NCBI GenBank assembly: GCA_044229975.1
Contig: JBGARZ010000013.1
Span: forward strand, 64,001-128,000
From: Polyangiales bacterium
GTDB taxonomy: Bacteria; Myxococcota_A; Polyangia; Polyangiales; Ga0077539
Direction of reading: 5' to 3'
Length of the DNA stretch: 64,000 nucleotides
How positions within the stretch are numbered: the first letter of the stretch is position 1; every line of letters begins with the position of its first letter. The notes below the pieces were generated by a model. It worked only from the letters and a program-made list of their open reading frames with translations, was not told where the DNA came from and did not search any database. Position numbers and translations under genes: made by a program. Shown here piece by piece: positions 1 through 64,000 of this stretch.

Positions 1-2
1 AC

Positions 3-995
3 TGGGTGCTCGATCCGTTCTGTGGTCGAGGAACGACTGTCCTAGCCGCGAGGAAACTCGGCCTCCCCGTCGTGGGAGTCGACAGCAATCCCGTCGCTGC
101 CGCGATCGCGGAAGCGAAGCTCGTCAGCGTGTCGGCCGAGCGGATAGTGACCGTTTGCCGGGAGCTCATCGAGGCGGGTTCAAACGACGAGGTCGCACCG
201 CGCGGCCTCTTCTGGAGGCTTTGCTTCACGGATCCCACGCTGCGCGCGCTACTTCGACTGAGAACTGCGCTGTTGCGCGACTGCCGAACCCCAGCCCGAA
301 AGGCGCTTCGCGCAATCCTGCTTGGCAGCCTTCACGGACCTCGGAACAAGGGGTTCCCTTCTTATTTCTCGAATCAGATGCCACGGACCTATGCCGCCAA
401 GCCTGACTATGCGGTCCGTTATTGGCAAAAACACGGATTGAAACCAATCGACGTCGATCTCGTCGACCTCGTCCGACGAAAAGCTGCTCGCTACTATCCG
501 GAGCGACTCGCACCGGCGCGGGGGCGGATTGTGCAAGCCGACAGCAGAACAGGCTCCTTGGAGGGTGATCGCCCGATCAACTGGGTGATCACCTCACCGC
601 CGTACTATGGGATGCGGACCTACGTCCCTGACCAGTGGCTTCGGAGCTGGTTTCTGGGCGGACCGGCCACGGTTGACTACTCCATGGAAGGCCAACTCTT
701 GCACAGGTCCGCCGATGTGTTCACCGACGAACTTGCAACTGTTTGGAACAACGTCGCGCGTCACTGCGCCCCGAGAGCTTCCATGGTGGTGCGATTCGGC
801 GGCATTCAAGACCGCGACGTTGAGCCACGCGATCTGCTCCGGCGGTCCATCGCTCTGTCCGATGTGGGCTGGAGGCTCAAGACGACGAAGTCAGCCGGCT
901 TCGCGACGGCCGGGAAGCGACAGGCGGCGCAGTTTGGCGAGTCATTGAAGAACGGCGTCGAAGAATTTGACTTTCATCTAAGGCTAGAGGGCTGA
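3..995 (+). CDS. Site-specific DNA methyltransferase (probably N4-C/N6-A, motif I before motif IV), 5' truncated by the window edge
   Basis: Motif I LDPFCGRGTT and catalytic VITSPPYYG; frame is open from the window start. Confidence 0.85.
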   Translation, partial: WVLDPFCGRGTTVLAARKLGLPVVGVDSNPVAAAIAEAKLVSVSAERIVTVCRELIEAGSNDEVAPRGLFWRLCFTDPTLRALLRLRTALLRDCRTPARKALRAILLGSLHGPRNKGFPSYFSNQMPRTYAAKPDYAVRYWQKHGLKPIDVDLVDLVRRKAARYYPERLAPARGRIVQADSRTGSLEGDRPINWVITSPPYYGMRTYVPDQWLRSWFLGGPATVDYSMEGQLLHRSADVFTDELATVWNNVARHCAPRASMVVRFGGIQDRDVEPRDLLRRSIALSDVGWRLKTTKSAGFATAGKRQAAQFGESLKNGVEEFDFHLRLEG

Positions 996-997
996 CC

Positions 998-2329
998 ATG
1001 ACAAAGTCCACACCAAAGGGAACTACGTCCAAGGGACCAGCGACTGAGGTGCCGACGACAGGGAAAGCCAAGTCGTGGCTGCTCCCTTGGGAGATTGTGT
1101 CGCCTCCAATGGACACATCTGCCGTCACCGCGTCCGACGAGGACCTGAATGTCCGTTACGTTAAGGGAGAGATCCGAATAGTCACTGAGCAGGCGCGATA
1201 TTCTATCGGTACCGTGCGGCAGATGCTCGCCACCGAGGTTGAAGGCGGCGACGGCGCAGGCGAGAAGCAATATCAACTCGATCCCGAATACCAACGTCGG
1301 CACCGATGGTCCAAACGACAGAAGTCCCGACTCATCGAGTCGTTCCTAATGAATATCCCTGTCCCACCAGTTTTTATTTACGAAAGAGACTTCAACAAAT
1401 ATGAAGTAATGGACGGACGTCAACGCCTGACAGCCATTAACGACTTCTATGCCGGCGCCTTCGCGCTGACCGAACTCGAATACTGGAAGGAACTCGATGG
1501 CCGCAAATACTCTGAACTTCCATCCAAAATCCGCGATGGAATCGACCGAAGGTACCTATCTGCCATCGTTCTACTCAAGGAGTCGGGTGGCAGTGACGCG
1601 GACTCTGGCGTGCGCGAAGCGCGGCTCAAGAAGCTGGTTTTCGCGAGGCTTAACAGTGGAGGCGTCGATCTCGAAGGCCAGGAACTCCGCAACGCCATAT
1701 ATGGAGGCCCGTTAAACAAGCTCTGTTTGGAACTCTCCCGCTACCAACCCTTCCGAGACATGTGGGGCTTTCCATCCATGGATGTTCTCGACGCAGATGA
1801 CACCTCGTCCGATGACGAAGACGACGGAGAAAACTCTCATCCTGTGTCGAGGCGAGCGATCGAGCGGGTGCGCAGGATGGAGGATGTCGAGCTGGTTCTC
1901 GAGTTCTTCGCTTACCGACACATCAACAAATTTCCCGGCGCACTGAATAAAAAGAAGGAGTTTCTCGACTGGTTCATTGGCGCATTCCGATTCTCCGGAC
2001 CGCAACTAGAAGAATATGCGGCGCTGTTCCGCGACACCATCGATCTACTGTCCTCGATTTTGGGGGAGACAGCGTTCCATAGCTGGCGCCAACAACCCAT
2101 GAAGGTCGTCTATGACCCCATGATGTTCGTGGCTAGCCGATACCATTCCCCTGTTGACCGGGACCTACTTGTTCAGGGAAAGAATGTTGTCAGCGCGAAG
2201 GTAAAGGCGATGTTCGATGCCAACAAGGAGATTTTTGGCGGAAGGAAGACCAACGACTCTTACATCGCCAAGCGAAACGATGCTGTCGCCAACGTGTTTG
2301 CGGCGGTGCTCTCTGAACTCCGGCGATGA
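998..2329 (+). CDS. DUF262 (GmrS/ParB-like) domain protein
   Basis: PEYQRRHRW, SRLIESFLMNIPVPPVF, EVMDGRQRLTAI and FARLNSGG motifs. Confidence 0.88.
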   Translation: MTKSTPKGTTSKGPATEVPTTGKAKSWLLPWEIVSPPMDTSAVTASDEDLNVRYVKGEIRIVTEQARYSIGTVRQMLATEVEGGDGAGEKQYQLDPEYQRRHRWSKRQKSRLIESFLMNIPVPPVFIYERDFNKYEVMDGRQRLTAINDFYAGAFALTELEYWKELDGRKYSELPSKIRDGIDRRYLSAIVLLKESGGSDADSGVREARLKKLVFARLNSGGVDLEGQELRNAIYGGPLNKLCLELSRYQPFRDMWGFPSMDVLDADDTSSDDEDDGENSHPVSRRAIERVRRMEDVELVLEFFAYRHINKFPGALNKKKEFLDWFIGAFRFSGPQLEEYAALFRDTIDLLSSILGETAFHSWRQQPMKVVYDPMMFVASRYHSPVDRDLLVQGKNVVSAKVKAMFDANKEIFGGRKTNDSYIAKRNDAVANVFAAVLSELRR

Positions 2330-2341
2330 GAGGGTTGAACG

Positions 2342-3406
2342 ATGCGCGCGACCCTCGAAGACTTCCTGAAGCGAATCTCAGATCTCCTCACGCTCTTGAA
2401 GGACGGCGCGCGGGTGGAAGAGCACCTGAAGTCGCGGAATGATCCGGCCCTCGCCGAGTATCTGCGCGTGCGACGAACCTTCGACTATGCGGGATTGGTG
2501 GTTCTGTTATACGCGCACTTCGAGCAATTCGTGGAAAACCTTGTCTGGTCCTATGCTGACGCTATGTCGAAGAATCTGGTGTATGTGAAGTTGCCAGAAG
2601 GCCTCAAGACGCGGCACCTTGAAATTTCAGTCGACTTACTCGCGAGGAAGCGGATCGGGTCCGGACGTTACGAGAACCTGACCGAACTTGGCGTCGTCCG
2701 GAACCTTTTTGAGTGCGCTCACGACAACCGCCCGGCCAACCTCACACGCGAAGCCTTAGTCCATCACGAGAGAAACCTCCGGGCAGATGTGATCACGGAC
2801 CTCTTTGCGGGCGTTGGTATCAACGACGTCAACGCGCGTGCCTGCAAGGCTGATGCGTTGATGAAGTGGGCAGAAGCCTTGGAGGGTAGCGCCCGACCCA
2901 TTCCTACCTCGCAGGTGGCGGCGAAACTCAATAGGCTCGTTGATCTCCGAAACGACATCGCCCACCGCGGAACGACAGATGACATTACTACGTTTGACAA
3001 CATTACCGAATTGGTGATCTTCGTGGAGGCATACGGACGCGCACTGCACGCAACCGTTGTCACCCACCACCTCCGAACTCTTCTGAAGGATTCGTCACCG
3101 CTCACCATCACTGAGGGACCGTTGAAGGAAGGACGCGTCGTCGTTGTAACGAACCCGCCAGTTGCATTGCGGAAATGGCAAGCCGTATGCGCCTTTGCCG
3201 GCGACCCGAACACGGATGCACGGTGGGGCTACGTCGAGAGCCTCCAGATCAACGACGAAGAAGTCGATGAAGCGCCTCTCGGTGCCGCTGAAGTCGGGCT
3301 CATGCTCACCTTCGAGTGTTTCAAGAACACCGCGCTACATCCTTTGGCCATGCCGGACCCGTTGCTCTGGCCGCCTCCGGCTTCGTCTTCGAATGACGCG
3401 GCCTGA
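2342..3406 (+). CDS. HEPN-family nuclease (RiboL-PSP / MAE_28990-like) with C-terminal beta-barrel
   Basis: LYAHFEQFV helix and RNDIAH (Rx4H) motif; follows the DUF262 gene. Confidence 0.8.
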   Translation: MRATLEDFLKRISDLLTLLKDGARVEEHLKSRNDPALAEYLRVRRTFDYAGLVVLLYAHFEQFVENLVWSYADAMSKNLVYVKLPEGLKTRHLEISVDLLARKRIGSGRYENLTELGVVRNLFECAHDNRPANLTREALVHHERNLRADVITDLFAGVGINDVNARACKADALMKWAEALEGSARPIPTSQVAAKLNRLVDLRNDIAHRGTTDDITTFDNITELVIFVEAYGRALHATVVTHHLRTLLKDSSPLTITEGPLKEGRVVVVTNPPVALRKWQAVCAFAGDPNTDARWGYVESLQINDEEVDEAPLGAAEVGLMLTFECFKNTALHPLAMPDPLLWPPPASSSNDAA

Positions 3407-3597
3407 TTTGTGCTGGTTTGGACTCCGCGATAGGCGTCTTGGTGGCCTGAAGGGGCGGGGGTTTGGCGCCGTCGATCTAGCTTCCCCCGGTCGGTCGCCG
3501 GAGTCGCCACGGTGGAGCGCGCGAGGGACGTGGGCTCGATTGGCGCGATCGTAACGGCGACGCGGCTGCGCGAGGAGCAGGCGCAGCGCGACGCCGT

Positions 3598-4146
3598 TCA
3601 CCCGCTGGTCGTGAGGCTCACGCTGACCACTGCGACGGTCCGGCGCCCCGCGGCGACGGGCGCGATGAGGTCGCCGCGCGCCTGGAGGCAGGCGGTGAAG
3701 CGCGGGCCGGGGCTACGAGCGACGCGCGCGATGGTGACGACTCCGCGGCGGTCGACGGCCAGACTGATCTCCACGCGGGCGGATGACACGGCGGGGTTCA
3801 CCCGGAGCAGCTCCTGCCAGCAGGTGTTGACGATGCGGGAGTCGTTGAACGCCTGAACGACGCGGCCCGTCCGGCGCATCTGCCGCGTTTGTTCGAGGTC
3901 GCAGGGGGAGCCCGGGGGCCAGCGAAAGAAGGGCGCCAACGGACGCCCGTCCATCCTCGGAGAAAACCACGGGTCGATGTCGGGCCCCCTCTCGGGTTGG
4001 GGGAGCGGTTCACCACAGCGTCGTAGTGTCGCCGCATCGGGGCGTGGCTCCGCGCGACGGTGACGGCGTCGCTGCTGCTGAGCGTCGGCGTCACCGCCGA
4101 GGAACGCCAGCGTCAGCCACGCCGCGATCGCTGCGGCCCCGCGCAT
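3598..4146 (-). CDS. Exported protein with TonB-C/AgmX-PglI-like C-terminal domain
   Basis: Signal peptide; CWQELLRVNP...RVEISLAVDRRGVV...FTACL pattern; ATG overlaps the stop of the upstream gene. Confidence 0.55.
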   Translation of the reverse strand: MRGAAAIAAWLTLAFLGGDADAQQQRRRHRRAEPRPDAATLRRCGEPLPQPERGPDIDPWFSPRMDGRPLAPFFRWPPGSPCDLEQTRQMRRTGRVVQAFNDSRIVNTCWQELLRVNPAVSSARVEISLAVDRRGVVTIARVARSPGPRFTACLQARGDLIAPVAAGRRTVAVVSVSLTTSG

Positions 4147-5216
4147 CAACCCCTCCGCGAGGCGGCGACGGTCGCCTCTGTCGGTCCCTCCGCGTCGGCC
4201 GCGGGCGCGTCCCCGGCGAGCTCGATGCGCACCCCGGACGGCGCACCGGCGTCTCGGCCCCGCGACGACTCGGCGCGGAGCAGCCGACCGAGCGCGAAGG
4301 CGTTCTCCGTCGCGTGCGAGACCACCACGGGGCGGCCGAGCGTGGCCGCATCGAAGCTCAGGCTGTACGCGTCCTCGCTCACTGCGCCGATGGCGCCCCA
4401 GGGGATCCACCCCGCTGAGATCGGGGCGGCGCGGTAGTGGGCGTTCGGGACGGACGCCGGGTCGTAGCTGGTGAGCGGCGCCACGCCCTGCGACGAGACC
4501 GCGACGCCGCCGGTGCGACGCGCGTTACGCCACGTCGACAGCGAGCGCAGCATGAACCCGCCCGACGCCACGAGGAAGATGACCGCCCGGACGGCGCCCA
4601 CGCCGTTGGAGCGCTCGCCCGCCATGAACGCGGCGAGCATCCCCAGCGCGGCGAGCATGAAGAAGCCGAAGAGCGTCACCGCCCCGAGCGGAAACTTCGC
4701 CCGGTCGACGAAGGAGAGCGTCTCACCCGCCCGAAGCCGCTCGCCCATACGCGCGGCGACCGCGTCGGCGACGAGCTCGGCGGGACCCTGCACGTCGCGG
4801 TAGAGCGCGTGGACCACCACCGGCGCGCCGCTGCCTGCGGCGAAGGTGACGCTCGCCGGCGCGTTGGGACTGAACGCCCGGCGCGGGTCGAACCAGGCGA
4901 ACCCGACCCGCGTGACGTCGCGGTACTCGACGCGCTGCGAGCGAGCGCCCCGCCAGCCAACGAGGTAGTCGGCGAAGAACTCGACGCGGTCCTTCCAGCG
5001 GAGCGCGAACGAGCCGATCACCCCCGCGAGGATGGCCCCGGCGGCGGCAAAGCTGAGCCACGGGACGTGGGTGGCCGCACCGACGATCAGCCCGAGCCAC
5101 GGCAGCATGATCGCCGCGAGCAGGTGGTTCAGCGCCAGGGTCAAGCGGCGCTGCGCGGGCAACACCACGAGCGGCGTCGGGCCGCCGCCGGGAGCGCCCG
5201 TGTCCGCCGACGTCAT
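4146..5216 (-). CDS. Hypothetical membrane protein (two TM pairs)
   Basis: Four hydrophobic segments; start taken at MTSADTG. Confidence 0.6.
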   Translation of the reverse strand: MTSADTGAPGGGPTPLVVLPAQRRLTLALNHLLAAIMLPWLGLIVGAATHVPWLSFAAAGAILAGVIGSFALRWKDRVEFFADYLVGWRGARSQRVEYRDVTRVGFAWFDPRRAFSPNAPASVTFAAGSGAPVVVHALYRDVQGPAELVADAVAARMGERLRAGETLSFVDRAKFPLGAVTLFGFFMLAALGMLAAFMAGERSNGVGAVRAVIFLVASGGFMLRSLSTWRNARRTGGVAVSSQGVAPLTSYDPASVPNAHYRAAPISAGWIPWGAIGAVSEDAYSLSFDAATLGRPVVVSHATENAFALGRLLRAESSRGRDAGAPSGVRIELAGDAPAADAEGPTEATVAASRRG

Positions 5217-5317
5217 CGCTCTTCCCCGTGCAGCACGGCCAAAGTCTGGACGCGTCACCCTCGCGTGTGAAGCTCGAAGCGACCGCCCGACCAGAGCGGG
5301 TATCTTCGCGCGCGACG

Positions 5318-6283
5318 ATGACGCGACCGCCAACCACCCGATCACCAACCGCTCCGAGCACCACGAGGCGCTGGCAGCTCCTCGCGATCTGCGTCGGCCT
5401 CTTCTCGTCGTCGTGTGACACCGCCACCCCTTTGCCCGACGCGTCCGCCTTGCTCGATGCATCACGCGATGCGCCGTCGGTCGATGCCCCGAGGCCGCCC
5501 TGCGCTCCGCGCGACAACGTGCTGCTCTGCGGCGCTCCGTTGCTCATCGCACACCGCGGCGGCGGCGCCCTGCGGCCCGAGGAGACCCTCGCGGCGTTCG
5601 CAAACGCCGCCGCGCTCCACGCCGACGTGCTTGAGCTCGACGTGCACTCGACCGCCGACGGCGAGGTCGTGTGCATGCACGACGACACGGTCGACCGCAC
5701 CACCAACGGCACCGGCGCATTGCACGGGCTCACGCTCGCCCAGGTGCGCGCGCTCGACGCCGGCTATCGGTTCACGACCGACCGCGGAGCGACCTTTCCG
5801 TATCGCGGGATGGGCATCACCGTTCCGACGCTGGCCGAGGTGCTCGCGGCACACCCGACCGCGTGGTTCTCGATCGAGATCAAACAGACCGAGCCCAACA
5901 TCGTCGACCGGGTGCTGACGATCGTCGACGCGAACCGCGCCGCAGGCCGCGTCGTGCTCGTGTCGTTCAACGATTCAGTGGTCCGCGAGATCCGGGCGCG
6001 ACGACCCGATGTCGTCACGGGGATGAGCCTCGCGGAGTTCGTCGCCTTCGCGGGGCTGCGGTCGTCGGTCGAAGCCACCTACGCGCCGCCGACGACCATT
6101 TCCCAGCTCCCGGCAGCCAGCGTCAACGCGGAGGTCGTCGCGCGCGCCGGGCGCCTCGGGGTGCGCCTCCACGCGTGGACGGTCAACGATCGCGAGACGA
6201 TGGTGAGGCTCCTCGACCTCGGCGTGCACGGCATCATGACCGACGACCCAGCGCTCCTCGCCGACGTGCTCGCGCACCGCTGA
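5318..6283 (+). CDS. Glycerophosphodiester phosphodiesterase, probable lipoprotein
   Basis: AHRGG, PEETL, ELDVH, MHD, IEIK, WTVND, GIMTDDP; N-terminal SSSC lipobox-like site. Confidence 0.9.
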   Translation: MTRPPTTRSPTAPSTTRRWQLLAICVGLFSSSCDTATPLPDASALLDASRDAPSVDAPRPPCAPRDNVLLCGAPLLIAHRGGGALRPEETLAAFANAAALHADVLELDVHSTADGEVVCMHDDTVDRTTNGTGALHGLTLAQVRALDAGYRFTTDRGATFPYRGMGITVPTLAEVLAAHPTAWFSIEIKQTEPNIVDRVLTIVDANRAAGRVVLVSFNDSVVREIRARRPDVVTGMSLAEFVAFAGLRSSVEATYAPPTTISQLPAASVNAEVVARAGRLGVRLHAWTVNDRETMVRLLDLGVHGIMTDDPALLADVLAHR

Positions 6284-6362
6284 CCGAACCATTCCCGAAG
6301 TCACTCCCGCCACGGCGCGTCCACTCGATTGCGCCCGTGGAGTGCGACTTGTCATGCGTCGC

Positions 6363-6389
6363 AAATCCACCCGCAGCGCCCGCGCCGTA
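6363..6389 (+). promoter_or_regulatory. Putative ECF-sigma promoter (AAATCC-N17-CGTA)
   Basis: Resembles ATCC/CGTA ECF promoters; about 70 bp upstream of the DUF4394 gene. Confidence 0.4.
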
Positions 6390-6457
6390 GCAAAACTCCC
6401 CGGCGCGCGAGCCTGTGAACAACGCGCCGGTTTTCTTGTTCACAGACGGAGAACGCG

Positions 6458-8419
6458 ATGCATCGAAACACACTGAAATTCGCCGCTGGTCTGTTGGTCC
6501 TCACCGCCGTCGGCTGCGGCGACGACCCCGCGACCGACGCTGGCACCGACGCGGCCGTCCTCGACGTCGGCGGGAGCGATGTCGTCGATGCCGGTCAGCC
6601 CGACGTCCAGCGTCTCGACGCGGGGCAGCCCGATGTCGGAACGCTCGACGCGGGTCAGCTCGACGCAGGGCAGCCCGATGTCGGAACGCCCGATGCGGGA
6701 CAGCCCGATGTCGGAACGCCCGACGCAGGGCAGCCCGACGTTCCTGCGCCGACGCCCGGCGACACCTGGGCGCTCACCTCCACGGGTCGCCTGATCTCCT
6801 TCGACCGCGCGACGGGCATGGTCCGCACCACCACAACCATCACGGGTCTCGGCGCCGGTGAGACCGCCGCGGGCCTCGACATCCGTCCCCGCAACGGCGC
6901 GCTCGTGCTGCTCACCCGCGACGCCTCCAACATGGGCCGCCTCTACGACGTGGCGCTCGCCACCGGCGCCGCGTCGTCGGTGCGCATGCTCAGCGCCGCG
7001 CTGACGGGCACGCGCTTCGGCGTCGACTTCAACCCAGCCGCCGACGCGCTGCGCATCGTGAGCGACATGGGACAGAACCTCCGCGTGAACCCCACGACCG
7101 GCGCGACCACCGTCGACGGCGTGCTCAACCCGGTGACCACCACGGTCGCGTCGGCCGCGTACACCAACAGCCAGGACGACACCTGCCGCACGCAGCTCTT
7201 CGTCATCGACACCGGCACCGATCGGCTGCGCCTGCAGAACCCACCCAACGCGGGCACCCTCACGGACGTCGGCACCGGCCTCGGCGTCGACGCCACCGGC
7301 GCCGTCGGCTTCGACATCGTCACCACGCTCAACGCGAGCTCGCAGCTCGTCAACGCCGGCCTCGCGACGCTCACCGTCGGCGGCGCGACGCGCATCTACG
7401 ACGTCGACCTCACGACCGGCGTGGCGAGCGGCCCGCGCGCGTTCACGGGCCTCGCCTCGGGCGAAGACGTGATCGACATCGCGGCGCCCACGCCGGCCGC
7501 CACGGCGACGCCGGTTCAGGACCCGGGCGAGTACTGGGGCCTCACGGAGGGCGGTCAGCTCGTGAGCTTCAACCGCGCCGCGCCCCGTAACTTCTGCACG
7601 ACCTCGGCGATCACCGGCCTCGTGGCGGGTGAGACCATCGTCGGCATCGACACCCGCGCGGCGACCATCGTGGGACAGGCGAAGCTCTACGGCATCGGCC
7701 GTCGCGACGCGACCGTCGCGGGCGCGCGTCTGCTCGCCTTCGACGTGACCAACCCCCGCGCCGTGACCGTGACCGGCTCGGCGCTCCTCTCGCCGGCGAC
7801 GGGCACCGCCTTCGCGGGCCTCACCGGGACGAGCTTCGCGGTGGACTTCAACCCCGCCGCCGACCTCCTGCGCGTGATCGGCAGCGACGGGCAGAACCTC
7901 CGCATCGTGCCGCCGGGCCGAGTCCTCGCGACGCCCGCGATCCTCGATCCGGCGTACACCACCTTCACCGATGGGCCCCTCAATGATGGCGCCACCACCC
8001 CGGCGGCCGTCGCGGGCGTGACCGAAGCCGCGTACTTCAACAACGACGAGGACGCGCTCACGACGACCACGCTCTACGCCCTCGACACCACGCTCGATCG
8101 GCTCCTGCTCATCGGCGCCAACCCGAGCGTGTCGGGCGCGTGCCCCACGACGCCCGGCAACCCCAACTGCGGCGTGGTCACGGCCGTTGGCTCGTTCGGG
8201 CTCGCGTCCACCGACGTGGTCGCCTCGGGCGGCTTCGAGATCTCCACCGCGGGCAACCTCGCCGTCGCGGCGCTTCGCATCGAGGCCGCCGCGACCTCGA
8301 CCCTCTACGACATCAACCTGATGACCGGGGCGGCGACCGTTCCTGCGGGCATCGGCACCAACGACCCGGTGGGCACGACCAACCGCATCGTCGGTCTCAC
8401 CCGCCGCGTCGTTCCGTAG
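6458..8419 (+). CDS. Lipoprotein with two DUF4394-like domains
   Basis: Lipobox AVGC; twice the motif DFNPAADxLR(I/V)...GQNLR, plus AAYxN and GF(D/E)I. Confidence 0.82.
   Translation: MHRNTLKFAAGLLVLTAVGCGDDPATDAGTDAAVLDVGGSDVVDAGQPDVQRLDAGQPDVGTLDAGQLDAGQPDVGTPDAGQPDVGTPDAGQPDVPAPTPGDTWALTSTGRLISFDRATGMVRTTTTITGLGAGETAAGLDIRPRNGALVLLTRDASNMGRLYDVALATGAASSVRMLSAALTGTRFGVDFNPAADALRIVSDMGQNLRVNPTTGATTVDGVLNPVTTTVASAAYTNSQDDTCRTQLFVIDTGTDRLRLQNPPNAGTLTDVGTGLGVDATGAVGFDIVTTLNASSQLVNAGLATLTVGGATRIYDVDLTTGVASGPRAFTGLASGEDVIDIAAPTPAATATPVQDPGEYWGLTEGGQLVSFNRAAPRNFCTTSAITGLVAGETIVGIDTRAATIVGQAKLYGIGRRDATVAGARLLAFDVTNPRAVTVTGSALLSPATGTAFAGLTGTSFAVDFNPAADLLRVIGSDGQNLRIVPPGRVLATPAILDPAYTTFTDGPLNDGATTPAAVAGVTEAAYFNNDEDALTTTTLYALDTTLDRLLLIGANPSVSGACPTTPGNPNCGVVTAVGSFGLASTDVVASGGFEISTAGNLAVAALRIEAAATSTLYDINLMTGAATVPAGIGTNDPVGTTNRIVGLTRRVVP
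6587..6742 (+). repeat. In-frame 30-bp tandem repeat encoding DAGQPDVGTP
   Basis: About five imperfect copies seen directly. Confidence 0.9.
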
Positions 8420-8435
8420 GCCCTCTACCCTTGAC

Positions 8436-8467
8436 CCCCCGCGAGAGCTCAGCGCCTCTCGCGGGGG
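8436..8467. terminator. 12-bp-stem hairpin between convergent genes
   Basis: CCCCCGCGAGAG / CTCTCGCGGGGG with an 8-nt loop; no U-tract. Confidence 0.55.
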
Positions 8468-8489
8468 AGTCGGCGCTGCCCTGCCAGAT

Positions 8490-8978
8490 TCAGCCGCGAC
8501 GCGCCTGCTCGATGGCGGCGACGTCGATCTTCGTCATCCCCATCATCGCCTGAAAGACACGCTTCGCGACGGCGGGATCCTTGTCGGCCATCCCTTCGGT
8601 CAACGCGGCGGGCGTGATCTGCCAGGAGATACCCCAGCGGTCCTTGCACCAGCCGCACTGGCTCTCCTGCCCCCCGTTGCCGACGATCGCGTCCCAGTAA
8701 CGATCGGTCTCGGCCTGGTCGGCCGTGCTGACCTGGAAGGAAAACGCCTCGCTGTGCTTGAACTGCGGGCCACCGTTGAGGCCGATGCAGGGAATGCCGA
8801 GCACCGTGAACTGCACCACCAGGGCGTCGCCCTGCTTGCCATCGGGGTAATCCCCCGGCGCGCGCTGCGTCCAGCCGACATGGCTGTCAGGAAAGGTCTT
8901 GGCATAGAACTGCGCGGCCGCCTCGGCGTCGCGCTCGTACCACAGACAGAGGGTGACCTTGGGTGCGGTGGTTGCCAT
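8490..8978 (-). CDS. VOC family protein (PhnB / 3-demethylubiquinone-9 3-methyltransferase-like)
   Basis: CLWY..DAEAAAQFY, LNGGPQF, QCGWCKDRWGISWQI. Confidence 0.92.
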   Translation of the reverse strand: MATTAPKVTLCLWYERDAEAAAQFYAKTFPDSHVGWTQRAPGDYPDGKQGDALVVQFTVLGIPCIGLNGGPQFKHSEAFSFQVSTADQAETDRYWDAIVGNGGQESQCGWCKDRWGISWQITPAALTEGMADKDPAVAKRVFQAMMGMTKIDVAAIEQARRG

Positions 8979-9011
8979 GTTCGTTGTCTTCTTTCTTTGT
9001 TGAGTGGGGAG

Positions 9012-9812
9012 TCAGTTGTCTTGAGGGCCGACGACGCCAAACGCCGCGCCTTGGGGGTCGATGGCCGTGACGATCCAGTCGCCGCCCGGCACCTGGTGCG
9101 GGCCCATGGTGACTTTGCCTCCGCCCGCCTCAATGGCGCGTTTTGCCTTCTCGACCGACGGAACGCCGAAGTACAGCACCCACGCCGCGGGTTCGCTGGC
9201 CTGCTGCTGCGACATGATCGCGCCGAGCCGGACGCCACCATGGTCGATGAAGCAGTAGTCGCCCATCGCGCCCATGGGCATGACCTCATTGAACTCGAAG
9301 CCGAAGTGCTTGGCGTAGAACGCCTTTGCACGCGATAGATCCGGGCTGGCGAGCTCGTTCCAGCGAACGTGCTGGGCGGCTGTGGGATGGAAGACATCGC
9401 TGACGGCATCGGGCTTGTCCGCTGGCGGCACCGGGTTCATCACATAGAACGGCGTGCCCATCGGGTCGGTCACCATCGCGATCTGCCCGACCGGCAGCTC
9501 CTTCTTCGGCATGACGGTCTTGCCACCATCAGCCTCGATGGCCTTCGTCGCGGCGTCGACGTCCTTCACGTGCAGATAGCCGAGCCACGCCGGGTGCGCG
9601 CCGCCGGCCTGCATTCCGGCCGTGAGCTGCAACACGCCTCCCAGGTGGCCGCCGTCGCTGCGGCCGATCATCCGGTAGTCCTGCCCGTCAGGCGGTGGTT
9701 GCGCGGCGATGGTCCATCCCACGACGTCACCGTAGAACCTCGCGGCGGCGTTGGCGTCCGTGGTCATCAGCTCGTACCAGATGAAGCTTCCCGGTTTATG
9801 GGCCATGGTCAT
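9012..9812 (-). CDS. Two-domain VOC/glyoxalase family protein
   Basis: WYELMTTD / WNELASPD and DPMG / DPQGA repeats. Confidence 0.9.
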   Translation of the reverse strand: MTMAHKPGSFIWYELMTTDANAAARFYGDVVGWTIAAQPPPDGQDYRMIGRSDGGHLGGVLQLTAGMQAGGAHPAWLGYLHVKDVDAATKAIEADGGKTVMPKKELPVGQIAMVTDPMGTPFYVMNPVPPADKPDAVSDVFHPTAAQHVRWNELASPDLSRAKAFYAKHFGFEFNEVMPMGAMGDYCFIDHGGVRLGAIMSQQQASEPAAWVLYFGVPSVEKAKRAIEAGGGKVTMGPHQVPGGDWIVTAIDPQGAAFGVVGPQDN

Positions 9813-9822
9813 TCTCTCCGTG

Positions 9823-10461
9823 TCAGACAGACGTCTTTGGGTGGAACAAGAGTGCGAGGTAGTTCTTGAGATGGGCGAGCGCGTCGAGCAGCGGCGTGCG
9901 GTCGCCTTGTGCCTTGGAGAGCACGAAGCCGCCCTGCACCACCGTCTGCGTGTAGAGCGCGAGGCTCTCCGCCGTCACCGGCACGCGCGTCCCGTGTTGT
10001 TCGATGGCCGCGCGGAAGTCGTCGACGAGGCGCTCGGCGTGGGCGTTGATGGTCGCGCCGCACGCGGCACGGATGGGATCGGACGTCGCGAAGGTCTCCT
10101 GCACGGTCGTCCCGACAAAGCAGGTAAACGCCTCCAGGGGCCCATCGGCGATGGCCGCCCGGAAGTCGAGATAGCCGTTGATGCGGTCGAGCGCGTCGGC
10201 GTGATCGTGGTAGCCCGCGTTGGCGAACAGCGGTGACGTGACGGTATTCCAATACTCAGCCGCCGCGACGCCGAGCTCTTCCTTCGACGCGAAGTGATGA
10301 AAGAAGGCCCCTTTGGTCACGCCGACCGCCTTGCAGAGCTGGTCGATGCTCGTCGCGGCCCACCCCTGCTTGCGAACCAGCGACAGCGTGGCGTCGAGCA
10401 GCGCCGTGCGGGCGTCACCACGCAGCGGCGGCTTGGGCTTTTTCGTCGCGGCCTTCGCCAT
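9823..10461 (-). CDS. TetR/AcrR family regulator (NemR-like)
   Basis: HTH with GVTKGAFFHHFASKEEL; TCFVGT in the C-domain. Confidence 0.92.
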   Translation of the reverse strand: MAKAATKKPKPPLRGDARTALLDATLSLVRKQGWAATSIDQLCKAVGVTKGAFFHHFASKEELGVAAAEYWNTVTSPLFANAGYHDHADALDRINGYLDFRAAIADGPLEAFTCFVGTTVQETFATSDPIRAACGATINAHAERLVDDFRAAIEQHGTRVPVTAESLALYTQTVVQGGFVLSKAQGDRTPLLDALAHLKNYLALLFHPKTSV

Positions 10462-10469
10462 GGACGGAG

Positions 10470-10497
10470 CACATACCAACCGGTCGGTATGCGTCAA
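10470..10497 (-). promoter_or_regulatory. Promoter (TTGACG-N16-TATGTG) overlapped by the palindromic operator CATACCAACCGGTCGGTATG (10472-10491)
   Basis: Near-perfect 20-bp palindrome 10 bp upstream of the TetR ATG. Confidence 0.7.
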
Positions 10498-10542
10498 GTC
10501 TTCGGTGGAATTTGCCGAAGCGGCCCGCTGTTTCTGCGGTTG

Positions 10543-11667
10543 TTACGGCGGGGCGGGCGCCGGGCAGCCGAAGGCCGCGACGAGCCGGGAGCCGCCGGTC
10601 GCGTCGGTGACCCGGTTGCACGTCTGTCCGTAGAAGCGGATTTCGCGGTGCGTGTCGTCGGTCCAGTCCCAGCCGTCGCGATGGCTCGGGTCGAGAACGA
10701 GGCTCGCGCCGTCGAGGCGCAGGTCGACGAGCGTCGGGTCGGTCGGCGCGGCGTCGAGGGCGAAGCGGCAATCGGCGATGCCCGAGGTGATGGTGCTGAG
10801 CTCGCGCACGAGGTCGTCGCCCGTGTTGGCGGCGTAGAACCGCGGTGACGTCGCGCGCGCCCGGCCTCCCTCGTCGGCCATCGCGTCGAGGATGGCGGTG
10901 TAGGCCTCGGCGCCGTTGAGCCCGAGCACATACGTGAAGATCCCCTGCTGACGAAACGTGCGGATCGTCGCGATGGTGCGGGTGTCGTCGAGACAGTTGA
11001 TGGCGGCGGAGGGGTTTCTCCGCGGGTCGCACGTGACCGACCCCGAGGTGCAGCGACACGTTGCCGGGTCGAGCGCGGTGTTGCAGTTGGGGGCGCCGTC
11101 GGTCGCCAGGATGATGTACCGCTCGCCCTCGCGATCGGGGTTGTTGACGAACCATCGCCCCGCCACCTCCTCGGCGCCCGCCGTGGGCGTCGGCCCCGAG
11201 GGCTGCGTGGCGAACAGGCGACCCATGATGGCCCGCGCGGCGCCGAGGCGCGGCTCCAGGTCGAGGGTGGTGCGGAGCGCGCAGGTCCCCGCCGCGTTGG
11301 ACTGCGGGAAGGTGACGAGTCCGAGGGAGACGTTCTGCTCGATGCGGGGCAGCGCGCGCTCCAACGCGGTGAGCAGGGCGCCCTACTTGCGAACGCCGTC
11401 GAGGGTGTTGTCGTTCATGCTGCCGGAGCGGTCGACGACCAGGATGGCGCTCGCCCGGCGACGCGTGAGCGACATCGCCGTGCCCCCGCACGTGGGCATC
11501 TCGCGCAGCGGAATCGCGTCGCGGACGCTCGTCACGAAGCGCTCATCGATGCCGCTGTCGAAGCCGAAGTCGCCCAGGGTCGGCGGTCGCGACTCGCCCG
11601 AACAGGCGAGCGCGGCCGCGGCGAGCACAGCGACGAGGTCAGCGCGACGCGGTCGAGTGCACACCAT
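10543..11667 (-). pseudogene. VWA-domain lipoprotein interrupted by one in-frame TAG (11383-11385)
   Basis: Lipobox ALAC, MIDAS DRSGSM, then K*GALLTAL in frame with the TPT and LATDGAPNC motifs. Confidence 0.8.
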
Positions 11668-11757
11668 CGGTCGACGATACCCCAAGGCGGGTCAGCGCAT
11701 GGTGATGAGGCCGTTGCCGACAGCACCTTCCGCGCGCTCGTGCGTCGGAGGGGACCG

Positions 11758-12198
11758 ATGCCTACCTCACTGCTGCCTTGCTCTGGTTGTCGCCGTCACG
11801 TCTGGTCGACGGAGGCAGCGTGTCCGTTCTGCCGGTGCGCGCTCGGAGACCGGTCGAACGTGCCCGTTGTGCCCGAACCCCCGCGGCGCATGGGCCGGGC
11901 GGAGCTGTTCGCCTTCACGGCGGCGTTCTTGAGCGCGTGTCAGACGGGGACGGCGCCGCAGGACGCGCCTGATCCAGCGGACGTCGGCGTCGTCCGAGCG
12001 ACCGACGCAGGAACAACCGCAGACATCGCGACGCCACCGGTCGACGCGGGCACGGCCGACGTCACGGACGCGGCGGTGTTGCCGTGCGACGTCGTGGCGC
12101 CCGACGCGAGTCGACCGCGCCGGGTGCGGCACCACCCTCGCCCGCGGTTGCCCCCGATGCTCCCGCAGCCCTGCTACGGCATGCCCTTCGACGATTGA
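11758..12198 (+). CDS. Myxobacterial hypothetical protein: N-terminal CxxCxRH...CPFC zinc ribbon, internal lipobox-like LSAC, C-terminal YGxP
   Basis: PCSGCRRHV...CPFC; ends PCYGMPFDD. Confidence 0.65.
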   Translation: MPTSLLPCSGCRRHVWSTEAACPFCRCALGDRSNVPVVPEPPRRMGRAELFAFTAAFLSACQTGTAPQDAPDPADVGVVRATDAGTTADIATPPVDAGTADVTDAAVLPCDVVAPDASRPRRVRHHPRPRLPPMLPQPCYGMPFDD

Positions 12199-12396
12199 TC
12201 GTCGGGCGGGGACGACGTTGGACGCCGGCATCGCAGCCGCGGCAGGGCCATGAGGTCGCCGCCGTGGCGACACGGCTTGCGGCTCGGCGTGTGGTGCATC
12301 GTCGCGGGCAACGCGACGACCTGAACGTCCATCAACTCAGGCTGAGTCCTCACTGGGCGCGCGCGGCGAAGCGACGACGCCGGGCGACCATGGGGA

Positions 12397-12600
12397 ATGA
12401 CTCTTTCGTCGGTCCCGGCCTCGTCCCGGGTGCTCGTGGCGGGTGCACGTGTCTGCGGTCTCGGAACAGCGTGGCGGCTCGCGCAGGCGGGCACATCTGC
12501 GTCGGAGACGATGGCCCTCGCGCGCCGACGCCTCGACGCCGAGCTGGTTCTCTTCCGCGCGGACGATGCGGTGAGCGAGCGCTCGGACTTCGGGGCGGGC
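12397..12600 (+). pseudogene. Remnant of a FAD-dependent oxidoreductase N-terminus
   Basis: RVLVAGARVCGLGTAWRLAQAG is a GxGxxG fingerprint with G>R; similarity ends soon after. Confidence 0.5.
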
Positions 12601-12649
12601 ATCTACCGTCGCGTCGGTCATCGAGGCGCACCTCGACGCCGGCGCGGGT

Positions 12650-13429
12650 TCAGCGCGGGAGGCCGACCACGCTCGTCAGGTACATCGGGCGCCACGGGAT
12701 GCGCGTGCGCTCCACGCGGAAGCGGTAGTCGTCGCGCTGGAGGGGGGCGACTAGCACCTCCAGCTCGGCGACGGAGTAGGCGCGCAGGCACGACGCGAAG
12801 CCGTCCCAGGTGATGGCCGCGGGGAGCACGGGCACCGCGTAGGTGAGCGCGAGCGCGGCGGCGCGGGCAGGTCGCACGAAGGCGGAGAGGGCATAGACGG
12901 TGAGGGGAAGACCCGCGACGATGACGGCGCCCTGCGCGCTGCGCTCGACGACCTCGAAGGTCACGATGGGCTGGCGCTGCTGGGCGGCGTCGGCGAACAC
13001 CGCGCGAGCGACCGCGGGCGGCAGGTGGTGCAGGGCGTTGAAGAGGGTGCGAACACCGGTAAGGTCGGCGGGCACCGCGGAGGCGTCGGTGGGGGTGCGG
13101 CGACCGCGGGCGCGACCGGGGAGGTCGGACTCGGCGCGCGCGAAAGCATCGGCGTTGGGGTAGAGGTCGGTGAGCACGGCGGAGACGTCGCGGCCGTGGT
13201 GGTCACGCAGGCGGCGCACGAGGGAGACGACGGGGCCGCCGCCGCCGGAGCAGAGGTCGACGAGGCGGTCGGTGCCCGCGGCGTCCATCGCTTCGACGAC
13301 GAGCGGCGCCGCGGCGGCGGAGACGTTGAGGGCCTCCGAGGCGACGCGAAGAAAGCCGGTCATGGCGTCCCGCAACGGGACCGGAAACCAGGGGTAGTCC
13401 TCGAGTTCGGCGGCGGCGATGCGGGGCAT
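12650..13429 (-). CDS. Class I SAM-dependent methyltransferase-like protein
   Basis: LVDLCSGGGGP, LTDLYPN, FNALHHL, WDGFASCLRAYS. Confidence 0.82.
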   Translation of the reverse strand: MPRIAAAELEDYPWFPVPLRDAMTGFLRVASEALNVSAAAAPLVVEAMDAAGTDRLVDLCSGGGGPVVSLVRRLRDHHGRDVSAVLTDLYPNADAFARAESDLPGRARGRRTPTDASAVPADLTGVRTLFNALHHLPPAVARAVFADAAQQRQPIVTFEVVERSAQGAVIVAGLPLTVYALSAFVRPARAAALALTYAVPVLPAAITWDGFASCLRAYSVAELEVLVAPLQRDDYRFRVERTRIPWRPMYLTSVVGLPR

Positions 13430-13554
13430 TGGGGTGGTGGGAGGGTATCGCCGTCGGGACGATCGCGAGGAGTGGTTCGCATCGTTCCAAGCCACCGACC
13501 GGGTAGCGCGTTGGAGTACCGCGTCTGTTCAAGATGGTCTGTACACTCGTGATC

Positions 13555-13959
13555 ATGGCCCGACGCTCCTCCTCTCTCCCATTGAGCGAACTCCGCGGCC
13601 GCTTGAGTGGATTGGTGCGGAACACCGACCGCCTCGGCGAGGTCGCCCTCACGGCGCGCGAAGAAGTGCATACCTGCCGTGTGTCGCCCGAGCGAATCGC
13701 ACGCATGGAGACACCCGCTGCGAACCGACCGCGACCCGTCAAAGGTACCCTCCAACTCAGGAGTGACCTCGACGAGGGAAGTCGCGACGCCACGACGGCC
13801 TGGAAGGCATCGGCTGGAACTCTGTCGCGATTGGAAAAGCGCACGTGCTTGCGGGGCAACCCGGAGTCGATCGTGCATTGCGACTGGTCGGCAGAATGGA
13901 AGCCCGCTCTTTGCTCTACCTCGCCCGTTGAGGGCCCGCGTCGGCGAAAGCGTCGCTGA
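13555..13959 (+). CDS. Phd/YefM-like antitoxin, orphan and possibly degenerate
   Basis: LSELRGRLSGLV...GEVALT; upstream TGTTCA/TGTACA hexamers and -10 TACACT. Confidence 0.45.
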   Translation: MARRSSSLPLSELRGRLSGLVRNTDRLGEVALTAREEVHTCRVSPERIARMETPAANRPRPVKGTLQLRSDLDEGSRDATTAWKASAGTLSRLEKRTCLRGNPESIVHCDWSAEWKPALCSTSPVEGPRRRKRR

Positions 13960-13977
13960 CTCGTGTACCCTCGCGTC

Positions 13978-14493
13978 GTGCGTCACACGCTTCGCGCCGC
14001 CCTCCTCGCGCTGATGTTCGCCGCTGGACCGGCCTGCGTCCCGCAGGGCACCGGCATCCGCGTCTACGAAGACCCCTTCGCCGGACGGACGCGAGCGTTC
14101 GTGGTTCATCTCGACGGCGGGCACCTCACCTCCGTGGGCGCCACGCACACGCGCTCGACCACGAAGCTGGAGGTCACCCTCTCCGACCCGAGCGTGGTGC
14201 GGCGGTCGGTCCCCGCGGAGACGGCGGTGGCGTTTCGACTGGGAGAGCAGACCCTCTCGCTGACGACCGAGGCCGAGGCAGTGCCCGTGATCGGCGCGAG
14301 CCGGGACAACGGCACCATCACGCAGTGGCATCTCGCTCTGTCGCTGACCCCTGAGCAGGCGGCGCGCTTCGGGGCCGCGCCGTTGCGTTCGTTCAGCCTG
14401 GAGATCGGTGGCTTTCCGCATCAGGTGACGGTGCCCGAGAGCCACGCGCAGACCCTGCAACAGAACATGCGGGCCGTGCTCGCCAGCGACTGA
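13978..14493 (+). CDS. Hypothetical lipoprotein
   Basis: Hydrophobic signal ending GPAC; start approximate. Confidence 0.6.
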   Translation: MRHTLRAALLALMFAAGPACVPQGTGIRVYEDPFAGRTRAFVVHLDGGHLTSVGATHTRSTTKLEVTLSDPSVVRRSVPAETAVAFRLGEQTLSLTTEAEAVPVIGASRDNGTITQWHLALSLTPEQAARFGAAPLRSFSLEIGGFPHQVTVPESHAQTLQQNMRAVLASD

Positions 14494-14590
14494 GCGGCAC
14501 CGCGATCCACCGTGGCGCCCGCGCGTCGGTCGGCGCGTCGACGCCTCGCGCCATGGGCCCGCGCGGCCTCCATGGCGCGCCCGTCACAGC

Positions 14591-14606
14591 TGGCATCTGC
14601 CTTGCG
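14591..14606 (+). promoter_or_regulatory. Sigma54 promoter TGGCAT-CTGCC-TTGCG
   Basis: GG-N10-GC spacing, near-consensus, upstream of a four-gene operon. Confidence 0.7.
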
Positions 14607-14643
14607 CTGGCGCCTCACGATGCCTTCGTTGGAGAGACAGGCG

Positions 14644-14721
14644 ATGACCCAGCCACCCCGAGACGGCCTCCGACCTCCGACCTCCGCGCCTGACCTTCCG
14701 CGCCGATGGGAGGCGTCGTGA
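14644..14721 (+). CDS. Possible 25-aa leader peptide MTQPPRDGLRPPTSAPDLPRRWEAS
   Basis: GGAGAG 8 nt before the ATG; stop overlaps the next GTG. Confidence 0.3.
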   Translation: MTQPPRDGLRPPTSAPDLPRRWEAS

Positions 14722-15818
14722 GCACCTCCATCCGCTGGCTCGAAGGCCCCTCCATCGACGTCCCGTTCTACATGGGCGCGGCCCTCGCGGGCTGGGCGAT
14801 GCTGCTGCTCCACGTCGTCGTCGGCGTGCCCGCGTTTCACCTCTACTGGTTCTGGATCCTCTTCCTCGATGGTCCACACCTCTGGGCCACCATCTCGCGC
14901 ACCTACCTCGATCGCGAAGAGCGTCGCACCCGCGGCCCGCTCTTCATCGGCGCCTTCGCGTGGGCGCTGCTCCCCATCGCCACGCTCGCCTGGGGTCACG
15001 TCACCGGCAACCGCGTGCCCTTCGCGCTCTTCCTCGTCTTCGCGCAGCTCTGGGCGTACTGGCACGTCGTCCGGCAGCACTACGGCTTCCTCTCGCTCTA
15101 CCAGCGCAAGGGCGGTCAACCCGCCGGCGCGCAGAACCCCTTCGACGCCGCCGTCTTCTACGTCGTGATGCTCGCGCCCTTCGCGTCGTGGGCGCTGCGG
15201 CACCCGACCGCGCGCACCAGCCTCGGCCTCGGTCCCGCCCTCGGCACCGTCGAGCGCGGGCTCGTGTGGTCGCTCGGCGCCCTCATCGCCGCGGCCGTCG
15301 TCGCCTACGTCGTGAAGGAGCTGCGCCGCCGCAAGACCATCAACTTCGGCAAGAACCTCTTCCTCGCCTCCTGCGTCCCGCTGCACCTCGCCGTGCTGCT
15401 GCACCCCACGTGGTCGCTCCGCATCGAGCTCGTCGCCCTCGCCGTGATCGTGACCAGCTTCCACAACATCCAGTACAACGCGATCGTGTGGTGCTTCGGA
15501 CGACGCCGCTACGGACGCGACCCGCAGGGCGAGACCTACGGCCTGGCCGCGCGCCTCTTCCGCAACCCCATCGCGTGGTACGCGATCGGCGCCGCGCTCG
15601 CCGTCGTGATGCGATACGCGAGCTGGTCCTTCGACGGCCGCTACTGGCCGCTCACGCCGCACACCCACGCTCGCACCGGGGTCTTCTCGGCCGCCGAGTA
15701 CATCAACGCCCTGTGGTGGGTCGTCGCGATGCACCACTACTATCTCGACCAGAAGATCTGGCGCGTCAGCCGTGACGCCGGGGTGCGCTCCGGGCTCGGC
15801 CTCGCGCCCGCGCCATGA
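14718..15818 (+). CDS. Polytopic membrane protein with four His-containing motifs, probable metalloenzyme
   Basis: DGPHLWAT, WHVVRQHYG, FHNIQY, HHYYLDQKIW; many TM helices; GGAGG RBS. Confidence 0.7.
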   Translation: MSTSIRWLEGPSIDVPFYMGAALAGWAMLLLHVVVGVPAFHLYWFWILFLDGPHLWATISRTYLDREERRTRGPLFIGAFAWALLPIATLAWGHVTGNRVPFALFLVFAQLWAYWHVVRQHYGFLSLYQRKGGQPAGAQNPFDAAVFYVVMLAPFASWALRHPTARTSLGLGPALGTVERGLVWSLGALIAAAVVAYVVKELRRRKTINFGKNLFLASCVPLHLAVLLHPTWSLRIELVALAVIVTSFHNIQYNAIVWCFGRRRYGRDPQGETYGLAARLFRNPIAWYAIGAALAVVMRYASWSFDGRYWPLTPHTHARTGVFSAAEYINALWWVVAMHHYYLDQKIWRVSRDAGVRSGLGLAPAP

Positions 15819-15837
15819 AGACCCCGATGGAGACCCC

Positions 15838-17181
15838 GTGAAGCTGTCCGAGCACCTCAGCGGGTTTCGCGCCGCGAAGTCCCAGAGCCGCGCCCTCGAC
15901 CCGGCGCTCCCGCAGCTCGCGCGGTCGCCCGTCGCCAACCTCTGGACCTTCCGTCAAAACGCCCTCGATCTCCTGCGCGCCGCATCCGCGGTGGGCGACA
16001 CCGTGCGCGTCGACCTGCTCTACAAGCCGACGGTGTTCGTTCAGCACCCCGACGCGGTGCGCGAGATCTTCGAGCAGCCCGACGTGTGGAAGCGCGGCGA
16101 GGGCCTCGTGCCGCTCATCGGCCGCAACGTGCTCACCACCAACGGCGACGAGTGGCTCTTCAACCGCCAGATGGTGCAGCCGTCGTTTCACCCGCAGATG
16201 ACCGCGCGGGCGAGCACCGCGTTCGCGCGTGACGCAGCGGGAGCCATCGAGTCGTGGAAGGCCCACGCGCGCTCGGACGCGCCCTTCGACGTGGCCCGGC
16301 ACGCGGTGCGTCTCTTCGCGAAGTGGGCGACGCCGCAGTTCGGGTTTCAGCTCACCGACGACGAGGCCGACCGCTACCCCGACGCGCTCCTGCGCTTGCA
16401 GCGCTGGGGCTTTCGTCAGGTCGCGGGCGGCACCACGTCGTCGGCCCAGGCCACCGAAGACCTCGCGCTCCTCGACGGCATCATCACCCGCGCGCTCGCC
16501 ACCCCCGCCACGCCGGGCGAGCCGCCGACCTACCTCGAACGCTTCCGCCAGGACCACGACATCGACCGCGCCCGCGTCCGCGACAGCCTGATGCTCGCGC
16601 TCATCGCGTCGGCCGACAATCCGCCCAACGTGTTCGCGTACACGACGTGGCTGCTCGCGCGAAACCCCGCCCAGCAGGACGCAGCGCGCGCCGAGATCGC
16701 CTCTGTCCTCGGTAGCGAAGCGCCCACCGTCGACGCCCTCGACCGCCTGCCGCTGCTCGAACGCGTCGTGCAGGAGTCCATGCGCGTCCTGCCTGCCGTG
16801 TGGTTTCTCGCGCGCATCGCGCAGACCAACACGGTGCTCCGCGGCTACCGCATCCCCGAAGGAACCATGGCCTTCCCCTCCCCCTACTTCGTGCACCGCC
16901 ACGCCTCGACGTGGGACGCGCCGGAGGTGTTCCGCCCCGACCGCTTCCTCCCCGCCGAGGTCGAGAAGCGATCGCGCTACGCCTATCTCCCCTTTGGCTC
17001 AGGGCCCCGCATGTGCGTCGGCGCGCGGCTCTCGACGCTGGAGATCCGCATGCTGCTGGTGCTCTTCCTCCAGCGCTTTCGCGCGCTGCCGGTGAGCGAC
17101 GAGCCGCTGCCCCTCGAAGGCTTCTTCGCGCTGCGCTCTCGCCATGGCGTCCCCGTCCGACTCGCCACGGTAGACGCCTGA
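15838..17181 (+). CDS. Cytochrome P450
   Basis: ESMR (ExxR), FRPDRF, PFGSGPRMCVG; atypical I-helix ASADNPP. Confidence 0.95.
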   Translation: MKLSEHLSGFRAAKSQSRALDPALPQLARSPVANLWTFRQNALDLLRAASAVGDTVRVDLLYKPTVFVQHPDAVREIFEQPDVWKRGEGLVPLIGRNVLTTNGDEWLFNRQMVQPSFHPQMTARASTAFARDAAGAIESWKAHARSDAPFDVARHAVRLFAKWATPQFGFQLTDDEADRYPDALLRLQRWGFRQVAGGTTSSAQATEDLALLDGIITRALATPATPGEPPTYLERFRQDHDIDRARVRDSLMLALIASADNPPNVFAYTTWLLARNPAQQDAARAEIASVLGSEAPTVDALDRLPLLERVVQESMRVLPAVWFLARIAQTNTVLRGYRIPEGTMAFPSPYFVHRHASTWDAPEVFRPDRFLPAEVEKRSRYAYLPFGSGPRMCVGARLSTLEIRMLLVLFLQRFRALPVSDEPLPLEGFFALRSRHGVPVRLATVDA

Positions 17182-19178
17182 TGGACCCGGTCGCCTACGC
17201 CCTGATGCGCTCGGGGTTGTTCTCGTCGCTCGCCCCCGAAGCCTTCGGCGCGCTGCTGCGCGACGTCGAGCGTGTCGAGGTCGCTGGCGGTGACATCGTG
17301 GTGCGCGCGGGCGAGTCGGCCGACGCCTTCTACGTCATCGTCTCCGGCGCGGTGCACGTCTTCATCCACGCCGCCGACGGCGCCGAGGTCGCCCTCGCCG
17401 AGCTTCGCCCCGGCGACCACTTCGGCGAGCAGGCCCTTCTCGCCGGTCGGGTTCGCAACGCGAGCGTGCGCGGCCTCGCACCCCACTCGCTGCTCGCGCG
17501 CGTGGGCGTCGACCAGCTCGACGCGCTCTGCGCCAACGCGCCCGGGTTGCGCCACGAGCTCGAAGCCCTCGGCCAGCGGCAGGTGCAGGAGCAGCTCTCC
17601 CGCGGCACCGACCTCGTGCGCAGCCTCCTCGCGACGCTCGAAGCGCGCGCCGAGACGCTCGACCGCGAAAACGGCGACGTGCTCTTCCGACAGGGCGACC
17701 CCACCGGCGCGGCGTACGTGGTGCTCGCGGGGGCGGTGGAGGTCTTCGAGGAGCGCGAGGGCGCGTCGGTGCGCGTCGCGTCGGCGGGCCCGGGCGTGTG
17801 CGTCGGCGAGCGCGACGAGGTGACCCGGCGCCTGACGGCCGTGGTCGATGGGACGACGCGGTTGCTGAAGGTTCCGCGCGACGCGCTGGCGCTGGCGGCG
17901 GGTTCGGGCAAGGCGCGCGACCACCTCGCGACGCTCCAGAAGGTGTGGGAACTCCCCCAACGCGGCTTCGTCACCCACTACCTGGGCTCGGTCGACGGCG
18001 CGGCCTGTCTCACGCAGCTCTTCCACCTCGCCGACGGGCGGTCGTTCGTGTCGTCGCACGTGATCGGCTCCGAGGCGGTGCGGCTGCAGGCGTCCGCGGG
18101 CACGACGGCGCGCGTGCTCACCACGCCCGACGAGGCGATTCGCGTAGAGGTCGAGTCCGACGGGCGCATCGTCCGCATCGACGCGCAGGCCAGCCGCCCA
18201 TTGCTTGCGGCGGCCTTCGCGCGGGCCATCGAGGGGCGCCCGCTGTTGCCTGCCGAGGAGGCCACGCTGACGCGCACCGGGGCGCTCGCCGCGGACGACG
18301 AGGGCATCGCGTGCGCGTGCATGCGGGTGACGCGAGCGAGGGTGCGGCTGGCCCTCGCGGAGGGCGTCGCCGACCTCGAAGCGCTCAGTCAGCGAACCGG
18401 CTGCGGGATGTCCTGCGGGTCGTGCATCCCGGGGCTGCTGGAGCTGCTCGGCAAGGCGAGCTTCCTGCCCGTCGTCGTCGCACGAAGGGTGGTGCTTGCA
18501 CCGGGCGTGGTGCGGGTCTTCCTGTCGGGTCGAAGCGGCGAGGCGCTGCCCGTGTCGCGACCCGGTCAGCACGTGGTGCTGCGCGCGACGATCAACGGCC
18601 AGGTGGTCGACCGCCCGTACACGCTGTCGGGCGCGCCGGGTGCGCCGTGGGAGGTGACGGTGAAGCGCGAGCCCACCGGGCGCTTCTCGGTGTGGCTGTG
18701 CGACGTGGCCCAGCCCGGCACCGCCCTCGAAGCCTCCGCCCCGCGCGGAACCTACGTCTGGGACGAAGGCCCCGCCCCGGTCGTCTGTTTGACGAGCGGC
18801 ATCGGCGTGACACCCGCGCTCTGCTTCGCGCGCACCGTGATCCGCCGAGGGTTGCCACACCGCGTGCTGATCGACTGGTCGACGCGCCACGAGGCCGACG
18901 CCGCGGTGCTCGGCGAGCTCTCGGAAGCCGCGTGCGCAAACCTCACCATCCGCCCTCGCTACACGTCGCGCGCCGGGCGCATCACGCGCGCCGACGTGCA
19001 CGCGCTGGCGCGGCGCTTTCCGACGGCGGCGTTCTTCCTGTGCGGATCGGAGGGCTACATGACCGCGGTCTCGGAGGCGCTCGCGGCGGCCGGGGTGCCC
19101 GCAGCGCGCGTTCACGTCGAGCACTTCGACGCGGCGGGTGTGGCCGCTGCCGTGGCCGCGCCCGAGGGGGTCGCTTGA
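17181..19178 (+). CDS. Fusion: two cNMP-binding domains + BFD-like [2Fe-2S] + FAD/NAD(P)-binding FNR-type reductase
   Basis: FGEQALL..RNASV; LFRQGD..AYVVLAGAVEV; CAC...CGMSCGSC; RPYTLS, GRFS, SGIGVTP, LCGS, EHF. Confidence 0.88.
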   Translation: MDPVAYALMRSGLFSSLAPEAFGALLRDVERVEVAGGDIVVRAGESADAFYVIVSGAVHVFIHAADGAEVALAELRPGDHFGEQALLAGRVRNASVRGLAPHSLLARVGVDQLDALCANAPGLRHELEALGQRQVQEQLSRGTDLVRSLLATLEARAETLDRENGDVLFRQGDPTGAAYVVLAGAVEVFEEREGASVRVASAGPGVCVGERDEVTRRLTAVVDGTTRLLKVPRDALALAAGSGKARDHLATLQKVWELPQRGFVTHYLGSVDGAACLTQLFHLADGRSFVSSHVIGSEAVRLQASAGTTARVLTTPDEAIRVEVESDGRIVRIDAQASRPLLAAAFARAIEGRPLLPAEEATLTRTGALAADDEGIACACMRVTRARVRLALAEGVADLEALSQRTGCGMSCGSCIPGLLELLGKASFLPVVVARRVVLAPGVVRVFLSGRSGEALPVSRPGQHVVLRATINGQVVDRPYTLSGAPGAPWEVTVKREPTGRFSVWLCDVAQPGTALEASAPRGTYVWDEGPAPVVCLTSGIGVTPALCFARTVIRRGLPHRVLIDWSTRHEADAAVLGELSEAACANLTIRPRYTSRAGRITRADVHALARRFPTAAFFLCGSEGYMTAVSEALAAAGVPAARVHVEHFDAAGVAAAVAAPEGVA

Positions 19179-19897
19179 TTCCGTCATCGCCGCGTCCGCT
19201 CGTGGTGGCGCATCGCGGCGGGCGGTACGCCGACATCGCGGGGGAGCAGACGCTCGCTCACATGGAGCGGGCGATCGCGCTGGGCGCGGACTTCGTCGAG
19301 GTGGACGTGCGGGCGACGTCCGACGACGAGCTCGTGTGCGTGCACGACCCGACGATCGCGGGCGTGACCGTGAGCGCGGTGCCGTACGCCGAGCTGGCAA
19401 GGGCGTGCGAGGCTGCGGGGGTCGTGACGCCGCCGCGGCTCGGTGAGCTGTTGACGTTGTGTCGTGGGCGGGTGCGCGTCGACGTGGAGCTGAAGGTCGC
19501 GGGCACGGAGGCGGGCGTGCTCGCCGTGGCGAAGCGCGCGGGGCCGCTCGATGGGGTGGTGTTCAAGTGCTTTCAGGACGCCGTGGTGCGCGAGCTGAAG
19601 CGGCTCGAACCGTCGTGCGTGGCGGGGCTGCTGCTGGGCGTGCAGCGACCGAAGCGCGGCGCGTGGACGCGGTTGGGTGAGATCTTCCCCGAGTGGCGGC
19701 TGCGGGCGTGCCGCGCGGACTTCGTGTGCCCCAACCATCGGCTGCTACGGGCTGGCTTCGCCTGGCGGATGCGCTTGCAGGGCTATCCCGTGCTGGTGTG
19801 GACGGTGAACGATCGGGCGCAGCTCACGGCACTGGGCGCGGTGGTCGACGGGCTCATCACCGACGAGGTCGAGGTGTGCCTGGCGGGTCGGCGTTGA
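19175..19897 (+). CDS. Glycerophosphodiester phosphodiesterase family protein (cytoplasmic)
   Basis: AHRGG, EVDVR, VHD, VELK, WTVND, GLITD; TTG overlaps the previous stop. Confidence 0.88.
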   Translation: MIPSSPRPLVVAHRGGRYADIAGEQTLAHMERAIALGADFVEVDVRATSDDELVCVHDPTIAGVTVSAVPYAELARACEAAGVVTPPRLGELLTLCRGRVRVDVELKVAGTEAGVLAVAKRAGPLDGVVFKCFQDAVVRELKRLEPSCVAGLLLGVQRPKRGAWTRLGEIFPEWRLRACRADFVCPNHRLLRAGFAWRMRLQGYPVLVWTVNDRAQLTALGAVVDGLITDEVEVCLAGRR

Positions 19898-21122
19898 GCT
19901 TCTCCTCGTAGCCGACCGCGGCCGCTTCGTCGCCCATCGCACGCGCCGCCTTCGACGCCGCCCGCAGCAGCGTGCGCCGCTCGCCGTAGCGGAAGATCCC
20001 CTCCTCGGCCGTGCTGCGCGCCTCGGCGTAGCGCTTCGCCCAGCGCAGGTAGCGCGAGGCCCGCGCGTAGGTGGCGCCGCGGCATCCGGGCTGATCGAAG
20101 GCCACCCGCAGCACGTGCGCCGCGAGCGCGCCGGCGCGTCGCAGCGAGCGGTCGAACGCGGGCGTATCGCGGGTGATCGTCTGCGCCATCATCACCGCCA
20201 GCGGAACCGCCGACCGCCGCTCATCGGGAGCGAGCGCCTCGATGAGCACGCGCACCCGCTCGGGCAGTGACGGGTACGCCCGAGCGAGCCACGCGTGGTC
20301 GACGTCGTACCCGGCGAGGTAGAGGAGCTGCGTGAGCGGGGCGAGGCGTTCGAGGCGGGTGGCGCGGTCGACGGTGGTTCCGACGAAGCCCGCGACGAGC
20401 TCGCCGAGGCGCAGCACCTCCTGCTCTTCGTAGGTGAGCCGCGAGACGTACTCCTTCGGTCGTCCGTCGCGGCACGCGGCGTCGAGCGTGGCGATGGCGC
20501 GCGCCGTGGCGTCAGCCGACGTGGCGCGCTTCTTCGCGGGCGCGACGAGCAGCGGGGCGCAGTGGCGCTTGATCCACGCGAGGTACTCGCGGCCGCCACG
20601 GTCGGTGGTGGAGCGCGCGAGGCGCTCGGCCATGGTGTCGGCGAAGTTGGCGGTGCTCCACTGGTGCCACGCGTCGTCGTCGGGCGTGCCCGAGGGGCCC
20701 CAGAAGAGCGCGACCGGCGCGATGTCGTGAACACCCATGACCCAACGTTCGAGCGCATCGGCGAAGTCTGCGGCGGCTTCGTCGAGGCGCTCGGTGGCGG
20801 CCTGGAAGGCGCGCTGCCACCCGGCGGGGTCGCGCGTCGGGTCGGCGGCCCGCAGCGCCGAGCGCTCGGGCTCCGGGGTGTGGTCGAAGAGCACGGCGAA
20901 GCCATAGGAGTCGCCGCGGCTGCCCAGGCAGACAAACTCGCGACCCCAGTATTGGACGTCATCGAGCGGCGACGGGAGGCCGGCGACGATGCGCGCCCGA
21001 TCGTCCGCGGCGACGGGATCGCGAAACCACACGAACACCGCCTCGGACTTGCCCAGCGACTCCACGTCGGGCGCGCCGTGGTTGACGAAGAGGAAGGGGT
21101 GCGATGCCGACGCGGAGCTCAT
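19857..21122 (-). CDS. Hypothetical protein with TPR-like C-terminus
   Basis: Protein-like composition; helical C-terminal repeats. Confidence 0.55.
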   Translation of the reverse strand: MSSASASHPFLFVNHGAPDVESLGKSEAVFVWFRDPVAADDRARIVAGLPSPLDDVQYWGREFVCLGSRGDSYGFAVLFDHTPEPERSALRAADPTRDPAGWQRAFQAATERLDEAAADFADALERWVMGVHDIAPVALFWGPSGTPDDDAWHQWSTANFADTMAERLARSTTDRGGREYLAWIKRHCAPLLVAPAKKRATSADATARAIATLDAACRDGRPKEYVSRLTYEEQEVLRLGELVAGFVGTTVDRATRLERLAPLTQLLYLAGYDVDHAWLARAYPSLPERVRVLIEALAPDERRSAVPLAVMMAQTITRDTPAFDRSLRRAGALAAHVLRVAFDQPGCRGATYARASRYLRWAKRYAEARSTAEEGIFRYGERRTLLRAASKAARAMGDEAAAVGYEEKLNADPPGTPRPRR

Positions 21123-21272
21123 GGAGGCGATCGTGCGACGCGTGCGAGGGCGAAGTCCATCGGGCTCGCACCCACCAGGCGGGCCTTGACGGATGGGTGC
21201 TCGCGGGAGCCTTGTGGGTGCTCGACCGCGGGCGATCGGGTTCGAGGGCGAAGTGGAAGGGACACTGCGAGC

Positions 21273-22019
21273 GTGCGGAATCCATCGAGGACCTTCGGGG
21301 GACTTGTCGTCGCGGTGGCGAGCGCAGCGGCTTGTGGTGCCGACCCGGCGCCGGCGCCGGTACCAGAGGCGGCGCTGTCGACGGCGCTGCGGCCGCGACA
21401 GACGCCCGCCTACTATGTCGCGCAGGCCAACCTGTACTTCGACACGCTCGACATGCGGGCTGATCCGGCGATCGTTCCCAACTACTCGACGCGGGTCGCG
21501 CGATGGGAGTGGCCGCCCTGGTACCTGCTCACCGGGTACGAGCGCATGCAGATGATCACCGGCACGCGCCTCGCGCTCAGCGTCGAGCCGTCGACGGTGC
21601 CCACGCGCGACTGTCGTGCGTTTGCGGTGCAGCCCTTCGCGCGCTGTCGCGTGTCGTTCTCGTACGAGCGGGGGCTGTGCCCGATCTTCGAGGAGTTCAC
21701 CTTCAACGATCAGGGGGAGATGACCTTCATCGAGGCGTGGTCCGATCAGCCCGGGATGCGACCGACGGAAGACCCGGCTGACCCGTGGGCCGAGGCGCCG
21801 ACGGTGCATCGACTGTCGACGCGCGTGCCCGGGTTGGGCAGCGCCAACGGGCTCATCGTTCCGACGGCGGCGTGGATGGAAGCCGCGGCGGCGCGCGATC
21901 CGGAGCTCGCCGACTTCGTGCGACGGACGAGGGACTTCTATCGGTCGTGGGCGCAGGCGTACGGAGCTGCCGGGCCGACGGCGTTCCCGCGCGGGTGCGG
22001 GTGGACGGTGACACCGTGA
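21273..22019 (+). CDS. Conserved hypothetical lipoprotein
   Basis: Lipobox AAAC; aromatic-rich domain (RWEWPPW, EEFTFNDQGEMTFIEAW). Confidence 0.72.
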   Translation: MRNPSRTFGGLVVAVASAAACGADPAPAPVPEAALSTALRPRQTPAYYVAQANLYFDTLDMRADPAIVPNYSTRVARWEWPPWYLLTGYERMQMITGTRLALSVEPSTVPTRDCRAFAVQPFARCRVSFSYERGLCPIFEEFTFNDQGEMTFIEAWSDQPGMRPTEDPADPWAEAPTVHRLSTRVPGLGSANGLIVPTAAWMEAAAARDPELADFVRRTRDFYRSWAQAYGAAGPTAFPRGCGWTVTP

Positions 22020-22071
22020 GGGGCCCACCCTCGGCGCGGCGACCGCGACGACGATTCTGCACCACCCCCCG

Positions 22072-22338
22072 TCAGCCCGCTCCCGCCGCGGGCTCGACCT
22101 GCGGAGCAGCGACCGTGAGCATGTGCACGAGCACCCCGACGATGCGCTCGACGTCGCGGGAGTAGTACTCCGCCGTGTCGATCTCCACGGTGTCTCCGGT
22201 CAGCCGCAGGAAGCGCCAGTCGCTGCCGCTCGTGACCGCCCCAAAGACGACGGGCGTCCGACGATCTCGACGCTCGTTGAAGATCCGAGCCGCGTACATC
22301 TCGGCGAGCTCGCGCGCGGTGAACTGGTCGTAGGCCAC
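22072..22338 (-). pseudogene. Internally deleted member of a restriction-endonuclease-like (HsdR-N-like) hypothetical family
   Basis: MAYDQFT start joined directly to AEMYAARIFN...FGAVTSGSDWRFL. Confidence 0.5.
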
Positions 22339-22363
22339 CGCGGCAGGCTACGGGTCTTTGCGT

Positions 22364-22612
22364 TCAGCGCACAGCGGGCGCAACGGGCGGCGCTGCGACA
22401 GCCCCATCCGGCGCCGCGGGCGCCGCCATCGTCGGCGCGGCGACGTCCTCCGCGACGACGGCTGGCGGCGGTGTCACCGGAGCGGGCGCGACCACCGCCA
22501 CCGGCGCAGGCGGCGGAGCGGGCGCGACGACCTCGGGAGCCACCGCAGGCGCCTCCCGCTTGCAAGCGAGCACGAGGAACAACAGCACGATCGCAGACGC
22601 AGAGATCTTCAT
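22364..22612 (-). CDS. Small Pro/Ala-rich lipoprotein, possibly truncated
   Basis: MKISASAIVLLFLVLAC lipoprotein signal followed only by a low-complexity linker. Confidence 0.55.
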   Translation of the reverse strand: MKISASAIVLLFLVLACKREAPAVAPEVVAPAPPPAPVAVVAPAPVTPPPAVVAEDVAAPTMAAPAAPDGAVAAPPVAPAVR

Positions 22613-22916
22613 CGGACACCTCTTCGCGGCCCCGGCGGACGTCGGCGTGGCGCGTGGATCACCCACCGCACATCGAGCGCTACAGGGCGGCGGCCGGAGC
22701 CTCGCGCCGCACCCTCGCGTCGACGATCAGAGCCTGTGCCCGTCGCCGCGCAGAAGCTGTCGACCCTGGGCACTCCCGCGCACTGCGTTGTCGCGATCGT
22801 CGCCGTGTTGTCGCCGCGCGCCCCCGATCGACGACAGTTGCACCGCGACTGCATCGGCTTCTACGCGAGCTGTGCCTCATCTCCCCGACGCCCCGCGGAC
22901 GCGGTACGTCTTCGCC

Positions 22917-23564
22917 ATGAGCCAGCCCTACGTCCTCTACGGCAGCCCCTCCACCGCGAGCCTCTGCGTCCACTGGATGCTGCTCGACCTTGGCGTTCCT
23001 TTCGAGCTGCGCATGCTCGACTTCGACCGCGGGCAACAGCGCGACCCCGACTACCTGCGACTCAACCCGCAGGGCCGCGTCCCCACGCTCATCGTCGACG
23101 GCGCACCCGTCTCCGAGTCAGCGGCCATCTTGATGCTGCTCGCCGAGCGCCACCCCGAGTCGGGCTTCGGTGTCGAGCCGGGTGCACCACAACGCGCGGC
23201 CTACCTCCAGACGATGGTGTCGCTCGCCAACAACCTGCTGCCCGCCTATCGCAACTGGTTCTACGCCGATCAGGACGGCGACCCGACCGGCGCCGAAGCC
23301 ATCCGCGAGCGGGCGCGCATCCAGGTCGAGGCCGCGTGGGACCGCCTCGACGACCAGCTCGCCGACGGACGCACCTTCCTGCTGGGCGAGCGCAAGACCG
23401 CCGCCGATCACCTCGCGACGATGCTCGCGCGCTGGTCGCGCAACATGCCCCGACCCGCGACCTCATGGTCCCGCGTCGGGGCCTACGTCGACCGCATGCG
23501 CCGCGACCCGGGCCTGCGCGAGGTGCACCGCCGCGAGGGCCTCACCGACTGGATCGACGGGTAG
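22917..23564 (+). CDS. Glutathione S-transferase family protein
   Basis: LNPQGRVPTL, ESAAI, FLLGE..TAAD. Confidence 0.93.
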   Translation: MSQPYVLYGSPSTASLCVHWMLLDLGVPFELRMLDFDRGQQRDPDYLRLNPQGRVPTLIVDGAPVSESAAILMLLAERHPESGFGVEPGAPQRAAYLQTMVSLANNLLPAYRNWFYADQDGDPTGAEAIRERARIQVEAAWDRLDDQLADGRTFLLGERKTAADHLATMLARWSRNMPRPATSWSRVGAYVDRMRRDPGLREVHRREGLTDWIDG

Positions 23565-23585
23565 GACCCTCTCGGCGCCTCGTGA

Positions 23586-25550
23586 TCAGTGCGCGAGCCC
23601 CATGTCCGCGTGTGACGTCGCCGCCGGGGCCGCCGACACGGGCATCTCCGCCGCCCGGAACCCCGGCCGCCGCACCCTCACCCGGTAGTTGCCGCGGTCG
23701 ATGTTGCTGAAGCGGTACGCCCCCGACTCGGTGCTCTGCGTGCGCTGCACCACGCGCCCCGCGTGGTCGACCAGCTCGACCTCCGCGTTGGCCGCGCCGC
23801 CCGCGCCCTCCGCGTTGAGCTGCCCCTGCACCTGCGCGTAGTTGGCCTGCTGCGCTTCTGGGGTGTCGTGCACGAAGGGCAGCTCCACGCTCTGGAGCGC
23901 CCGCCCCGAACCATCGACGAAGGCCACCGTCGCCACGTACCTCCCCGCAGGCGCGGGGTCGCCTTGCGTGGGGCGGCCGTTCCAGGTGACGCGCACGGGA
24001 CCCTGCGCCGACGCCTCGTCGTGCTGCCAGATGGCCCGCCCCTCCGGCGTCCGCACCGTCACCCGCACCGTCCCCGCCACCTCGCGCGGCGCCACGTTGC
24101 GCAGCGAGAACACCGTGTTGCCCTCTGTCCACCGTGTCCCCGGCGTCACGAGGTAGTACTGCCCGGTGTAAAGCTCCACCCGTCGGCGCGCCTGCTGGCC
24201 GCGATCGTTGGTCGCCACCACGTCGATGGTGTGCACGCCCGCCGGGAGCCCCGCGAGGTCGACGGTCTGCGCGAGCGCCGCCCCGCACGCCCGGCCCACC
24301 GGGTTGTCGTCGAGGAGCATCTCCACCTGCCTCACTCCGGCGCCGTTGTTGTCCACCGCGCGCGCCCGCACCGTGGGGTTGCCGCTGACGTGCTCGCCGT
24401 CTCGCAACCCGTCCAGCGCGAGCGACATGACGTCGACGCTCACCAGCCCAAAGACCGCCCACATCGCCTCGGCCTTCCCTGCCCCACCGTGCGACCAGCC
24501 GCCGTCTTCCTGCTGGTGCGTGACCAGCCAGCGCGTCCCGCGCGCCACGGTCGCGTCGTCGTCGCTCGCGCCGAGCGAGCGCAGCGCGTGCAGCGTCTGA
24601 CCCGTCGCGAAGGCGTTGGTGTCGCCCGTGCGCTGGTAGCTCCAGCCGCCATCCTCCGCCTGCCGCTCGCGCAGCCGTGAGGCCAGCGCCACGAGGGTCG
24701 CCTCGCTCGGTTGGGCGCCCGCTTCGAGGAGACCCATGACGGCGTAGTTGAGGTCGACGGTCCCCGCGTCGGGGAGGTCGGTGAGTCGGCGGGCCTGCGC
24801 CTGGAGCCACGCCTCGGCCTCGCGCGTCGGGCCGAGCCAGCGCTCGTCGGCGCTGCGCGAGTACGCCTGGTGCCACGTCTGGAGCGCCTGCGTCGTGGCC
24901 TGCAACGGGCCCTGCACCACCGGGAAGCGGGTGTCGTCGTTGCGAACCGATCCGTCGGGGTTCTGGTAGGCGACGAGCTGCTGGGCGACGGCGAGGAGGT
25001 CGTCTCGCAGGGCGCCGTCCTCGGTGCGGTCGTAGCGCGCGAAGGCCGCGCCGCCGAAGGCCCGCGACGTAGCGGGCATCCCGCTGCCACCAACACTGAG
25101 GCCGCCCGTGTTGCGGTGGCCGCCGCGGATCTCCGTGAGACCGCGCAGCACCTCGCGAAACTCGGGCTCGCTGACGTCGTAGCGGTGCTCGCGCCCGACC
25201 GTGAGCGCCTCGAAGGTGACGGCCTGAACGTGGCAGCCGTAGCAGTTGTGCTGCGTCTGCCACGCCACCGCCTCGCGCGACACGAAGCCGAGGCCGCGTT
25301 GGGCCGCGCGGCGTGCGTCGGGGTCGCCGTGGGCCGCGTTGGGCGAGGCGACGCGGGCGTTGCGGGAGGGCTCGCAGGTGGGCAGGTCGACGTGCACGAC
25401 GGCGCGGTGCCCAGGGGCTGCGACGTCACGCGCGGGCTCGACGGCAGCGCGTCGCGAGGCGATGCCCCCGGCGGTGGCGCACCCGGCGAGGAGCGCGATG
25501 ACGACGAGGTTGCCCGGGTGGCGGGCGCGAGCGCGGTTGGACGAGTTCAT
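23586..25550 (-). CDS. Lipoprotein: prenyltransferase/squalene-cyclase-repeat barrel with CxxCH + Ig-like + FlgD-like + carboxypeptidase-regulatory-like domains
   Basis: LAGC; CYGCH; QNPDGS, QAEDGGW, QQEDGGW; VTWNGR...PAGRY; GAYRF..GNYRVRV..PGF. Confidence 0.8.
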   Translation of the reverse strand: MNSSNRARARHPGNLVVIALLAGCATAGGIASRRAAVEPARDVAAPGHRAVVHVDLPTCEPSRNARVASPNAAHGDPDARRAAQRGLGFVSREAVAWQTQHNCYGCHVQAVTFEALTVGREHRYDVSEPEFREVLRGLTEIRGGHRNTGGLSVGGSGMPATSRAFGGAAFARYDRTEDGALRDDLLAVAQQLVAYQNPDGSVRNDDTRFPVVQGPLQATTQALQTWHQAYSRSADERWLGPTREAEAWLQAQARRLTDLPDAGTVDLNYAVMGLLEAGAQPSEATLVALASRLRERQAEDGGWSYQRTGDTNAFATGQTLHALRSLGASDDDATVARGTRWLVTHQQEDGGWSHGGAGKAEAMWAVFGLVSVDVMSLALDGLRDGEHVSGNPTVRARAVDNNGAGVRQVEMLLDDNPVGRACGAALAQTVDLAGLPAGVHTIDVVATNDRGQQARRRVELYTGQYYLVTPGTRWTEGNTVFSLRNVAPREVAGTVRVTVRTPEGRAIWQHDEASAQGPVRVTWNGRPTQGDPAPAGRYVATVAFVDGSGRALQSVELPFVHDTPEAQQANYAQVQGQLNAEGAGGAANAEVELVDHAGRVVQRTQSTESGAYRFSNIDRGNYRVRVRRPGFRAAEMPVSAAPAATSHADMGLAH

Positions 25551-25736
25551 GGCAACGATGGACCTCCGGCGAAGACGGACGACGACGCACGAGCGCGCGG
25601 GCGCCCTGAGTGGTGACGACGGAGGTCACGCGGTCGGACGTCGGGAGTGCGCGCGGTGGTGCATCGGACGCGCGGGGCCGGAGGGCGGTCTAGGAATTAT
25701 TCAAGGGTCGGCCGCGGGTGCTACCGGTACGAGCCT

Positions 25737-26318
25737 ATGGACGCGATCACGTTGGTTCCCGGGCAGACGGCGCTCTTGGTGGTGGACGTGCAGGAGAAGC
25801 TGATGCCCGCGATGCACGCGCCCGACGCCGCGCGGATGCTGCGCGCCGTCGACCTGCTGCTGGAGACGGCGCAGCGGATGAAGCTGCCGGTGTTCGTCAC
25901 CGAGCAGTACCCCGCGGGCCTCGGGCCGACGGTCGCCGCCGTGGGCGCGAAGCTCGCGGGCATGAGCCCGAAGCCGGCGGTGTACGAGAAGACGGTGTTC
26001 TCGGCGCTGGGTCCGCCGGAGGTCGCCAAGGGGCTCGCGGATGCGGGCGTGCGGTCGGTGATCGTGGTCGGCGTCGAGGCGCACGTCTGCGTGTTCATGA
26101 CGGCGCGCGACCTCGCCCGGCGGGGCTTCCATGTGCACGTCCCCTTCGACGCCGTGGCGTCGCGTGACCCTGGGTGCAAGACCACCGCGCTGGCGGCGCT
26201 GGCCACTCAGGGCGTGACGGTGACCACTACCGAGACGGCGGTGTTCGACCTCCTGGGCGACGCCAAGAACCTGCACTTCCGCCCGCTCTCCAAGCTGGTC
26301 AAGGACCTGCTGGGCTGA
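25737..26318 (+). CDS. Isochorismatase family hydrolase
   Basis: VVDVQEKL, TEQYPAGLGPT, EKTVFS, GVEAHVCV. Confidence 0.93.
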   Translation: MDAITLVPGQTALLVVDVQEKLMPAMHAPDAARMLRAVDLLLETAQRMKLPVFVTEQYPAGLGPTVAAVGAKLAGMSPKPAVYEKTVFSALGPPEVAKGLADAGVRSVIVVGVEAHVCVFMTARDLARRGFHVHVPFDAVASRDPGCKTTALAALATQGVTVTTTETAVFDLLGDAKNLHFRPLSKLVKDLLG

Positions 26319-26332
26319 CGGTCGGGCCGTCG

Positions 26333-27523
26333 TCACTCCTGGCCGTCGATGGCCTCCGCAAACTCCACCAGGAAGAACGCGCACTCCAGCCAGCCGTCGT
26401 CGCCTTCCTTCAAGCTCACCGTGACCTGACCTTCGTCGAGCGTCCCCTCGGCGCTCTCGGCCTCGCCGAGAAACACGGCCGTGGCCGCGCCGTTCTTCCC
26501 CTTGAGGACGAAGGGCAGCTCCTTCTTGATGGCGTTGAAGAGGTCGTCGTCACCCGGCGCACACGAGAACAGGTCACCGATCTCGATCTTGCTGCGCGCG
26601 TCGGGCGCGTCGCCGAGCCCCTCGGCCACGAAGGCCGTGATCAGCTCCAGCGCCGCGAAGTAGTTGGTGTCCGACGACTCGATCCACTCCTGGTCGACCT
26701 TGAGCACCACACCCACCATGCCGCGCGTCGGCTCGATGAGCAGCTCCAGCTTCGCCGTGCGGGCGATGCGCGCGAAGCCGAAGTACCGCTTGGCGATGCG
26801 CCCGACGGGCTTGCCCGTGCGATCGAGCTCCAGCGAAAACCTCCGGCCAAACGGCGTGGCGTCGAGCTCTGGCGTCTTCCATCCGGCCACGCCCGTGCGG
26901 TCGCCCTTCACGAAGCCCACCGGCGCGCTGAAGAGCAATTGCCCCAGGTCGAACACCGCCTTCTGCGTCGCCACGCCGACGTGCAGCCGCCGACCGCCCT
27001 CCTCGTTGCGCACCACGACGGTGGCGCCCTTCTTCGCGAAGGTCGCCGACGCCTCCATGCGCCGCCCGAGAAACACCTCCGTCGCCCCGCCCGCCCCGTC
27101 GCGCGGCACCCACGACAGGGCTTCGAGCACCGCCGCGAAGGTGCGCGTCTGGTCATAGGACACCGCCAGGATGTTGCCGAGGGACTTGCGGTCGTCGGCC
27201 GTCGTCTCGCCCGCCGCGTCGGCGAGGAAGCGCGCGTACGCCGCCATCGCGCCGGCCGCGAGCGTGCGGTCTTGCAGGGCGCGACGGTCGATCCAGAGGC
27301 TCACCACCTCGCTGTGATCGTCCTCGTCGAAGAGGGCTTCGAGCTCCGCGGCGTCGCCCAGGATCTGCGAGCGCCACGCGACCCGCTTCATGCCGCGCAG
27401 CCGAGGGTCGGCCGCGTCGTCACCGCCCGTCACGCGAACGAGGGGGTAGGTCTTGGCGAAGGGCGAGGCTTCGATCTCCGAGGCGGTGCGATCGAGCAGG
27501 AGTCCGCGGGCGTTGGGTCGCAT
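26333..27523 (-). CDS. Hypothetical protein
   Basis: 396-aa ORF with protein-like composition; no motif recognised. Confidence 0.65.
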   Translation of the reverse strand: MRPNARGLLLDRTASEIEASPFAKTYPLVRVTGGDDAADPRLRGMKRVAWRSQILGDAAELEALFDEDDHSEVVSLWIDRRALQDRTLAAGAMAAYARFLADAAGETTADDRKSLGNILAVSYDQTRTFAAVLEALSWVPRDGAGGATEVFLGRRMEASATFAKKGATVVVRNEEGGRRLHVGVATQKAVFDLGQLLFSAPVGFVKGDRTGVAGWKTPELDATPFGRRFSLELDRTGKPVGRIAKRYFGFARIARTAKLELLIEPTRGMVGVVLKVDQEWIESSDTNYFAALELITAFVAEGLGDAPDARSKIEIGDLFSCAPGDDDLFNAIKKELPFVLKGKNGAATAVFLGEAESAEGTLDEGQVTVSLKEGDDGWLECAFFLVEFAEAIDGQE

Positions 27524-27635
27524 AGGGCGCGCGGAGGGTCATCCAGAGCGCGGCCCACCGTCAACGGGCTCGGCGGGTCCATTGGAGAGGGGACCGGCGA
27601 CCGCGAGGGCACCGACCTCCGCACGCAGCCCGCCG

Positions 27636-28943
27636 CTACCTCTGAACAATCGCCGCGAACGACCGCGTCCGCAGCGCGTCCATGGACACGCTCAGCGCCT
27701 GCATCACCTCGTCCTCGGTCGCGGCCCCGCAGTCCACCGCGCGCAGCACGTCGCCCAGCAACCCCTGCCCCGTCGCCGCGTCGTCGAACACCGCCCCCGC
27801 CCTCACCGCGTGCGCCGCTTGATCAATGAACGCCCTCAGCCGCCGCGCCGTCGCCGCAAACCCCGCCCGTGCGTGCGCGATCACCAGCGCGTGCCGCCAC
27901 ATCACCTGCCCCGGGTGCAGGTCCCACCCTTGGTGCACGCCCATCATCGCCGCGTGCCGCCAGTGCTTCGTCATCACCCCGAGCGCGCCCAGCACCGTCG
28001 CCCGGTTCTCCGCGCGCTGTGCATCCGTCAGCTCTGCCCCGCGGTGAACCTCCACGGGCATCACGTTGGTCGCCCCGTCCACCACGCGCACGCCGGTGCC
28101 CGCGAGCGACACCGTCATCAGCGAGCGCGCCAGGTCGCAGTACGGGTGCAGCAACGTCGCCTGCGACGCGCCCACTCCGAGCGACGCCGTGAGATCCCAC
28201 GCGCCCAGGTGCACCGCCGCGCACCGCCCCTCGGCCGCCTGCACCAGGCCGGGCAGCGCCACCGTTCCGTCGTCGCCGATGAGCGCGCGCGGGGTCTCCA
28301 CCATCAACTCGACCCCTACCGACCCGACGGGCCAGCCCAGCGCTCGCTCCAGTCGCGTGAGAACGTCCGCCAACGCCGCCACCTCCGACCGCCGCGACAC
28401 CTTCGGCAGCGTCACCACGAAGCCCGGCACCGGCCCGCCCGCCCTGGCCAGCGTGGTCAGAAACCCGTCCAGCGTCCGCACGGCGCGCCCCGCCGTCTCG
28501 CCCGCGAGGGGCTTCACGCGGATGCCCACCACGCGCGGGAGGGTGTGGTCGTCGCGGCTGCGGGCCATCGCGGTCGCGGCCTCGACGACGAAGCGGTCTT
28601 CCTCGGCGTCGGGGCGCGGGCCGAAGCCGTCCTCGAAGTCGACGCGGTAGTCCTCCACGGGCTCGCGGTGCAGCTTGTCGACGAGCCCCCGGTAGATGCG
28701 GTCGAGGGTGGTGTCGTCAGGCGGCTCGTCGAAGCCGAAGGGCAGCGCCCGCAGGTCGGCGAGCGAACCCACGAGCGTGTCGAGCAGCGCCGTCGCGTGC
28801 CGTCCCACCTTCGCGACGACGTCGTGGGTGTAACGGTGGGCGCCGCCGTAGACCGTGTGGACGGGGTGCCAGTGCGCCCGGTCGTCGATCGGGGATGGCA
28901 CTGCGAGCGCCGGAGCATCCGAGGGGTCGAGGGAGGTCTCCAC
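27636..28943 (-). CDS. HpcH/HpaI aldolase / citrate lyase-like protein (DUF6986-type)
   Basis: PVHTVYGGAH, PVEDYRVDFEDGFG, ELMVETP, DGATNVMP, QGWDLHP. Confidence 0.85.
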   Translation of the reverse strand: METSLDPSDAPALAVPSPIDDRAHWHPVHTVYGGAHRYTHDVVAKVGRHATALLDTLVGSLADLRALPFGFDEPPDDTTLDRIYRGLVDKLHREPVEDYRVDFEDGFGPRPDAEEDRFVVEAATAMARSRDDHTLPRVVGIRVKPLAGETAGRAVRTLDGFLTTLARAGGPVPGFVVTLPKVSRRSEVAALADVLTRLERALGWPVGSVGVELMVETPRALIGDDGTVALPGLVQAAEGRCAAVHLGAWDLTASLGVGASQATLLHPYCDLARSLMTVSLAGTGVRVVDGATNVMPVEVHRGAELTDAQRAENRATVLGALGVMTKHWRHAAMMGVHQGWDLHPGQVMWRHALVIAHARAGFAATARRLRAFIDQAAHAVRAGAVFDDAATGQGLLGDVLRAVDCGAATEDEVMQALSVSMDALRTRSFAAIVQR

Positions 28944-29069
28944 GGGTGCAATGGTACGGCACCGAACGACCGCGTACAGTCGGCGAAATCCACGGGGCGC
29001 AGCGACGGCGTAGGCGGACGGCGCGCACCCGAAGCACCGGTTGCCAGCGCGCACGAGGCTCCCATCACC

Positions 29070-30392
29070 ATGAACGACACCACCCTCCCCCCGGGCGACC
29101 GCGGCCTCCCACTGCTCGGCGAGACCCTGGCCTTCCTCAAGGACCAGTTTCACTTCGTCGACGAGCGGCGCGCGCGCTTCGGGAAGGTGTTTCGCAGCAG
29201 CATCCTCTTCAAGGACACGGCGCTGCTCGTGGGCGCGGAGGGAGCGCGCATCTTCAACGACGAAGCGAAGGTGCAGCGCGCCGGCGGCATGGCCCCGCAC
29301 ATCGCCGACTTCTTCGGCGGCACGAGCCTCCCCCTCCTCGATGGCCCCGCCCACCTGCGGCGCAAGCAGCAGGTGATGGGAGCGTTCAGCCGCGAGGCGC
29401 TCACGCAGTACATGCCCGTGATGGAGTCGACGGTGGAGCGCTACCTCGCGCGCTGGTCGTCCGCGGGCGACGCGCCCATCACCGAGGGGCTCAAGAACCT
29501 CGCGCTGGAGGTCATCGCGCGCACCATGGTGGGCTCCGACGCAGGGCCTTCCTTCGACGAGAACGTCGCCGACTTCAAGGTGATGGTGAAGGCGTTTACG
29601 GCCATCCCGATCCCGCTGCCCGGGACGGCCTTTGCGAAGGCGAAGTCCGCCCAGGCCCGCATCTTCGATCGCTACCGCGCGGTGCTCGCCGACCGCACCG
29701 CGAAGCCCACCGACGACGGGCTGTCGCGCATGCTGGCGAAGCCCGCCGAGGACGGCTCGCGCATCGACGGCGAAGACGCCCTCAAAGAACTCCACCACTT
29801 CAACCTCGCGGGCTACATCACCTTCGCGCACATGGCCCGCGGCCTCGTCGCCCTCGCGCAGGACGAGACCGTTCGTACGAAGCTCCGCGCCGAGATCGAC
29901 CGGCACCTCGGGGAGAAGCCCGTCACCGTCGAGGCGCTCCACCGCATGCCCTACCTGGAAAGCGTCGCCAAGGAGATGAAGCGCAGCGCGCCCTTCGTGG
30001 CCGTGAGCTTCGGCAAGGCGAAGAGCGACTTCACCATGGAGGGGAAGACCGTCCCCGCGGGGTGGATGGTGATGCTCTGCAACTACGCGAGCGGCAACGA
30101 GGCCGACCTCTTCGCCGACCCGTCGCGCTTCGACCCCGAGCGCTTCGCCGAGGGCCGCGCCGAAGACCTCAAGCACCCGACCGGCTTCTTCCCGCAGGGC
30201 GTGGGCGACCCCCTCAAGGGCCACAAGTGCGCGGGCGTCGACTTCTCCACGCTGCTGATGAAGACGTTCATGGTGCGACTGGCGCGGGACTACGAGGTGA
30301 CGCTCCCCCCGCAGGACCTGTCGTACCAATGGGAGAAGATCCCGCCGGAGTACGCGAGCGGCCTGCGGGCCGTGCTCAAGGCGCGGGCGTAG
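29070..30392 (+). CDS. Cytochrome P450 with extended heme loop
   Basis: LPPG..GLPLLGETL, EMKR, FDPERF, FPQGVGDPLKGHKCAG. Confidence 0.92.
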   Translation: MNDTTLPPGDRGLPLLGETLAFLKDQFHFVDERRARFGKVFRSSILFKDTALLVGAEGARIFNDEAKVQRAGGMAPHIADFFGGTSLPLLDGPAHLRRKQQVMGAFSREALTQYMPVMESTVERYLARWSSAGDAPITEGLKNLALEVIARTMVGSDAGPSFDENVADFKVMVKAFTAIPIPLPGTAFAKAKSAQARIFDRYRAVLADRTAKPTDDGLSRMLAKPAEDGSRIDGEDALKELHHFNLAGYITFAHMARGLVALAQDETVRTKLRAEIDRHLGEKPVTVEALHRMPYLESVAKEMKRSAPFVAVSFGKAKSDFTMEGKTVPAGWMVMLCNYASGNEADLFADPSRFDPERFAEGRAEDLKHPTGFFPQGVGDPLKGHKCAGVDFSTLLMKTFMVRLARDYEVTLPPQDLSYQWEKIPPEYASGLRAVLKARA

Positions 30393-30437
30393 GAGCCACT
30401 GCCTCCACGAGCGCGTGGTGGAGGTGCGGCACGCCGG

Positions 30438-30986
30438 TCAGAAGTAGTAGCGGGCGTGCAGGGTGCCCGACGGGATGAAGTCGGGGTAGAAGCCGTTGCT
30501 CGTCACGAGGACGATGCGCGGGACGAACTCCACCGTGATGTCGATGGGCGCGTGGAGAAACTGCACCGCGAGGCCGATGGCGCCCTCGATGCCCAGGCTG
30601 AACCACGAGCTGCCGCCGAAGCCGAAGCCCGCGTTGATACCAGGGCCGACGAACCACTCCAGCGCCGCGACCGAGCCGCGCGTCAGCACGTTGGGATGGA
30701 AGAGGTAGTCCCCGCGGAGGAAGATGCCGCTGTCGGCGGGCTGGTCGCCCGTGAGGTCGCGCCGGCCGATGTAGCCGTTGCGGTACCAGAACGCGGCCAC
30801 GAACTGGAGCGACCTCCGCGGGTTCATGAAGTACTGCGCCGAGAGGCCGATGTCGGGGTAGCCGAGCGCGAGGCCGAGCCCGAAGTTGCGACCGCCGCCC
30901 ACCTGCGCGTGCGCCGTGGAGGGCGCTGCCAGCGTGAGCGCGAGCGCGGCGGTCGAAGCAACCAGTAGCCCGTTGGTTCTCTTCAT
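30438..30986 (-). CDS. Small outer-membrane beta-barrel protein
   Basis: Signal peptide (AHA), FGLGLALGYP, amphipathic strands, C-terminal RYYF. Confidence 0.8.
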   Translation of the reverse strand: MKRTNGLLVASTAALALTLAAPSTAHAQVGGGRNFGLGLALGYPDIGLSAQYFMNPRRSLQFVAAFWYRNGYIGRRDLTGDQPADSGIFLRGDYLFHPNVLTRGSVAALEWFVGPGINAGFGFGGSSWFSLGIEGAIGLAVQFLHAPIDITVEFVPRIVLVTSNGFYPDFIPSGTLHARYYF

Positions 30987-31110
30987 CACCCGGCGATCCT
31001 CTTCGGCAATGCACCGCGAGCGCAATAGGCATCCTCGTGAGAGTGTCGGCAGTGCCCCGCGCGGTGAGGTTCTGTTAGGGTCCGCGGGCGTTTTGCAGGA
31101 GGTGTCCATC

Positions 31111-31542
31111 GTGTTCAAGAAGCTGGTCGTCGGTGTGGATTTCACGGAGAAGAGTGACCGCGCGGTCAAGGTCGCGCTCGGGCTCGCGGGCAACGTCGGC
31201 GGCTCGGTGGTGCTGGTGTCGGTCGTCCCCTCACGGGCCGAGCTCATCCCCACGGGCCAGGCCGACGACGCCGTCACGGGCACCCTGGAGCACCGCCTGC
31301 GCGACCTCGCGGCGGACCTCTCCAAGGCCCACGGCCTCTCCATCGACTACGGCGTGGAGGTGGGCGAAGACCCCGCCGCCGAGCTCAATCGCTTCGTCGG
31401 CAAGTGGGGCGGCGACGTCCTCGTCGTCGGCACCTCCGCCCGCACCGGCCTCAACCGCGTGCTCGTGGGCTCCATCGCCGAGCGCCTCTTCCTGCACGCC
31501 ACCGTGCCGGTGCTCGTCATCGGCCCCAGCGCCGTCGTCTGA
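31111..31542 (+). CDS. Universal stress protein
   Basis: KKLVVGVDF, VVGT..RTGL..LVGSIAE, PVLVI; AGGAGG RBS. Confidence 0.92.
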   Translation: MFKKLVVGVDFTEKSDRAVKVALGLAGNVGGSVVLVSVVPSRAELIPTGQADDAVTGTLEHRLRDLAADLSKAHGLSIDYGVEVGEDPAAELNRFVGKWGGDVLVVGTSARTGLNRVLVGSIAERLFLHATVPVLVIGPSAVV

Positions 31543-31543
31543 C

Positions 31544-32800
31544 CTACCGCCCCGCGTCGCCCACCGCGACCGGGAGCGCCGCGCTCCACAACAATCTTTG
31601 TGATCCGCCGTTCTGGGTTTCGATCCAGGTCGCCTGCGCGATGCCTTCGGGGGAGAGCAATCCCCGCAGCGACGACACCAAACCCGTCGGCGTCGTGATG
31701 ACGTTGCGCGACGTCGCGGGGCGCTCCGGCGCCGACCACACCCGCATCACCAGACGCGCCTGCGGCTGATCGCCGTCCGACCCGAAGGCCATGGCGCCCG
31801 CCCCCGGCAGCGGCACCAGCCACGGCGACGCGTTGGCGAAGAACCACCCCATGTTGGGCGTCTCCCACGTATCCCTCGCCAGGTCGTATGTGTTGAACGC
31901 CGCCCGCCGCTGCCCCGACCCCGGCGCCGCCGGGTTGGTCGTCGTCAGCGACCAGCTCGCGAGAAACCGTCCGCCCCCGAGCGGCACCGCCATCACACCC
32001 TGGTTGTCCCCGGTGAGCACCCGAAACGGCGGACGAAACATCGCCACCGTCGCGCCCGCATCACCCACCGCCACGCCGTTGCCCTGCGCCGACGAGCTCG
32101 CGAGCACGTCCGTCGCCGTCGCCGTCACCGCCCCGCGCGACGGCCCCGCCCACGCCACCAGCAGCGGATCACCCGGCGACGGATCGACCGCCACCGACAC
32201 CTGATCGAGCCCGCAGGTGTCGGCCACCAGCCGCAGCGCGCTCCACCCTGCCGCGCCCCGCACCCGATGTCGCAGTTGCGCCCCGCCCATGCACGACCCG
32301 CCCGTCACCGCGTAGACCACGTGCAGCGCTCCGCCCGCGCCCAGCGCCATGCTCGCGACGCTCGGCTGCTCGGTGCCCTGCAACGTCACCGGCTCCGGCG
32401 CCGACCACGTGTCGCCGAGGAAGCGCCGCACATACAGCACCGTCCCGATGGCCCCGTCGGCGCGGGTGAGCACCGCGGGCGTCGGCTCGCTGGTCACCCA
32501 CGCCACCGTCTCCGAGGTCGTCCCCGCGGGGCGCACCCACTGGATGCCGCCGGTCCATGCGGTGCCGACGCGCTCGATGATGGTCACGCCCGGGCCGTCA
32601 CCCCGCGCGCTGGTGATCGCCAGGAAGTCTCGGCCCCCTGGCGCGTGGACGGGCCACACCGAGAGCAGCGCCCCGTCCGACCGCTGCTGCACCACCTGCG
32701 GCTGGCTGAAGCGCCACGCCGTCGGCGTCTCGTCGGGCTCACCGCAGGCCGAGTACGCGAGACACCACACCGCCACCAACGCCGACCGGAGAGCGCGCAC
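31544..32800 (-). CDS. Hypothetical lipoprotein, probable beta-propeller
   Basis: YSAC lipobox-like site; repeated W-S-x-P blade-like motifs; start approximate. Confidence 0.6.
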   Translation of the reverse strand: MRALRSALVAVWCLAYSACGEPDETPTAWRFSQPQVVQQRSDGALLSVWPVHAPGGRDFLAITSARGDGPGVTIIERVGTAWTGGIQWVRPAGTTSETVAWVTSEPTPAVLTRADGAIGTVLYVRRFLGDTWSAPEPVTLQGTEQPSVASMALGAGGALHVVYAVTGGSCMGGAQLRHRVRGAAGWSALRLVADTCGLDQVSVAVDPSPGDPLLVAWAGPSRGAVTATATDVLASSSAQGNGVAVGDAGATVAMFRPPFRVLTGDNQGVMAVPLGGGRFLASWSLTTTNPAAPGSGQRRAAFNTYDLARDTWETPNMGWFFANASPWLVPLPGAGAMAFGSDGDQPQARLVMRVWSAPERPATSRNVITTPTGLVSSLRGLLSPEGIAQATWIETQNGGSQRLLWSAALPVAVGDAGR

Positions 32801-32811
32801 TGCATCGTTCC

Positions 32812-34191
32812 TTACTGGGTGTTTCCCACCGCGAGCCCGACGTACTCCTGGGTCGCGCCACGCCGCACCAGAAACACCGCGCGACCATCCCGCGCCGCGG
32901 CCACCACGTCGTCGGTCCCGCGCACCGGGCGACGGTCGGCCTCCACCACGACGTCCCACGGACGCAGCCCCGCGCGGTCGGCCGCGCCGCCCCGCTGCAC
33001 CGCGCGAATCACGACGCCGATGCCCGGCTCCAGCCCGATGCGCGGCGCAAGCTGCGGGGGTAGCGCCTCGATGGTGATGCCGAAGCCCGTCGGCCCCGGC
33101 TCCGCGGGCGGCGGCGGCGGTGGAGCGCTCGGCGGCGGCGCCTCGCCAGGTCGCAGCCCGGTGGTGACCGAGACGTTCACGCGCTGACCGTCGCGCAGCA
33201 CCGTCATCGGGATGACCTCGGCGTGGGCGTGCGTGGCCAGCATCCGGGTGACGTCGTTGCGTCCGCGCACGGGTCGACCGTCCATGGCCACGACGACGTC
33301 CGACAGGCGAAGGCCCGCCGCCGCCGATGGGCTCCCGGCGAGGACGGCGCTCACCAGCGCGCCGCTACCGGGCGCACCGAAGGTGCCGAGGTCGGGGGTG
33401 AGGTCTTGCACGTAGAGGCCGATCCAGCCGCGGGTGACCCGACCTGTCGCGAGCACCTGCCGCATCACCTGCTGGACGATGCGCGCCGACACCGCGAACC
33501 CGATGCCCGACCCGCGGCCCACGACCATGGTGTTGATGCCGAGCACCTCGCCGCGGAGGTTGATGAGCGCGCCACCCGAGTTGCCCGGGTTGATGCTGGC
33601 GTCGGTCTGGAGGTAGTCCTCGACCTCGTTGACGCCGAGGCCGCCGCGACCGGTAGCCGACAACACACCGTGGGTCACGGTGGCTTCGAGGCCGAAGGGC
33701 GCGCCGATGGCCAGCACCCACTCGCCCACGCTGGCGGCGTCGCTGTCGCCGAGGCGCGCCGTGGGGAGCCCCGTGGCCTCGATCTTCACCACCGCGAGGT
33801 CGGCCGAGGGATCGCTGCCGAGCACCCGCCCCGCGAACGATCGCCCGTCCCGCAGTCGCACCTGGATGCGCGTCGCGCCTTCGACGACGTGGTGGTTGGT
33901 GACGATGACCCCGTCGGCCCGCATCACGACGCCGGAGCCGCTGCCGTGGCTGCGCTGGGCCTCCTCGGGCGGAGCGCCCCAGAAGCCGGGTGCGTTGTAG
34001 AGCTGCTGATCGCCCCGCGGATCGGATTCGACGTGGATGGTGACCACCGACGGGAGGGCGCGGGCGGCCACCTCGGTGAACACCCGCCCGAGCTGGAGCG
34101 CCGCCTCGGCTCCGGGCGGGGCCTGCGCGCCTGCGAGGCGCGGTGCAGCGAGGGAGAGGGACAGGGCCAGGAGCAGCGACGACCGACGCAT
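32812..34191 (-). CDS. HtrA/DegQ-type serine protease with two PDZ domains
   Basis: GSGSGV, TNHHV, DLAVVKI, QTDASINPGNSGG. Confidence 0.95.
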   Translation of the reverse strand: MRRSSLLLALSLSLAAPRLAGAQAPPGAEAALQLGRVFTEVAARALPSVVTIHVESDPRGDQQLYNAPGFWGAPPEEAQRSHGSGSGVVMRADGVIVTNHHVVEGATRIQVRLRDGRSFAGRVLGSDPSADLAVVKIEATGLPTARLGDSDAASVGEWVLAIGAPFGLEATVTHGVLSATGRGGLGVNEVEDYLQTDASINPGNSGGALINLRGEVLGINTMVVGRGSGIGFAVSARIVQQVMRQVLATGRVTRGWIGLYVQDLTPDLGTFGAPGSGALVSAVLAGSPSAAAGLRLSDVVVAMDGRPVRGRNDVTRMLATHAHAEVIPMTVLRDGQRVNVSVTTGLRPGEAPPPSAPPPPPPAEPGPTGFGITIEALPPQLAPRIGLEPGIGVVIRAVQRGGAADRAGLRPWDVVVEADRRPVRGTDDVVAAARDGRAVFLVRRGATQEYVGLAVGNTQ

Positions 34192-34228
34192 TGGACGGCG
34201 GAGCGTACGACGACGGCGGGGCGCGAGC

Positions 34229-36475
34229 CTACTCGGTCGGGGTGAAGCGCACCCGCGAGTTGCTGACGGTGACGCAGGAGGTGCTGGTCCCGCCGCAGCC
34301 ACCGAAGGCGGCGGTGCCAGCGTTGTTCTCCAGGCCGACGGTCGCAGTCTGCGGGGAGGTCATGGCGCCGTAGGCGAGGTCGACGATGCCGGTGCCTTCG
34401 TGGACGACGACCTCGAAGTTGAGCGTTCCTCCGCCGGAGTAGTTGCTGGCCCCAACCCACTGGGCGACCCAGCGACGGTTGGGGGCGGCGCCCGTCGTGG
34501 CGATGCAGACGCCCGACGTGCTCGTCCGCAGGTCACGCCACTGCGGCGCGATGAGTCCGTTGGGGCTCGACGAGTCGGGGATGTTCCCCGAGAGGGAAGT
34601 AAGCCCGAAGCTGGGGGCGATCTGCACGTTGCCGTTGGTGACGACGTACACCGAGAAGCCTGCCGCGAGCGGCGCTCCCCACCAGCGGGTCGCGAAGGGC
34701 ACCGTCACCGAGACCCCGTAGTCGTCGTAGTCCACCAGCTCGCGACGCGAGCCGGTGGCGCTGCACGCGTCGATGTACGGCACGTCCGTGATGCTCGGCG
34801 TCGTCGCCACGTAGCGCGTGCCTCCGCCGCACACGCCGTTGCTGCACCACTGCGCGCCGACGCAGGTGCGGCCGCACATCCCGCAGTTGGTGGCGCTGCT
34901 CGTGGTGTCGACGCAGACCCCGCCGCACGCGCTCTGACCCGCCGGGCACGCGAGCCCGCACACGCCCGCGGTGCAGCTCTCTCCCGCGGCGCAGGCGCGA
35001 CCACACATCCCGCAGTGGGTGCGGCTGGTCTGGAGATCGGTGCACGCGCCCGAGCACATGGTGTCGATGGGTCGGCACGGGAGCGTCGGGCCCGTGATGG
35101 CGACGTCGCAGTACCCGACGGTCTCGCCGTAGACGTTGCGAAACTGCGAGGCCGTCTCGTGGTGGAAGTACCAGCGCCGCCAGAGGGGAGACACGGTGAA
35201 CGAGCACATGTCCCCGAGGCCACCCGCGAAGGTCGCGATGGGGGTGGTGGTCCCCTGCGGGACGCGCATGCGGGCGATGACCGTCGCGCTCTGCACATAG
35301 TCGACGTAGAGCGCGTCGCCGTAGAACTCCGCCGTCCCCCAGATCGCCCAGTTTTCACACGCGGTGCGAGCAGCGGGCAGGGCCACGGCGCCGAGGTCGA
35401 TGACGGCGCCGCTGGGCAGGCTCACGTGCCACGCGCGACCGCCGCCCATGAGGATGACGCGCTCGTAGCCCGAGAAGATGCCGACGCTGCCGGTGGCCGG
35501 GAGGTCGATGGGCTGCGAGAGGTTGACGAAGGTTCCGGTGAGGCCGCCCGTCGTGCCGTTGAGCGCCATGAGGGTGGTGACCGCGCCGCCCGTCTGCGTG
35601 AGCGGGGTCGAGCCGATGGCCAGGGTGTAGAGCGTCCCGGTGGCGAGGTCGCTGACGAGGGCGTCGTAGATGCGCCCGACGGCCTCGGGGTGGCCGAGGT
35701 CGGCGATGTCGAAGCGACCAGTGCTGGTGTCGCCCGAGTAGAAGATCCTCTCGCTGGAGAGCGCGATGCCTCCGCGGTCGTCGCCGGTCGTCGCCTCGTG
35801 GTCGATCGCGGCGCAGTTGTTGGGCGTGAGCCCCACCTGAAACGACGGCCCCGGGATGACCCCGCCGACGCAGCGACCCGCCGCGCACGTCGCCCCCATG
35901 GCGCACGCGCGGTCGCACATCCCGCAGTGGGCCGTGCTCGTCTGGAGGTTGGCGCAGGCCCCGCCGCACACCACCGTCGGCGCGGCGCACACCAGCGTGC
36001 AGGCGCCCGCGACGCACGACTGCCCGGTGGCGCAGGTGCGGCCGCAGCCACCACAGTGGGCGGTGCTCGTCTGCGTGTTGACGCACGCCCCGCTGCAATC
36101 GACGGTCGTGCCGGTGCAGCGCGGACCCGTGTCGGGCGTCCCGACGTCCACCGCGGGCGTGCCCACGTCGACCTCGGTTGAGCCCGCGTCGGGCTCGGCG
36201 TACCCGACGTCCTCCACGGCGGTGCCCACGTCGTCGGCGCCCACGACGCCCACGTCCTCGGGCTCGACGGTGCCGAGGTCTTCCACGAGTGCGGCGCCGG
36301 TGTCCTTGTCCACGGTTCCCGTGTCGGGATCGCCTGCGTCCTCGCCGCCGCCCACCTCCAGGAGGTCCCCCGCATCGGCACCAGGCAGGCTGCCGTCGCT
36401 GCGTTGCTGCGCGCACGCCAGGGGGAGGAGCGCGAGACACAGGGCGAAACCACGGAATGGGGGCGGGCGGTTCAT
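34229..36475 (-). CDS. Large lipoprotein with acidic linker and Stig1/MXAN_6577-like Cys-rich repeats
   Basis: PLAC lipobox; four repeats of C..xQTS..HCG.C...C..G..C..G.C. Confidence 0.82.
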   Translation of the reverse strand: MNRPPPFRGFALCLALLPLACAQQRSDGSLPGADAGDLLEVGGGEDAGDPDTGTVDKDTGAALVEDLGTVEPEDVGVVGADDVGTAVEDVGYAEPDAGSTEVDVGTPAVDVGTPDTGPRCTGTTVDCSGACVNTQTSTAHCGGCGRTCATGQSCVAGACTLVCAAPTVVCGGACANLQTSTAHCGMCDRACAMGATCAAGRCVGGVIPGPSFQVGLTPNNCAAIDHEATTGDDRGGIALSSERIFYSGDTSTGRFDIADLGHPEAVGRIYDALVSDLATGTLYTLAIGSTPLTQTGGAVTTLMALNGTTGGLTGTFVNLSQPIDLPATGSVGIFSGYERVILMGGGRAWHVSLPSGAVIDLGAVALPAARTACENWAIWGTAEFYGDALYVDYVQSATVIARMRVPQGTTTPIATFAGGLGDMCSFTVSPLWRRWYFHHETASQFRNVYGETVGYCDVAITGPTLPCRPIDTMCSGACTDLQTSRTHCGMCGRACAAGESCTAGVCGLACPAGQSACGGVCVDTTSSATNCGMCGRTCVGAQWCSNGVCGGGTRYVATTPSITDVPYIDACSATGSRRELVDYDDYGVSVTVPFATRWWGAPLAAGFSVYVVTNGNVQIAPSFGLTSLSGNIPDSSSPNGLIAPQWRDLRTSTSGVCIATTGAAPNRRWVAQWVGASNYSGGGTLNFEVVVHEGTGIVDLAYGAMTSPQTATVGLENNAGTAAFGGCGGTSTSCVTVSNSRVRFTPTE

Positions 36476-36652
36476 GGCGTCGGTGACGCTATCGCGACAC
36501 CCGCCCGCTTAGAAGCAAAGGATTTGTACCTATGTGGCGTAGCGCACCCCTTCGGCCGGAACCTCCGCCTCCCCACCGCTGTCCACCGCCCCGATGACCA
36601 ACCGCGCGCCGACGGTCGGCCGCGCGAGCGTCACACGAGAGGAGTCGAGGCC

Positions 36653-37024
36653 ATGATGGAGCACTTTCGCGAGGGCGGCTGGGGGATGTTCCCGACGCTG
36701 GGGTTCGGGTTGTTGATGCTGGCGGTGGCCGTTCGCTACGCGACGCGCCCGGAGCGGCGGTACGTCCCGCTGCTGCTGGGGACGGGCGTGCTGACCCTCT
36801 CCTCGGGCGCGCTGGGCTTCGTCACGGGGCTCATCACGACGTTCCGGTACATCGGTCAGGTGAGGCCCGACCAGCGGTACCTCGCGATCATCGGCATCGG
36901 CGAGTCGCTGGAAAACGTGGCGTTCGCGCTGGTGTTCGCCGTGCTGGCGTCGCTCATCGTGTCGGTCGGCGCGTGGCGCATCGCGCACGACGGGCCGACG
37001 CCATCCCCCTTGCCAAAGCACTGA
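36653..37024 (+). CDS. Small three-TM protein (distantly MotA/TolQ/ExbB-like)
   Basis: MMEHFREGGWGMF, GIGESL; AGGAG RBS. Confidence 0.65.
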   Translation: MMEHFREGGWGMFPTLGFGLLMLAVAVRYATRPERRYVPLLLGTGVLTLSSGALGFVTGLITTFRYIGQVRPDQRYLAIIGIGESLENVAFALVFAVLASLIVSVGAWRIAHDGPTPSPLPKH

Positions 37025-37046
37025 GGGTTGGGCGAGTTTCCGCGGC

Positions 37047-38147
37047 ATGACCCAATCCCCCGACGAGCTTGCCCGCGCGCTCCGTGGGCGCCGGGTGCTC
37101 GTCACGGGTCACACCGGCTTCAAGGGCGCCTGGCTCACCCGCTGGCTGCTCGACCTCGGCGCCGAGGTCACCGGCTACGCCCTCGCCCCCGACACCACCC
37201 CCTCGCTCTTCGACCTGCTCTCCCTCGACCGGCACGTCCGCCATCACATCGGTGACATCCGCGACCTCGACCGCCTCCGCGCGGTCGTCGCGGAGTGCGC
37301 GCCCGACGCGGTCTTCCACCTCGCGGCCCAGCCGCTGGTGCGACGCAGCTACGCCGAGCCGCTGCTCACCCTCGACACCAACGTGATGGGCACCGCGCAC
37401 GTGCTGGAGGCCCTGCGCCTCGCCGGCCGCCCCTGCGCGGCGGTGATGGTGACCTCGGACAAGTGCTACGAAAACCGCGAGCAGGTGTACGGCTATCGCG
37501 AAGACGAGGCCATGGGCGGCCACGACGTCTACTCGATGTCCAAGGGCGCCGCGGAGCTGGTCATCGCCTCGTGGCGGCGCAGCTTCTTCCCGCCGTCGCA
37601 GCTCGCCACGCACGGCATCGCCGTGGCCTCGGCGCGCGCGGGCAACGTCATCGGCGGTGGTGACTGGGCCGCCGATCGCATCATCCCCGACTGCGTGCGC
37701 GCCCTCCGCGGGGGAGAGCCCATCGCGGTGCGCAACCCCGGCGCGGTGAGACCGTGGCAGCACGTGCTGGAGCCTCTTGGGGGATACCTCCTGCTCGCGG
37801 CGCGGATGCTCACCAGCGACACCGCCGCCCGCGCCCGCCTCTGCGAGGGGTGGAACTTCGGTCCCCAGACCGAGGCCACCCGTCCGGTTCGCGACCTGGT
37901 GGGGGCGCTCATCGCGACGTGGGGTTCGGGCTCGTGGGACGACCGCTCGGATGGCGCCGCGCCGCACGAGGCGAAGGTGCTGCGGCTCTCCATCGAGAAG
38001 GCCTGGGCGCATCTCGGGTGGTCACCCCGCTGGGCCTTCGAGCGCACCATCGCCGAGACGGCTCTCTGGTACCGCACCTGGAGTGATGGCGCCGACGGTG
38101 CTGCCCTCGACGCGCTCTGCGCCGAGCAGATCCGCCGCTACTCCTAA
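37047..38147 (+). CDS. rfbG: CDP-glucose 4,6-dehydratase
   Basis: [46 protein letters not shown]. Confidence 0.97.
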
Positions 38148-38188
38148 CCCCGCTTCGTAAGCCCCAACGAGAGACCCCAGAGACCCCT

Positions 38189-39592
38189 ATGTCCAAGGAC
38201 GACGACGCCCTGGAGAAGCAGCTCACCAGCGAGATCCTCGAACGCGTCCGGCAGATCGCGCGCCTGCGCGACGAGTCGACGGCGGAGTTCAGGCCCGGTC
38301 GCACGCCGGTGCGGTACGCGGGCCGGGTCTACGACGAAAACGAGATGGTCAACCTCGTGTCGAGCTCGCTGGAGTTCTGGCTCACGGCAGGGCGCTGGCA
38401 CCGACGCCTGGAGGCCGACCTCGCGGCCTGGTTCGGGCTCGACCACGCGCGCCTCGTCAACAGCGGGTCGAGCGCCAACCTCCTGGCCACCGCGTCGCTC
38501 ACGTCCCCCAACTGGGGCGACCGACGACTGCGTCCGGGGGACGAGGTCATCACCGTCGCGGCGGGCTTCCCCACCACCGTCGCGCCCGCGATGCAGCTCG
38601 GGCTCGTGCCGGTGTTCGTCGACATCGAGCTGCCGACCTTCAACGTCGACGTGACGCGGCTGGAGCTCGCCCGCTCGCCCCGCACCCGCGCCGTGATGAT
38701 CGCCCACACGCTGGGCAACCCCTTCGACCTCGGCGCCGTCACGGCCTTCTGCAAGCAGCACGGGCTGTGGCTGGTGGAGGACAACTGCGACGCCGCGGGC
38801 TCGCGCTACCACGGGCAGCTCACCGGAACCTTCGGCGACCTCGCGACGCTGAGCTTCTACCCGGCGCACCACATGACGACGGGCGAAGGCGGCGCGGTGC
38901 TCTGCAACGGCGACGAGATGCTGCGGGTGGTGGAGTCGATCCGCGACTGGGGCCGCGACTGCTGGTGCGTGGGCGGAACCGACAACACCTGCGGCAAGCG
39001 CTTCGAGTGGCAGCTCGGCGAGCTCCCCACCGGCTACGACCACAAGTACACGTACAGCCATCTTGGCTACAACCTGAAGATGACCGACATGCAGGCCGCC
39101 GTCGGCCACGCGCAGCTCTCCAAGCTCGAAGGCTTCGGCGACGCGCGACGCAGGCACTGGAAGTTTCTGCGCGAGCGACTCGACGGGCTCGCCGATGTGC
39201 TGGTGCTGCCGGAGCCCACCGCGGGGAGCGACCCGAGCTGGTTCGGGTTCATGATGGCGGTGCGCGAGGGCGTGGGGTTTACGCGCGACGAGATGGTGCG
39301 GCACCTGGAGTCGCGGCGCATCCAGACGCGCATGCTCTTCTCGGGCAACCTCACGCGGCAGCCCGCGCTCACCCGCCTCGCGGAAGACTGCGCCGCCCGC
39401 GGCATGCCCGCGCCCTACCGCGTCGCGGGCGACCTCACGCGCACCGACTTCGTCATGAACCAGGGCTTCTGGATCGGTGTGTACCCGGGCATGACCGAGG
39501 CGATGCTGACCTTCATGGCCGACGAGATCACCGCCTTCGCGCGATCGCGGGCGGGCGCACCGCCGCGGCGGATGCTGCCGACGGCGCCGTAG
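38189..39592 (+). CDS. rfbH: CDP-4-keto-6-deoxyglucose 3-dehydratase (E1)
   Basis: [30 protein letters not shown] (His in place of Lys), [16 protein letters not shown]. Confidence 0.96.
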
Positions 39593-39593
39593 G

Positions 39594-40904
39594 TCAGAGC
39601 GTGCGGTCGGGCACGCGCCGCGCGGTCCAGGTGCCGAGTCGGGCGCGCAGCTTGTCGGTGAAGCGATAGGGCGTGATGGGGGTCGGCATGGTGTAGGGAC
39701 CGAGGAGGTTGCCCATCCACGCCGCGGCGGCGCTCACGTCGGTGATGCCGAAGGGTGCGAGGTCGACGGTCAGCATGCCGTAGGGGTCGATGCCGAGGGC
39801 GGGCCCGCGCGCGGCGCCGACCACCGGGCGGTTGGGCACGAGGCGCCGGAGGGCCGCGATGTACCCCTTCAAGGCGCGGTCGTTGCGCGTCTGGGCGACA
39901 GCCTCCAGCCGCGCGACGGTGTCCGACCAGCGGTCGGGGGTCATCCGGGAGATCTCGCGGAAGAAGGCCGCGATGACCATCGGGCGCACCGGCCGGAGGC
40001 GACCGCCGAAGGCGTGGTCGTCCGCCTGGAAGAACGCCTCCATCACCGCCAGCAGGATGGACCCGGGGATGATCGCGAGCCGCGGGTGCGGGGCGATGTC
40101 GTTCTCGGCGAGGAAGCGGTCGCGCGGCGCGGCGTTGGCGGGCATCGCGCCAAAGGCCGACCCGGTGCTGTGCCCGGAGGCGGCGTTGAGCGAGAAGGGG
40201 CGCGTCGAGTACAGGTACCAGGGGAGCTCGGACAGCACCGCGAAGCCGGAGTAGGCGTCGGGGATGGACGAGTGGAAGAAGCGCCCGTCGCGGCGTCGGA
40301 TGGCGTGCAGCGCCCGCGCGTCGACGAAGCTGTTGTAGAGCGACGGGCAGCGGTAGTACGGCAGCCAGAGGTTCTTGACGTCGCGCAGGGCCGCGTCGCT
40401 CTCGTAGCGGATGAGCCTGTTTTCCAGGGGGACGCTGCCGGAGTTGCGACGCAGCGGCTCCGGAAACGAGGGCCACATGTACTCGGCCTTGCGCCACGAC
40501 AGCGCGCGCGCGCCGGTCGCCCGCAGCACCGCGGCGACGTCGTCGAGGGCCCCCGGCAGCAGCGCGTCGTCGTCGCCGAGGTAGTGGACGAAGTTGCCCG
40601 GCTCGTCGTCGACGGCCGCGAGGGCGAACTCCCAGTTGCCGCTCATGCTCGTGCGACGACCGGTGTTGACGTACCGCACGCGCGGGTCGCCGAAGGACTC
40701 CACCACCGCGCGGGTGGCGTCGACGCTTGCGTTGTCGCTCACCACCACGGTGAGCCCCGGCGACGACTGATCGAGGCAGGTCTGCAACGTGTACCGGAGC
40801 GTGTCGCAGCGCTCGCGGGTGGGGATGACCACGGTGAACCTCACCGGGGGACCGCCCCCCTCCCGAGGGCCCGTCGGGGCCGCGGCGTCCGTCGTCGACT
40901 TCAT
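39594..40904 (-). CDS. Glycosyltransferase family 2
   Basis: VVIPTRER, VSDNAS.D, LGDDD. Confidence 0.9.
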   Translation of the reverse strand: MKSTTDAAAPTGPREGGGPPVRFTVVIPTRERCDTLRYTLQTCLDQSSPGLTVVVSDNASVDATRAVVESFGDPRVRYVNTGRRTSMSGNWEFALAAVDDEPGNFVHYLGDDDALLPGALDDVAAVLRATGARALSWRKAEYMWPSFPEPLRRNSGSVPLENRLIRYESDAALRDVKNLWLPYYRCPSLYNSFVDARALHAIRRRDGRFFHSSIPDAYSGFAVLSELPWYLYSTRPFSLNAASGHSTGSAFGAMPANAAPRDRFLAENDIAPHPRLAIIPGSILLAVMEAFFQADDHAFGGRLRPVRPMVIAAFFREISRMTPDRWSDTVARLEAVAQTRNDRALKGYIAALRRLVPNRPVVGAARGPALGIDPYGMLTVDLAPFGITDVSAAAAWMGNLLGPYTMPTPITPYRFTDKLRARLGTWTARRVPDRTL

Positions 40905-41023
40905 CGATTCTCTCGGGGTGACAAGGGTGGAGCGGCGGCACGCTTGCCCCCACCACAGAGCGTTGTCAACGGCCGTCGCGCCCTTGTCGCCCGCGGCGCC
41001 CGCGGGTACTCCGTCGACACCCG

Positions 41024-42571
41024 ATGGCCTCGCCTTCCGCGCTCCCGGCGGTCTCCCGCCGCCTCACGACCCTCTTCAACCTCCTCTTCAATTACGCCAG
41101 CGTCCTCCTCGTCGTGGTGCAGGGCATCGTGCTGATGCCGCTCTACCGCCGGCACGTCCCCGACGCGCTCCTCGGCGCCTGGATGGCGACGGGCAACCTC
41201 CTCACCTGGCTGGAGCTCGTCGACCCGGGGACCAGCGACGTCATCCGGCAGCGCGTCGCCCATCACTACGGCGCCAACGACCGCGCCGCCCTCGCGCGCA
41301 CCATCGGAACCGGCATCCGCCTGAGCCTCGGCTTCGCGTGCATCCCCCTGCTCGGCTGGCCGTTCGCGGACCTCGCCTGCGCCGCCGCCAGCGACCTCAC
41401 CCGGCTGTCTCCCGCGGACGCCGCGTCCCTCGTCACGAGCTTCCGCGTCGGGCTCCTCGGGGTCTCCCTCTCCCTCGCCTCGTACGGCTTCTCCGCCGTG
41501 TGCAGCGGCCTTCAGCTCGCGCTCAAGTCCGGGCTCTTCTTCATCGCCACGGGGGTGCTCAGCATCGTCATCACCGTGGTGATGGTCCTGCTCGGCTATG
41601 GCCTCGTGGCCATCCCGACGGGCCTCGCGGTGCGCGCCGCGCTGATGTCCCTCTCCTTCGCGTGGCTCGTCTACCGCTGGAAGCGCGAGCACCTCCCCGA
41701 GCCGATGACCCTCGACCCCGTCGAGGCGCGGCAGGTGCTCTCGCTCACCGCCACGACCTTCACCAGCCGCCTCGGGACGACGCTCCTCGACCGCCTCGAC
41801 GCCTCGCTCATCGCGCGCGTGCTCGGCAACACGCAGACCTTCACCTACGGCGTCACGGGGCGCGCGCTGGAGCCCGTGCGCATGGTGAGCGTGAGCCTCC
41901 CGACCTCGCTCATGCCGAGCCTCTCGCACATGGTCGGCGCCGGCGAACGCACCGAGATCGCCCGGGTCGTCGCGCTGCTCTCGCAGGTGACCGGGACCTT
42001 CGTCGCGGTGGGCGCCGGGTCCGTCGCCGCCCTCGACGCGGTGTTCGTGCGGGTGTGGCTCGGGCCGGCGGTCTTCGGCGGGCCGGACCTCATCGCGCTG
42101 CTCGCGGTCTCCACCTCGCTCTCGGTGTTTGCGGTGACGCTCAACCGGGTGGTGTCGTCCCTCGGCGCGATTCGTCAGGCCGCGTGGGTGTCGCTCGCCG
42201 AGGCGGTGGTGAAGGTGCCGCTCCAGTTCTTCCTGCTGCGCCGCCTTGGACTCATCGGGCTCCCGATCGCCACCTGCGTCGGCGCGATGTCCGTCTCCGG
42301 CTGGTACCTGCCCTCCCTCGTCGCCCGGCTGGTCGACGAACCCCCGTGGCGGCACGTGCTGCGCAACCTCGGCAACGCCGCCCGCGTGGTCGTCGCCGTG
42401 CTCATCGGCCGCGCCCTGCACACCCTCATCGACCGGCTCCCGGTGGCCTGGACCGTCGGGCGCTTCGTGGTCGCCGCCGTGGTGGTGGGCGCGTTCTTCT
42501 CGGCGCTCGGCCTCGCCACCGACCGCCACCTCTTCGAGCGCCTGCGCGCGGCGCTCCGCCGCAAGCGCTGA
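41024..42571 (+). CDS. Wzx/MATE-like polysaccharide flippase
   Basis: About 12-14 TM helices; sits in the sugar cluster. Confidence 0.82.
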   Translation: MASPSALPAVSRRLTTLFNLLFNYASVLLVVVQGIVLMPLYRRHVPDALLGAWMATGNLLTWLELVDPGTSDVIRQRVAHHYGANDRAALARTIGTGIRLSLGFACIPLLGWPFADLACAAASDLTRLSPADAASLVTSFRVGLLGVSLSLASYGFSAVCSGLQLALKSGLFFIATGVLSIVITVVMVLLGYGLVAIPTGLAVRAALMSLSFAWLVYRWKREHLPEPMTLDPVEARQVLSLTATTFTSRLGTTLLDRLDASLIARVLGNTQTFTYGVTGRALEPVRMVSVSLPTSLMPSLSHMVGAGERTEIARVVALLSQVTGTFVAVGAGSVAALDAVFVRVWLGPAVFGGPDLIALLAVSTSLSVFAVTLNRVVSSLGAIRQAAWVSLAEAVVKVPLQFFLLRRLGLIGLPIATCVGAMSVSGWYLPSLVARLVDEPPWRHVLRNLGNAARVVVAVLIGRALHTLIDRLPVAWTVGRFVVAAVVVGAFFSALGLATDRHLFERLRAALRRKR

Positions 42572-42574
42572 CCG

Positions 42575-43747
42575 TCAGGGCGTCTCGAAGCGCGCGCGCA
42601 CCCCGAGGGCCGCGCACCGCTCGCGAATCTCCTGCGCGTAGTTGCCGTTCATCACGAGCACGGTCACCTCGCCGCCGAGCGTCGCGAGCCACTCGGGCGC
42701 GTGGATGGCGTGCCCGCTGCCGGGGATGAAGCGTCCCTGCTTCTTGGGGTTCACGTCGACGCCGCCGCGCAGGAGGGTGCCGTCGGGGTCGACGAGGTTG
42801 GCGAACACCACCCCCTTGGTCGCCATGCCCCACAGCACGCACGGCCCTCCAGCGCCCGCCGCGCGCAGCCGCTCCCGCGCGCCGTCGATGCGCCGCTGCT
42901 CGTCGGCGGCGTAGCCCGCGAGGCGCGCCACGGCGTCGGCCCCGTCGAGCGCGGTCGCGTCCTCGTCCCCCGCCTCCCCTTCGGCCCACTGGTACTGGTC
43001 GCCAAACGCGGACCGCGCCGCCGTCAGCGCCACCCCGCCGCGCCGGAGCGCGTGCGCGAAGGTCGGGCGCGTGAAGTAGTTGCAGTGCTCGTAGCAGAAG
43101 TCCCAGAAGGCCCCCTGCGCGATGATCCATTCGAGGTCGGGCACCTCGAAGAACAGGGGCGTCCCGGGGTGTTCGCGCACGCCCGCTACCACCGCGCGGA
43201 TGAAGGGGACGGGCGCGGGGATGTGCTCGATGACGTGGCGGCAGACGACGAGCGACGGGCGCTCGCCCACCAGCTCGGAGCGGAACATCTCGCGCACGAG
43301 CTCGACGGGCCGCTCGGGCGTCGCCGCGCGCGGGGTGCAGCTCGGGTCGACGCCGACCCCGCGAGCGCCCGGAACCTCCGCGCAGAGCACGTCGAGGAAG
43401 GTCCCCTTGCCGCAGCCGACGTCATAGACGGGGGCGCGGGTGAGGTCGCGGGCTGCTGCGAGGTGGCGCGCGATGGAGCGGTAGTAGTCGGTGAAGACCG
43501 CGGACGGGACGTCGTTGTCGTAGCGCGGGTCGTAGACCATCAGCGCCGCGTCGAAGCGGGTGTTGAACGCGAACCCGCACCCGGCGCACACCCCGAGGGT
43601 GAAGGGCGCGCAGGGCGCCGCGAGGGCCTCCTCGCGCGACGGCCACACGAGGTTTTGCATGACGGGGAGGCGGTCGCGGTGGAGGACCGCGACGGGGTCG
43701 GGGCGGTCGCAGACCGGGCACCGCAGCGGGGACCCGGCCGTGGTCAC
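42575..43747 (-). CDS. SAM-dependent methyltransferase of the sugar C-methyltransferase-like type
   Basis: CPVC/CAGC zinc site, DVGCGKG, RHVIEH, YEHCNYF, DVNPKKQG. Confidence 0.85.
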   Translation of the reverse strand: MTTAGSPLRCPVCDRPDPVAVLHRDRLPVMQNLVWPSREEALAAPCAPFTLGVCAGCGFAFNTRFDAALMVYDPRYDNDVPSAVFTDYYRSIARHLAAARDLTRAPVYDVGCGKGTFLDVLCAEVPGARGVGVDPSCTPRAATPERPVELVREMFRSELVGERPSLVVCRHVIEHIPAPVPFIRAVVAGVREHPGTPLFFEVPDLEWIIAQGAFWDFCYEHCNYFTRPTFAHALRRGGVALTAARSAFGDQYQWAEGEAGDEDATALDGADAVARLAGYAADEQRRIDGARERLRAAGAGGPCVLWGMATKGVVFANLVDPDGTLLRGGVDVNPKKQGRFIPGSGHAIHAPEWLATLGGEVTVLVMNGNYAQEIRERCAALGVRARFETP

Positions 43748-44517
43748 GGGAGGCGCCGGAGCCAGGCGCCGGGCCAGTGGGTGATGTGCTCGCGCACCTC
43801 GCCCTCGTTGAAGACGAAGGGCGGCGGCTCGTCGATGACGAACTCGGGGTGGGCGTCGGCGAACTCGCGCGCCGCGGCGGTGGGGTTGTCGTCCTTCCAC
43901 TCGGGCTTGCCGCGGGGGACGTCATCGAGAAACTGCATGAGCCCGTCGGTGGCGACGATGTACGACCCGGCGGTGACCAGCGGGGCGTAGGCGGCGAGCT
44001 CGTCGGCGACGTGCTGCTTGGTGTGGTTGGAGTCGAGAAACACCAGCACCTTCTGGCCCGGCTTGATGAGCCCGCGCACGCGCTCGACGATGCTCGGGTC
44101 GGTGGAGCTGCCTTCGAGCAGGGTGATGGACGACGACAGCTCGTGGGCCTCGATGGCGGCGCGGTTGTGCGGGCGGATCTCGATGTCGACGCCGATGATG
44201 CGCCCCGGGTTGCCCATCATCTTGAGCAGGCTGGCGTTGTAGATGAGCGAGCCGCCGTGGGCGACGCCGGTCTCCACGATGACGTCGGGCTTCACGCGGT
44301 AGATGACCTCCTGCGCGCGAACCATGTCCTCGGGGAGCTGGATGATGGGGCGCCCCATCCAGGTGAACGAGTAGATGTGCTTGAGGGCCCAGCCGACCTG
44401 AATCCACACCCGCGAGATCGCCGAGAACGCCTCGCGGCTGTACAGCGGGAGCGAGCGGGCGCCGGTGGCATCCTCGCAGGCGACGGTTCTGGCTTCGGTG
44501 TCGATGGTCAGCTTCAT
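43744..44517 (-). CDS. CmcI (cephalosporin hydroxylase family) methyltransferase
   Basis: WMGRPIIQ, ETGVAHGGSL, EGSS, LDSNH. Confidence 0.92.
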   Translation of the reverse strand: MKLTIDTEARTVACEDATGARSLPLYSREAFSAISRVWIQVGWALKHIYSFTWMGRPIIQLPEDMVRAQEVIYRVKPDVIVETGVAHGGSLIYNASLLKMMGNPGRIIGVDIEIRPHNRAAIEAHELSSSITLLEGSSTDPSIVERVRGLIKPGQKVLVFLDSNHTKQHVADELAAYAPLVTAGSYIVATDGLMQFLDDVPRGKPEWKDDNPTAAAREFADAHPEFVIDEPPPFVFNEGEVREHITHWPGAWLRRLP

Positions 44518-44754
44518 GGGGGTATTGGGTGCTTCCTCGAAGGGCGTGGACGCTCTCGCACGGCGGCGCTCGTTGTCAACGCCGACGGCGGTCGCCGGGC
44601 GTCGATGGCAGCCATGCGTTGCGGCTCCGGGCGCGGGTCATTCACCATTGACTGCCGCGGGTGCTCGGGCATTGTCCGCCGCCGATGAATCCGGGCGCGC
44701 CGGCGCGCCACGGACCGCGAAGCGAACACCGCACGACGCCGGAGCGAGCAACCC

Positions 44755-45555
44755 ATGAAGGTCATCATCTTGTGCGGGGGCCAGGGCACCCGGATCCGCG
44801 ACGCCAACGAGCTCGTCCCCAAGCCCCTGCTCGCCATCGGCGACCGGCCGATGGTCTGGCACATCATGAAGTCGTACGCGACGCACGGCTTCACCGACTT
44901 CGTGCTCGCCCTCGGCTTCAAGGGCTGGCTCATCAAGGAGTACTTCCTCAACTACCGCTCGATGACGGCCGACCTGCGGGTCTCGCTCGGGCGCACCGAG
45001 GCCGTCGAGGTGCTCGACCGCCACGCCTCCGAGGACTGGTCGGTCACCCTCGCCGAGACGGGGGAACACACCATGACCGGCGGGCGCGTCGCGGCCCTCC
45101 GCCGCTACGTCGAAAACGACGACCTGTTCATGGTCACCTACGGCGACGGGGTGTCCGACGTCGACATCGGCAAGCTCGTGGCCTTCCACCGATCGCACGG
45201 CAAGGTCGCCACGGTGACGGCCGTGCACCCGCCGGGTCGCTTCGGCGAGCTGGGTATCCGCGACGGGCTCGTGCAGGAGTTCAACGAGAAGCCACAGACG
45301 ACCCTCGGGTTCATCAACGGGGGCTTCATGGTCTTCGACGCGAAGCGCGCGTGGGACTACATCCCGACGGGCAATCCCGGCCTCGTGCTGGAGGTCGAGC
45401 CGCTCCAGTCGCTGGCCAACGCGGGCGAGCTGGTCGCGTACGAGCACCACGGGTTCTGGCAGCCGATGGACACGCTGCGCGAGTACACCCAGCTCAACCA
45501 GCAGTGGGCCTCGGGCAACGCGCCGTGGAAGACCTGGGCCGACGACCCCCGCTGA
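44755..45555 (+). CDS. rfbF: Glucose-1-phosphate cytidylyltransferase
   Basis: LCGGQGTR, PKP, TMTGGR, TYGDG, GFWQPMDT. Confidence 0.95.
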   Translation: MKVIILCGGQGTRIRDANELVPKPLLAIGDRPMVWHIMKSYATHGFTDFVLALGFKGWLIKEYFLNYRSMTADLRVSLGRTEAVEVLDRHASEDWSVTLAETGEHTMTGGRVAALRRYVENDDLFMVTYGDGVSDVDIGKLVAFHRSHGKVATVTAVHPPGRFGELGIRDGLVQEFNEKPQTTLGFINGGFMVFDAKRAWDYIPTGNPGLVLEVEPLQSLANAGELVAYEHHGFWQPMDTLREYTQLNQQWASGNAPWKTWADDPR

Positions 45556-45598
45556 GGGCCTCGACGACCCCCTCCGACTACACCAACAGGATGTCCCC

Positions 45599-46831
45599 AT
45601 GACTGAAGGCCGAACGTTTCGCTGCTGGTCCTGCCAGGGCAACCGACTGACCCCGGTGCTCGACCTGGGGCGCACCCCGCTCGCCAACTCGCTCGTCCCC
45701 GAAGGCGCGCTGCACCACACCGACCCGACCTTCCCGTTGGAGCTGGCCTGGTGCGCCGACTGCTCCCTCGTGCAGATCACCGACTCGGTGCCGCCCGAAG
45801 ACCTCTTCCGCGACTACCTCTATTTCTCGTCCTACTCCGACACCATGCTCCTGCACGCGGAGTCGCTCGTCGAGCGCATGATCCGCGAGCGCTCCCTCGA
45901 CCCGCACTCGCTCGTCGTCGAGGTCGCCAGCAACGACGGCTACCTGTTGAAGTTCTACAAGCGCGCCGGGGTGCAGGTGCTCGGCGTCGAGCCCGCGGTC
46001 AACGTCGCCAAGGTCGCCGTCGAAGAGCACGGCATCCCGACCGTCACCGAGTTCTTCGGCGACGACCTCGCGGGTCGGCTGCGGTCCGAGGGGCGGCGCG
46101 CGTCGGTGATGCACGCCAACAACGTGCTGGCCCACGTGCCCGACCTCAACGGCTTCGTGCGCGGCTTCAAGACCCTGCTCGCCGACGACGGCGTGGCCAT
46201 CTTCGAGGCGCCGTACGTGCGCGACATGGTCGAGGGCGTGGCCTTCGACACGATCTACCACGAGCACCTCTGCTACTACTCGCTGACGGCCCTCGACGCG
46301 CTCTTCCGCCGCAACGGGCTGGTCATCGCGCACGTCGAGCGGCTCGCCATCCACGGCGGCTCGCTGCGCATCTTCGCCACGCACAACGAGACGCCCGACG
46401 AGACGGTGACGTCGATGCTCGCCGACGAGCACGCCCTCGGCATCGACGGCCTCGCGTACTACGAGGTCTTCGCGCGGCGGGTGCAGCACCTGCGGGTCAC
46501 GCTCACCGGGCTCCTGCGCGACCTGAAGGCCGCCGGGCGCACCATCGCGGCGTACGGCGCCAGCGCCAAGGGCAGCACGCTGCTCAACGCCTTCGGCATC
46601 GGCCGTGAGGTGCTCGACTTCGTGGTCGACCGATCGCCCCACAAGCAGGGGCTCTACACCGCCGGCACGCACATCCCCATCCGCGCGCCGGAGGCTCTCG
46701 TCAGCGCGCGCCCCGACTACGCGCTCCTGCTCACCTGGAACTTCGCCGACGAGATCCTCGCCCAGCAGGAGGAGTACCGCGCGGGGGGTGGTCGCTTCAT
46801 CGTTCCGGTGCCGCAGGTGCGGGTGCTGTGA
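45599..46831 (+). CDS. NDP-hexose C-methyltransferase
   Basis: CxxC pairs, EVASNDG, NNVLAH, FDTIYHEH, HGGSLR, YGASAKG, WNF. Confidence 0.92.
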   Translation: MTEGRTFRCWSCQGNRLTPVLDLGRTPLANSLVPEGALHHTDPTFPLELAWCADCSLVQITDSVPPEDLFRDYLYFSSYSDTMLLHAESLVERMIRERSLDPHSLVVEVASNDGYLLKFYKRAGVQVLGVEPAVNVAKVAVEEHGIPTVTEFFGDDLAGRLRSEGRRASVMHANNVLAHVPDLNGFVRGFKTLLADDGVAIFEAPYVRDMVEGVAFDTIYHEHLCYYSLTALDALFRRNGLVIAHVERLAIHGGSLRIFATHNETPDETVTSMLADEHALGIDGLAYYEVFARRVQHLRVTLTGLLRDLKAAGRTIAAYGASAKGSTLLNAFGIGREVLDFVVDRSPHKQGLYTAGTHIPIRAPEALVSARPDYALLLTWNFADEILAQQEEYRAGGGRFIVPVPQVRVL

Positions 46832-47358
46832 GGTTCACCGAGACGCCCATCCGCGGCGCGTGGGTGGTCGACCTCGAACGCATCGAGGACGAGCGAGGGT
46901 TCTTCGCGCGGACGTGGTGCGCGAAGGAGTTCGCCGAGCACGGGATGCACGCCCAGCTCGCGCAGTGCTCGGTGTCCTTCAACACCAAGAAGAACACCCT
47001 CCGCGGGATGCACTTCCAGAGGGCCCCGCACGAGGAGGCCAAGCTGGTGAGCTGCCCCCGCGGTCGCATCTGGGACGTGGTGCTCGACCTGCGGCGCGAC
47101 TCGGAGACGTTCTGCCGGTGGCACGGCGTCGAGCTGTCGCCGGAGAATTACCGGGCGTTGTATGTTCCGCCGGGGTGCGCGCACGGGATGGTGACGCTGG
47201 AGGACGACACGCTCGTCGCCTACCAGATCTCCGTCGCGTACGTGGCGGGTCACCAGGCCGCGGTGCGCTGGGACGACCCCGCGTTTGGCATCACCTGGCC
47301 GACGACGTCGCCGATTCTGTCCGAGCGCGACCGATCGCTGCCGGACTTCGTTCGATGA
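46828..47358 (+). CDS. rfbC: NDP-4-keto-6-deoxyhexose 3,5-epimerase (RmlC family)
   Basis: DERGFF, LRGMHFQ, DVVLDLR, P.GCAHG, WDDP. Confidence 0.93.
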   Translation: MRFTETPIRGAWVVDLERIEDERGFFARTWCAKEFAEHGMHAQLAQCSVSFNTKKNTLRGMHFQRAPHEEAKLVSCPRGRIWDVVLDLRRDSETFCRWHGVELSPENYRALYVPPGCAHGMVTLEDDTLVAYQISVAYVAGHQAAVRWDDPAFGITWPTTSPILSERDRSLPDFVR

Positions 47359-48266
47359 AGGTGCTGGTCACCGGAGCCGCGGGCTTCGTCGGCTCGCAGG
47401 TCGTGCGACAGCTCGTGGCGGGCGGCGACGAGGTGGTGGCGCTCTTCCGCCCGGGCGAGTCCACCGCGCGTGTCACCGACGTACTGCCGCGGCTCACGGC
47501 GCGCGACATCGACCTCGCCGACCACGCCGCGCTCGCTGCGATGGTGGCCGCCGAGCGCCCCGCCGCGTGCCTCCACACCGCCTGGAACGCCGAGCCCGGC
47601 AAGTACCTCCACTCGCGCGAAAACCTGCGACTGGTGGAGGCGTCGCACCGCCTCGCGGAGGCGCTCGCCGACCACGGGTGCGCGCGCTTCGTGGGCGTCG
47701 GGACCAACGCCGAGTACGACACCAGCTACGGCTACCTCTCCGAGCGAACACCCACGGCACCGGGGTACCTGTACTCGGCGTGCAAGCTGGGTCTCTCGCA
47801 CTCGCTCGCGCAGCTCGGGTTGCTCACCGGGATGCAGGTCGCGTGGGCGCGGTTGTTCTATCTGTACGGGCCGTGGGAAGACCCGCGGCGGCTGGTGTCG
47901 TCGGTGGCGCGCGCGCTCTTGGAGGGGCGCGAGGCGCCGTGCAGCGAGGGCTCGCAGGTGCGGGACTTCCTGCACGTGGCCGACGTCGCGGGCGCGCTGG
48001 TGGCGGTGCTGCGCTCGGGGCTGACGGGTGCGGTCAACGTGGGGTCGGGCGAGCCGGTGACGGTGCGCGAGGTGGTCACGCGGCTGGGTGCCATCATCGG
48101 GCGCCCGGAGCTGCTGCGGCCGGGCGTGATCGCGGTGAAGGCGGGTGAACCGCCGTTTGTGTGCGCCGACAATGGCAAGCTGAGGGCCGAGACCGGGTGG
48201 GCGCCTACGTTCACGCTGGAGCGCGGACTGACCGACACCGTGGACTGGTGGCGCGCACGAGGCTGA
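47355..48266 (+). CDS. NAD-dependent epimerase/dehydratase family (NDP-sugar 4-reductase-like)
   Basis: TGAAGFVG, GTNAEY, YSACK, YGP, RDFLHV. Confidence 0.9.
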   Translation: MKVLVTGAAGFVGSQVVRQLVAGGDEVVALFRPGESTARVTDVLPRLTARDIDLADHAALAAMVAAERPAACLHTAWNAEPGKYLHSRENLRLVEASHRLAEALADHGCARFVGVGTNAEYDTSYGYLSERTPTAPGYLYSACKLGLSHSLAQLGLLTGMQVAWARLFYLYGPWEDPRRLVSSVARALLEGREAPCSEGSQVRDFLHVADVAGALVAVLRSGLTGAVNVGSGEPVTVREVVTRLGAIIGRPELLRPGVIAVKAGEPPFVCADNGKLRAETGWAPTFTLERGLTDTVDWWRARG

Positions 48267-48305
48267 ACTCCACCGTCGGCACATCCGACGTGCTCAGCGC
48301 GACGA

Positions 48306-48475
48306 GAGAGAAGCCGCAAGGACGCGAGGGTCGCAAGGGAGCCGAAGGATGAGGGGCTCGGACCGTTGGTCCTACGTCGCGAAACCTTGATCCAATACCT
48401 CGCTAGACCGACGGCTCTCTTGCCGTGAGCCTTCGTCTTCCTTGCGACCCTTGCGTCCTTGCGACTGCTTCTCTC
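48306..48475. repeat. Imperfect ~45-bp inverted repeat pair (48306-48348 and 48430-48475) with 9-bp internal periodicity; REP/MITE-like
   Basis: GAGAGAAGC-CGCAAGGACGCGAGGGTCGCAAGGGAGCCGAAGG matches the reverse complement of the downstream arm. Confidence 0.8.
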
Positions 48476-48533
48476 CCCACACGCGACGTCGCCCCCGTGA
48501 CGGCGACCTCCGCTTCTGCGACAACCGCGGCCC

Positions 48534-49745
48534 ATGCGTCGCCCGCTCCGCCTCATCGCTCTCGCCTCGCTCGTCCTCGTCGCCGGGTGCAGCATCGACT
48601 TCGACCGCTTCCTCGAAAGCCGCGTCGCCGACGCGGGCACCGCGCCCGAAGCGGGCACGCCGATGGACACTGGCGCCGTCACGCCAATGGACACGGGCAC
48701 CGTCACCCCGATGGATACCGGCACGCCGCCGCGCGACACCGGCGTCGTCACCCCGACGGACAACGGCGTCACCCCGCCGCGTGACGTTCCGGTCGGTCCG
48801 GCGACGTGCCGCGCGCCGTACCTCCTCGCCGCCGCCGAGAACCTCGACACGGGCGCCGGTCGACTGCTGCGCTGGTCCTTCGCGGACGACCGCCGCTGCG
48901 ACGACCTGGTGCTCACGATCCAGCGACCGCACGCCGTCGGCGTGGCCTACGACACCATCGCCGACCTCGGCGGCCCGCAGCTCATCGTGGTCAACGACGA
49001 GTCCGTCAGCATCGTCGACCCGACCGACGGCGCGACCATCCGCGACGTCTCGGTCGCCGGGTCTCCGCGCTCGGTCTTCGACATCGTCGCCAACGGAGAA
49101 GGCACCTTCGCCGTCGCCTACTCGGCGATGGGGGACTCGCCCCCCGGCAGCGTCGGCTCGGTGGGGGTCTTCGACCACCGCGGCGGCAACCTCCGCCTGC
49201 TGCGAACCTGGATGCGGAACGCACAGTTCGGGCTCAGCGTGATGTCGATGACCGGGTACCCGGGCAACCAGGGCCAGTACCTCCTGGTGCAGTTCGCGGA
49301 GGGCGGCAGCGGCTACTCGGCCTTCGTCACCTCCCCGACGAGCTCGGGGTTTCACCCGCGCACCACGCCCGCGCTCATCGCCGACCGGCAGAACGTCCGC
49401 GCCATCAGCGCCTACCGCACCGTCGACCGCCGCGGCCACTACGCCGTGACCATGTCCAACGGCACCGTTACCCCGACGGTCTACCTCGCCAGCACCAACG
49501 TCTCGTCGTCGTCGCTGACCAACGTCTTCGTCCCGACGGTGCGCTGCTCCGACCCCTGCCCCAACATCACCCGCGCCGTCGCCTTCCCCGACGAAAACGA
49601 CCAGGCCGCCGCCATCTGCGAGCTCACCGGCACCTCGTACACCGTGACGCGCGTCGGCGGCGCCGGCACCGGCTGCCGCATGCTCGACACCGACGCAACG
49701 CCAGGCCGCTGGCGCATCCACGACCTCGCCGTGATGACCCGCTAG
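48534..49745 (+). CDS. Lipoprotein with VTPMDTG repeats and probable beta-propeller
   Basis: VAGC lipobox; 21-bp tandem repeats at about 48657-48777. Confidence 0.75.
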   Translation: MRRPLRLIALASLVLVAGCSIDFDRFLESRVADAGTAPEAGTPMDTGAVTPMDTGTVTPMDTGTPPRDTGVVTPTDNGVTPPRDVPVGPATCRAPYLLAAAENLDTGAGRLLRWSFADDRRCDDLVLTIQRPHAVGVAYDTIADLGGPQLIVVNDESVSIVDPTDGATIRDVSVAGSPRSVFDIVANGEGTFAVAYSAMGDSPPGSVGSVGVFDHRGGNLRLLRTWMRNAQFGLSVMSMTGYPGNQGQYLLVQFAEGGSGYSAFVTSPTSSGFHPRTTPALIADRQNVRAISAYRTVDRRGHYAVTMSNGTVTPTVYLASTNVSSSSLTNVFVPTVRCSDPCPNITRAVAFPDENDQAAAICELTGTSYTVTRVGGAGTGCRMLDTDATPGRWRIHDLAVMTR

Positions 49746-49840
49746 TAGAGCCGGGCCCCCGTCGAAGGCCCTCACCAACACCCGCCGCTTCTCGCGCCCC
49801 CGGTGCTCGCGAACAACGACCGGACGCTGGGCGACTCGAC

Positions 49841-51322
49841 CTACGAGGTGCGGCGGGTGCGCTTCTTCGCGGCGACACGCACGCGCGTGGTGGGGGCGTT
49901 CTTCCAGAGGCGCTCGTAGGCGCGGAAGGTCTCTGCCGGTCGACGGAGCGGATGGCTCACACGGTAGAGCTCATCGAAGATCACGTCGGCGACGAGAGCG
50001 GGCTCGGCGTTCCAGAGGCGAGCGCGGCCGAAGGTCAGCGCGATGGGACCCATGTCGCCCCGAAGCACCAGGAGCAGGTCAGAGGCCCAGCATTCGAGGC
50101 CCAGGAGATAGGCGCTCTCGGGGTCGTCGACGTCGACGCGGCGGAAGACGCACGCGGACGGCACGTACTCGAACACATGCCGGCGCGCCCCGTCGCGGAG
50201 CGCAAACGCAAAGGTCGGCCGGCGCCCCTCGGACTCGCCCGCCATCATGGAATAGAGGTACCGAAAAAGCGGACCGCCCACCAGCGCGCAGGCGAGCTCA
50301 TGGAGTCCTTCTTCGATGCGCCGGAGGTCACCGCGGCCGAGCGCAGGTGCTCCGCTCGCGGGTGCAAAATCCGGGAGCGGGCCGAGGTGGGCTGGCTCGC
50401 GCGAAGGCCAGACGTCGCGCGGCTCGGTCGCGAGAAAGTCGGTCGACGCGTCGACGCGCACGAGCCGATGGCCCTCCATCCAGAACGTCTGCCCAGGGAG
50501 TGTGGAGACGAACTTCTCGCGCGGATGGGCGCGCTCGAGCAATGCGCAGGCGCGATCGCAGTCGATGGGAAACACGCGCCGATTGAGCCACGCCCGCTCG
50601 CCGTAGAACGAGAACCCGCCCGCGCACAGCAGCGTCGCGGCGGGCCGTCCCCACGTCGCGCGAACGAGCTCGCGACCGACCCCCATCCGCGCCGCGCACG
50701 CCTCCGTGCTGCCGCTCATCTCGTCGACGAAGTCGGTCATGTGACTCCAGTCGAGGGCGTTGTTGGTCCAGGTGACCAGCCCCGGCTTCGCGAGCACGCC
50801 CTTGGCGAGGAGGAGGTGACGCTCGGTCGGTGTGATGTCGACCATCGAGAAGAAACTCCCGGCGCCGCCCGCGTCGCGCACGAGCAGCGGGAGCGTGTCC
50901 CATTCGTCGCCGCAGTCGACGTTCACGTGATCTCCGGCCAGCGGGATGACCTCCAGATCGTCGAAGGTGACGGGCACCCCAGGCTCGAGCGGCACCACCC
51001 GGAACCCCATCTCGCGAAGGATGCGGTGCGCGGCGCTCGACGAGCGGGCGGACAGATGGACGGGGATCTTGCGGCTCAGCCGGGCGAGGGACGGAATGTC
51101 GAAATGGTCGTCGTGCTCGTGCGTGAGCACCACCGCATCCAGCGCGGGGAAGCGTGCGAGGTCGAGCCGCCGGGGCGGAAACACCCGGTACTCGAGCGCA
51201 TGCTGCGCGCCGAAGTGCTCGCACAGCAGCGGGTCGACCGCGACGCACGCGCGATCGGAGCGAAAGAGCCAACCCTGATGACCGAGAAACGTGACGGCGA
51301 ACACGGGCGCGCATGGTGCCAC
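49841..51322 (-). CDS. MBL-fold metallo-hydrolase with C-terminal extension
   Basis: FLGHQGW, VDPLL, THEHDDHFD; start approximate. Confidence 0.82.
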   Translation of the reverse strand: MAPCAPVFAVTFLGHQGWLFRSDRACVAVDPLLCEHFGAQHALEYRVFPPRRLDLARFPALDAVVLTHEHDDHFDIPSLARLSRKIPVHLSARSSSAAHRILREMGFRVVPLEPGVPVTFDDLEVIPLAGDHVNVDCGDEWDTLPLLVRDAGGAGSFFSMVDITPTERHLLLAKGVLAKPGLVTWTNNALDWSHMTDFVDEMSGSTEACAARMGVGRELVRATWGRPAATLLCAGGFSFYGERAWLNRRVFPIDCDRACALLERAHPREKFVSTLPGQTFWMEGHRLVRVDASTDFLATEPRDVWPSREPAHLGPLPDFAPASGAPALGRGDLRRIEEGLHELACALVGGPLFRYLYSMMAGESEGRRPTFAFALRDGARRHVFEYVPSACVFRRVDVDDPESAYLLGLECWASDLLLVLRGDMGPIALTFGRARLWNAEPALVADVIFDELYRVSHPLRRPAETFRAYERLWKNAPTTRVRVAAKKRTRRTS

Positions 51323-51389
51323 GAACCGTCGCGCGCGGTTCGAGGGGAGTGCCTTCACCTCGATGGGCTCCTTGGTAATTTCACGTCCT

Positions 51390-51869
51390 GTGAGCCTGAA
51401 CCTCAAGACCGAGACCGAGCGTGTGGTCGACGTCCTCCAGCGAGCCGAGGTCGACTTTGCGATCTGCGGCGGCATCGCGGTCACGATGCATGGCGCGCCC
51501 CGGTTCACCCGCCACATCGACCTGTTGATTCGTGCGGAGGACGAGCCGCGAGCCATCGTCGCCGTCGCGCGAGCGGGCTTCGACCTCCCCGCCGATCCGA
51601 TGGTGTTCGATGCAAGCGGCCCCCTCGAAGGTCGCATCCTTCGGGTCTCCAAGGCGGAGGGCTCCGACCTCCTCACGCTCGCCCTCATCGTCGCGTCGCC
51701 CAGCTTCGAGGACGTGTGGAGCACGCGGGTGTTGGTCGAGTGGGAAGGTCGAAGGGTTCCGGTCGTGTCGGTCGAAGGACTGATCCCGATGAAGCGCGTC
51801 GCGGGTCGCCCGCAGGACCTCGTCGACATCGACAACCTGTCCGCACTGACCGCGACACCGGAGGAGTGA
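51390..51869 (+). CDS. Minimal nucleotidyltransferase-fold protein (TA-type) with altered catalytic motif
   Basis: CGGIAV..HG.PRFTRHIDLL and MKRVAGRPQDLVDI. Confidence 0.78.
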   Translation: MSLNLKTETERVVDVLQRAEVDFAICGGIAVTMHGAPRFTRHIDLLIRAEDEPRAIVAVARAGFDLPADPMVFDASGPLEGRILRVSKAEGSDLLTLALIVASPSFEDVWSTRVLVEWEGRRVPVVSVEGLIPMKRVAGRPQDLVDIDNLSALTATPEE

Positions 51870-51871
51870 CC

Positions 51872-52045
51872 ATGGCATCGCGCACCGTCGACATGTCCCC
51901 GGCGGCGATCTCGCGACGCCTCGAAGAGCTCGCCCAGCTCTACGAGATGGCCCGCTCGCTCAAGCGCGCACGGGTGATCGGTCCGCTGCGGTCGGCCGTC
52001 GCGGAGGCCGCTCCTGCGCTCGCAGCGGAGGACGAGACGACGTGA
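51872..52045 (+). CDS. Small helical partner protein of the nucleotidyltransferase
   Basis: MASRTVDMSPAAISRRLEELAQLY; GGAGGAG RBS. Confidence 0.65.
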   Translation: MASRTVDMSPAAISRRLEELAQLYEMARSLKRARVIGPLRSAVAEAAPALAAEDETT

Positions 52046-52052
52046 CCGCGGA

Positions 52053-52175
52053 CGCCCAGACTGCGAAGTTCACCCGCAAGCGGGCGACCTCGAGCTCATG
52101 CTCATAGGAGATCCAACGGGGGAGGCTTGCGAGCACAGATCCACCGGAGGTTACAGATCGCCCAGACCGCGAAGT
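52053..52175. repeat. 17-bp direct repeat CGCCCAGACYGCGAAGT (52053-52069 and 52159-52175)
   Basis: 16 of 17 positions identical. Confidence 0.75.
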
Positions 52176-52234
52176 GCCCCTCTCCGTGACGTGCGGCGGG
52201 AGCTCTACGCGCAGTCGTTGGAGAGCTCGCTGGC

Positions 52235-52502
52235 GCTGGAGGTAGGGAAGCTGCTGCTCGACGCCGAGCCAGTCGCCGCCCTGGTAGCGGCCGAGCGAGC
52301 TGCGGTCGACGCGCACGTCGTTGCCCGTGTCGCCGTTGGCGAAGCGGTCGACCAGGAGCTGGTAGATGACCTCGTCGCGCCAGTCGTCGACGTGGGTCGC
52401 GAGCGGCTGCTACGTGTAGTCGTCGAGGTCGCCGAGGCACGACGTCCCGCGGAGCAGCGCGCCGATCATTCCCACCGTCGCGAAGAGTCCTCGGCGCCTC
52501 AC
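52235..52502 (-). pseudogene. Truncated GH13 alpha-amylase lipoprotein (N-terminus only, with in-frame TAG at 52410-52412)
   Basis: THVDDWRDEVIYQLLVDRFANGD...YQGGDWLGVEQQLPYL. Confidence 0.82.
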
Positions 52503-52551
52503 GCCGTCGAACGCAACCCGCGGGGGGAGAGCGGGGGAAGCATCGACGCGC

Positions 52552-52965
52552 TCAGCGAACCGCGGCCCCGTAGCGCTCGACGATCTCCTGCGCGAGGCGA
52601 CGCAGCAGCGCGCCGCCTCCGGTGTTCAGGTGCAGCTCCAGTCCGGGGATGAGCACCACGCGCTCCCACGCCTCTCCCGCGAAGGTCGCGACGGGCGGCG
52701 CGGTGGTCGCGGGGACGACCGGCGCGGGGACCTCGGCCGCCAGCCGCTGACGGATCTTCCCGAGCGAGAGGTGTTGATCGCGCAGCTTCACGATGGCCAG
52801 GAGGCGTTCGCGGTGCCCCGCCGGGTAGCGTGTCGCCGGGCCGCGTCGCTCGGGCGGGGCGATGACGCCCGCGTGCGTCCACCGGCGCAGGGTGCGGCGA
52901 GAGACGCCGGTCCCCTTCACCAGCTCATCGAAGCTCAGCGTCGGCGGCGGGACAGCGGCGGTCAT
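52552..52965 (-). CDS. Small MerR-family HTH protein
   Basis: ELVKGTGVSRRTLRRW...GVIAPP...RY...LSLGKIR; C-terminal WERVVLIPGLELHL. Confidence 0.87.
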   Translation of the reverse strand: MTAAVPPPTLSFDELVKGTGVSRRTLRRWTHAGVIAPPERRGPATRYPAGHRERLLAIVKLRDQHLSLGKIRQRLAAEVPAPVVPATTAPPVATFAGEAWERVVLIPGLELHLNTGGGALLRRLAQEIVERYGAAVR

Positions 52966-52984
52966 CGGGCGATGTCACCCGGAG

Positions 52985-53211
52985 GGGGCAATCGAGGTCA
53001 ACCCTTGAGATTGCGAGGCCAAGGGAGAGCCTATCAAGGACAACCATGCGGCTAGCGACGTCGTTCGGAAGCCTATTTAGGACAAGCACAACGATCGCAC
53101 CGTCGCTTTCGAGGCTATTCAGGTCACCAAGCAGGATACCGAAGGTACAAATGGAGCCCATCCAGGTCACACATGGCCTTCCGGTGGACATTCTCGAAGC
53201 AATCGAGGTCG
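52985..53211. repeat. Six-copy array of a 16-bp motif (approx. RRRSCHATYNAGGWCR) at 42-43-bp period with non-identical spacers
   Basis: Copies start at 52985, 53027, 53069, 53111, 53154, 53196. Confidence 0.85.
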
Positions 53212-53468
53212 CTCCTTGGCCTGGTCGACCCGCGCCACGACCACGACGTCGACCGGCGCCGTGCGCCTCGGCTGGGCACCCGCAGGAGCGACGTCGAGCG
53301 CGGCGGTGAGCACCAGCGCGCGTGCCGTAGAGATCGTCGGTGGCGGCGCCGACAAGCGTCGCGGAATGGTCGCGCTTGTGATCGACCTGCACCCCTTCGC
53401 ACGCTCCCGGTCGCAGCGGAGGCGCGCGACGACGGGGCGTGCGACGACTGCGTGCGGAGGTCAATGCC

Positions 53469-54473
53469 ATGCACGTTGCGGTCTGGTCACGGGCGGTCGT
53501 CGTCGGGTCCATCGGGGTCGCGCTGGTCGCGATGCTCGGAACGCTGTGCTTCGAGGCGAGCGCGGACAGCGCGTCGTCGCCGACCTTCGGGGATCGCGCA
53601 TGGCTGGCGGAGGCGGACGACGTTCCGCTCGACCGATACCGCTCGTGGCGCGAGGTGATCGGCGAGCCGTCTCCGTCGGAGTGTGATCACCAGGGGACCA
53701 GCGGCTCGGCGCACTATCACGACGACGTGACGACGTGCCGCGGGACGCTGGGCCTGCTGCGCTTCGTCGACACCCGGTTCAGCTCGGGCGGGACCCACGG
53801 AGGTGGCAGCTCCCGCGCGCTCACCCTCGAACGCTCCTCCGAGCCGTGCGAGGTGTCCTGGTCCCGCACGGACTTCGGCGTTCCGTCCCCGTATCAGAGC
53901 TCGTGGGGCGGTGGCGGCGACCTGCTCTACGCGCACGATCGGATCCGTGACCTGCACCGCTATCGCTGCGTGATCTCGGGCGGGCGCAACGCGTCGGTCC
54001 CGTGGACGCTGTCGATCTACGGGCCCGGCTCGCGGGTGGCCGCGAGGTGGAGGGCGTCGCGCCCGTTGGTTCCGTACGAGCGTCTCGGCGCGGTTGCGCT
54101 GCTTGTACTCGCGATGGCCATCCTGGCCCGCCAGGAGCGGCGCAACCGGTCGAGCGCGCTCGCGTGGCAGGAGGCGACGCGCGGCACAGACGGCGTGCTG
54201 CGGCTCGGAGAGGTCGCCGTGCAGACGGGCGTGGGGGATGACTGCGTGACGACGGCCGCCGCGGTGTGCGTAGTCGTCCCCGAGGAGCCGGAGACCGGGA
54301 TCTATCGGGCCGCCGCGACCGTCACGCCCACGCATGCGCGGGTCGGATCGCTCGACGCTCTCCGACGGGAACATCGGCGCGATTGCCGCGTGAGTGCGAT
54401 CGCCGTGGTGGGGTTCGCCGCGGCGTCGCTGGTGTTGTCCGCGTGGCTGATCGCCGTGTCGCTACGCGTGTAG
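53469..54473 (+). CDS. Hypothetical membrane protein
   Basis: Three hydrophobic segments; GIYR motif. Confidence 0.55.
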   Translation: MHVAVWSRAVVVGSIGVALVAMLGTLCFEASADSASSPTFGDRAWLAEADDVPLDRYRSWREVIGEPSPSECDHQGTSGSAHYHDDVTTCRGTLGLLRFVDTRFSSGGTHGGGSSRALTLERSSEPCEVSWSRTDFGVPSPYQSSWGGGGDLLYAHDRIRDLHRYRCVISGGRNASVPWTLSIYGPGSRVAARWRASRPLVPYERLGAVALLVLAMAILARQERRNRSSALAWQEATRGTDGVLRLGEVAVQTGVGDDCVTTAAAVCVVVPEEPETGIYRAAATVTPTHARVGSLDALRREHRRDCRVSAIAVVGFAAASLVLSAWLIAVSLRV

Positions 54474-54850
54474 CGACGCCCTGCTTGACGGAAGCGAGGC
54501 ACCGTCGGTGGAGACGCCGAGGTGCTCCACCAAGCAAACGATCCCCGCCCGCTCGGTGAGCGCGACGATCATCCTCATCCGCCCGCCGCACCCCGAGGCA
54601 CGCCAGGGCGTCGACCCCCACACTCGCCACAACAGGCGTGCCCACTTGATGCGCGCGCTCCGCTGGCTCTCTCCATCGGGTCCACCGACGCGGTCGTTCG
54701 GCAGCTCTCCCCCGGGCGTCCCGGCCTTCGCTTCTCCCAGCACGGGCGTCGTCGGCGCCGCCACCACCACGCGAGGGCACCCCTGCGCCAGGGGCGGCAA
54801 CGGCACCACCGCGACGCGCCAGGGAGAGTTCGCTCCGGGTGAGGCGCATT
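54462..54850 (-). mobile_element. Degenerate IS91-like (Y2) transposase C-terminal remnant
   Basis: ANSPWRVAVVP...IKWARLLWRVW, frameshifted VDALAC / GCGGRMRMIVALTE...EHLG. Confidence 0.72.
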
Positions 54851-55021
54851 GGGCTGGCCTGTCGAAGGTGTGCGCGACGCCAGGACGAGGCAGAGGCACT
54901 CGGACGTCCCGCCCGCTCTCTCTTCGCTTCGTCGCCGATGAGGGCGTGTCGTTGACGCCTACGCCCACTCCCAACTGGCGTGTCGCCGCCGCCGGGTGCA
55001 TCGTCCCCGTCGCCGCCCGCG

Positions 55022-56995
55022 ATGCCTGACGCTGCCGCAGATCTCGCCGTCCTCGCCGTCGCCGCCCGCCGCGTCCGCTGGCAACGCGCCCTGCACACCG
55101 CCGCGGCCCTCAGCCCCGTCGCGCTCACCGCCTCCGTCGCGCTGGTGCTGCTCACCCGCCTCCGCGTGCTCCACCTCGCGCACCCGGTCGCCATCGCCCT
55201 CGCGCCCGCCGCGCTTCCGCTGGTCGGCGCGCTCGTCCACGCGCTCCTCCGGGTGTCTCCGCTCGACGCCGCGCGGCGGCTCGACGCCCACCATCAGCTC
55301 CACGATCGCCTCGGCATCGCGTGGCAGTTTCGCCAGCAGCCCACCGACTCGCGAACGCCCTTCATGCAGGCCGCCATCGACGACGCCGTCACGCACGCTC
55401 GCGGCGTCGACGTCCGGGCCGCGCTCCCGTGGCGCGTCCCCGGTGAGCTGAGTGTGGTCGCCGCGCTCGTGGTGCTGCTGGTGCTCGTCGCGCGGGTCCC
55501 CGTCCCCTCACGAACGCCACCGCGAGCCGCGCGCCCTGCTCCGACGACCTTCGCGCGAGACGCGGCCGAGCTCCACGACGACGACCTCGCCGCCTTCCGC
55601 GAGGCCGCGCGTCAGCTCGAAGCGCAGGCCCGCACCGACGACGCACGGCGCGGCGTCGAGCAGTTCAACCGGCTCCTCGACGACCTCGCGCATCGGCGAC
55701 TCGACCGCGACGAGGCCTTCCGTCGCCTCGCCGCGTTGCAGGAGTCGCTCACCGCGCAGGACGCCGCGGCGGGGCAACGGGTGACCGAGGCGCTGCGCAC
55801 GCTCGGCGACGAGATGAACCCCCGTGACGCCGCCACGCGACGGCTCACCGAGGCGCTGCGACGAGGCGACGCGGGCGCGGCCTCCGAGGCGATGCGCGAG
55901 CTCGCGCAGTCCGCGCGCGAGGGGACCATGACCCCGCAGCAGCGGCAGCAGACGGCGCAGGCGCTCCAGCGGGCGGCCGAGGCGCAGCCCGACACCGAGG
56001 CGCTGCGACGGCAGGTCGAGCAGGCGCGGCGCGAGGTGGAGGAGATGCTCCGTCAGCAGCGGGAGCGCGCGCTCAACCAGCAGGAGGAGTCGCTGCTGCG
56101 ACGGCGACAGCGCGAGGCCGAGCGGCTCACGGGCGAGCAGCAGCGCCGGGAAGAACAACGGCGCGAGGCCGAGCACCTGCAACGCGAGCTCAACCAGGCG
56201 GCGCAGGACCTCGCGCGCGACCTGCAGCAGGCAGGCGTCGACCTCCAGCGCGGCGCCGAGGAACTCTCACGGATGCACGACGAGCAGCAGTCGCAGCGCT
56301 CGACCGAGGAGCTTCGCCAGCAGCTCGAACAGCTCCGCGAGCTGATGCGCCAGCAGCGCGGTCAGGGCGGGCAGCAGCAGCGCATGCGGCTCCAACAGTT
56401 TTCGCGCAACGCCGGCGGCCAACGCGGGCAACAGGGACGCGGGCAGCAGGGACAGGGACAGGCGGGACAAGGGCAACCGCAGCCCGGGCAGGGTCAGTCG
56501 GGGCAGCCCGGGCAACAGGGACAGGGAGTCGGAGAAGGGCAGGGCCAGCCGGGAGCGGGGCAGCCTGGGCAACAGGGCAACGGTCCGCCGCAGGGCCTGG
56601 CCCTCGGTGCGGGCGGGAGCGGCGGTGTCGCGCTGCCAGTACCAAGTGCGGGTGGCAACCAACCGGGAGGCAGCCAACCCGGCGGCGAGGGTCGCGACCC
56701 CGGTGGGCAGGGCGCGGGTGCACAGCACGACGAGAACCTCCGCGGCGCGGCCATCGACCCGCTGTCACGCACGCAGGCGGTGCAGGTGCAGGGGCAGCAG
56801 ACGGGCAACGGGCCGTCGCGCTCGCAGGTGATTCGCACGGCGGCGGGGTCGGGCTTCGCGAGCCGTCCATACCAGCAGGTGTATTCGCCGTACTGGGATC
56901 GGGCGCGCGAGGTGTTGCACCAGGGCGAGGTTCCGCCGGGGTTTCGGTCTTATGTAAGAAGGTATTTCCAGCTCATCCGACCGAGGGAGGAATGA
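55022..56995 (+). CDS. Membrane-anchored coiled-coil protein with Gly/Gln-rich tail (MoxR-cluster associated)
   Basis: N-terminal TMs, LHDRL, long coiled coil, ends VPPGFRSYVRRYF. Confidence 0.8.
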   Translation: MPDAAADLAVLAVAARRVRWQRALHTAAALSPVALTASVALVLLTRLRVLHLAHPVAIALAPAALPLVGALVHALLRVSPLDAARRLDAHHQLHDRLGIAWQFRQQPTDSRTPFMQAAIDDAVTHARGVDVRAALPWRVPGELSVVAALVVLLVLVARVPVPSRTPPRAARPAPTTFARDAAELHDDDLAAFREAARQLEAQARTDDARRGVEQFNRLLDDLAHRRLDRDEAFRRLAALQESLTAQDAAAGQRVTEALRTLGDEMNPRDAATRRLTEALRRGDAGAASEAMRELAQSAREGTMTPQQRQQTAQALQRAAEAQPDTEALRRQVEQARREVEEMLRQQRERALNQQEESLLRRRQREAERLTGEQQRREEQRREAEHLQRELNQAAQDLARDLQQAGVDLQRGAEELSRMHDEQQSQRSTEELRQQLEQLRELMRQQRGQGGQQQRMRLQQFSRNAGGQRGQQGRGQQGQGQAGQGQPQPGQGQSGQPGQQGQGVGEGQGQPGAGQPGQQGNGPPQGLALGAGGSGGVALPVPSAGGNQPGGSQPGGEGRDPGGQGAGAQHDENLRGAAIDPLSRTQAVQVQGQQTGNGPSRSQVIRTAAGSGFASRPYQQVYSPYWDRAREVLHQGEVPPGFRSYVRRYFQLIRPREE

Positions 56996-58006
56996 ATGGC
57001 GTCGAAGGCTGAGGGGACCGCGGCTCCGAAGGAGTCCGTCGAGCGCTTCCGGAAGGACCTCGCGGCGGTGCGGTTGGAGGTGGGCCGCGTGATCGTCGGG
57101 CACCAGTCCGTCGTTGATGGCGTGCTCACGTGCCTGCTCGCGGGCGGTCACGCGCTGCTGGAGGGCGTCCCCGGCCTGGGCAAGACGATGCTCGTCCGAA
57201 CGCTCGGCCGCGCGCTCGACCTACAGTTTGCGCGAGTGCAGTTCACGCCCGACCTGATGCCCTCGGACATCCTCGGCACGCAGATGATCGCGGAGGACGA
57301 GAAGGGCGCCAAGCGCTTCGAGTTTCAGCGCGGGCCCATCTTCGCCAACCTCGTGCTCGCCGACGAGATCAACCGCGCGACCCCGAAGACCCAGAGCGCG
57401 CTGCTCGAAGCGATGCAGGAGCAGTCGGTCACCATCGCGCGCAAGACCCACGCGCTCGACCAGCCCTTCTTCGTGCTCGCCACGCAAAACCCGCTGGAGA
57501 TGGAGGGCACCTACCCGCTACCCGAGGCGCAGCTCGATCGCTTCTTCTTCAAGCTCAACGTGCCGTTTCCCAAGCGCGACGACCTGCACGCCATCCTCGA
57601 TCGCACGACGGGTGGCGACGAAGCCGCCGTGAAGCCCGTGCTCGACCGCGCGCGCATCCTGGAGCTGCGGGCGCTCACCAGGGAGGTTCCGGTCGCGCGC
57701 TCGGTGCAGGACTACGCCATTCGCCTGGTGCTCGCGACGCACCCCGATCAGGAGGGCGCGACGGCGTCGGTGAAGCGCTACGTCCGCTTCGGCGCGTCGC
57801 CGCGTGGGGCGCAGGCGATACTCCTGGCGGCGAAGATTCGCGCGGTGATGGACGGCCGCTTCAGCGCGAGCGCCGACGACGTGAAGGCGAGCGCGCCGCC
57901 GGCACTGCGACACCGGATGATCCTGAACTTCGAGGGCGAGGCCGAGGGTGTGCGTCCCGATGCGGTGCTCGAAGAGATCCTCGGGTCGGTGAAGCCGGGG
58001 GCATAA
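56996..58006 (+). CDS. moxR: MoxR family AAA+ ATPase
   Basis: EGVPGLGKT, QFTPDLMPSD, ADEINRA, ATQNP, PEAQLDRF. Confidence 0.96.
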   Translation: MASKAEGTAAPKESVERFRKDLAAVRLEVGRVIVGHQSVVDGVLTCLLAGGHALLEGVPGLGKTMLVRTLGRALDLQFARVQFTPDLMPSDILGTQMIAEDEKGAKRFEFQRGPIFANLVLADEINRATPKTQSALLEAMQEQSVTIARKTHALDQPFFVLATQNPLEMEGTYPLPEAQLDRFFFKLNVPFPKRDDLHAILDRTTGGDEAAVKPVLDRARILELRALTREVPVARSVQDYAIRLVLATHPDQEGATASVKRYVRFGASPRGAQAILLAAKIRAVMDGRFSASADDVKASAPPALRHRMILNFEGEAEGVRPDAVLEEILGSVKPGA

Positions 58007-58009
58007 CGC

Positions 58010-58936
58010 GTGGGCTGGCTCGACTGGCTGCGCGCGCCGAAGACCGTCGCGGTGACGGAGGACGAGCTCTTCGACGCCGACTTCCAACGGCGTCTGGAGT
58101 ACCTCGCGGTGGCGTCGCGGCGGCTCTTCGCGGGTCGCATCAAGGCCGAGCGCCGCACGCGCATCGCGGGCAGCGGCATCGAGTTCGCGGACCATCGGGC
58201 GTACACGCCGGGCGACGACCTGCGCGCGCTCGACTGGAGCGTCTACGGCCGCACCGAACGCCTTCTGGTGAAGCGCTTCGAGGAGGAGGAAGACCTCACC
58301 ATCGCCATCGTCCTCGACGTGTCGGGATCCATGGCCTTCGGCGATCGGGCGCGCTTCGACCACGCGCGGAGATTGGCGGCAGCGATGGCCTACGTGGCGC
58401 TGTCCAATCTCGATCGGGTGGCGATGGTGGCGGTGTCGACGAAGATCGAGCGGCGCATGGCCCCGGCGCGCGGCAAGGGACAGATCTTCAAGGTGTTCGA
58501 GTTTCTGCGGGGGTTGAAGCCGGGCGGGGAGACGGCGCTCGCCGAAGCGGGTCGCACGCTGGGTGCGGAGCTGAAGCGCCGCGGCGTGGCCATCGTGGTG
58601 AGCGACCTCTACGACCCGGCGGGCTTCGAGCGCGGGCTCAACGCGCTGCGGTACCAGAAGTTCGAGCCGATGGTGATCCACGTGACCGACGCGCGGGACG
58701 CCGACCCGGGCGCGCGCGGCGACGTGCTGCTGGTCGACGCGGAGTCGGGCGAAGGCCGCGAGGTGACGCTGACGCCCGCGCTGGTGGCGAAGTTTCGCGA
58801 CGCGCACGCGCAGTGGGGACGCGAGGTAGAGGGCTTCTGCAAGGCGCGTCGCGTGGCCTACGCGCGGGCTGAAGTGGGCGGAGCGCTCGAAGACCAGGTG
58901 CTGAATCTGTTCCGCCGATCGGGGCTGGTGGAGTGA
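58010..58936 (+). CDS. DUF58 domain protein
   Basis: GSGIEFADHRAYTPGDDLR.LDW, DVSGSM. Confidence 0.93.
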   Translation: MGWLDWLRAPKTVAVTEDELFDADFQRRLEYLAVASRRLFAGRIKAERRTRIAGSGIEFADHRAYTPGDDLRALDWSVYGRTERLLVKRFEEEEDLTIAIVLDVSGSMAFGDRARFDHARRLAAAMAYVALSNLDRVAMVAVSTKIERRMAPARGKGQIFKVFEFLRGLKPGGETALAEAGRTLGAELKRRGVAIVVSDLYDPAGFERGLNALRYQKFEPMVIHVTDARDADPGARGDVLLVDAESGEGREVTLTPALVAKFRDAHAQWGREVEGFCKARRVAYARAEVGGALEDQVLNLFRRSGLVE

Positions 58937-60828
58937 TGGAGTGGCTGGGCCTCGCGCCGTCGCAGCTCGCGTGGGCGGGCGCGCTCGCGGGCCTCGCGGT
59001 GGTGGCGCTGTACCTCCTCAAGCAGCGTCGTCGGCGGGTGCTGGTTCCCTTCGCGCCGCTGTGGACGCGCGTCATCGAGGAGCGCCCGAGCGCGAAGCTC
59101 TTCGAGCGTCTGCGTCGGCTGCTCTCGCTCCTCCTGCAACTGGTGCTGCTGGCGCTGCTGGTGGTGGCGCTGGGTGATCCGCGGCCCGCGGGGGCGTCGC
59201 GGCGCGGGCGCACGACGGTGCTGCTGCTCGATGCGAGCGCGAGCCTGTCGGCGACGGACGTCCCCGGGGGGAGGGCGACGGCGGCGCGCGAGGCGGCGCG
59301 GCGCATCGTTCGCGCGATGGGCCCCGACGACCGGATGCTGGTGGCCCAGATGGACGCCGAGGTGACGGCGCTCACGCCCGTGACCGACGACCTCGCGGCG
59401 CTGGAGGCGGCGGTGTCGTCGTACCGGCCGCGCGACACGGGCGTCGACCTCCCGCGGGCGCTCCGCTTCGCGCGCGACGTGCTGCGTGGAGATGCCCACG
59501 GCGAGGTGATCGTGGTGGGCGACGGGGCGTACCCCGCGATGGCGGGAGAGAGCCCGCTGGGCGCGCTGCCGCTGCGCTTCGTGGGCGTCGGTCGTCGCGG
59601 GCGCAACCTCGGGCTGACGGCGTTTTCGGCGCGGCGCTATCCGCTCGATCGGTCGCGCTGCGAGGCGATGGTCGAGCTCCAGAGCTGGAGCGATCGGGCC
59701 GAGTCGGTGGTGCTGACGGTGAGCGTCGACGGCGCGCCCATCGAGCGCGCTCGCTTGCGGGTGGCGCCGGGCGAGCGCGTGCAGCGGGTCATCGAGCGGC
59801 TGTCGGGCGGCGGCGAACGCCTGGAAGCGCGCATCACCCTGGAGGACGGGACGCGCGACGACCTCCCGGTGGACGACGTGGCCTACGCGACGCTGCCGGA
59901 GAGACGGCGCGCGCGGGTGTTGTCGGTGGGCAACGGCAACCGCTACCTGGAGGCGGCGCTGCTGCTCGACGAGTACCTGGAGGTGGTCGACGCGACGTCC
60001 GAGCGGGCGGGCGCGGCGCTGGCGCAGGGTCACTTCGACGTGGTCATCAGCGATGGGGTCGCGGTGGAGGTTCCGCCGGGGGTGGGCTGGATCTCGCTGC
60101 GACCGCCCGAAGGAGGCTCGCCGCGACCGGTGGAGGCGGGCTTCGCGACGGCGCCCGCGGGGGGAGCGCTGGGCTTCGAGCGGGTCGATCGGAGGCACCC
60201 GGTGACGCGCTTCACCAGCGACCTCGAAGAGGCCCACATCGGTCGCATCGCGCGCTACCGCCTCGACGCGCGCGACCGGGTGCTGGGCGCGAGCGCGGCG
60301 GGTCCGCTGCTGGTGGCGGGCGAGCGGGAGGGGGCGCGCTTCGTGATGTTCACGTTTGATGTGCGCGAGAGCGACGTGCCGCTGCTGGTGTCGTGGCCGG
60401 TGCTGCTCATCAACGCGATCGACTGGTTTTCCGGGGAAGACGGAGCGTTTCAGTCGTCGTACCGGACGGGCACGGCGTGGCGGATGCCGGTTCCTGCGGG
60501 TGAGTCGGAGGCGACGGTGGAGACGCCGTCGGGGCGGCGCGTGCGGGTGCCAGTGGTGGAGGGGCGCGCGGTGTTCTTCGGGACGGAGGCGGGCTTCCAT
60601 CGGCTGCACGCGGGTGAGTCGCACACGCTGGTCGCGGGCAACCTGATGGACCCGGACGAGTCCGCGTGCGCGCCGCGGGCGACGCTGGCGGTGGGCACGA
60701 CGCGCGCGACGGCGCCGCTGCCGGGGAGGCCGGGGTTGCGGCGCGAGTGGTGGGCGGCGCTGCTGGCGGTGGCGGCGCTCATCGTGGTGGCCGAGTGGGC
60801 CACGTGGCATCGACGGGTGACGGTGTAG
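58933..60828 (+). CDS. BatA N-terminal + VWA domain membrane protein
   Basis: ALYLLK, LLLQL, LDASASL, C-terminal TM with AEW. Confidence 0.88.
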   Translation: MMEWLGLAPSQLAWAGALAGLAVVALYLLKQRRRRVLVPFAPLWTRVIEERPSAKLFERLRRLLSLLLQLVLLALLVVALGDPRPAGASRRGRTTVLLLDASASLSATDVPGGRATAAREAARRIVRAMGPDDRMLVAQMDAEVTALTPVTDDLAALEAAVSSYRPRDTGVDLPRALRFARDVLRGDAHGEVIVVGDGAYPAMAGESPLGALPLRFVGVGRRGRNLGLTAFSARRYPLDRSRCEAMVELQSWSDRAESVVLTVSVDGAPIERARLRVAPGERVQRVIERLSGGGERLEARITLEDGTRDDLPVDDVAYATLPERRRARVLSVGNGNRYLEAALLLDEYLEVVDATSERAGAALAQGHFDVVISDGVAVEVPPGVGWISLRPPEGGSPRPVEAGFATAPAGGALGFERVDRRHPVTRFTSDLEEAHIGRIARYRLDARDRVLGASAAGPLLVAGEREGARFVMFTFDVRESDVPLLVSWPVLLINAIDWFSGEDGAFQSSYRTGTAWRMPVPAGESEATVETPSGRRVRVPVVEGRAVFFGTEAGFHRLHAGESHTLVAGNLMDPDESACAPRATLAVGTTRATAPLPGRPGLRREWWAALLAVAALIVVAEWATWHRRVTV

Positions 60829-60838
60829 CGGGCGGCCT

Positions 60839-61495
60839 TCAGCGAACGCGGCGAGAGCGACGACGCAGCGCCAGGCCGAGCAGCCCGAGCGCCCACCACG
60901 AGCGAGCGGGCGCAGCACCGACGACGGTGCACCCGCAGCCCTGAACGAGCCGCCCGGTGTCATCGACGGGCATCTCGTCGACGACGGCGGGAGCGTCGGT
61001 AGTGCCAGCGTCCTGCGTGATGATGGGCGACTCCTCGTAGTGGACGAAGGTGTCGCTCGGGACGTCGCTGATGGGCGGCAGCGGACGATCGATGACGGGG
61101 AGGATGCCCACGTCGCGCACGATGACGACGTCGGCCACGCGGTCTTCGTTGCCCGGGCGATCGGGCGGAGGCGGCGCGCCCGCGGCGTCCCACGGCGGCT
61201 CGGCGCTGGCGTCGAGAGAGGACGTGCGAGCGACGCAGCGACGATCGACGCACACGGTGGCGCTGCACTCGGGTCGGCAATCGCTGTCGGCGCTGCACTC
61301 GACGGGGACGAGGTCCGAGCCGCGGTACCAGCAGTACCCGGTCACGCAGACGTAGCCGCACGGGCACGACGACGCGCCGAAGCAGGTCACCGACGCGTCA
61401 CGAATCCCGGACGTCTCCGCGGCCCCCGTCGACCCCGCCCCGAGGACCGCACCGAGCATCGCAAACGCCACCACCCACTGGGAGAACTCTTTCAT
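60839..61495 (-). CDS. Cys-rich exported protein with MYXO-CTERM-like sorting tail
   Basis: Signal peptide, Cys clusters, GCGC...LGLLGLALRRR. Confidence 0.75.
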   Translation of the reverse strand: MKEFSQWVVAFAMLGAVLGAGSTGAAETSGIRDASVTCFGASSCPCGYVCVTGYCWYRGSDLVPVECSADSDCRPECSATVCVDRRCVARTSSLDASAEPPWDAAGAPPPPDRPGNEDRVADVVIVRDVGILPVIDRPLPPISDVPSDTFVHYEESPIITQDAGTTDAPAVVDEMPVDDTGRLVQGCGCTVVGAAPARSWWALGLLGLALRRRSRRVR

Positions 61496-61590
61496 CGTCT
61501 GACCTCGGGCCCACGCCACTGCACACGCCGCACCGCGCGAGACAACGGCGTTTGTGCGCCGAATCGCTGCGCCGGGTTGTGCCATCGCTC

Positions 61591-61674
61591 GGGGTGGGGA
61601 CGGTTTCAACTTTTCACGTTGTTACGGTTGGGCTCGATCGTAGCAACTTGAAAACTTGAGACCGTCCCCACCCC
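61591..61674. repeat. 84-bp imperfect palindrome (REP/REPIN-like hairpin)
   Basis: Perfect outer arms GGGGTGGGGACGGT / ACCGTCCCCACCCC; pairing continues almost to the centre. Confidence 0.85.
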
Positions 61675-61675
61675 G

Positions 61676-62632
61676 TCACCCGCCGCGCGCCTTCTCCTTC
61701 TTACAGCGCTCGGTAAACTCGGCGATGATGTGCTCGCGGAACACCCGCACCTTCGGCGTCACCAGCCGCGTCGCGTGGTGCACGACGAAGAGCGTTCCTT
61801 TGAAGCCCGCCCAGTCCTTGAGCACCGGCACGAGGCGCCCCGCGGTGACGTCGTTGCGCGCGACCACGTCGGGCAGCAGCGCTACGCCGCCACCACCGAG
61901 GGCCACCTCGCGGGTGAACGAGTAGTCCGACCCCGCGATGGGCGCGTGTCCCTTGAAGCGCAGCCGGTGCTCCTCCGTCCCGCGCCGCAGCGTGAGCGAC
62001 GCGGCACCTCTCCCCCCCTGCCCCAGCAACAACCGATGGCCATCGAGTTCGTCCACCCGCTTCGGCGCGCCGTGCTGCTTCACATACCCCGGCGACGCGT
62101 AGAGCCGCGCCTCGATGTCCAGCAGCCGGTGCGCGACCAGCGTCGAGTCCTGCAACACCGACCCCGCCCGCAGCGCTACGTCGATCTGGTGCGCGTCGAA
62201 GTCGAGAAACGTCTCCGTCAGCACCATCTCCACGGTGACCTCCGGGTAGCGCTCGACGAAGCTCGCGATCACCGGCGGCAGCAGCGTGAGCCCCACGTCC
62301 GTCGGCGCCGTCACGCGCAGGTGCCCGCTCGGCGACGTGAGCGCCCGCCGCGCCTGCGCGTTGGCCTCGTCGAGCATCTCCAGCACGCGCCCCACCGAGG
62401 CCCGATACGCCGCGCCGTCCTCGGTCGCCTGCACCAACCGCGGCGACCGTCGCAGCAGCACCACGCCGAGCGAGCGCTCCAGCCGCGTGATGCGCCGGCT
62501 CACAGCACCCTTCGTCTCACCGAGCGCCTTCGCTGCCCCCGTGATCGACCCGAGATCCACCACCCGGCAAAACGCTCGCAGGTCGTCGACGTCCGTCGCG
62601 GCTGTTTCCGTTTCCACAACCTGATGTTTCAT
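61676..62632 (-). CDS. LysR family regulator (CrgA/DmlR-like)
   Basis: GSITGAAKALG, VSRRITRLE, GHLRVTAP, IDVALR. Confidence 0.95.
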   Translation of the reverse strand: MKHQVVETETAATDVDDLRAFCRVVDLGSITGAAKALGETKGAVSRRITRLERSLGVVLLRRSPRLVQATEDGAAYRASVGRVLEMLDEANAQARRALTSPSGHLRVTAPTDVGLTLLPPVIASFVERYPEVTVEMVLTETFLDFDAHQIDVALRAGSVLQDSTLVAHRLLDIEARLYASPGYVKQHGAPKRVDELDGHRLLLGQGGRGAASLTLRRGTEEHRLRFKGHAPIAGSDYSFTREVALGGGGVALLPDVVARNDVTAGRLVPVLKDWAGFKGTLFVVHHATRLVTPKVRVFREHIIAEFTERCKKEKARGG

Positions 62633-62713
62633 CTCCACCCGATTGTGGCACCTCCGGGAACGCTCTAGAAGCACATCACTCGACGATCTTCTCGCTCGTC
62701 ACGGAGGCTCCCC

Positions 62714-63355
62714 ATGCGTTCTGTCGCCGTCACCCTCGCCGCCCTCTCCATTGCCACTTTCGCCGCCTGCAAGGACCCCAACGCCAACACCGCGCGCGCC
62801 GCCACCAGCGCCGCCGTCGCCGCCCCGACGGCCCCTGCCGCATCGGCCAGCGAGCACCTCACCATCAACGCCGCGGCGTCGTCTGTGGGCTTCACCGGCG
62901 CCAAGGTCACGGGCACGCACCTCGGCAACTTCCCGACCTTCAGCGGCACCATCGACCTCGACCCGGCCCGCGTCGAAAACAGCCGCATCAGCGTCGACGT
63001 CGACACCACCTCCGTCACCACCGACACCCCGCGCCTCACCGAACACCTGAAGTCCCCCGACTTCTTCAACGTCGCGCAGTTTCCCCACGCGACCTTCACG
63101 TCCACTGCCATCACCGCGGGCGGCACCGGCGGCGCCACGCACACCATCACCGGCAACCTCGCGCTGCACGGCGTGACCCGCGCCATCACGTTCCCCGCCA
63201 CCGTGACCATCACCCCGGGTGAGTTCGCCGCCACGGCGGAGTTCGTCATCAACCGCCGCGAGTTCGGCATCGTCTACGCGGGCATGCCGGACAACCTCAT
63301 CCGCGACGACGTCGCGATGCACCTCTCGCTGCGCGCCCCGCGCGCGGCGCACTGA
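62714..63355 (+). CDS. YceI family lipoprotein
   Basis: FAAC lipobox, HLKSPDFF, GNLALHGVT, INRREFGI. Confidence 0.93.
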   Translation: MRSVAVTLAALSIATFAACKDPNANTARAATSAAVAAPTAPAASASEHLTINAAASSVGFTGAKVTGTHLGNFPTFSGTIDLDPARVENSRISVDVDTTSVTTDTPRLTEHLKSPDFFNVAQFPHATFTSTAITAGGTGGATHTITGNLALHGVTRAITFPATVTITPGEFAATAEFVINRREFGIVYAGMPDNLIRDDVAMHLSLRAPRAAH

Positions 63356-63458
63356 CCGCGCCCCTCCCCGACCGTCAACGTTGGTTCGCACCCCCCGCCG
63401 CCAACGACCCGCCACGACAGACCCACCGCCGACCCGCCTCGCAGGCATTTCCACCGCG

Positions 63459-63474
63459 TGGCATCGCCCGTGCT
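63459..63474 (+). promoter_or_regulatory. Putative sigma54 promoter TGGCAT-CGCCC-GTGCT
   Basis: GG-N10-GC, 29 bp upstream of the CAP gene ATG. Confidence 0.55.
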
Positions 63475-63502
63475 CCGGGGTGGTGCCTCAGGAGGTCCGC
63501 CC

Positions 63503-64000
63503 ATGACCATCACCCGCCCGTCCCTCCTCGCCTTCTTCACCATCGCCCTCGCCGCCCCGCTCGCCACGGCCCAGACCGTCGACCGCTCGGGCGTCACCAC
63601 CATGGTCGGCGCCATCAACGCCGAGCGCGCCCGGCAGAACCTCCCAGCCCTCACCGAAGACCCGCGGCTCGACGCCGTCGCCGAGGCCCACTCCCTCGAC
63701 ATGGCGCGCGCCCGCTTCTTCTCGCACACGTCGCCGACCACCGGTCAGCCCGCCGAGCGCGTCACCAGCGCCGGCATGAGCTGGAACGCCGTCGCCGAAA
63801 ACATCGCCATCAACCAGTCCCCGCAGGCCGCGCAGCAGAGCCTCGTGCGCAGCCCCGGCCACTACCAGAACATGATCGACCCCGCGCAGCGCTCGGTAGG
63901 CGTCGGCATCGTGCGCCACGGCGATCAGGTGTGGGTCACGCAGCTCTTCGCGGCGCTCAACGGCCCCGCTCCCACCGCGGCTCCGGTGGTCACTCCGCCT
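63503..64000 (+). CDS. CAP (SCP) domain exported protein, 3' truncated by the window edge
   Basis: AHSLDMA..FFSH, AENIA, SPGHYQNM, GVGI, TQLF; AGGAGG RBS; absent from the ORF track. Confidence 0.92.
   Translation, partial: MTITRPSLLAFFTIALAAPLATAQTVDRSGVTTMVGAINAERARQNLPALTEDPRLDAVAEAHSLDMARARFFSHTSPTTGQPAERVTSAGMSWNAVAENIAINQSPQAAQQSLVRSPGHYQNMIDPAQRSVGVGIVRHGDQVWVTQLFAALNGPAPTAAPVVTPP

Follow-up and report, generated by a model that had tools for sequence, protein, structure and literature searches.

Closest described systems

In the NOS enzymes of Sorangium cellulosum (scNOS) and Silicibacter TrichCH4B (SiliNOS), an N-terminal [2Fe-2S]/FAD/NAD(P)H reductase feeds a heme-thiolate oxygenase, according to the parts of the published accounts available to us (PMC3701330, PMC4436077). 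Those parts mention no cyclic-nucleotide (cNMP) or EF-hand sensor (PMC3701330, PMC4436077), and one of them states that the inputs stimulating scNOS are unknown (PMC4436077); N-terminal sensor domains may nonetheless be noted already in the original scNOS paper (Agapie 2009). The locus described here lies in a 64,000-nt stretch of Polyangiales DNA, hereafter the window, and encodes a homologous reductase, g3, which NOS fusions match at 26–37% over long stretches. Unlike scNOS and SiliNOS, g3 is free-standing, has a cytochrome P450 gene (g2) as partner and carries tandem cNMP domains.

GcoAB and CYP116B46 use plant-type ferredoxin domains and, to our knowledge, have no sensor domain. As in our locus, a single flavin/NAD(P)H plus [2Fe-2S] polypeptide serves the P450 in both systems (GcoB, PDB 5OGX; CYP116B46, PDB 6LAA), and the flavin module of g3 resembles both structures (Z 23.2, rmsd 2.7, 221 aligned for 5OGX; Z 22.9, rmsd 2.4, 217 aligned for 6LAA). 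By contrast, g3 combines two CNB domains with a BFD cluster, and g2 belongs to an unrelated P450 family. The architecture and the complex model of g2/g3 would fit a GcoAB-type two-component arrangement.

With the regulatory subunits of PKA/PKG, g3 shares the tandem CNB fold and, in its first domain (CNB-A), a canonical phosphate-binding cassette. An earlier example of paired CNB domains attached to an oxidoreductase in bacteria is the 'Bact_Pyrredox' family, as far as the available part of the source goes (PMC2246266). The output of g3 differs from both, being an FNR/BFD oxygenase donor and not a kinase or disulfide oxidoreductase, and its second domain (CNB-B) is decayed. The product of the last gene, g4, has the fold and the catalytic His/Glu/Asp positions of the GDPD family (UgpQ-like; T. 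tengcongensis 2PZ0; lysoplasmalogenase 7YM0), from which it differs by its score of 52 bits, below the 264 bits of the NCBIfam equivalog cut-off, and by forming, with its cassette orthologs, an ortholog group of its own with a common Arg-rich segment.

The type of reductase module is thus known already, and what the window locus adds is a dedicated P450 and GDPD. An earlier reading of this DNA, made from the sequence without database searches (the sequence-only reading), had treated the reductase as part of a novel combination, missing both its Sorangium-NOS-type identity and the wide fusion of its family to oxygenases. No report of a P450 with cyclic-nucleotide-gated electron supply was found in the literature searched, which covered only a minority of subscription papers.

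Gene organization and promoter

Four plus-strand ORFs (g1 to g4) are present in positions 14,591–19,897 of the window (Table 1). The P450 and reductase genes overlap by 1 nt (TGATG) and the reductase and GDPD genes by 4 nt (TTGA), and the 19-nt gap between g1 and the P450 is spanned by an 8-codon ORF, which may act as a translational coupler of the two genes and for which no counterpart was found at other loci. These ORFs and junctions agree with the four genes with overlapping or near-overlapping stop and start codons of the sequence-only reading.

Table 1. Position of the features of the locus within the window.
Feature	Position (nt)	Strand	Remarks
sigma54 -24/-12 promoter-like site, TGGCATCTGCCTTGC	14591..14605	+	115 nt before g1; local to the window locus
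g1	14706-15818	+	370-aa polytopic membrane protein, unnamed family
8-codon ORF	15815..15841	+	overlaps g1 stop and P450 start
g2, cytochrome P450	15838-17181	+	small separate family
P450 residues 224-241 (PPxYLERxRQDH)	16507..16560	+	family-specific patch, predicted reductase dock
P450 I-helix DNPPN, residues 260-264	16615..16629	+	replaces usual ETT
P450 Cys393, heme-ligating	17014..17016	+	in PFGxGPRxC
g3, reductase	17181-19178	+	665 aa; CNB-A, CNB-B, linker domain, BFD [2Fe-2S], FAD and NAD(P)H domains
CNB-A phosphate-binding cassette	17421..17468	+	intact; G82, E83, R92, A94 in 32/32; Gly44 in 31/32
CNB-B phosphate-binding cassette	17799..17846	+	shortened, degenerate; intact in 2/32
BFD-type [2Fe-2S] domain	18312..18425	+	C378/C380/C412/C415 in 32/32
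FNR-like FAD/NAD(P)H module	18462..19130	+	residues 528-533, 556-561, 611-616 predicted P450 contacts
g4, GDPD-family phosphodiesterase	19175-19897	+	catalytic motif residues kept; Arg-rich segment

As for the sigma54 promoter suggested by the same reading, the pattern by itself is within chance, at least one match being obtained in 14 of 100 shuffles, and genome-wide 12 correctly spaced sites were found against 12, 7, 4 and 5 at wrong spacings. According to the gene calls of a rough custom gene caller, 8 of the 12 correctly spaced sites, among them the one at this locus, fall between genes and ahead of a gene on the same strand, whereas only 2 of 28 controls with wrong spacing do so; placement, unlike the bare pattern, exceeds chance. 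The host genome encodes sigma54. The site is therefore real and well placed, but no strict site was found within the 500 nt searched upstream of the P450 gene in five other cassettes, and sigma54 control was rejected on this count as a general cassette feature. A divergent sigma54-activator gene is present at one cassette locus (L032).

Conservation of the cassette

Linkage was followed in 65 loci, of which seven have a full-length reductase at an identity of at least 39.8%. At all seven the P450 lies directly upstream of the reductase, and at four of them an orthologous GDPD follows; at the other 58 this P450 family was not found, with P450 matches of only 22–30%. P450/reductase/GDPD identities to the window are 92/93/88, 53/54/52, 51/56/51 and 55/53/58 at the four loci, and they run in step across loci. 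By indirect matching, 7 of the 23 members of the P450 family apparently share their source genome with a reductase match. No further cassette was found in 400 other genomes of the window's order, nor did a new one come up in three further orders (3, 154 and 13 genomes searched), the largest of these searches scoring only 3–11 candidates per genome. The conserved unit consists of three genes, the P450, the reductase and usually the GDPD, rare and scattered in bacteria.

The upstream gene g1 looks like a local passenger outside this unit and, together with the sigma54 promoter, like the local upstream context of this lineage. Indeed, g1 is absent at all five other cassettes with visible upstream DNA, and relatives of g1 lie in unrelated neighbourhoods, with cassette genes at none of eight loci (one of them breaking off within g1). 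The four-gene pathway of the sequence-only reading is not supported on these counts, and the conserved synteny that it proposed to look for exists for the P450, the reductase and in part the GDPD, but not for g1. Its 'His-rich membrane enzyme' is polytopic and has invariant His residues, whereas the word enzyme is suggested only by the residues invariant in the family (H58, H120, Q124, H125, H253, Q256, H344 and D348), which probably form a metal site. The predicted structure of g1 is confident (pLDDT 94), and no match was retrieved in Pfam or NCBIfam, in the PDB by sequence, or by Foldseek at E 0.001; the best structural match, to rhodopsin-like bundles (VIA, Z 6.8), is at background level, and Atlas matches are to unnamed clusters only. 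None of the 107 family members matches a desaturase/AlkB/fatty acid hydroxylase or Brp/Blh profile.

The reductase and its putative cyclic-nucleotide sensor

Judged by its sequence, g3 is the reductase module known from Sorangium-type NOS, as [2Fe-2S], FAD and NAD(P)H domains stand in one chain that is homologous to database NOS-fused reductases. Its Pfam domains are two cNMP domains, Fer2_BFD and FAD_binding_6; it has no NO_synthase domain and is not a self-sufficient NOS. The linker (residues 256–370) has no Atlas match; a sub-threshold Rubredoxin_C match in one of ten proteins scanned is a lead only.

CNB-A carries the canonical CNB motif (G-E...R-x-A plus partner Gly), in accordance with the phosphate-binding motif, Arg and partner Gly included, given in the available part of the reference account (PMC2246266), whereas the cassette of CNB-B has degenerated in all but two of the 32 subfamily members. 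The cNMP-fused reductase of the sequence-only reading is borne out, with tandem cNMP domains and the first pocket intact in 32 of 32. By means of CNB-A, cAMP or cGMP may gate the electron supply to the P450. Class III cyclase domains occur in all four cassette genomes tested, which says little because cyclases are common in these genomes. Since some members of the reductase family (L068, L071) show no match to any cNMP domain, the module can exist without the sensor.

The P450 and its pairing with the reductase

The g2 protein is a member of the cytochrome P450 superfamily (Pfam p450, 191 bits vs a cut-off of 22.8) and belongs to a family of 23 members sharing 43–100% identity, the next matches being at about 30% over the full length. 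Cys393 of the heme motif and E313 and R316 of ExxR are invariant in the family. In place of the acid-alcohol pair (D/E-T/S) of canonical P450 monooxygenases, the I-helix has DNPPN in all 23 members, with the acid kept (D260), Asn (N261) for Thr and two prolines; the P450 called atypical by the sequence-only reading is indeed so, and in a separate family of its own. In normal P450s, loss of the I-helix Thr causes uncoupling, according to the available part of the source (PMC12937128), and the invariant DNPPN points to unusual oxygen activation.

Two readings of g2 were discarded. A RiPP-modifying, biarylitide-like P450 was rejected because no short ORF with an ATG start recurs in the 300 nt upstream at six loci, and g2 scores 108 bits against the ApyO profile cut-off of 525. 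A sterol substrate was rejected on an oxidosqualene-cyclase-like full match, below cut-off, in only one of four cassette genomes; a CYP51 neighbour occurs at one cassette locus only.

The P450 and g3 likely form a two-component monooxygenase, on the grounds of gene linkage and of a predicted complex. The complex model scored 0.81, against 0.00 for the best of three controls, a mark reached by 116 of 157 solved pairs and 2 of 215 mismatched pairs, and this pass may partly reflect likeness because a similar structure exists (full-length CYP116B46, 6LAA). Contact agreement between runs was at least 98%, and partner pLDDT was 79 or higher. In the model the P450 touches the NAD(P)H domain of the reductase and not the BFD domain, which must reduce the heme. 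In a comparison that used the same alignments as the model, conservation within the cassette subfamily is higher at the reductase interface than elsewhere in the domain (0.83 vs 0.68), and in the 165 other rows it is lower there (0.32 vs 0.47); the corresponding margin for the P450 interface is narrow (0.73 vs 0.65). The pairing of the P450 with the cNMP-reductase made by the sequence-only reading is therefore sustained by seven loci out of seven, by stop and start codons within a few nucleotides and by the complex model.

A stop codon separates P450 and reductase at all eight loci, so that g2 is not a class VII or self-sufficient P450. Neither does the cassette derive from the split of a formerly fused gene, a possibility we rejected, as the reductase-fused P450s form a separate clade at 15–21% identity to the g2 family and mostly have the canonical HETT motif.

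The phosphodiesterase

The fold of g4 is that of GDPD (Pfam GDPD, 80.9 bits vs a cut-off of 23.6), and H13, E42, D44, H57 and the Glu of ELK, which we take to be the catalytic His pair and the metal-binding Glu/Asp residues, are kept in all five cassette copies. Its inclusion in the pathway is in line with the orthologous GDPD at four of seven loci and is weakened by its lack at the other three. The substrate is probably lipid-like, the leads being the Arg-rich segment and GDPD-fold relatives that include entries deposited as lysoplasmalogenase. A search by title retrieved no relevant literature on a P450–GDPD pair.

Proposed mechanism and alternative explanations

The reading we favour, at slightly better than an even chance, is a two-component monooxygenase in which cAMP/cGMP is predicted to tune the supply of electrons and which, with the phosphodiesterase, probably acts on a membrane-lipid-like substrate. 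All cofactor ligands are kept in the P450 and reductase sequences, and family knowledge suggests that electrons would pass from NAD(P)H to FAD, [2Fe-2S] and heme. For docking, the P450 is predicted to use a patch of its own that meets the NAD(P)H domain and leaves the BFD domain free to shuttle, and this non-covalent docking would stand in for the covalent fusions of relatives. Binding of a cyclic nucleotide at CNB-A would move the adjoining linker/BFD unit and alter electron flow, CNB-B being presumably a degenerate spacer. With Asn for Thr, either the substrate or the Asn itself might provide the hydrogen bond for oxygen activation. The most speculative step, and a doubtful one, concerns the substrate, which would be a (lyso)glycerophospholipid or an ether lipid whose head group the GDPD strips off, either ahead of the oxidation or following it.

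The same P450–reductase pair could instead be supplied constitutively, the cNMP domains being structural or a decaying remnant; we consider this rather unlikely, with an appreciable residual probability. The decay of CNB-B, the members without cNMP matches and the lack of a cyclase gene beside the annotated cassette loci speak for it. Against this, G82, E83, R92 and A94 are unchanged in all 32 proteins, mostly 40–65% identical, while the twin site decayed, and in four of 32 scanned ORFs, the four being NOS fusions, EF-hands replace the cNMP domains at the equivalent position. A four-gene circuit, with g1 in the pathway and the GDPD destroying the cyclic nucleotide, would suit the single promoter-like site and tight junctions of this genome, the resemblance of g1 to a redox metalloenzyme, and the different GDPD that precedes a NOS-fused reductase in three near-identical loci. 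It is nevertheless improbable, in view of the distribution of g1 given above and of its fate in three other cassette genomes (absent in one, a distant relative in one, on another contig in one); the NOS-linked GDPD is of a different subfamily, about 30% identical to g4. Known 3',5'-cNMP phosphodiesterase classes have metallophosphoesterase, HD or MBL folds, and a literature search by title brought up no earlier case of cAMP or cGMP hydrolysis by a GDPD, so the degradation of the signal entertained by the sequence-only reading is not supported, the more so as three of seven cassettes lack the GDPD.

Two further possibilities concern the P450 itself. CYP74/CYP8-type enzymes have an Asn in the I-helix, and the loss of the conserved Thr in 23 of 23 members, given the uncoupling it causes in normal P450s, would accord with an electron-independent, peroxide-using isomerase or peroxygenase, the reductase serving another partner; this is very improbable, as the reductase follows the P450 at every locus, the catalytic acid is kept and the complex model joins the two. 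TxtE has an I-helix proline, and the frequent fusion of the reductase family to NOS could hint at nitric-oxide chemistry, either TxtE-like nitration or NO removal. We give this hardly any weight, since no NOS oxygenase was found in the host genome (93% complete), no NOS match at seven cassette loci, and the TxtE family match reaches only 27 bits where the cut-off is 500.

A possible family of sensor-bearing electron donors

In a two-component monooxygenase with a cyclic-nucleotide-tuned supply, gating of electron flow by CNB-A would be a bacterial allosteric counterpart to the Ca/calmodulin control of animal NOS. As the partners are separate here, a soluble protein of 665 aa would suffice to assay gating, and biocatalysis would profit from a P450 donor that can be switched. 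That the sensor position is filled by cNMP or EF-hand domains bears on what activates scNOS-type enzymes, at least in light of the available part of the scNOS account (PMC4436077). More broadly, and with somewhat less than an even chance, we tentatively propose a free-standing example of a modular, second-messenger-switched donor, in which a BFD-FNR reductase bearing a sensor, either paired cNMP domains or EF-hands, is plugged into P450s, NOS, desaturases or cytochromes. Here a P450 without the Thr and a reductase gated by cAMP/cGMP would each have evolved a docking patch, which would place the P450 directly under the control of a second messenger. Among 40 representatives, chosen mostly by length from 150 reductase matches, fusions to 12 P450s, 7 NOS, 3 multiheme cytochromes, 1 desaturase and 1 nitrite/sulfite reductase were found. 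In a FastTree phylogeny, whose deep branches are weakly supported (43–78), the cassette reductase clade is nested in a branch containing all 22 P450-fused reductases.

Gene Organization and Probable Promoter

The P450/reductase and reductase/GDPD junctions both overlap, and the 19-nt gap between the membrane protein gene (g1) and the P450 is spanned by an 8-codon ORF. The sigma54-like pattern listed below has an occurrence no rarer than chance expectation. It is probably a real promoter, because 8/12 correctly spaced sigma54 sites fall in intergenic DNA ahead of a gene, vs 2/28 controls, and the source genome (10.0 Mb, GC-rich) encodes sigma54 itself.

Features of the region and EF-hand NOS fusions at compared loci (L)
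Feature	Position	Strand	Basis
sigma54-like site	14591-14605	+	pattern match
g1	14706-15818	+	ORF call
g2, P450	15838-17181	+	ORF + domain match
g3, 665-aa reductase	17181-19178	+	ORF + domain match
g4, GDPD	19175-19897	+	ORF + domain match
EF-hand NOS fusions	L057:7062-10445; L065:6933-10322; L133:7810-11349; L136:1577-4813	n/a	EF-hand pairs at cNMP position

Conserved Unit and Its Distribution

Reductase loci were drawn from metagenomes and a 401-genome phylum sample, and 7 of the 65 tested carried full-length reductase relatives (39.8-92.7% identity). Directly upstream, a g2-family P450 was present in all seven, with stop and start codons within a few nucleotides; directly downstream, an orthologous GDPD (51-88%) was found in four. 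No link between g1 and this cassette was detected: a profile of 121 g1 relatives had no match in any of the seven cassette loci (upstream DNA of 4.5-6.7 kb in five; two start inside the P450), and cassette genes were found at none of eight g1 loci, one of which ends inside g1 and one of which has about 1 kb downstream. Since the P450, and usually the GDPD, is kept beside the reductase while g1 is absent, the conserved unit is P450-reductase(-GDPD), g1 and the promoter being local context. The sequence-only reading had proposed a four-gene operon and pathway; its core idea holds for three genes, and the four-gene pathway is not sustained.

The cassette is rare and scattered, being present in three further genomes of a 400-genome phylum sample, one in each of three other orders, and in none of 400 other genomes of the window's own order; this pattern suggests horizontal movement. 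In one cassette locus a CYP51-like P450 follows the reductase (L125:10398-11639), and no oxidosqualene cyclase was found in that genome. A near-identical reductase copy, P0125, is frameshifted across roughly residues 260-340; an assembly error is the probable cause.

Reductase Architecture and Relatives

The reductase is organized as two cNMP domains (CNB-A and CNB-B), a beta-rich linker, a BFD-type [2Fe-2S] domain, FAD and NAD(P)H domains. All four cluster Cys, together with the flavin and nucleotide motifs, are conserved in 30-32 of 32 subfamily rows, which include a few near-duplicates.

Remoter relatives (about 25-39%) show C-terminal fusion to other oxygenases or redox domains. Scanning of 32 locus ORFs gave 11 P450 fusions and 7 NOS fusions, EF-hands replacing the cNMP domains in four of the latter, possibly as a built-in calcium switch for scNOS-type enzymes (after Sorangium cellulosum NOS, scNOS). 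Among 40 representatives, chosen mostly by length from the best 150 matches, fusions were to P450 (12), NOS (7), multiheme cytochrome (3), desaturase (1) and nitrite/sulfite reductase (1); free-standing forms are frequent among the remaining matches (83/142 at 760 aa or less). The layout of the NOS fusions matches that described for scNOS and the Silicibacter TrichCH4B enzyme, SiliNOS (PMC3701330, PMC4436077).

Self-sufficient cNMP x2-BFD-FNR-P450 proteins of about 1250-1340 aa were also observed (L034-L040, L052, L054, L127, P0248 and others), P0270 having an additional N-terminal sulfotransferase; a titles-level literature search retrieved no published account of this fusion class. The possibility that g2 is half of a split fusion was rejected, as the P450s of the fusions group in a clade of their own, with 15-21% identity. 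Other reductases (L041, L043, L047-L049, L066, L068, L071) end in a C-terminal tail of some 170 aa, hydrophobic and containing His, that has no Pfam match and is possibly a heme-b membrane domain.

The cassette works like the single-chain reductase arrangement of GcoAB-type and of scNOS-type systems, yet it is a member of neither, and is a new form of single-chain-reductase system. Among the titles of openly accessible papers, we found no published account of a cNMP-bearing P450 fusion, of cNMP domains with bacterial NOS or of CNB with a self-sufficient P450.

Predicted P450-Reductase Pairing

In addition to the gene linkage, binding of the P450 to the reductase is supported by a predicted complex with reductase residues 256-652, scoring 0.81 against 0.00 for the best of three controls, a mark attained by 116/157 solved pairs and 2/215 mismatched pairs; contact agreement was >=98% and partner pLDDT at least 79. 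The modelled interface places P450 residues 111-121 and 224-241 against reductase residues 528-533, 556-561, 586-587 and 611-616, on the NAD(P)H domain and not the BFD domain, which is a caveat on the model. P450 residues 228-241 are family-specific; on the reductase side, conservation of the contacting patch holds within the cassette subfamily and does not extend to 165 other rows, model and conservation check sharing the same alignments. A further caveat on the model is that a like structure exists, CYP116B46 (6LAA).

Possible Cyclic-Nucleotide Gating

In CNB-A, G82, E83, R92 and A94 are kept in 32/32 rows and Gly44 in 31/32, these being residues named in PMC2246266 for cAMP binding and allosteric coupling. 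Directly after the Arg, 21/32 rows carry Thr or Ser, a choice compatible with cGMP; g3 carries Asn. CNB-B is shortened, passing the motif test in 2/32 subfamily rows vs 8/10 P450 fusions. A sensor role is argued for by the selective retention of one pocket and by EF-hands at the same position elsewhere; caution is advised by the decay of CNB-B and by members lacking a sensor. Cyclic-nucleotide gating of the reductase electron supply would be an even bet, and there is a real chance that the cassette is a second-messenger-gated P450.

Proposed Oxygen Activation and Substrate

The heme Cys, ExxR and proximal motifs of g2 are normal. Its I-helix reads AxxDNPPN in 23/23 family members, aligned to AGHETTAT of the best PDB match: the acid is retained, and Thr becomes Asn followed by two prolines. 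Loss of the conserved Thr normally uncouples the P450 cycle (PMC12937128). We infer that oxygen activation would be substrate-assisted; an enzyme driven by peroxide, or one acting on NO, is less likely.

The GDPD, g4, retains the catalytic motif residues and forms a separate ortholog group, distinct in subfamily from the GDPD adjoining some NOS fusions. An Arg-rich segment (residues 150-205; 11 basic, 3 acidic) could bind membranes, and GDPD-fold enzymes include some deposited as lysoplasmalogenase. A lipid common to GDPD and P450 is our best, tentative guess at the substrate. Degradation of the cyclic-nucleotide signal by the GDPD, raised earlier as one possibility, gained no support as cNMP hydrolysis.

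The g1 Family and Neighbouring Genes

The g1 family is large and unnamed (276 matches), and certain His, Gln and Asp residues are invariant in it. Its structure model is confident and all-helical; profile and sequence searches gave no family match and structure search no fold match. A membrane metalloenzyme is plausible. Distant g1-family genes adjoin a flavin amine-oxidase-family gene, a possible redox partner, in 7 of 19 loci listed (L015, L019, L022, L024, L025, L027, L028), and the closest ortholog (76%) is flanked on one side by an Lgt-family gene and on the other by genes for an MFS transporter and an alpha/beta hydrolase (L001:6024-10433).

Elsewhere in the window, a second GDPD gene (5540-6280) lies 9 kb upstream, with only 31% identity to g4, and a further P450 gene (29070-30389) shares ~29% with g2 over its C-terminal part. 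In a 654-aa protein (23589-25550, minus strand), squalene-cyclase-like repeats occur alongside Ig-like and carboxypeptidase-regulatory domains. Positions 1-4000, with GC of 58-61% vs about 71% elsewhere and two ORFs (406 and 354 aa), are a possible acquired island.

Follow-up and report, generated by a model that had tools for sequence, protein, structure and literature searches.

This study addressed the question of why a reductase encoded directly downstream of a cytochrome P450 gene carries a pair of CNB domains at its N-terminus. The locus lies in a 64,000-nucleotide stretch of Polyangiales bacterium contig JBGARZ010000013.1, here called the window. We regard it as just probable that this five-domain protein feeds the upstream P450 from NAD(P)H and is switched on by a 3',5'-cyclic nucleotide at its first CNB domain. 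Electrons would run from NAD(P)H to FAD, on to a BFD-type [2Fe-2S] cluster, and from there to the heme of the P450. Binding of the nucleotide at the first domain (site A) would act through the CNB hinge and C-helix, shifting the linker domain that carries the BFD domain, and this movement would let the cluster shuttle between flavin and heme.

Features of the P450-reductase locus (positions in the window)
Feature	Position	Strand	Basis
His-rich putative membrane protein gene, 19 bases upstream of the P450 gene	14706..15818	+	none over cut-off in Pfam/NCBIfam
Cytochrome P450 gene, 447 aa, likely electron acceptor	15838..17181	+	PF00067, E 4e-56
Reductase gene: CNB-A, CNB-B, linker domain, BFD [2Fe-2S], FNR-type FAD/NAD(P)H module	17181..19178	+	Pfam, motifs, structure comparison
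CNB domain A core, residues 32-119	17274..17537	+	PF00027; alignment to PKA/PKG cassettes; conservation
CNB domain B core	17670..17888	+	PF00027 match; cassette spacing by class
Linker domain, residues 258-372	17952..18296	+	fold likeness; NirB match of relative P0041
BFD-like [2Fe-2S] domain, C378, C380, C412, C415	18306..18452	+	PF04324; fold match
FNR-type FAD/NAD(P)H module, residues 427-652	18459..19136	+	PF00970; fold match
GDPD-family phosphodiesterase gene, overlapping the reductase stop	19175..19897	+	PF03009, E 2e-22

The reductase frame is open over 665 residues from an ATG start; an upstream extension to a GTG at 16800 was rejected, as it overlaps the P450 gene and the relatives begin at the ATG. 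The original prediction, a fusion of tandem cNMP domains with BFD [2Fe-2S] and FNR modules, was borne out by Pfam, motifs and structure comparison, and an artefact or chance fusion was rejected because the architecture is collinear in more than 100 distant clusters. The two cassettes, FGEQALLAGRVRNASV (residues 81-96) and GERDEVTRRLTA (209-220), precede the expected CxC...CxxC pattern (C378xC380...C412xxC415) and a complete FNR motif set comprising RPYTLS (478-483), SGIGVTP (539-545), CGSEGYM (621-627) and EHF (647-649). Pfam placed cNMP_binding in two stretches (E 3e-32), and Fer2_BFD (PF04324, residues 378-423, E 2.6e-9) and FAD_binding_6 (PF00970, residues 461-526, E 7.4e-6) both over cut-off, while NAD_binding_1 had no match in the reductase. 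The modelled BFD domain superposed on P. aeruginosa Bfd with Z 9.1 (rmsd 1.4 over 51 residues), and residues 427-652 on the flavohemoglobin FAD/NAD module with Z 26.8 (rmsd 2.1 over 222 residues). By analogy with the Sorangium NO synthase (NOS), it is very highly probable that the protein binds its cofactors and passes electrons from NAD(P)H by way of FAD and [2Fe-2S] to heme.

Missing from the original prediction was a fifth folded domain, the linker, at about residues 258-372 between the second CNB domain and the BFD domain. It resembles the C-terminal domain of ferredoxin reductases of the glutathione-reductase type, as well as the corresponding stretch of NirB, the assimilatory nitrite reductase; its model gave Z scores of 5.7-7.0 against BphA4, toluene dioxygenase reductase, CYP199A2 ferredoxin reductase and putidaredoxin reductase. 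A Foldseek search with the linker-plus-BFD model found no match at E<=0.001, and the Z scores of the linker in the wider structure search were middling. The full-length model reached a pTM of 0.54, so the relative arrangement of the domains is not predicted. Promoter and terminator scans found nothing, and a look-up of RNA runs listed none.

The module is a large and probably widespread family that would serve many partners besides P450s. Forty related proteins were found at E<=0.001, of which 38 were at E<=2.4e-66, and the complete module was present in 137 of the best 150 relatives (50%-identity representatives). It was found alone, or attached repeatedly to P450s, NO-synthase oxygenases, desaturases, nitrite/sulfite reductase (as in P0145), and multiheme cytochromes. 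Among 69 relatives of the core, 24 had a P450 domain and 29 a NOS oxygenase; relative P0041 shares 41% identity with the reductase over 678 residues, P0284 joins the core to a second P450 family unrelated to the first, and a P450 of a third family is encoded downstream of the module in L037. At nine other stand-alone loci with flanks, the direct neighbour was a P450 in four and a desaturase in one, with no adjacent partner in three and only a cut fragment in one. NOS proteins of cultured Polyangium, a genus of the same family as Sorangium, carry the module (36% identity over 686 residues to P0105). The window protein itself ends at residue 665 with no fused NOS oxygenase, and tblastn detected none in this genome (93% complete). 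A plasmid search gave no match for P0001 and matched the NOS fusions through their oxygenase part only. No description of this CNB-BFD-FNR architecture was found in a literature search, most subscription papers being outside its reach.

The P450 gene begins at a GTG with GGAG five bases upstream, replacing an earlier start at 15772. The protein has the heme loop FGSGPRMCVG with C393, and an invariant ExxR motif (E313/R316). Its stop and the reductase start overlap as TGATG, and in the window and three related loci (L001-L003) the P450 stop either overlaps the reductase start or lies 2-3 bases before it. Such coupling, together with the many P450 fusions and, weakly, the complex prediction, supports the original proposal of a one-component electron donor for the P450. 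The P450 paired with reductase residues 255-655 scored 0.60 against 0.00 for the best control, with at least 98% contact agreement between runs and partner pLDDT of at least 78; in the calibration, a mark of 0.60 or less was that of 18 of 157 solved complexes and of both mismatches that passed (2 of 215), and the prediction lends the pairing weak support. Identity between the P450 next to the reductase and the fused P450s is no more than 17-26%, so that fusion elsewhere does not guarantee this particular pairing. Donation of electrons to the upstream P450 is judged likely. The putative His-rich membrane protein belongs to no named family in Pfam or NCBIfam, its Atlas matches being unnamed clusters only; it had no match in loci L001-L077, and is therefore probably not part of the conserved unit.

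The site A cassette (17421-17468) had been read as intact from the sequence and proved so, being of canonical length with G82, E83, R92 and A94, as well as the beta2-beta3 glycine G44. It aligned without gaps to the PKA cassette, with the Gly-Glu, Arg-x-Ala and beta2-beta3 Gly features of PMC2246266, in which the cassette Arg and that Gly mark cAMP-binding cassettes, and its closest sequence matches were cAMP- and cGMP-binding proteins. Among 129 relatives, at a median identity of 29%, G82 was kept in 129, E83 in 127 and R92 in 125, the last nearly as well as the four cluster cysteines (all 129); other arginines of the CNB region were kept in at most 68. In the second cassette (site B, 17805-17840), G209, E210, R216 and G172 are retained, but, as had been noticed from the sequence, it is shortened: it lacks three residues, with five rather than eight between Glu and Arg, and Leu218 stands where Ala normally follows R-x. 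The shortening is shared by the clade of this reductase, in which site B has probably lost some or all of its function. At least one of the two cassette arginines is present in 128 of the 129 relatives. All seven examined NOS fusions without a CNB match had EF-hand loops on the same core, and some relatives (L005, L035, L036, L054, L059, L065, L067) had no sensor domain at all, so the core needs none. With EF-hands replacing the CNB pair in some NOS fusions and other relatives sensor-less, the N-terminal region has the look of an exchangeable regulatory part. The conserved site A and the sensor swap lend the originally proposed second-messenger gating indirect support. It is likely that site A binds a cyclic nucleotide; coupling of that binding to electron flow may or may not hold, with equal weight on either side, and that the ligand would activate rather than inhibit is a guess from the Ca2+-controlled NO synthases. 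Against the binding and gating reading, intact cassettes are frequent among the CNB domains of bacteria, the pattern being matched by 19 of the 27 in this genome, and no cyclase gene recurs beside the module; the eight matches to class III cyclases in the genome count in its favour.

One alternative, which we consider unlikely, is that the protein is the reductase of the P450 but constitutive, with the CNB pair serving a structural purpose (dimerisation or docking) or binding nucleotide without effect on electron flow. This would suit the sensor-less relatives and the degraded site B of this clade, and CNB folds without a cAMP response are known, such as the family 2B encapsulins (available text of PMC11550324). 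However, the encapsulin CNB lacks the cassette Arg (same text), whereas R92 is strongly conserved here, and the swap for canonical EF-hands points to a sensing role. A distinctly less probable alternative is that the pocket has a regulatory role with a ligand other than cAMP or cGMP: a cyclic pyrimidine, another cyclic phosphate, or a nucleoside. Site A has a Gln specific to the family after Gly-Glu (108 of 129), and in most cases Asn after the Arg (72 of 129), which differ from the consensus cassettes in Table 1 of PMC2246266; no cyclase gene recurs beside the module, and a phosphodiesterase gene follows the reductase in two of the three related P450-reductase loci (L001 and L002), or three of four with the window. 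An alternative cyclic phosphate would perhaps be turned over by this GDPD-family enzyme. Against such a ligand stand the best matches of site A, the eight matches to class III cyclases in the genome, and the confinement of the GDPD link to the reductase's own clade.

The remaining alternative, if anything less probable still, concerns the acceptor: the P450 may be independent of the reductase, as an isomerase or a peroxide-driven enzyme with an Asn in its I-helix, the reductase then serving the putative His-rich membrane protein or enzymes elsewhere in the genome. The I-helix reads ASADNPPN, with Asn for the conserved Thr and no acid-alcohol pair (D/E-T), D260-N261 aligning to the E-T of 7wzl; D-N-P-P occurs in all four members of the subfamily, and the module has many kinds of partner. 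The same Asn is found, however, in RufM, P450cin and OxyB, all of which carry out oxidative chemistry (available text of PMC13439498), and all four known members have the P450 coupled to the reductase, while the upstream membrane gene is present in one of four. No further copy of the P450 subfamily without the reductase was found in 401 genomes, though this is weak evidence, the four matches being of the search model's own kind.

A P450 donor gated at site A would have a wider meaning, which we put forward tentatively: a widespread and so far undescribed family of plug-in NAD(P)H-FAD-BFD modules may place oxygenases under cyclic-nucleotide or Ca2+ control, with this locus as a cyclic-nucleotide-gated P450 system, the Polyangium-type NO synthases activated by cyclic nucleotides, and others by Ca2+ through EF-hands. 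Which physiological inputs stimulate such full-length bacterial enzymes is stated to be unknown (available text of PMC4436077). If true, the proposal would answer what stimulates the Polyangium-type enzymes, and the CNB and EF-hand N-termini offer a direct and cheap test of these inputs in proteins of cultured Polyangium. Among members of the family, a small one that stands alone, like the window reductase, would be the easiest to purify. If gating holds, the module would also give P450 biocatalysis an electron donor that is a single chain and can be switched by a ligand. To our knowledge, no P450 redox partner is gated by a second messenger, and a literature search for one found none.

Like the P450 reductase GcoB (PDB 5ogx) and the CYP116B reductase (PDB 6laa), the window protein combines an FNR flavin module, matching them with Z 23.7 and 23.8, and a [2Fe-2S] cluster in one chain. 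The ferredoxin of GcoB and CYP116B is not known to be of the BFD type, and neither reductase is known to carry sensor domains. In CYP116B and phthalate dioxygenase reductase, the flavin domain is followed by a C-terminal Fer2 ferredoxin, unlike the window protein, in which the cluster domain is BFD, stands before the flavin domain, and has no PF00111 match. The linker and BFD domains are like those of NirB (residues 300-450 of P0041 match NirB 316-466, E 1.6e-11; P0001 matches NirB 413-466, E 9e-8), but the N-terminal flavin domain of NirB is absent, the FNR module comes after BFD, and the CNB domains lie in front.

In the Bact_Pyrredox family, too, a flavoprotein reductase carries tandem CNB domains whose cassette is canonical; there the reductase is a pyridine nucleotide-disulfide oxidoreductase (Table 1 of Kannan et al., PMC2246266). 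The flavin domain of the window protein is instead FNR-fold, with no disulfide oxidoreductase Pfam domain, and that table names neither BFD nor an oxygenase partner for Bact_Pyrredox. The window module probably corresponds to the reductase of bacterial NO synthases of the Sorangium type, a link absent from the original proposal: it agrees with scNOS by description and is homologous in sequence to Polyangium NOS, the scNOS sequence not being among the named hits. In the available text of PMC4436077 and PMC3701330, scNOS (Sorangium cellulosum) and SiliNOS (Silicibacter TrichCH4B) have an N-terminal 2Fe-2S/FAD/NAD(P)H reductase feeding a heme-thiolate oxygenase, and CNB or EF-hand domains are not mentioned for them there. 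As in the scNOS-type module, a four-Cys [2Fe-2S] domain precedes the flavin domain in the window protein, but here the module stands alone beside a P450, without a NOS oxygenase. A model for its possible control by a second messenger is provided by the Ca2+-regulated enzymes, mammalian NOS (through calmodulin) and cyanobacterial syNOS, in which such a messenger controls electron delivery from reductase to heme (available text of PMC12922734); in these enzymes the reductase is of the diflavin type and the shuttle a flavodoxin, whereas in the window-type module a BFD cluster shares one chain with CNB (or EF-hand) sensors.

All motifs quoted in the original prediction were located in the translation of the reductase gene (665 residues, 17181-19178). 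Its tandem cNMP, BFD [2Fe-2S] and FNR domains were borne out by Pfam, which placed two cNMP-binding stretches, a BFD-like [2Fe-2S] domain (residues 378-423) and an FAD-binding domain, and by a full-length AlphaFold model (30-row alignment, mean pLDDT 84, pTM 0.54), in which residues 427-652 matched FNR-family reductases (best Z 26.8). Residues 250-428, modelled separately (pLDDT 91), contained a linker domain with middling resemblance (Z 5.7-7.0) to the C-terminal domain of BphA4, putidaredoxin reductase and related ferredoxin reductases, and after it a Bfd fold (Z 9.1, rmsd 1.4 over 51 residues). The linker brings the number of domains to five. In relatives, the linker and BFD stretch matches NirB 316-466, and the two look to have been borrowed from a NirB-like protein. 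Residue 595 is Thr or Ser in 116/129 relatives; this is presumably the site where NADPH-preferring FNRs have Ser and NADH-preferring ones Asp, and on that assumption it hints at NADPH.

The reductase gene is one of four in a row, overlapping the P450 gene by 1 base and the GDPD-family gene by 4 bases.

Genes of the reductase locus (window positions)
Feature	Position	Strand	Remark
His-rich putative membrane protein	14706-15818	+	
P450	15838 (GTG) to 17181	+	
Reductase	17181-19178	+	reading frame, 665 residues
GDPD-family gene	19175-19897	+	

The putative membrane protein carries the His motifs HLWAT, WHVVRQHY, HNIQY and HHYYLD, is similar to large unnamed Atlas clusters, and may be a non-heme metal enzyme. 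The neighbourhood, out to about 10-12 kb from the locus, also holds a second P450-like gene (27453-30392, C-terminal part) and a second GDPD-family gene (5228-6283). The reductase gene is single-copy in the host genome (10.0 Mb, 71% GC), and its distribution is patchy: matches were present in 2/61 related genomes at E<=1e-40, the second being an EF-hand NO synthase (NOS) fusion, and in 12/401 genomes of the phylum at E<=1e-60. Those close relatives that carry names belong to Myxococcales and deltaproteobacterial MAGs, which makes a myxobacterial host likely.

The window reductase is probably the electron donor for the neighbouring P450. At three related loci (L001, L002, L003), a P450 52-59% identical to that of the window lies 0-3 bases ahead of the reductase. 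Nine stand-alone loci were compared, not counting the window: a P450 adjoined the reductase in four (L001-L003, L037) and a desaturase in one (L041), a cut downstream frame in another (L040) was tied to P450s by BLAST but not by Pfam, and three (L048, L124, L125) had no adjoining partner. The L002 record is titled Enterobacteriaceae; the locus is GC-rich, with genes close to those of the window, and the label may be wrong. A predicted complex of the P450 with reductase residues 255-655 weakly supports the pairing, scoring 0.60, against 0.00 in the highest-scoring control of three (contact agreement >=98%, partner pLDDT >=78), in a range of low scores that held 18/157 solved complexes and both of the 2 passing mismatches among 215. 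In the P450 I-helix, Asp-Asn replaces the usual acid-Thr in 4/4 members; RufM, P450cin and OxyB also have Asn there, according to PMC13439498. Identity between the window P450 and the fused P450s is as low as 17-26%, so that at least three P450 lineages are, by sequence, tied to the module (CNB pair, linker, BFD and FNR).

To collect the module family, 1.84 billion representatives were searched with a profile; the analysis rests on the 150 best matches. CNB through FNR was covered in 137/150, and 79 of the 137 had no extension of >=80 residues, some of which may be cut-off fusions, as two 'stand-alone' rows sit in P450-fusion clades. Among the 150, the commonest C-terminal extension was an unnamed hydrophobic domain of 160-185 residues (n=28), followed by P450 (n=12), NOS oxygenase (n=6), multiheme-cytochrome-like (n=5) and desaturase-like (n=2) domains; a nitrite/sulfite reductase, a second P450 family and two unknowns occurred once each. 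A search seeded with the core from a single NOS fusion brought up 69 proteins, of which 29 have a NOS domain and 24 a P450 domain. Among the members with names are NOS from cultured Polyangium species and Orrella P450 fusions. On a quick, unrooted tree of 108 modules, which carried long-branch warnings, accounting for the fusion labels took 7 changes for NOS and 5 for P450, which suggests that partners were exchanged repeatedly. The window protein fell in a 22-row stand-alone clade (SH-aLRT 99).

Other arrangements were also seen. Directly downstream of modules ending in the hydrophobic domain (L004, L034, L044, L051, L055) lie genes for a multiheme cytochrome c and a Tll0287-like protein, an arrangement that might conduct electrons across the membrane under control of the same sensor. 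In L071:7119-10412 and L130:4576-7107, CNB-CNB-linker-BFD is joined straight to a P450-like domain, with neither an FNR domain nor a Cys in the heme-ligand loop. L018:3007-5736, L075 and P0315 carry an unnamed C-terminal domain of ~470 residues with the His-rich motif HHTVLH, and L018 and L075 lack FNR. Representatives P0145, P0326, P0233, P0238, P0324 and P0143 comprise fusions to nitrite/sulfite reductase, fatty-acid desaturase, sulfotransferase plus P450, an N-terminal FAD-dependent oxidoreductase and an unnamed 550-residue domain.

A canonical phosphate-binding cassette is defined in PMC2246266 by Gly-Glu, the Arg that binds the phosphate, and a beta2-beta3 Gly conserved together with them. 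All of these occur with normal spacing in site A, in the first CNB domain. Among 110 relatives of <90% identity (one N-terminally cut row left out), G82 and E83 were present in 110/110 and R92 in 109/110. In a wider set of 129 of the 150 representatives (identity 23-63%; 13 not spanning the module and 8 with a different CNB count or arrangement left out), R92 was found in 125 and R216 of site B in 119; 128 had one or both, and all 129 had the four cysteines; remaining arginines of the CNB region reached at most 68/129. The second cNMP domain had been described as shortened, and a short site-B cassette indeed typifies exactly the 22-row clade. The conservation of site A counts for less in that 19/27 CNB matches of the host genome also fit a loose cassette pattern: an intact cassette is, by sequence, the rule there and not a rarity. 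Eight matches to class III cyclases were counted in this genome; no cyclase genes recurred beside the module in related loci.

Electrons would most likely pass from NAD(P)H through FAD and the BFD cluster to the P450 heme, for which the scNOS path, as described in PMC4436077 and PMC3701330, is a precedent. A cNMP at site A would shift the linker domain, letting the BFD cluster shuttle; Ca2+ control of NOS, as outlined in PMC12922734, offers an analogy for this step. Cyclic-nucleotide gating of the reductase stands at about an even chance. Comparative support for regulation comes from NOS fusions in which a region with EF-hands stands in place of the CNB pair: Pfam EF-hand_7 was above cut-off in 3/3 scanned fusions of this type, and loop patterns occurred in 7/7 examined, with cores 27-32% identical to the window protein. 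Seven loci had a BFD-FNR core without any sensor match; the sensor is therefore, as far as these sequences go, an accessory of the core. Full-length bacterial NOS, some named Flavobacteriaceae, were found at L046:7071-10448, L047, L053, L107, L127, L128 and L129 and as P0043 and P0152; all have an N-terminal region with canonical EF-hand loops ahead of the linker-BFD-FNR core. They are candidates for bacterial NOS that are activated by calcium through a sensor of their own.

Literature searches at title/abstract level found neither a stand-alone P450-reductase role of the core nor CNB or EF-hand sensors on it nor its range of partners. The domains are already spelled out in automatically assigned database names ('ferredoxin-NADP reductase/CRP-like cAMP-binding protein/cytochrome P450'). 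The redox core is already known from scNOS of Sorangium cellulosum and SiliNOS of Silicibacter, and the window protein is a real, uncharacterised form of this known reductase type.

Follow-up and report, generated by a model that had tools for sequence, protein, structure and literature searches.

A small MerR-like gene in a Polyangiales bacterium is preceded by six degenerate 16-bp repeats at steps of 42 or 43 bp, and gene and repeats recur together at a second, otherwise unrelated place in the same genome. The reading we favour, at a little better than even confidence, is that the array is a row of sites on double-stranded DNA read by the adjacent MerR-like protein, which would cover some 230 bp of DNA and probably act as a repressor at its own promoter; we reach it by comparing sequences. 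The array is very probably non-coding. The window in which it lies, that is, the whole stretch of DNA that was analysed, comprises 64,000 nucleotides, and the features of the locus are as follows.

52545..53211, minus strand: whole cassette (array and gene), the sole stretch in common with a second copy at G000:C20:207165-207828
52552..52965, minus strand: stand-alone MerR-like gene, 137 aa (ORF, Pfam, AlphaFold)
52735..52932, minus strand: MerR-type winged helix-turn-helix (HTH), residues 12-77 (Pfam, AlphaFold), with a predicted recognition helix at about residues 23-32
52570..52668, minus strand: C-terminal beta-hairpin and helix, residues 100-132, common to VIT-vWA-coupled relatives
52972..53001, minus strand: possible weak promoter, TTGACC (52996-53001), 18 nt, TGACAT (52972-52977), overlapping repeat 1 and ending 6 nt from the ATG
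52985..53000, plus strand: repeat 1 (gene-proximal) of the six-site chain
53027..53042, plus strand: repeat 2 of the six-site chain
53069..53084, plus strand: repeat 3 of the six-site chain
53111..53126, plus strand: repeat 4 of the six-site chain
53154..53169, plus strand: repeat 5 of the six-site chain (after the 43-bp step)
53196..53211, plus strand: repeat 6 (distal) of the six-site chain
53012..53190, plus strand: span of five weak echo half-sites of 10 nt each, at 53012, 53054, 53096, 53138 and 53181 (4-7 of 10 matches)

The earlier note on this DNA had reported six motifs, and each of them is found exactly once, at the starts listed above and hence with steps of 42, 42, 42, 43 and 42 bp. 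When the best chain of six 16-mers is scored by its column-majority matches, the locus obtains 78 of 96, compared with 53.7 +/- 1.7 (maximum 59) in 150 shuffles in two-base blocks. Exact-seed repeat finding reported pairs of repeats and missed the array itself. The composition given in the note, about 55% GC, agrees with the 55.5% computed over 52985-53211; the host genome of about 10 Mb has about 71% GC, and most of its contigs lie at 67-73%. An echo of the motif at +21, also claimed there, is present though weak, with 7, 7, 4, 6 and 5 of 10 core bases matching. At lag 42 the autocorrelation of the array is 0.47, at lag 21 it is 0.35, and shoulders appear at lags 9 and 12. Public run X3, which may derive from the source sample, contains a 151-nt contig identical to 52963-53113.

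The gene had been called MerR-like from its letters, and Pfam concurs: residues 12-77 match MerR_1 at E 9e-12 (45.4 bits against a cut-off of 21.6). The AlphaFold model consists of a winged HTH, a linker of low confidence that follows helix 68-78, and a beta-beta-alpha C-terminal domain made of a hairpin and one 15-residue helix; it contains neither the long antiparallel coiled-coil dimerisation helix nor the effector domain of canonical MerR proteins. Foldseek assigns it a probability of 1.0 to PbrR, CadR, CarH and RacA, at E values of only about 1e-3, and the fold matches include PDB entries 5i44 (RacA) and 5c8d/5c8e and 2jml (CarH/CarA). The HTH match to RppC is weak (E 0.21). Compared with the HTH of its paralogue, that of the present gene has a dN/dS of 0.023 over 66 codons, which indicates purifying selection; in five other stand-alone paralogue pairs the ratio ranges from 0 to 0.40. 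The C-terminal domain is conserved across all aligned members. No clear match to its fold was found (Foldseek best E 3.1; VIA-align best Z 3.1 among 48,161 chains), Pfam and NCBIfam returned nothing under E 0.03 for 65 members, and its atlas score of 0.87 is to unnamed clusters. A two-copy prediction for this domain scored 0.28, against a mark of 0.42. The domain may resemble the tail of IS66 TnpA. Those homologues that carry a name are from the Polyangiaceae.

As the note had said, a -35-like TTGACC box stands on the minus strand 30 nt before the ATG and overlaps the proximal repeat, but a sigma-70 scan calls no promoter, and a promoter and terminator scan of the locus found none. By analogy with the TTGACA promoter of the relatives described below, TTGACC and TGACAT form a possible promoter. 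Overlap of the promoter by the array is clear only in the clade of this locus.

The second copy, on contig C20, encodes a protein of 91% amino acid identity and has six repeats of its own, at steps of 43, 42, 43, 42 and 42 bp. The flanks of the two copies are unrelated, and the homology between them extends only to the last repeat at one end and to about 7 nt beyond the stop codon at the other; in other paralogue pairs the boundary likewise falls at or just past the end of the gene, at +6, +14 and 0 nt. Judged from these alignments, gene and array move as a unit, and they likely form a cassette whose protein is predicted to bind the array beside it. Between the copies, identity is 48/60 in the cores, 22/50 in the echoes and 35/70 in the linkers, while 14 of 56 synonymous sites have changed. 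The spacers, described in the note as largely unrelated, are less so between the copies than that description implies, with 46-62% identity at the same position versus 44% at other positions.

A chain of three motif sites occurs at these two places only in 10 Mb. We considered a trans regulon in the host genome and reject it, as motif chains are confined to the two gene copies; a two-site match at C32:189751 falls inside a kinase gene. By inspection no integrase-like ORF was recognised beside either copy, a pattern search found no relatives in viral contigs, and plasmid relatives come down to one HTH-only match.

Several neighbouring features of the window may be recorded here. At 51291-52045, just downstream of the cassette, a small nucleotidyltransferase-like gene (weak AbiEii/DUF6036 matches) is followed by a 57-aa ORF, which together look like a toxin-antitoxin-type pair. 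In the gap between these and the cassette (52053-52180), a 22-nt sequence is directly repeated at a distance of 106 bp and a 14-nt sequence is repeated at a distance of 28 bp. At 54980-60828, inspection of the translations reveals, consecutively, a long helical, Gln-Gly-rich protein, a MoxR-type AAA ATPase and two vWA-like genes. A nucleotide-sugar cluster, with cytidylyltransferase-, C-methyltransferase-, epimerase- and reductase-like ORFs by inspection, occupies 43744-48266.

Loci of the family were gathered from 61 relatives, from 401 genomes of the order and from a genome collection, with most of the listed matches taken in. After duplicate proteins had been collapsed to 94 rows and two outgroups with a different C-terminus (L031 and L032) dropped, 92 loci were retained; L105-L108 and L146-L166 fall outside these tallies. 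An array was called wherever upstream periodicity at lags 41-43 reached a z of at least 5. The note had suggested looking for periodic arrays upstream of homologues, and there they are: an array precedes 41 of the 59 stand-alone loci and none of the 33 loci with a VIT-vWA gene directly downstream, a contrast that is essentially one evolutionary split and therefore not 92 independent tests. The same periodicity, sought downstream as a control, appears in 0/59 stand-alone and 1/33 VIT-vWA-coupled loci. The other 18 stand-alone loci fall below the cut-off; a wider window rescues two of 17 testable negatives, but it also passes one of the 33 operon loci. A 401-genome sample of the phylum gave seven matches outside the order, all with a short operator of the TGTC/GACA type and none (0/7) with an array. 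Among three metagenome loci with upstream sequence, one has a strong array, one a weak array and one none. The tree of the family was built by a quick method and is weakly rooted at its base. Inspection of predicted genes yielded no recurring neighbour of the stand-alone loci, whose neighbours vary at random. At L009 a 65-66-bp direct/inverted element, a REP-like hairpin, stands in the array's place.

The VIT-vWA-coupled loci constitute a sister class that shares both protein domains with the stand-alone members, as well as half-sites 20-21 bp apart over the promoter. It differs in having a conserved recognition helix and operator, translational coupling and a wider range across the phylum, and in having no 42-bp array. 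All 33 coupled loci carry the same recognition helix, and the TTGACA box of their operator is accompanied by TGTC at about -7 and +13 and by GACA at +2; that is, TGTC half-sites 20-21 bp apart lie over the -35 box, with an inverted GACA inside the TTGACA box. It is plausible that this operator is the short ancestor of the long array. The host genome itself contains a member of this class at G000:C33:342880-345851 (L003, L119), which with 32 related loci forms a conserved MerR-like/VIT-vWA operon with a clear TTGACA promoter. Our search of the literature found no published account of such a MerR-like/VIT-vWA gene pair.

The period of the arrays is narrowly fixed. A tally that admitted only steps of 41-44 bp comprises 200 steps over 41 arrays: 109 of 42 bp, 68 of 43, 15 of 41 and 8 of 44, with a mean of 42.34 bp, or four turns of 10.59 bp. 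In an open census of lags 38-47, steps of 39 and 45 each account for about 1.5%. At least one step other than 42 occurs in 34 of the 41 arrays, and several consist of pure 41- or 43-bp units. The pooled autocorrelation excess over the 41 arrays is 0.15 at lag 42, 0.024 at lag 21 and about 0.01 or less at lags 9-12.

The sequence of the repeats, by comparison, is free to change. A matrix built from the 12 cores of the host genome (both copies) finds at least three sites in only 6 of 95 upstream regions, namely those of the two source loci, of L045 and of three Sorangium loci (L033-L035). These six loci form one clade (SH-aLRT 84), even though L045 has only 44% HTH identity and bears its five sites on the opposite strand. 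Members of a second clade have the core CCGTCCAT in common, in either orientation and sometimes in both. More generally, the best motif partner of an array is found among its three closest HTHs in 12 of 35 cases, where 3.1 are expected, and the strand is flipped in five of the nine most similar motif pairs. Divergent paralogues within one genome never exceed a motif similarity of 1 (0/12 pairs; mean 0.15 versus a background of 0.16), whereas closer proteins in different genomes do so in 8 of 48 pairs (mean 0.44). In these comparisons of sequence the motif thus follows the protein clade and not the host genome. Motif and protein similarity correlate weakly over the whole set (rho 0.13, p 0.009), and restricting the comparison to the recognition helix does not raise the coefficient (rho 0.08), so co-descent could explain much of the link.

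Some members of the family depart from the simple arrangement. In the clade of L142, L145, L147 and L144 the array is bipartite: its two direct-repeat arms are separated by a gap and run in opposite directions. An intact gene is missing beside two arrays that have a clade motif: that of L144 precedes an ORF that is Uma2-like by eye, and that of L145 precedes what appears to be a decayed gene start. Of the three cassettes in Sorangium sp. So ce1014, two (L034:1-2900 and L035:368-2950) lie about 1 kb from the ends of long CRISPR arrays of 34-38 repeats with a period of about 73; the two loci have about 4.4 kb in common, and the adjacency is therefore probably one event.

The host genome also contains about ten or more further intergenic arrays with a 21-, 42- or 43-bp period and unrelated sequence, at these positions:

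C20:424540, C20:258520, C28:43300, C28:41720, C26:69260 and C10:138140 (among L109-L117, L120 and L121): further arrays
C20:42380, C11:600620, C25:174560, C13:148620, C11:645340 and C32:712880 (among L109-L117, L120 and L121): further arrays

Most of them lie upstream of lone genes of 230-280 aa without an HTH or a Pfam match; the rest include one upstream of a subtilase gene. One array-bearing lone gene is DUF6261-like (atlas score 0.96; the family is found on 14-32% of cluster members, and the recognition value is below the mark). Another belongs to a 238-aa family without a Pfam match (G000:C10:137446-138162; relatives L176-L183), whose members have upstream arrays of about 43 bp with different sequences; the arrays are visible in four of the seven relatives with upstream sequence displayed and weak in a fifth.

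In the reading that we favour, strong sites would recur along each array at intervals of four helical turns, with a weak site midway between them. The MerR-like protein would bind the cores on one face of the helix and oligomerise along about 230 bp, with cooperativity perhaps contributed by the C-terminal domain on its flexible linker, and it may repress its own gene through the proximal repeat, which overlaps the TTGACC box. The stand-alone copies would descend from VIT-vWA-coupled relatives that lost the operon; their operator would have grown to 4-10 units, and protein and motif would have diversified into many matching pairs. The earlier note had proposed a nucleoprotein filament platform of this kind, and the recurrent arrays of fixed period, the motif that tracks the clade and the strand flips all lend it weight, with binding itself a prediction. 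A more ambitious version, which we hold to be rather improbable, sees the cassettes as orthogonal, mobile addresses, in which a one-sided filament would form on the protein's own array while the C-terminal domain tethers or recruits a partner. One candidate for that partner would be the VIT-vWA protein encoded by the ancestral operon, and the whole would work like a miniature RacA or sopC system.

The most serious competitor, although an unlikely one, is that the 42/43-bp array is a general cis-element serving a host factor or DNA geometry, with the MerR-like gene as one passenger. A nucleoid protein, an activator or a silencer would, on that account, use such arrays before several unrelated families of lone genes. 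The further arrays of the same period and other sequence in this genome, most of them before lone non-HTH genes, are what one would expect of such an element; so are the arrays kept by relatives of the 238-aa family, and those without a gene. A shared reader, however, should make arrays alike within a genome, and none of the 12 same-genome pairs is alike. The motif chain of this locus is confined to two loci, and across families the motif follows the protein clade. That arrays within one genome differ in motif favours each family reading its own array over one host factor. Quite unlikely, in turn, is the possibility that the array is a fast-turning minisatellite, renewed by unit duplication and conversion, which hitch-hikes without any reader and whose motif similarity reflects mere co-descent. 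Near-perfect tandem copies do occur in L033, L034, L101 and L103, the linkers of the two copies differ more (35/70) than do synonymous sites (14/56 changed), and gene-less remnants exist. Nevertheless, the unit stays at 41-44 bp while its sequence is wholly replaced, cores are kept better than linkers (48/60 versus 35/70), arrays lie upstream and in 0/59 cases downstream, and the motif persists where protein identity is only 44% and where the strand has flipped.

The note had also entertained a transcribed array, processed into RNAs of about 42 nt. Such repeat-spacer RNAs would guide or load the protein in the manner of TIGR or CRISPR systems; this we consider very unlikely. It could accommodate the fixed unit length and the fast-changing spacers, and the inverted arms in L142, L145 and L147 could pair as RNA. 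The most direct counter-evidence is that the strand flips among relatives, and a fixed period, a clade-tracking motif and strand flips together favour sites on double-stranded DNA over a processed RNA. Moreover, folding equals that of shuffles on both strands (z -0.95 and -0.88), Rfam gives three matches at E 0.79-4.7 with none in the array, no terminator is found, and many units are near-identical duplicates, which would not supply varied guides. Nor does the proposed search of the spacers reveal a target: the best self-match in the genome is 16 nt (E 0.026), and 50,697 phage records gave only E 0.9. The note was right that no Nop gene is nearby, since PF01798 was not found in the 93%-complete genome (a control matched in four archaea), and right about cas genes, as cas1 lies on another contig, C11. 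Least credible of all, to the point that we give it almost no weight, is a decayed plus-strand gene for a protein of 14-residue repeats. The cores can be read as E-P/A-I-E/Q-V and the Sorangium units as heptads, variation in the cores is third-position-like, and the shoulders at lags 9 and 12 have been mentioned. Yet most arrays (34 of 41) include steps that differ from 42, several being built of pure 41- or 43-bp units, and steps of 39 or 45 are very rare; in both copies, every one of the six frames has a negative codon score; and strand is not conserved. The non-42 steps and the codon score lead us to reject the E-P-I-E-V reading of the cores as a gene, and with the strand flips they largely refute a 14-aa-repeat coding sequence, against which the note had already argued.

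In several uncharacterised families of bacterial genes, the genes are preceded by arrays whose period is fixed at 21 or 42 bp and whose sequence is free. The array described here comes with a protein of recognisable DNA-binding fold, which provides a handle on the wider class of 42-bp arrays. The system also has a built-in control in the sister class, which lacks arrays and in which both the recognition helix and the short operator are conserved, and it includes dozens of naturally occurring protein-motif pairs. If each protein is indeed the private reader of its array, the family would be a natural library of compact, orthogonal repressor-operator pairs, as well as a case of a regulator that escaped its operon and diversified as a mobile cassette. 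If the address reading were true, the widespread and unexplained 21/42-bp arrays, which are also found before DUF6261-like genes, would have their first identified reader; a further prediction is that DUF6261-like proteins read their own arrays too.

Among known systems, CarH and CarA, which occur in myxobacteria among others, are repressors whose MerR-like HTH binds direct repeats over their own promoter; the repeats of CarH are about 11 bp apart. By Pfam the present protein differs in having no cobalamin-binding domain. CRISPR arrays differ in having near-identical repeats, unique spacers, a period of 60-79 nt and cas genes, compared with degenerate 16-bp repeats at a period of 42 here, and Rfam finds no CRISPR match in the array. 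TIGR-Tas loci are alike in that a short array of alternating two-part units stands beside a lone small gene and the repeat sequences vary between loci; as described in PMC12045711, their units are 36 nt long with box C/D motifs, they have a Nop-domain protein and a terminator, and their strand is fixed; none of these features is seen here. Our search found no published description of a MerR-like gene paired with a 42-bp array. A survey of periodic intergenic arrays (bioRxiv 10.64898/2026.10.21.760802) lists periods of 5, 7, 8, 10, 18 and 60-79 nt, and the accessible portion of its main text makes no mention of MerR or DUF6261; its supplements and cluster database may hold such arrays.

Further parallels come from proteins that occupy several sites. 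BldC of Streptomyces (PMC5859096) is likewise a small protein with a MerR-like winged HTH and no canonical coiled coil; it binds cooperatively to series of imperfect direct repeats, which may face either way relative to the gene. It consists, however, of an HTH alone (68 aa), recognises adjoining 9-bp AATT-N4-C repeats and controls a regulon, whereas here a linker and a conserved C-terminal domain follow the HTH, the repeats recur every 42-43 bp and are echoed at 21 bp, the motif varies by clade and a regulon was not found in the host genome. Neither an HTH alone nor adjoining repeats at one helical turn, the marks of the BldC family, are thus present. The note had drawn this analogy, and it holds for the small MerR-like HTH; it is a loose one, because the period is 42/21 bp in place of adjoining 9-bp repeats and because of the extra conserved C-terminal domain. 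RacA of Bacillus subtilis (PMC4914108) shares a MerR-like winged HTH, a disordered linker and a C-terminal domain, and it coats DNA from specific sites. Its C-terminal domain is a coiled coil that binds DivIVA and its sites are dispersed and GC-rich, in contrast to the beta-hairpin and helix of the present protein and its one phased array beside the gene. In unit length the array resembles the F-plasmid centromere sopC, with 12 units of 43 bp in which the SopB sites are 16-bp inverted repeats (PMC2910045). Common to both systems are units of about 43 bp, a short core contacted (here, by prediction) by protein, unread linkers and an adjoining gene for an HTH protein, and SopB too has its DNA-binding domain flexibly tied to a small beta/alpha dimer domain. 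The tandem units of about 43 bp with a short conserved core that characterise type Ia centromeres are found here, with steps of 41-44 and a mean of 42.3; the ParB-family binder and adjacent ParA ATPase are not. SopB belongs to the ParB family, has the ATPase SopA as its partner and is plasmid-borne, while the present system is MerR-like and chromosomal, with no linked ATPase, mostly direct cores and degenerate units. Our verdict is that the array and its gene represent an undescribed variant of the phased multi-site operators, of a BldC-, CarH- or sopC-like kind.
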